From Promethearchaeota archaeon (GTDB lineage: Archaea > Asgardarchaeota > Lokiarchaeia > Sigyniarchaeales > SOKP01): DNA of 12,668 nucleotides. The DNA lies in contig RDOE01000090.1 of NCBI GenBank assembly GCA_011364975.1, positions 1-12,668 of the forward strand, given 5' to 3'. The notes beneath the pieces were generated by a model. The model saw only the letters and a list, made by a program, of their open reading frames with translations. It did no database searches and was not told the DNA's origin. Of this stretch, positions 1 through 12,668 are shown in pieces (position 1 is the stretch's first letter; the number at the start of each line of letters is the position of its first letter). The translations under genes were made by a program, and so were the position numbers.

Positions 1-3000
1 CAATTGCTACGTTGTCAACAGCAGAAAGTTTATTACAAACATCAGGATCAGTTTGGTTAAATCTTACTTATTTACATGAAAGATTAAACGTGAGTGATAC
101 ATATAATAAAACTTTCTTTATAGCTGTTCAAAGAATAAACGATTTTGGTGAGTGGGAATTTGAAAATCAAGCAGATGGCGATGATACAATTGTTTGGGAT
201 TCTATAACGGGTAATACTCCAGTTAGTAGAGATCAGTTATTAAAAGTTGATCTTTCACCGTTAGATGAAACTCCAAGACCATCAGATGTAAATCTTTTGG
301 TCAACGGTACAACGGTGAATGATATTGATTCTAATAATCAAGGATATTACTATTCTAATCAAGAATTTAGTGGTTATGGCGATAATATCGATTTTGAAGT
401 AAATGCGGATTGGTGGGAAGTATCGTGTGATGTTACAAATGTTCAATTAAACTTTACTAAATCTGATATTTTAGCTTATTCCGAATTTACAATCCCTACA
501 AGTGGACAGGATGTTCGATGGAATGTGACAAATATTGGAGGATTAAACTATTTTGATTCAAGAATAACAGATTTTAATACCATTAATTATACCATTCCTC
601 GAATTTGGAATGATGGTTCAATCAGAGTATTTAATGGAGCAACAGAAAAAACATCCAATATTAATAAAAGACTAATCGATAATAAATATCGGGAAATTCA
701 AGTTCTTAATGCAGGAAACGGCACCTTTTGGTATTTAAATGCTACTTCATCAAATCTACTCACATCTATAGACACTTTTGTTGGAGGTATCCCTCTAAAT
801 CAAGTAAATTTTTCAAATACGGTGAAATTTAATAGCACCTTTAGTGAGATCATATATGATGGTACATTAAATTTAAGCGTGTTTTCACCAATTCCGAGAT
901 ATTTGAATCATACTCAAATTGTAGATATCTCCTTAATTAGCTCAAACGATGAGTTTGACGTTTCAGACTGGAATATCTATGAAGATGTTAAAAACTATGG
1001 TATTTTCAAGATCCAAATGTCTTGGAATAATGATACAGCAGCCGGATTTCTAGAAGATTATATCACGATAATAGCAGATACTGAATTAATTTTAAGTTTG
1101 CCAAAAAATACTTTTAATTCCAGCGAAACTTTTGATTTATCAGTCTTCTTTAATGACACTGGTCAAGATTTAGGCATTGATGCAGATACCATTATATATC
1201 AGATTGGTACAGGTAGTGTAAGAACCGATAATATAACTCCACTTGGGAATGGATATTACAATATTACCATCGATTGTAATGATACAGATTTTGCGGGATA
1301 TGGAATAAAATCAATAGAAGTTAATACGAGTAAGTATTTTTATAATAATCAAACTGAGAGTATTAGTTTTTCTATTATAGGGAATACCGAATTGATAATT
1401 TTATATCCTCTTCCATTGTCATCATTTGATTCTGGAGATACCTTTAATATCACATTATTTTATAATGATACCGTGAAAAACGTTGGAATTGATGGAGCTA
1501 TCATTGAATATCAACTTAATAGTAGTTTATCATTCAAATCAGCTAGTTATGATAATTATGCTCCCGGTTATTATAATATTACATTAATTGCTGCTGATTC
1601 AGACTTTAACGGTTATGGTATTGAAGATTTAATCTTCAATGCGAGCAAACAATATTATCATAACCAAAGTGAATCACTTAGCATTAGAATTTTAGGTGAA
1701 ACGAGTCTTACAGCACTCAAAGTTCCAAGTAGAATAACCTATAATGCATCTGAAACTGTGATAATACGATTATATTTTAATGATACGGTAAAAAATATCC
1801 CCGTTGATGGAGCAACTGTATCTTATGAAATTGGATCGGCGGGATTACGCACTGATAATATAGATCCATTCAGTTTGGGACCGGGATATTATGATATTTC
1901 TATCGATTGTAATGATACTGATTTTAACTTCTATGGTGTGAAATCAATTAGTATCTTCATTAATCTTGGTAATTATCATAATAAAAGTCAAGTAATAGTT
2001 ATACAAATCTTTGGTGAAACGTCTTTATCGCTCGAAAAGGTTCCAGATCAAGCATATTATGATTCTAGTGAATCTATGGTTTTGAGTCTTTATTTCAATG
2101 ATACAGTAAAGAATCTTGGAATAATTGGAGGAACTCTCACCTATCGAATTGAATCTGGACCAATTCGATCTGATAATCTTGTCGATTTATTGAATGGTTT
2201 CTATGAAATTACAATAGATTGTAATGATACTGATTTTAATGGATATGGATCAAAATATATAACAGTATTCCTGGACAAAACATTTTACCATAATCAAACT
2301 ACTCAAACATATTTAATAGTCGTTGGATATACAGTACTTAGGATTTTAAGTCCCAACAATTTGACTGCATATTATAGTGGTCAAACTTATAACATCACCA
2401 TTGAATATTTTGATACAATAAAGAATGCAGGAATTACAGGTGCTACCATTTCATACTTATTACCCTTAAGTGGTAGTCCAAGGTTTGATAACATTATAGA
2501 GATTGGAAATGGAATTTATCGAATTGAAGTTAGTGTAAACGATGGTGATTTTGATACATTTGGATATGTAGAGATTGATATTTATGCTAATCAAGACTTT
2601 TACCTCAATCGTTCCAATACCTTTACGTTCCATCGTCAAATCACGACTACAATATCGCCTTCAAATTTTCCAGATCTAGGCAGTGTATTGCGCGGATTAA
2701 ATATTAGCTACATGTTTAATTATTCTGATACTGATGATTCAGCAATTCTAAATGCAAATTGGTCCTTAATTGGTTTGAGTTATGGATTTTTATTTTACTT
2801 ACAAGAAAATGGCAATGGTAATTACACCTTTCATTTTAATACAACTTTCGCGGATGTATCACTCTCACCATTTACACTATTTTTCAATATATCGGCCTAT
2901 GGCAAACAAACACAGATACTTCAGATTAATATTGATGTGTTGATAATTTACACAGATATTGTAAATCCTGATTGGGACGATATCATTGCAAGGAATGCAA

Positions 3001-5366
3001 AAATAAATCAAACATTTACATTTTATTTCAATAATACTGTCACAAATGAACCCGTGAAAGATCTAATCTCATCTGATATAATTGTTAGAAATGAAGGAAC
3101 CAGCTCTGTTTGGAATACGGGAGATTTTAACTGGGAACTAATTAACCCTCTTAATGATGGAAATTACATATTACGTATTAGTCTTAAAGGACTAGATTCG
3201 GGGAGATATTATCTTTCTGTAAACGTATCAAAATTTCCCAATTACAATTATAGCATTTTCTTTTTTAGCTTTTACCTACGAGGTAACTTCACCGAGATTA
3301 ATATTGATTACTTTTCGGATGTTGGAGGCCAAGGTGTTCTTCAACCAACTGGACAAAACTATAGCATATACATTGAGCGCAATCTCTACGTTAATTTCAC
3401 TATAATAGATTTGGAATTTGGAAATCGATTGATTACCGGGGCAGGCACATCAGTTTTAATTCAGTACTTTGAAATTGGGAATTTATCTAACAATGGTACA
3501 CTTGGCCATACTATAGTTTATGATGCAAACACATATTCATATAAAGGTAACATATTAACATCCGCTTTTTCAATAACCTCTAATTATATCATCAATATTA
3601 CCATCTTTAGGATTAATTATGAGAATTCGACCCATTCAATCAATTTGACACTTAAAGCAAAACATACAACTAATATAACCGTATTAATACAACCCTCTGA
3701 AGTAACTGCGGGAGATTCTTTTGTAATTCATTTCCAAGTTGCTTATTTAAATGGCAGTATTTGGATACCTTTAACAGGGACACAAATTACTTTGACACCA
3801 TACTTCGATGGAATAGCATCTACTCCAATACTGGGATCTACGAATTCCACTGGAGGTATTTCAATTGAGATCACTATTCGAAGAGATGCTGAAAACATGA
3901 GTCTATTAGTCCAGCTAGCAAGCGGATATTATTACACCTCCTATGAATTCACTATCACAGATATCGAAGTGATTCCATTTAATCCTGGATTTAGATTTGA
4001 AGATATATTACCCTATATAATAATAATAGGTGCTGCGGTAGCTGTGGCAGGCGGTTCTGTGGGTGTTTATCGTGGAGTAGTGGTTCCCAAAAAAAGGGAA
4101 AAACAGCGAATTCTAAGTGAAGTAAAAACCATTTTTGATGATGCTATTAATTTAGAACATATTTTAGTTCTCTATAAAGCTACTGGAACCTGTATATTCT
4201 TTAAATCTTATGGCTCGGAACAGATTGACCCCGAATTAATTGGCGGATTTTTAACAGCTGTATCTTCCTTCGGAAAAGAAATGGTTGCTCAGGAAGCACT
4301 AAATGAGATTTCATATGGAGATAAAATGTTATTATTAGCCGATGGTGAATTCATTAGGGTAGCATTAGTTTTAGGAAAGAAAGCTTCATTAATCCTTCGA
4401 CAACATCTGAAAGAGTTTATTGATAAATTTGAAAAGGTATATAATGAAGTTCTGCCAAATTGGAGAGGACAATTGAATTATTTCAGGAATGCAGGAGAAA
4501 TAGTTGATGATATTTTCAATACTTCAATAATACTACCGCATCAAATAACATACGATTTTTCAAATGTGAAAGATTTAAAAAACCCGCATTCAAAAGATAT
4601 TCTTAAGATTGCCCATAGCTGTTGCGAAGAAACGGAACGGGAATTCTTCTTCATTGCTACTTTACTCAAGGATGCATCAGAAAAAACCAATAAGGACACT
4701 GCAGAAATCTTTATGGGTGTAAAGGAACTAAGGGATAAGAGAATATTAATTCCAATTGAAATCTCTGCGATTGAACCACAAGCAATATCTCAACAGGAAA
4801 TGAACTTGATAGGTCAAAAAGTATCAGGACTTTCAAATCTTACGGCAGAAGAGAAGCAAAAATTAGTAGCTGATTTAGCTCAGATGGGTCCAATGCAAAG
4901 GGAGGCTTATCTGTCAAGTCTAATGAGTCGTCAGGAAATTATTTCTGCACCAATTAAAATGAAAGTTGGGACAACAGAAATAGAAAGTCAGAAGTCTGCT
5001 AAAAATAAAATGAAAGAGTTACTTAAGAGAGCTAGAATTGCTAAAGGAAAGAAAAATTACACTACGTCAATTGAATATCTTCATGATGCTGCCATGATCG
5101 CTTCTAGTTGGGAATTATCGAATGATTTCTTAAAGATTGAAGAGTATACACGTATTATTAAAATTGAAGATTTAACAATTATTAAGAAAGAAGCTGAACA
5201 AACCGCTAAGTTAGCAGTGAAAAAGAAGAATTATGCAGAAGCCGCAGAAACATATAAAAAAGCTTCAAAAATAGCTTCAGAGATTTTTAAATTAGGCGCA
5301 ACTGAAATGACAAAAGAAGTTAAAAGATTAACAAATAAAGCTAATGAGTATGAAAAGCTTAAGTAA
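1..5366 (+). CDS. Giant single-pass cell-surface protein (5'-truncated): Ig-like/beta-sandwich repeat ectodomain, TM helix, cytoplasmic longin-like + winged-helix-like + TPR/MIT-like helical tail
   Basis: The frame is open from the window edge (att gct acg ttg...), so the TTG at 12 is probably not the true start, and no signal peptide is visible. The ectodomain is beta-strand-rich with more than 50 N-x-S/T sequons by hand count, against about 3 after the TM. Hydrophobic helix ILPYIIIIGAAVAVAGGSVGVY at ~4005-4070 is followed by basic KKREKQR (positive-inside rule). The K/E-rich cytoplasmic tail ends at TAA 5364-5366. Confidence 0.9.
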   Translation, partial: IATLSTAESLLQTSGSVWLNLTYLHERLNVSDTYNKTFFIAVQRINDFGEWEFENQADGDDTIVWDSITGNTPVSRDQLLKVDLSPLDETPRPSDVNLLVNGTTVNDIDSNNQGYYYSNQEFSGYGDNIDFEVNADWWEVSCDVTNVQLNFTKSDILAYSEFTIPTSGQDVRWNVTNIGGLNYFDSRITDFNTINYTIPRIWNDGSIRVFNGATEKTSNINKRLIDNKYREIQVLNAGNGTFWYLNATSSNLLTSIDTFVGGIPLNQVNFSNTVKFNSTFSEIIYDGTLNLSVFSPIPRYLNHTQIVDISLISSNDEFDVSDWNIYEDVKNYGIFKIQMSWNNDTAAGFLEDYITIIADTELILSLPKNTFNSSETFDLSVFFNDTGQDLGIDADTIIYQIGTGSVRTDNITPLGNGYYNITIDCNDTDFAGYGIKSIEVNTSKYFYNNQTESISFSIIGNTELIILYPLPLSSFDSGDTFNITLFYNDTVKNVGIDGAIIEYQLNSSLSFKSASYDNYAPGYYNITLIAADSDFNGYGIEDLIFNASKQYYHNQSESLSIRILGETSLTALKVPSRITYNASETVIIRLYFNDTVKNIPVDGATVSYEIGSAGLRTDNIDPFSLGPGYYDISIDCNDTDFNFYGVKSISIFINLGNYHNKSQVIVIQIFGETSLSLEKVPDQAYYDSSESMVLSLYFNDTVKNLGIIGGTLTYRIESGPIRSDNLVDLLNGFYEITIDCNDTDFNGYGSKYITVFLDKTFYHNQTTQTYLIVVGYTVLRILSPNNLTAYYSGQTYNITIEYFDTIKNAGITGATISYLLPLSGSPRFDNIIEIGNGIYRIEVSVNDGDFDTFGYVEIDIYANQDFYLNRSNTFTFHRQITTTISPSNFPDLGSVLRGLNISYMFNYSDTDDSAILNANWSLIGLSYGFLFYLQENGNGNYTFHFNTTFADVSLSPFTLFFNISAYGKQTQILQINIDVLIIYTDIVNPDWDDIIARNAKINQTFTFYFNNTVTNEPVKDLISSDIIVRNEGTSSVWNTGDFNWELINPLNDGNYILRISLKGLDSGRYYLSVNVSKFPNYNYSIFFFSFYLRGNFTEINIDYFSDVGGQGVLQPTGQNYSIYIERNLYVNFTIIDLEFGNRLITGAGTSVLIQYFEIGNLSNNGTLGHTIVYDANTYSYKGNILTSAFSITSNYIINITIFRINYENSTHSINLTLKAKHTTNITVLIQPSEVTAGDSFVIHFQVAYLNGSIWIPLTGTQITLTPYFDGIASTPILGSTNSTGGISIEITIRRDAENMSLLVQLASGYYYTSYEFTITDIEVIPFNPGFRFEDILPYIIIIGAAVAVAGGSVGVYRGVVVPKKREKQRILSEVKTIFDDAINLEHILVLYKATGTCIFFKSYGSEQIDPELIGGFLTAVSSFGKEMVAQEALNEISYGDKMLLLADGEFIRVALVLGKKASLILRQHLKEFIDKFEKVYNEVLPNWRGQLNYFRNAGEIVDDIFNTSIILPHQITYDFSNVKDLKNPHSKDILKIAHSCCEETEREFFFIATLLKDASEKTNKDTAEIFMGVKELRDKRILIPIEISAIEPQAISQQEMNLIGQKVSGLSNLTAEEKQKLVADLAQMGPMQREAYLSSLMSRQEIISAPIKMKVGTTEIESQKSAKNKMKELLKRARIAKGKKNYTTSIEYLHDAAMIASSWELSNDFLKIEEYTRIIKIEDLTIIKKEAEQTAKLAVKKKNYAEAAETYKKASKIASEIFKLGATEMTKEVKRLTNKANEYEKLK
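1074..2639 (+). repeat. Five tandem ~102-106 aa Ig-like repeats (period 306-318 nt), with about four more diverged units to ~3980
   Basis: Units start at 1074 (ADTEL), 1380 (GNTEL), 1695 (GETSL), 2013 (GETSL) and 2325 (GYTVL). Shared consensus: GxTxL...Y/FxSxET..L.F/YNDTVKNxGIxGA.I.Y....RxDN....GxGYYxIxIDCNDTDFxGYG......K.YYHNQS/T. A 23-nt identity GATTGTAATGATACTGATTTTAA occurs at 1905-1927 and 2217-2239. Confidence 0.9.
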
Positions 5367-5385
5367 ATTATTTATTTTTATCCTA

Positions 5386-5396
5386 TTTTTTTTTTT
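5386..5396 (+). terminator. Oligo-T archaeal-type terminator candidate for the giant surface protein gene
   Basis: T11 run about 20 nt after the stop codon, in a T-rich 58-nt gap between convergent genes. Confidence 0.55.
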
Positions 5397-5424
5397 GAGT
5401 ATTTAAAAAGAGAATTTTTAAATT

Positions 5425-6720
5425 TTAATCAGTTATACCATTTTCGGTTATACTAAATACTGCTTCACCTTCAGGTAAATGAGGTGCATCAACAATTTTG
5501 GCTACTCTTTGTTCACCCTTTCCTTTCCTTAGATAAATTCTAATAGTTGAACCATGAGCAATAATATTACCTCCTGCAGCTTGTAATGGATTTCCATAAA
5601 ACACATCTGGCTTCGATTGGACTTGATTAGTAACTACTACTGCCAATTCTGGATTAATTTCTGAGAGTCTTAATAAGTCATGAAGATGGGAATTAATAGT
5701 CTGTTGTCGATTTGCTAACGTACCTCTTCCAATATATTCACTCCTAAAATGACCAATTATTGAGTCAACAATAATCAATTTAATGTTTTTTTCTTTGATG
5801 ATATTAGCAGCTTCCTTAATAAGAAGTATTTGATGATCCGAATTGTAAGCTCTACCAAAGATAATATTCTTCAAAACTTGTTTATGATCTAAATCAAGCC
5901 CGTCTGCCATTTGGATAATCCTTTCAGGGCGAAAGGTACCTTCGGTGTCTATGTATAAAGCATTTCCTTCTAAACCTCCATGTTCTCTTGTTAATTGTAC
6001 GTTTACGCATAGTTGATGAGCTAATTGGGTTTTTCCAGTTCTGAATTCACCAAAAAATTCTGTTACACTTCCAGTCTCGATCCCACCACCTAGTAGATCG
6101 TCAAGCTCTTGACTTCCTGTTAAAATTTTAGCTATTGTTCTTCTATGTTCCCACACATCCTCTGCAGATTTAAATCCAATATTCAATTTATCCATCGATG
6201 ATTTAATTAGCTTAACAATAGTTTTTTCACCTAGTCCAGATTCTTCTTGAATAATACTTGGAGGTGTATATGCTATAGATTCTAAACTATTGAATCCAGA
6301 TTTAATTAGTTTCTTAAGGGTTGCCTCTCCAACGCCCGGTAACTTTTTAACAGCTTCAACGCAAGCATCTGCACCATTATCAAGATTCACATCATCATCA
6401 TCTATATCATCAGCAATTTCATCATTATCAGGATTTTCCTCATCTTCAAGATCATCCTCAGTATCTAAGAAATCGATATTTTCCTCTACCTCTATATCTT
6501 CAAAATTATCATCATAATCGGCAGCTTCCCCATTTTCCTCATCTAATTCATTATTAGAAACCATTTCATCAGGATTTTCTTCATCTTCAATAGCTGTTGC
6601 AAATTTTAGATGTTCTTTATAGATTTTTCCTTTTGTATGATTCCTTTTACATTCCTGACAAAAATAAGGCTTTCCCATCTCGATTTGGGCACCATTACTT
6701 ACTTCTGTAGCTTTAGCCAT
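5425..6720 (-). CDS. radA: DNA repair and recombination protein RadA (Rad51/Dmc1 family) with N-terminal extension
   Basis: HhH N-domain ([14 protein letters not shown]), polymerisation motif [18 protein letters not shown], Walker [31 protein letters not shown], Walker B LIIVDS, L1 loop [14 protein letters not shown]-terminal [19 protein letters not shown]. Confidence 0.98.
6427..6590 (-). repeat. Internal direct repeat in the RadA acidic tract (EDEENPD x2)
   Basis: ATCAGGATTTTC(C/T)TCATCTTCAA at 6427-6449 and 6568-6590, 22/23 identical, 141 nt (47 aa) apart. Confidence 0.8.
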
Positions 6721-6729
6721 AATTTCTCA

Positions 6730-6781
6730 CTATAAAGAGTTAAAATTTTAGTGTATTTTTTATACTTTTAACTATTTATAG
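6730..6781. promoter_or_regulatory. 16-bp inverted repeat immediately upstream of radA (operator or 5'-UTR hairpin)
   Basis: CTATAAAGAGTTAAAA (6730-6745) / TTTTAACTATTTATAG (6766-6781): 15/16 complementary, 20-nt spacer, ending 9 nt from the radA ATG. Confidence 0.55.
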
Positions 6782-6950
6782 ATTAAATATAATTGAAGGT
6801 ATTTTAAACAAAATAGAGTTCTAATTTATCAATTTTCAGAGATATTAAGCCCTTAATAAAGTTTTAATAATAGAGTTTTTAGCTGTTTTAATTCTATTAT
6901 TTTTTTCCTCAAACTAATAAAAATTAAATTAAATTACACTAATTAGTCTA

Positions 6951-6964
6951 ATTTTATATAAAAT
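6951..6964 (+). promoter_or_regulatory. Candidate TATA box (palindromic ATTTTATATAAAAT) upstream of the PGI-like gene
   Basis: TTTATATA archaeal TATA consensus about 65-75 nt upstream of ATG 7030, in the divergent radA/pgi intergenic region. The AT-rich background limits specificity. Confidence 0.35.
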
Positions 6965-7029
6965 AATTAAAACAAGGATTGCTTAATTTATTTCATTAAA
7001 ACTAGAAATCTTATCATAAGTGATTATTT

Positions 7030-8271
7030 ATGGATTTTGGATTAGAGTTTGAATATTATCCTAAAATTTCTACCCGATTTCTCACAGAGGCCCAAGAAAT
7101 TATAGAAAAAAATCGAGAAAAATGGCAAAAACCATTCTTTATTGATACTAAGTCCTATATAAATTTAGAGGAAATTAGAACCATTTCAAAAGACTTTATT
7201 AAAGATAATATAAAAAATGTAATAGTTTTAGGAACAGGGGGATCAATTCAGACATTAATAGCAATTAAACATATAGCAACTAAGAATATTATTGCAATTA
7301 CAAGTTCAAGAGCTATGGAGTTAAAAGCTTGTCTTGAGACTACAAATCCTCAAAATTCTGTGGTTATTCCCATTTCTAGAGGGGGAGAAACATTGGATAT
7401 CAATTCAACAATAGGAATCTTTCTCAAGAGAGGATATCCATTTATTGGGCTCTCCTCTAAAGGAGAAATGTATCAAATCTTAAAGGATGCAAAAGTTCCA
7501 ATTTTAAGCGTACCTGACCTTTCAGGTCGTTTTGCAGGGTCTATTTCAAATGTTGGGATTGTCCCTGCATTTATTGCTGGTATTGATATTAAAGATTTTT
7601 TATATGGGTTAGAAGAGGGATATAAATCTTTCATAAATTCGAAGGAAAGCTTAGCCCATCAGTTTGCAGTTTTTATTTATTCATTATATAAATTAGGTTA
7701 TAAAATTGTGTTTTCAATGCCTTACTCGGTGAATCTCGAGGGAAGTATAGGTTTATTTGTGCAAGAAGTTTCAGAAAGTACTGGAAAAAATGAAAAAGGG
7801 TTAATGGGTGCGTTTCAGTCTGCTCCCTTATGTCAACATTCAGTTTTAGAATTTCTATTGGGAGGTACTAAGGGTAATGTTATACCAATTCTATGGAATG
7901 TTAATAATGAACTAAGAGATGTGACTTTACCTTCATCACTAGAATATATAGATGGACAAAGCGCTCACACAATAGTAAATTATCAAGCAGATGCTACATT
8001 CCAAGCATTAATTGAACAAAAAGTTCCCACCGCGAAAATTACTATAGAAAACGTTAAAGCGGATAGTATTGGTAATTTAATTGCATTCATTCAATCTACC
8101 GTTTACCTTTTATGTTTATTATTAGATGTGAATTGGGCCGATAACCCTAAGGTTATTATTGGTAAAAAAATTTGTAATGAAGCGTTAATTAATAAAGTGT
8201 CTTCAGAAAAGAGAAAACAAAATCGTATAAAAATCGCAGAAAATGCACTCAAGGACTTTTTTTCAAAATAA
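7030..8271 (+). CDS. Glucose-6-phosphate isomerase (PGI)-family double-SIS sugar-phosphate isomerase, divergent
   Basis: VIVLGTGGS (cf. GIGGS), ISRGGET (cf. SKSGxT), PDLSGRF..S.VG (cf. GGRFS), QEVSESTGK (cf. QLxMESxGK, catalytic Glu), QHS (catalytic His), DVNWADNPKVIIGKK (cf. NxFDQPGVExGK, Lys). Confidence 0.8.
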   Translation: MDFGLEFEYYPKISTRFLTEAQEIIEKNREKWQKPFFIDTKSYINLEEIRTISKDFIKDNIKNVIVLGTGGSIQTLIAIKHIATKNIIAITSSRAMELKACLETTNPQNSVVIPISRGGETLDINSTIGIFLKRGYPFIGLSSKGEMYQILKDAKVPILSVPDLSGRFAGSISNVGIVPAFIAGIDIKDFLYGLEEGYKSFINSKESLAHQFAVFIYSLYKLGYKIVFSMPYSVNLEGSIGLFVQEVSESTGKNEKGLMGAFQSAPLCQHSVLEFLLGGTKGNVIPILWNVNNELRDVTLPSSLEYIDGQSAHTIVNYQADATFQALIEQKVPTAKITIENVKADSIGNLIAFIQSTVYLLCLLLDVNWADNPKVIIGKKICNEALINKVSSEKRKQNRIKIAENALKDFFSK

Positions 8272-8297
8272 AGACCTTAATCTAGCCCCCTTTTTTC

Positions 8298-9731
8298 TTA
8301 CATACTGGGTCGATTGATAAATGCATTATATAATACCTTAATAGCTTTTTTACAATTAGATCTATCAATAATCGCGGTAAAATTAAGTTCAGACGATCCT
8401 TGTGCAATTGCTTTAATGTTTATATTGTTATCTCCTAACGATGTAAACACTTTTCCAGCGATTCCGGGAGTGTGTAATAATCCTGCACCGATTACTGCAA
8501 CTAATGAGATTTCATTATCAATTTTTATTTTAAACCACTGTTTTCCAAATAACTCAGAATTTCTTAATAAAAAACTAACTTTTTTAGAATCTTCAAAGTC
8601 AATGCCAAAAGTTATATTATTTTCGGAAGAGCTTTGTGAAATGAATACAAGGTTAATATTATTATTTCCTAAAAGCGAGAAAAGCTTGGATGCAGTTCCG
8701 GATAAGGGGATCATTGTATCACCAATAATAGTCACCATAGATAGTTGATAAATAGAGGTTATAGCCTTGACTATTTTTTCATCCTGTATTATTTCTCTCG
8801 TAATAGTGGTATATTCATTAGATTCAGGATCTTCAAAAGATCTAATTTCCGAAGGGATATTACCTTTCTCATTAATATCTAAACATAAAGGATGGAGTAT
8901 TTTTGAGCCGAAAAAAGAGAGTTCTTTAGCTTCTACATATGAAATTTGCTTTAATAAATCAGTTTTGTCAGAAAGTTTAGGATCTGCATTTAGAATACCT
9001 TTTACATCCTTCCAGTAGATAATTTTGCAATTACAAGCAGTCCGTAATGAATAAGCTATTATGGCAGCCGTTAGATCACTTCCACCCCTTCCTAAAGTAG
9101 TGATCTTTTTATCTGTCGTTGAGCCAAAATATCCAGTAATACAGTGAATATCAGTTGCATTATTTTCTAAAGAAGGGACAAACTTTTCTTTTATTAATGC
9201 TTCAGTTTCTTCTAAAAGTGGTAATGCTCTACTAAAATTATCATCTGTTATGATTAACGTATCTGAGGAATAGTAATGGGATCTTAAATCAATACTTTTT
9301 AGAAATTGAGATAGAATGAAAGTACTCAATTTTTCTCCATAGGAGCTAATTAAATCTTGTATATCTAAGCTTGGCCTAATTAGTCTAATAACTTGCCCTA
9401 ACTGAATTAATTCCTCAATATTTTTCTGAAGGAACGATCTTGATTGATGGAACTCCGCACTATCTTCATCTAAAATCGCATAAATTAATTTAATGTGAAT
9501 ATTATTTATTTCCTCAATTATCAAATTACATTCATTATCTTCACTACAGGATTTAGTATAAAATTCTAAAAGTTTATCTGTTATCCCATTTAATGCAGAA
9601 GTGACAGTTATAACTCTCGAATGTGCTAAATAGTGTTTGACAATCTTGGCGATCTGTTGAAATGAGTCCTTGTTTTTTAGACATGAACCACCAAATTTCA
9701 TTACAACAAGATCTTTCATTCGATTTACCAT
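8298..9731 (-). CDS. lysC: Aspartate kinase (monofunctional, two ACT domains); start may be ATG at 9719
   Basis: VVMKFGGS, D...S.GEKLS, TTLGRGGSDLTA, WKDV.G..NADP, ISY.EA.EL..FG.KILHP, two ACT repeats (ISQSSSE; GAGL..TPGIAGKVF..L....INI.AIAQGSSE.N). Confidence 0.95.
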   Translation of the reverse strand: MVNRMKDLVVMKFGGSCLKNKDSFQQIAKIVKHYLAHSRVITVTSALNGITDKLLEFYTKSCSEDNECNLIIEEINNIHIKLIYAILDEDSAEFHQSRSFLQKNIEELIQLGQVIRLIRPSLDIQDLISSYGEKLSTFILSQFLKSIDLRSHYYSSDTLIITDDNFSRALPLLEETEALIKEKFVPSLENNATDIHCITGYFGSTTDKKITTLGRGGSDLTAAIIAYSLRTACNCKIIYWKDVKGILNADPKLSDKTDLLKQISYVEAKELSFFGSKILHPLCLDINEKGNIPSEIRSFEDPESNEYTTITREIIQDEKIVKAITSIYQLSMVTIIGDTMIPLSGTASKLFSLLGNNNINLVFISQSSSENNITFGIDFEDSKKVSFLLRNSELFGKQWFKIKIDNEISLVAVIGAGLLHTPGIAGKVFTSLGDNNINIKAIAQGSSELNFTAIIDRSNCKKAIKVLYNAFINRPSM

Positions 9732-9821
9732 CTTAATTTACACTTATCTTAATTGAATAGAAGTAAGAGTAAACTTATAAATGTAAAATAAAATATAGGT
9801 TTCATTAAAAAATCAATATAA

Positions 9822-9840
9822 TTTACAAAAAAAACTATAA
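9822..9840 (-). terminator. T8-containing terminator candidate downstream of the 4-TM gene
   Basis: Minus strand reads TTATAGTTTTTTTTGTAAA, about 24 nt past the stop codon. Confidence 0.45.
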
Positions 9841-9863
9841 TAATTAGGAATTAACTGCAATTT

Positions 9864-10367
9864 TTATGAACTTTCTCGCTCCTCTCTTTTTACAAAAAAT
9901 CCAAATCCTATTATTACCGCTCCAATAAAAGGTCCTATCACTCCAAAGTATGGTGAATATCCCCCACCCATTGCAATCCAGTGATTATAGCCATATTGGT
10001 TATAAAATGCTTCCATCATGATAATCCAAAACAGAGTTGATGCAATTACCAATCCTGCTATCAAAAGCATCTTCCATCTGAGTCTCTTAAAATTCAATGA
10101 TAATCTGACATAGGTAAGGTTAAGAGTAATTGCGATAACACTACTCGAAAATATAATTAAGGCAAGTATCGTAGAAATTACAACTAACATTAGATCTGTT
10201 CTTAGCAAATATATAGCAAGAGGGTCAATATCTACACCTATTTGTGTCATCCAAACATAATAGAGCGTTGGATATGTATCATTATAGCTGGTAGGAGTTA
10301 AAATCGATATTAATATAATTATTGCTCCAATAATATTTAAAATCCAAAGATATTTTCTAATGTTCAT
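9864..10367 (-). CDS. Hypothetical four-TM integral membrane protein
   Basis: 167-aa ORF with four hydrophobic segments, a basic TM2-TM3 loop (KRLRWK) and a charged C-tail (KREERESS). It fills the gap between flanking genes on the same strand. Confidence 0.8.
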   Translation of the reverse strand: MNIRKYLWILNIIGAIIILISILTPTSYNDTYPTLYYVWMTQIGVDIDPLAIYLLRTDLMLVVISTILALIIFSSSVIAITLNLTYVRLSLNFKRLRWKMLLIAGLVIASTLFWIIMMEAFYNQYGYNHWIAMGGGYSPYFGVIGPFIGAVIIGFGFFVKREERESS

Positions 10368-10572
10368 TTAAAATCATAACGCAGTTAAACAATTATTATC
10401 TATCGAGATCAAATGTCACTTAAAAAAGATTATCACGTATAAGAATAGGTTATAAATATTCATAATTATAAGTTAAATTACTAAATTAAAAAGAGAAAAA
10501 ACGTAAGTAAAATTTACATAATCAGAATAAAATTAGATTAAGAAAAACCTTTTACAAGAAAACTATAAAGTC

Positions 10573-10581
10573 AAAAAAAAA
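10573..10581 (-). terminator. T9 terminator candidate downstream of hsp20
   Basis: A9 on the + strand (T9 on the coding strand) about 40 nt after the stop codon. Confidence 0.45.
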
Positions 10582-10618
10582 TTAGAGCAGATAGAGCAAT
10601 TAAACAATATTATATGAC

Positions 10619-11188
10619 TTATTTAATCTCTATCTTTTTCCTCTCTGGTTTTGGAGGCTCAACTTTTGGAATTTTAACCGATAAGATTCCTTTCTCTAAA
10701 TTTGCTTCGATCTTGTCTGCATCTATGTTTTCCGGTAAACTAAACGCTCTGTAATAGCTAGAAGAATGATATTCACGTCTAACTAGTTGTCCATCTTTCT
10801 CTTCTCTCTTTTCTTCCTTTTGCTCTCCCTTAATCTCTAACATCCCATCTTGAATGGTTAAATTAATGTCAGCTTTATCCATACCGGGTAATTCAGCAGT
10901 AATATTAAATGCATCCTTAGATTCAGAAATGTTTGATAATGGAGTTCTAAAGAGGGGTTCGTCATCTCTTATTGCTAAATTAAAGGGTCTATATCTCCTT
11001 CTGCTAGTTGGCCACCAAAAATCGTCGAAAAAGTTGTTTCGTAAGTCATCGAACATTCGATCCATCTCTTGGAATAATGAAAATGGATTTTCTCTTCTAA
11101 TCGTTAATTCTCGCGATTTCTTGCCTTCTTGATTTTGTTCTTCCTTTGATTCTTTTTTCTTAACTTCAATTTTTTCTTTGTCTGTCAT
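10619..11188 (-). CDS. Small heat-shock protein, Hsp20/alpha-crystallin family
   Basis: NPFSLFQEMDRMF N-region, ITAELPGMDK.DI, LEIKGE, RREY....YYRAFSLPE.ID...IEA.LEKGILSVKIPK, C-terminal IxI motif KKIEIK. Start reassigned to ATG 11188 because the ORF-track GTG (11197) lies inside the GAGGTG Shine-Dalgarno. Confidence 0.96.
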   Translation of the reverse strand: MTDKEKIEVKKKESKEEQNQEGKKSRELTIRRENPFSLFQEMDRMFDDLRNNFFDDFWWPTSRRRYRPFNLAIRDDEPLFRTPLSNISESKDAFNITAELPGMDKADINLTIQDGMLEIKGEQKEEKREEKDGQLVRREYHSSSYYRAFSLPENIDADKIEANLEKGILSVKIPKVEPPKPERKKIEIK

Positions 11189-11194
11189 ACAATA

Positions 11195-11200
11195 CACCTC
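11195..11200 (-). promoter_or_regulatory. Shine-Dalgarno GAGGTG of hsp20
   Basis: Minus strand reads AAAGAGGTGtattgtATG, 6-nt spacing. Confidence 0.7.
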
Positions 11201-11226
11201 TTTTATGCTTAATTTTTATTTTTGGT

Positions 11227-11262
11227 TTGATGTCAACTATCTCTTTACATCAATTAGTTGAC
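11227..11262. promoter_or_regulatory. Two interlocked inverted repeats between the hsp20 TATA candidate and SD
   Basis: GTCAACTA (11232-11239)/TAGTTGAC (11255-11262) and TTGATGT (11227-11233)/ACATCAA (11247-11253), both perfect. Confidence 0.5.
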
Positions 11263-11285
11263 TATGATCTAAATAGAAACTAGTG

Positions 11286-11293
11286 TATTTAAA
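11286..11293 (-). promoter_or_regulatory. Candidate TATA box (TTTAAATA) for hsp20
   Basis: Minus strand AAAAAAAACATAAGA-TTTAAATA: purine-rich upstream element plus TATA consensus, predicting a TSS near 11260-11265. Confidence 0.45.
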
Positions 11294-11628
11294 TCTTATG
11301 TTTTTTTTCTATAAAAATAGGCAGTCAGCCCTTTCTACTATTACAATTCAAAGAGTTTATTTAAAGAAGTTAATATCATAAGTTTTTTTAGATATGTTTA
11401 GTTATGCATAGGGAGTAAATGTGGTTACAATTTTTCTCAAAATTACCAATATCTCTAAAAATTTTACTAATATAGAGATTGCGAGAAAACTTATTTGATG
11501 ATTATTCATTTTTTATTTAAGAGAACTATTTCATGAAATTGGATCTTACACAGTGCAATTGTCAGAAGGAATAAACTATTAATTGATTTTACAAGCAATA
11601 TTAAGATTAGTGTTCTAATGTCAAACTT

Positions 11629-12081
11629 TTACTCAAATTTTTCAATAGCTAAATTTGATTCTTTAACCATTTCTTCTTTTACCTTGTTTTCCATATTATA
11701 TCCTTCTCCATATACTATTCGTTTAATTCCAGCATTAATAAGTAACTTTAAACAATTCATACAAGGAAAATGAGTGCTATAAAGGGTTGTATATCCCAAT
11801 ATTGAGGTTCCATGTATTGCTGCTTGGATTATACAATTTATTTCTGCATGTACACCTCTACAAAGCTCTGGCTTTTCGCCACTTTTAAGGGTTTGTCTAA
11901 CACATGTTTCGGAGTTACAATGTTTAAATCCAGAAGGAGCACCATTATATCCAGTAGAAAGAATGTGCGAATCCTTAACCAAGACGGCACCTACATGTCG
12001 TTTAATACAAGTACTCCTTTTAGAAACCACTTCTGCGATTTCCATAAAGTATTCATCCTTAGATATTCTTTTCAGGGACAT
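11629..12081 (-). CDS. dCMP deaminase (ComEB/cytidine-deoxycytidylate deaminase family)
   Basis: D.YFM.IA..VS.RSTC..R.VGAVLVKD, STGYNGAP, HAE and PCxxC (FPCMNC) zinc motifs, LINAGIKRIVY. Confidence 0.95.
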   Translation of the reverse strand: MSLKRISKDEYFMEIAEVVSKRSTCIKRHVGAVLVKDSHILSTGYNGAPSGFKHCNSETCVRQTLKSGEKPELCRGVHAEINCIIQAAIHGTSILGYTTLYSTHFPCMNCLKLLINAGIKRIVYGEGYNMENKVKEEMVKESNLAIEKFE

Positions 12082-12193
12082 ATTAGTAATTAATAAATCG
12101 GGTTAATTGGGAATAAATATTAAAAATAAAATACTTTTTAGAGTATACGGGATATAATGTATTTAATTATTTATGAACTATGGGTTAAAGAGT

Positions 12194-12668
12194 ATGGTAA
12201 AGAAATATAATATTCCTTGGGCAGCATGGCGCGAACCAAAATACCTTGGATTAGAATTTCCAGATAAATGGGATGTATCACTCCTAAGAATGGAAGGAGC
12301 AGATGTACCAGAAATAACTAATATTGAAATAAGAAATGCAATTTCAAATCCAATTGGCACCCCAAAGTTATCAGAAATTGCAAAAGGAAAAGAAAATGTA
12401 GTAATAGTAGTTGATGATATGACGCGAACGACTCAGGCGTCAAAAATATTACCCATTGTATTTGAAGAACTACAATCTGCAAATATTCCTGATGATAACA
12501 TAACAATTCTATTAGCAATAGGTGCTCACCGACCAATGAATAAGCATGATTGTATTTTAAAATTAGGAGAGAAAATAGCAAATAAGTATAATGTTGAGAA
12601 TCATCATCCATATGAGAATCTAATTAATTTAGGTGAATCAAAGATCGGCACCCCAATAGACGTGAATA
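12194..12668 (+). CDS. LarA-family nickel-pincer-nucleotide-dependent racemase/epimerase (DUF2088), 3'-truncated; alternative in-frame ATG at 12173
   Basis: My translation has no stop to the window edge: MVKKYNIPWAAW...NAISNPIGTPKLSEIAKGKENVVIVVDDMTRTT...ITILLAIGAHRPMN...KLG...VENHHPYENLINLGESKIGTPIDVN. It contains the LarA N-domain motifs NPIG, VxIxxxDxTR, AxGxHR, NH and GTP. Confidence 0.9.
   Translation, partial: MVKKYNIPWAAWREPKYLGLEFPDKWDVSLLRMEGADVPEITNIEIRNAISNPIGTPKLSEIAKGKENVVIVVDDMTRTTQASKILPIVFEELQSANIPDDNITILLAIGAHRPMNKHDCILKLGEKIANKYNVENHHPYENLINLGESKIGTPIDVN

Follow-up and report, generated by a model that had tools for sequence, protein, structure and literature searches.

Longin domains serve in eukaryotes as enzyme-free docking surfaces for small GTPases, and can also be dimerisation or structural modules only; like roadblock domains, they often dimerise. 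The best PDB matches of the family profile of the longin-type domain studied here are the longin domain 1 of MON1 (PF19036) and the TRAPP subunit Bet5/TRAPPC1. However, MON1/CCZ1 is a tri-longin assembly, while the present protein carries one longin domain, which, unlike those of MON1 and Bet5, lies about 50 residues past a transmembrane (TM) helix, on the cytoplasmic end of a giant predicted surface glycoprotein. Longin SNAREs and SR-alpha SRX/SR-beta likewise hold a longin module at the membrane to recruit cytoplasmic partners, but in longin SNAREs the longin domain comes first, then a SNARE coiled coil, then the C-terminal tail anchor, whereas the order here is ectodomain, TM helix and longin, that is, the longin is C-terminal to the TM helix in the opposite orientation. 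A SNARE motif is also absent, as no SNARE or synaptobrevin family was detected in the protein with Pfam or NCBIfam, and the similarity of the family profile to SRX reached only E 0.13. Integrins and cadherins also combine an extracellular repeat stalk with a non-enzymatic tail, with no homology to their tails found here.

Each Asgard genome encodes small GTPases by the dozen and some forty longin domains; according to the available text of two reports, neither their site of action nor their regulators in the native cell are known (PMC4917890, PMC11914678). In the sections at hand, 41 longin-like domains were reported for Lokiarchaeum and longin–GTPase fusions for MK-D1 (PMC4917890, PMC10933270). 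The Asgard longins described there are soluble proteins and GTPase fusions, while the present one resides in the tail of a single-pass predicted glycoprotein; all are members of one domain family, and the 39 longin-family ORFs of the present genome are of the same order as the published counts. Makarova et al. (PMC11188069, available part) described Asgard proteins combining Vps28-C or the steadiness box with longin, adaptin appendage, TPR, Ig-like and HTH/PCI domains. These ESCRT-associated proteins resemble the present one in uniting a longin domain and TPR-like repeats, possibly with Ig-like modules, in one protein, but Vps28-C, the steadiness box and the adaptin appendage were undetected in the latter with Pfam. 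Judged by that text description, their families are patchy, whereas the present family keeps its synteny and occurs widely across its order. A general passage in the same paper was the nearest match in the literature as far as available, in which no description of the present architecture was found.

Archaeal S-layer glycoproteins are likewise large, sequon-dense and extracellular, with a signal peptide and a single C-terminal TM helix. To our knowledge, no known archaeal S-layer glycoprotein carries a large folded cytoplasmic domain. A further difference from S-layer proteins is that cultured Lokiarchaeia show no ordered lattice in the available description (PMC9834061). For cultured Promethearchaeaceae, FN3-rich adhesin-like proteins and a 'badge' protein, LOKIASV2_13140, present in all reported genomes of the family have been described (bioRxiv 10.1101/2025.07.22.663070, available part); like the present protein, these are very large, signal-peptide-bearing, membrane-spanning and group-conserved, and they are beta-rich, as is presumed for the present one. 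Likened by description only, the 'badge' protein could be the present family, although its description, as far as available, mentions no cytoplasmic longin tail.

Results

Open reading frame, topology and ectodomain

The window, i.e., the whole stretch of 12,668 nucleotides analysed, is an entire contig (C195) of a 3.74-Mb genome in 200 contigs, and the 5′ truncation of the ORF at its start (Table 1) is therefore attributed to an assembly break. Residue ~18 of the encoded protein aligned with residue ~205–215 of the full-length orthologues, indicating that ~190–215 N-terminal residues, signal peptide included, are absent; a K-rich, hydrophobic signal-like N-terminus was present in all eight full-length orthologues inspected. 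Of the upstream sequence, the recovery of which had been proposed with the original prediction, 390 bases are covered by a 904-base contig from sequencing run X3 that crosses the window start. A tblastn search of the genome with the first 230 residues of eight orthologues gave no match. Of the genes found upstream in a close relative, the present genome encodes paralogues that are only 25–37% identical.

Table 1. Features of the ORF at the start of the window; coordinates are nucleotides of the window, residues are those of the truncated product.
Feature	Residues	Position	Strand	Remarks
Whole ORF		3..5366	+	1787 codons plus stop; 5′-truncated at contig end
Distal ectodomain region	1–361	3..1085	+	Sequon-rich, without family match
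Five tandem ~105-aa repeats	362–876	1086..2630	+	
Membrane-proximal ectodomain	877–1334	2631..4004	+	Sequon-rich, without family match
Single transmembrane helix	1335–1356	4005..4070	+	Sole hydrophobic segment
Juxtamembrane basic motif VPKKREK plus invariant EVKTIFDDA	1357–1386	4071..4160	+	Precedes longin core
Longin-type domain TD1	~1387–1503	4161..4511	+	87% mean orthologue identity
TD2, conserved domain	~1504–1600	4512..4802	+	82% orthologue identity, no family matched
Linker segment	~1601–1660	4803..4982	+	62% orthologue identity; helical by eye only
Two TPR/MIT-like units, ~62–65 aa each	~1661–1787	4983..5363	+	

The hydrophobic segment at residues 1335–1356, in agreement with the one TM helix predicted originally, was the only one found, and is directly followed by PKKREKQR. 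The ectodomain encoded in the window, 1334 aa in length, contains 59 N-glycosylation sequons, about one per 23 residues, compared with a mean of 23.8 (sd 4.3) in shuffled sequences, and none of 2000 shuffles reached 59; in contrast, the tail contains 3 sequons vs. 2.1 in shuffles. In sequon density, the ORF ranked first among the genome's 1608 ORFs with a length of 300 aa or more. This enrichment suggests that the ectodomain is glycosylated, and the sequon asymmetry together with the positive-inside rule indicates an N-out, C-in orientation, so that the predicted placement of the ectodomain outside and the tail inside stands and the reversed topology is not supported.

Five tandem repeats of ~105 aa were identified, the fifth of which, excluded from the seed, was recovered at E 4.9e-21; with the sequon counts, they substantiate the sequon-rich repeat ectodomain that had been proposed. 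The number of this module differs among orthologues, the lengths of which group near 1555, 1870 and 2240 aa with a maximum of 2731 aa. The distal region (residues 1–361) shares 49% mean identity with 13 full-length orthologues and showed the most strain-level divergence in one sequencing run. For the ectodomain modules a beta-sandwich fold is presumed. For the ectodomain encoded in the window, Pfam gave nothing above noise at E ≤ 10, and in the seven orthologues scanned the Ig, PKD, Big and FN3 repeat families all stayed below threshold; orthologue P0126 gave macroglobulin MG4 at 29.3 bits against a cut-off of 24.7, yet no single stretch of it passes. In the PDB, the best match of the repeat profile was at E 0.31. 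Searches for characterised S-layer families, a match to which had been named as a possible refutation with the original prediction, gave none in Pfam or NCBIfam, and the S-layer protein MA0829 in the PDB appeared at E 1.1.

Conservation and synteny of the family

At E ≤ 1e-3, 162 proteins were assigned to the family (7998 candidates scored), and among the 120 of these matches listed, tail identity was 54–78%, all named organisms were Asgard or metagenome, and all source names were 'hypothetical' except for one 'PKD domain-containing'. These labels are those of an uncharacterised family, in line with the undescribed system that had been suspected. Sixty loci were identified, including 59 orthologue loci, and a convergent RadA gene lies 3′ of the gene in 52 of the 59, then usually followed by PGI and aspartate kinase. 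The survey of the architecture across Asgard genomes that had been suggested thus revealed a syntenic family, and among 400 genomes from the phylum, 380 have a match to the tail profile. Outside the window's order, the tail-profile matches listed cover only tail positions ~1–240, and the full-tail orthologues among the matches listed all fall in the window's own order.

Mean identities to the 13 full-length orthologues were 87% for the longin domain and 82% for TD2, and 76% for the tail overall vs. 42% for the ectodomain. These results point to a conserved type I surface protein of Lokiarchaeia, predicted to be glycosylated and mostly present as a single copy, of which the present one is the local orthologue. 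At one locus labelled bacterial (L061), a longin domain occurs in an AT-rich multi-TM protein; the locus is probably mis-binned and was therefore rejected as a sign of bacterial distribution.

The cytoplasmic tail carries a longin-type domain

The cytoplasmic tail was determined to be 431 aa, i.e., as large as expected in kind, although not the ~425 aa first given. Neither the whole protein nor its pieces gave any match above threshold in Pfam and NCBIfam, and no enzyme family of either database was found in the tail, in line with the enzyme-free tail of the original prediction. The longin segment of the window itself had no direct Pfam match, remaining under every Pfam longin threshold. However, its paralogues in the same genome matched Fuz_longin_1 (PF19036) at E < 0.05 in 6 of 17 cases, and two of them, L097 (42 bits) and L093 (30.5 bits), passed the cut-off of 26.1. 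An HMM iterated from the tail converged on 31 ORFs, including both of these paralogues (E 1.9e-19 and 2.4e-19), and the reverse search seeded from L097 and L093 recovered the window tail at E 4.4e-29.

Further, the family profile (A2), in which paralogues make up 19 of the 23 rows, matched MON1 in the PDB at E 8.8e-6 and 9.4e-6 and Bet5 at 4.9e-5, and more weakly MglB (E 0.004), AP sigma (0.05) and SRX (0.13); with the whole-tail profile alone, no longin structure was among the PDB matches. Judged by this transitive profile evidence, tail residues ~1387–1503 are a longin-type domain, as had been predicted. A scan for Pfam Longin (PF13774) found nothing in the genome and likewise nothing in 14 control genomes, so this null result is uninformative either way. 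Scanning for Robl_LC7 (PF03259) gave 14 matches in the genome, nine over the cut-off and none of them the window ORF, and none of the nine entered the iterated longin set, while hhalign aligned the longin-type domain with roadblock at 68.5% over 56 columns. Together with the MglB match, these data point to a relation with roadblock/LC7 at the superfold level only.

The iterated profile of TD2 recovered only the window itself, its best PDB match was APC8 at E 0.049, and the per-member Pfam scan gave no consistent family; of the 14 members, one had a winged-helix match (E 0.093). TD2 looks winged-helix-like by eye only. On the C-terminus, of the Pfam TPR families PF07719 and relatives, TPR_2 matched at E 0.0045 with 17.4 bits, under the cut-off of 27, and designed consensus TPR proteins matched strongly, but through one 21-residue motif counted many times. 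The C-terminal units are spaced ~62–65 aa apart, compared with 34 residues for a TPR repeat.

Reuse of the tail and its GTPase context

The genome encodes 39 longin-family ORFs, four of which are fused to P-loop/Arf-Ras GTPase domains and three of which are polytopic proteins; six are single-pass proteins with the longin 43–60 residues past the TM helix. The cassette of TM helix and longin terminates at least six single-pass proteins of this genome. The whole tail also occurs without a TM helix as a soluble 457-aa paralogue, encoded on C137 and kept across the family, and was found fused to a caspase domain. Fusions of longin and GTPase domains in Lokiarchaeia are already in print (PMC10933270, PMC4917890, available parts). 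In the window no GTPase gene was found, and no ESCRT gene in the neighbourhood of the gene. Among the 26 loci with 10 kb of upstream sequence, six have a roadblock-like Ras GTPase upstream, all six being close relatives.

Discussion

The data favour, with moderate confidence, a glycoprotein of the cell surface, acting in coat or adhesion, with a membrane-anchored tail that serves to dock partners, probably small GTPases. Outside, repeated modules would make up a long stalk with heavy N-glycosylation, variable in module number and rapidly evolving in sequence, as a coat or contact surface. Inside, the TM helix would lead straight into a strongly constrained, enzyme-free scaffold composed of a longin of the MON1/Bet5 kind, TD2 and two TPR/MIT-like three-helix units. 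This tail would dock cytoplasmic partners, most probably a small GTPase or a longin/roadblock regulator, and the helical C-terminal units may offer a second peptide-binding site. The binding partner, as well as signalling or adhesion by the protein, is presumptive here. Against this reading, the gene neighbourhood lends no support, longin domains have other roles as well, and among the sequencing runs listed as carrying the locus none was of RNA. In the available text of one study, the putative PKD-type S-layer proteins, which may include this family, were undetected in the proteome of one cultured Lokiarchaeon (PMC11284389). The non-enzymatic adhesion receptor of the original prediction is borne out in its topology, its longin tail, the lack of an enzyme domain and its place in an uncharacterised Asgard family, but not in its Ig-like repeats, for which Pfam gave no family match.

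A longin tail inside a giant surface protein may link the cell surface physically to internal switch machinery. With this family there is a tangible and conserved longin platform fixed to the membrane; its location is predicted to be on the cytoplasmic side of the plasma membrane, beneath a surface glycoprotein. As the tail can serve as a soluble, well-conserved bait of 431 aa, the question of GTPases and longins becomes testable by pull-down or co-folding. The protein is also a candidate for an unidentified surface density on cultured Lokiarchaeia, to whose surface densities a role in contacts with syntrophic partners is ascribed.

Possible, if clearly less probable, is that the protein is a passive coat component, a Lokiarchaeial stand-in for the S-layer or glycocalyx, in which the task of the tail is limited to anchoring and to oligomerisation by longin–longin pairing, without a part in signalling or in GTPase function. 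Such pairing is plausible, dimerisation being common in these domains, and the gene is conserved, syntenic and usually single-copy, as a housekeeping envelope component would be. Its sequon density, the highest in the genome, is in the range of heavily glycosylated S-layer proteins, as given in the available text of one study (PMC11284389). Cultured Lokiarchaeia were described, in the parts available, as without an ordered S-layer and with many surface densities (PMC9834061, bioRxiv 10.1101/2025.07.22.663070). However, a tail of 431 aa with 76% identity, vs. 42% for the ectodomain, is more than an anchor requires, the complete tail is also found in soluble proteins that lack a TM helix, and no known S-layer family was matched in Pfam, NCBIfam or the PDB. 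If the tail merely anchors, the family would still give a useful annotation to a syntenic hypothetical protein widespread in its order.

The docking-platform reading has a bolder form, which we regard as doubtful: the TM-anchored longin cassette, comprising TM helix, basic juxtamembrane motif, longin and often TD2, and joined to many surface proteins and transporters, would be a general Asgard device that places small GTPases at defined plasma-membrane sites, with the present protein as its flagship. The GTPases concerned would be those without lipid anchors, and a link to ESCRT-III through the MIT-like units is possible within it. If true, a prokaryotic receptor would couple outside contact to the remodelling of membrane or cytoskeleton by GTPases within the cell, and would foreshadow the eukaryotic scheme in which a receptor recruits a GEF platform.

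A primary role as an ESCRT-linked cargo or adaptor, with the MIT-like units as binding sites for ESCRT-III tails and the protein as a marker or driver of membrane budding, constriction of protrusions or vesicle release, is considered unlikely. Vps4 is encoded in the genome, and multidomain Asgard proteins joining longin, TPR, Ig-like and HTH/PCI domains with ESCRT modules are on record (PMC11188069, available part). With the C-terminal unit profile (A5), the VPS4A MIT domain in the PDB was matched across most of the unit length (E 0.0061 and 0.013), although this profile is dominated by units of another protein, C132. Similarly, hhalign against a Vps4 MIT alignment from the window's order gave 59.6% and 34.7% probability vs. 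0.1% for a control domain, but with aligned columns of just 24–35, a motif common to TPR repeats. The distant homologue P0143 matched Pfam MIT at E 8.7e-5, under the cut-off; on the window tail, however, Pfam MIT (PF04212) gave E 0.39–1.6, and the tail was missing from the matches of the genome scan at E ≤ 0.1. The ESCRT hint comes from a weak TPR/MIT-like similarity of the C-terminus; the Vps28 C-terminal domain was undetected with Pfam, where the tail gave no VPS28 or related family at E ≤ 10, and ESCRT genes are absent nearby.

Finally, an assembly chimera or a decaying gene, with ectodomain and tail from different proteins, is hardly credible: the contig does end within the gene and the contigs of three of the four sequencing runs compared break inside the repeat region, but this is contradicted by the absence of a stop across all 1787 codons, by the same ectodomain–TM–tail arrangement staying open across 1550–2730 aa in dozens of independent assemblies, closed chromosomes included, and by a 2579-base contig of run X13 that covers nucleotides 1785–4363 and joins the ectodomain to the tail.

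Topology and ectodomain of the giant protein

The giant ORF that opens the window begins beyond the contig start. Its full-length orthologues align with it from their residue ~205–215, so ~190–215 N-terminal residues are absent from the window ORF; all eight orthologue N-termini inspected start with a stretch rich in lysine and a signal-like hydrophobic segment. The original prediction of a sequon-rich ectodomain, a single TM helix and a cytoplasmic tail was borne out. Only one hydrophobic segment (aa 1335–1356) was found, followed by VPKKREKQR, and N-x-S/T sequons were concentrated before it, with 59 in the 1334 preceding residues vs. 3 in the 431 following ones. Shuffled ectodomains contained 23.8 ± 4.3 sequons and reached 59 in 0 of 2000 trials, and shuffled tails contained 2.1 ± 1.3. 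Of the genome's 1608 stop-to-stop ORFs that are ≥300 aa long, the giant ORF has the highest sequon density. Composition also switched at the TM helix, from I/N/S/T/Y/F-rich to K/E/A/L-rich. Together, the single helix, the sequon asymmetry, the composition switch and the signal-like N-termini of the orthologues predict a type I protein with a signal peptide, an outside ectodomain and an inside tail.

Five tandem repeats of ~105 aa occupy aa 362–876, and the fifth, when left out of the seed, was recovered at E 4.9e-21. The ectodomain matched neither Pfam nor PDB sequences, so of the proposed Ig-repeat ectodomain the repeats stood, and their Ig nature is putative. Contigs in three of four metagenome runs break within the repeat region (window 1100–2300), where many loose contig ends resemble alternative repeat copies; such breaks would explain why the gene lies at a contig end here and is often partial in public records.

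Assignment of the tail domains

The first tail domain had been proposed to be a longin domain. The window segment itself had no direct Pfam match, but the tail profile found paralogues within the same genome, and of 17 scanned, 6 matched PF19036, the family of the first longin domain in FUZ, MON1 and HPS1, with E<0.05. The PF19036 cut-off of 26.1 was exceeded by two short stand-alone paralogues (42 and 30.5 bits), one of which also matched Intu_longin_1 and Longin. An iterated HMM seeded with the tail converged on 31 ORFs including both, and a reverse search from these two alone retrieved the window tail in round 2 (E 4.4e-29); its final set held 39 ORFs and none of the nine Robl_LC7-passing ORFs. 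Among all PDB sequences, a longin profile alignment (A2) built from the window, three orthologues and 19 paralogues matched MON1 longin domain 1 (8c7g_C, E 8.8e-6; 8jbe_C, E 9.4e-6), TRAPP Bet5 (7ea3_D, E 4.9e-5), MglB (6izw_B, E 0.004), an AP sigma subunit (9c5c_S, E ~0.05) and SRX (5ck3_A, E 0.13). An hhalign match to the genome's roadblock proteins (68.5% over 56 columns) reflects the shared core fold. The predicted longin assignment is sound at the family level and transitive for the window sequence.

The second tail domain, TD2 (aa ~1504–1600), matched nothing in the PDB profile search, the Pfam scan or the iterated profile despite its 82% conservation; by eye it gives a winged-helix-like impression.

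The final ~125 residues form two units of ~62–65 aa with a motif common to TPR and MIT domains. All Pfam matches on the tail were below threshold (TPR_2, E 0.0045; MIT, 0.39–1.6), and a genome-wide MIT scan found Vps4 and a 2351-aa ORF on contig C132 but not the window tail. An iterated profile grouped the units of the tail with 14 from the C132 ORF and with other ORFs, a kind of grouping in which helical repeats drift easily. Against the PDB, the unit profile matched designed TPR proteins by way of a 21-residue motif and natural TPRs with E 0.02–0.2; its matches to the VPS4A MIT domain (E 0.0061 and 0.013) extended across most of the unit. In hhalign, the two units gave 59.6% and 34.7% over 24–35 columns against the Vps4 MIT alignment of the window's order, compared with 0.1% for TD2 as control. 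We term these units TPR/MIT-like; they may belong to the MIT family. The C132 ORF (nt 11903–18955, +; loci L101–L109) carries at least 14 such units, related to those of the window tail, one of them passing the Pfam MIT cut-off (32.6 bits).

Distribution and conservation of the family

Of 7998 candidates scored in a word-indexed tail search, 162 proteins had E≤1e-3. Among the 120 matches listed, tail identity was 54–78% over 79–100% of the query, nearly all with the full tail, and total lengths were 983–2731 aa; source names were ‘hypothetical’ and, once, ‘PKD domain-containing’, and organism labels were Lokiarchaeota, Promethearchaeota or another Asgard taxon. Orthologue lengths cluster near 1555, 1870 and 2240 aa, which, together with the orthologue alignments, points to a probable gain and loss of ~105-aa modules. 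An exhaustive profile-free search returned 1339, 490 and 92 representatives at E≤1e-3, ≤1e-10 and ≤1e-30, respectively; the nearest matches covered tail positions 1–430, and many distant ones only ~1–230, at the C-terminus of large proteins, such as P0197, whose N-terminal part has FG-GAP and Big_1 modules. The tail profile matched 380 of 400 phylum genomes at E≤1e-5, and since four candidates were scored per genome, the misses are not absences. Among the matches listed, those spanning 1–430 at E<1e-97 came only from the four families of Sigyniarchaeales, the order of the window, and those outside it covered only positions ~1–240. One contig of a nominally bacterial (Deferrimicrobium) MAG, yet Asgard-like and possibly mis-binned, encodes an AT-rich multi-TM protein (L061, 9332–10435, +) whose C-terminal longin is 34% identical to the window's.

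Compared with 13 full-length orthologues, the giant protein is on average 42% identical over the whole ectodomain (distal part 49%, repeats 35%, membrane-proximal part 44%), 66% over the TM helix, 87% over the longin domain, 82% over TD2, 62% over the linker and 64% over the C-terminal units. In one metagenome run, contigs differed from the window by 5.8–6.4% at nt 408–1258 and by 0.4–0.6% from nt 1785 onwards, across tail and RadA, a pattern that, coming from a single run, is a hint only. Fast evolution outside and constraint inside would be in keeping with exposure at the cell surface and with specific partners for the tail.

Reuse of the tail module

Among the 39 longin ORFs of the genome, six are single-pass proteins with the longin 43–60 residues past the TM helix (N-terminal parts sequon-rich in most; one is a fragment), three are polytopic membrane proteins in which the longin is C-terminal, four carry P-loop GTPase domains (one confirmed as Arf/Ras-like), and the remainder are soluble. 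A soluble 457-aa paralogue on contig C137 has the three-part layout of the tail without the TM helix, and was matched at E<1e-100 in most of 41 genomes sampled from the window's taxonomic family. A complete longin–TD2–helical tail (54–60% identity) is also found fused to a peptidase C14 (caspase) domain in the metagenomic proteins P0313 and P0309, which are soluble and lack a TM helix; the segment between caspase and tail looks roadblock-like by eye only. In P0171, a shorter relative, the C-terminal units are missing, and ectodomain, TM helix, longin and TD2 are present. Across these arrangements, the tail is a reusable module.

Proposed function and comparison with the literature

It is established that longins of the MON1, TRAPP, SRX and adaptin kinds dock small GTPases or partner longin/roadblock domains, a role also summarised in PMC10933270. 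Because longins serve as GTPase docks and the same longin family is fused to GTPases here, the tail was read as a docking platform. We lean towards a membrane-anchored platform whose cytoplasmic partners would most probably be small GTPases: the tail would tie a variable, glycan-covered surface protein to these likeliest partners, and the helical C-terminal units may offer a second binding site. Of the 26 loci that extend 10 kb upstream, 6, all of them close relatives, have a Ras GTPase gene there on the opposite strand, giving weak support to the GTPase link. Its ~361-aa product (L012, 3540–4625, –; same position in L003, L005, L006, L011 and L013), two genes upstream of the giant gene, has a Pfam Ras match (E 1.2e-40) and an N-terminal half that is roadblock-like by eye.

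The main rival, a passive coat protein that the tail merely anchors or pairs, is considered less likely. A reading that puts the emphasis on ESCRT-III binding seems quite improbable.

Cryo-tomography of cultured Lokiarchaeia is reported to show an unordered coat with complex surface proteins (PMC9834061; bioRxiv 10.1101/2025.07.22.663070). The second of these papers mentions a ‘badge’ protein, very large and of beta-sheet, that occurs in every genome reported for the family and could be the giant protein.

The individual domains are known: 41 lokiarchaeal longin domains and longin–GTPase fusions are reported in PMC4917890 and PMC10933270. A preprint (PMC11188069) describes as patchy a set of Asgard multidomain proteins in which Vps28-C or steadiness-box modules occur together with longin, TPR, Ig-like and HTH/PCI domains; unlike them, the window tail yielded no Vps28-C, and its family is not patchy. 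Searches of Asgard papers for longins combined with transmembrane, extracellular or Ig-like features returned only the sources cited in this section. The passages covered describe neither the conserved architecture of ectodomain, TM helix and longin–scaffold tail nor the wide use of the TM–longin cassette, though supplementary material may already list it.

Gene neighbourhood

The window (GC ~31%) is one entire contig, C195, of a 3.74-Mb genome of 200 contigs (completeness 99.25%, contamination 6.09%); no tRNA or Rfam family was found in it.

Features of the window in their order
Feature	Position	Strand	Remarks
Giant ORF	3–5366	+	1787 open codons
RadA	5425–6720	–	Convergent with giant ORF; Pfam Rad51 E 1.3e-95
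PGI-like gene	7030–8271	+	413 aa; divergent from RadA
Aspartate kinase			After PGI-like gene
167-aa ORF without family, then Hsp20	9864–11197	–	Between aspartate kinase and deaminase
Cytidine/dCMP deaminase			After Hsp20
LarA-like gene			Start only; last in window

Sixty loci were found in species-representative genomes. A convergent RadA gene lies 3′ of the giant gene in 52 of 59 orthologue loci, usually with PGI and aspartate kinase next; six of the seven loci without it stop within ~420 bases of the gene, and L005 lacks RadA in 2.5 kb of downstream sequence. The PGI-like product fell under all Pfam thresholds (PGI, E 0.04). Its matches to NCBIfam models of glucose-6-phosphate isomerase had E 4.5e-35, with scores well short of the curated cut-offs. 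This divergent PGI/SIS-type protein is conserved beside RadA throughout the order. Aspartate kinase and deaminase are close neighbours in orthologue loci, and neither the 167-aa ORF nor Hsp20 had a tblastn match in the 59 loci; the pair looks like a local two-gene insertion. In two relatives, a P-type ATPase gene and an ATP-grasp (ACS-beta-like) gene lie upstream. In the window RadA, an N-terminal extension of ~115 aa precedes the HhH domain; it starts like a zinc ribbon (CxxC...H) and goes on as a long acidic linker rich in D/E. The tblastn matches to RadA in relatives fall into two classes (~312 and ~420 aa), so the extension is variable.
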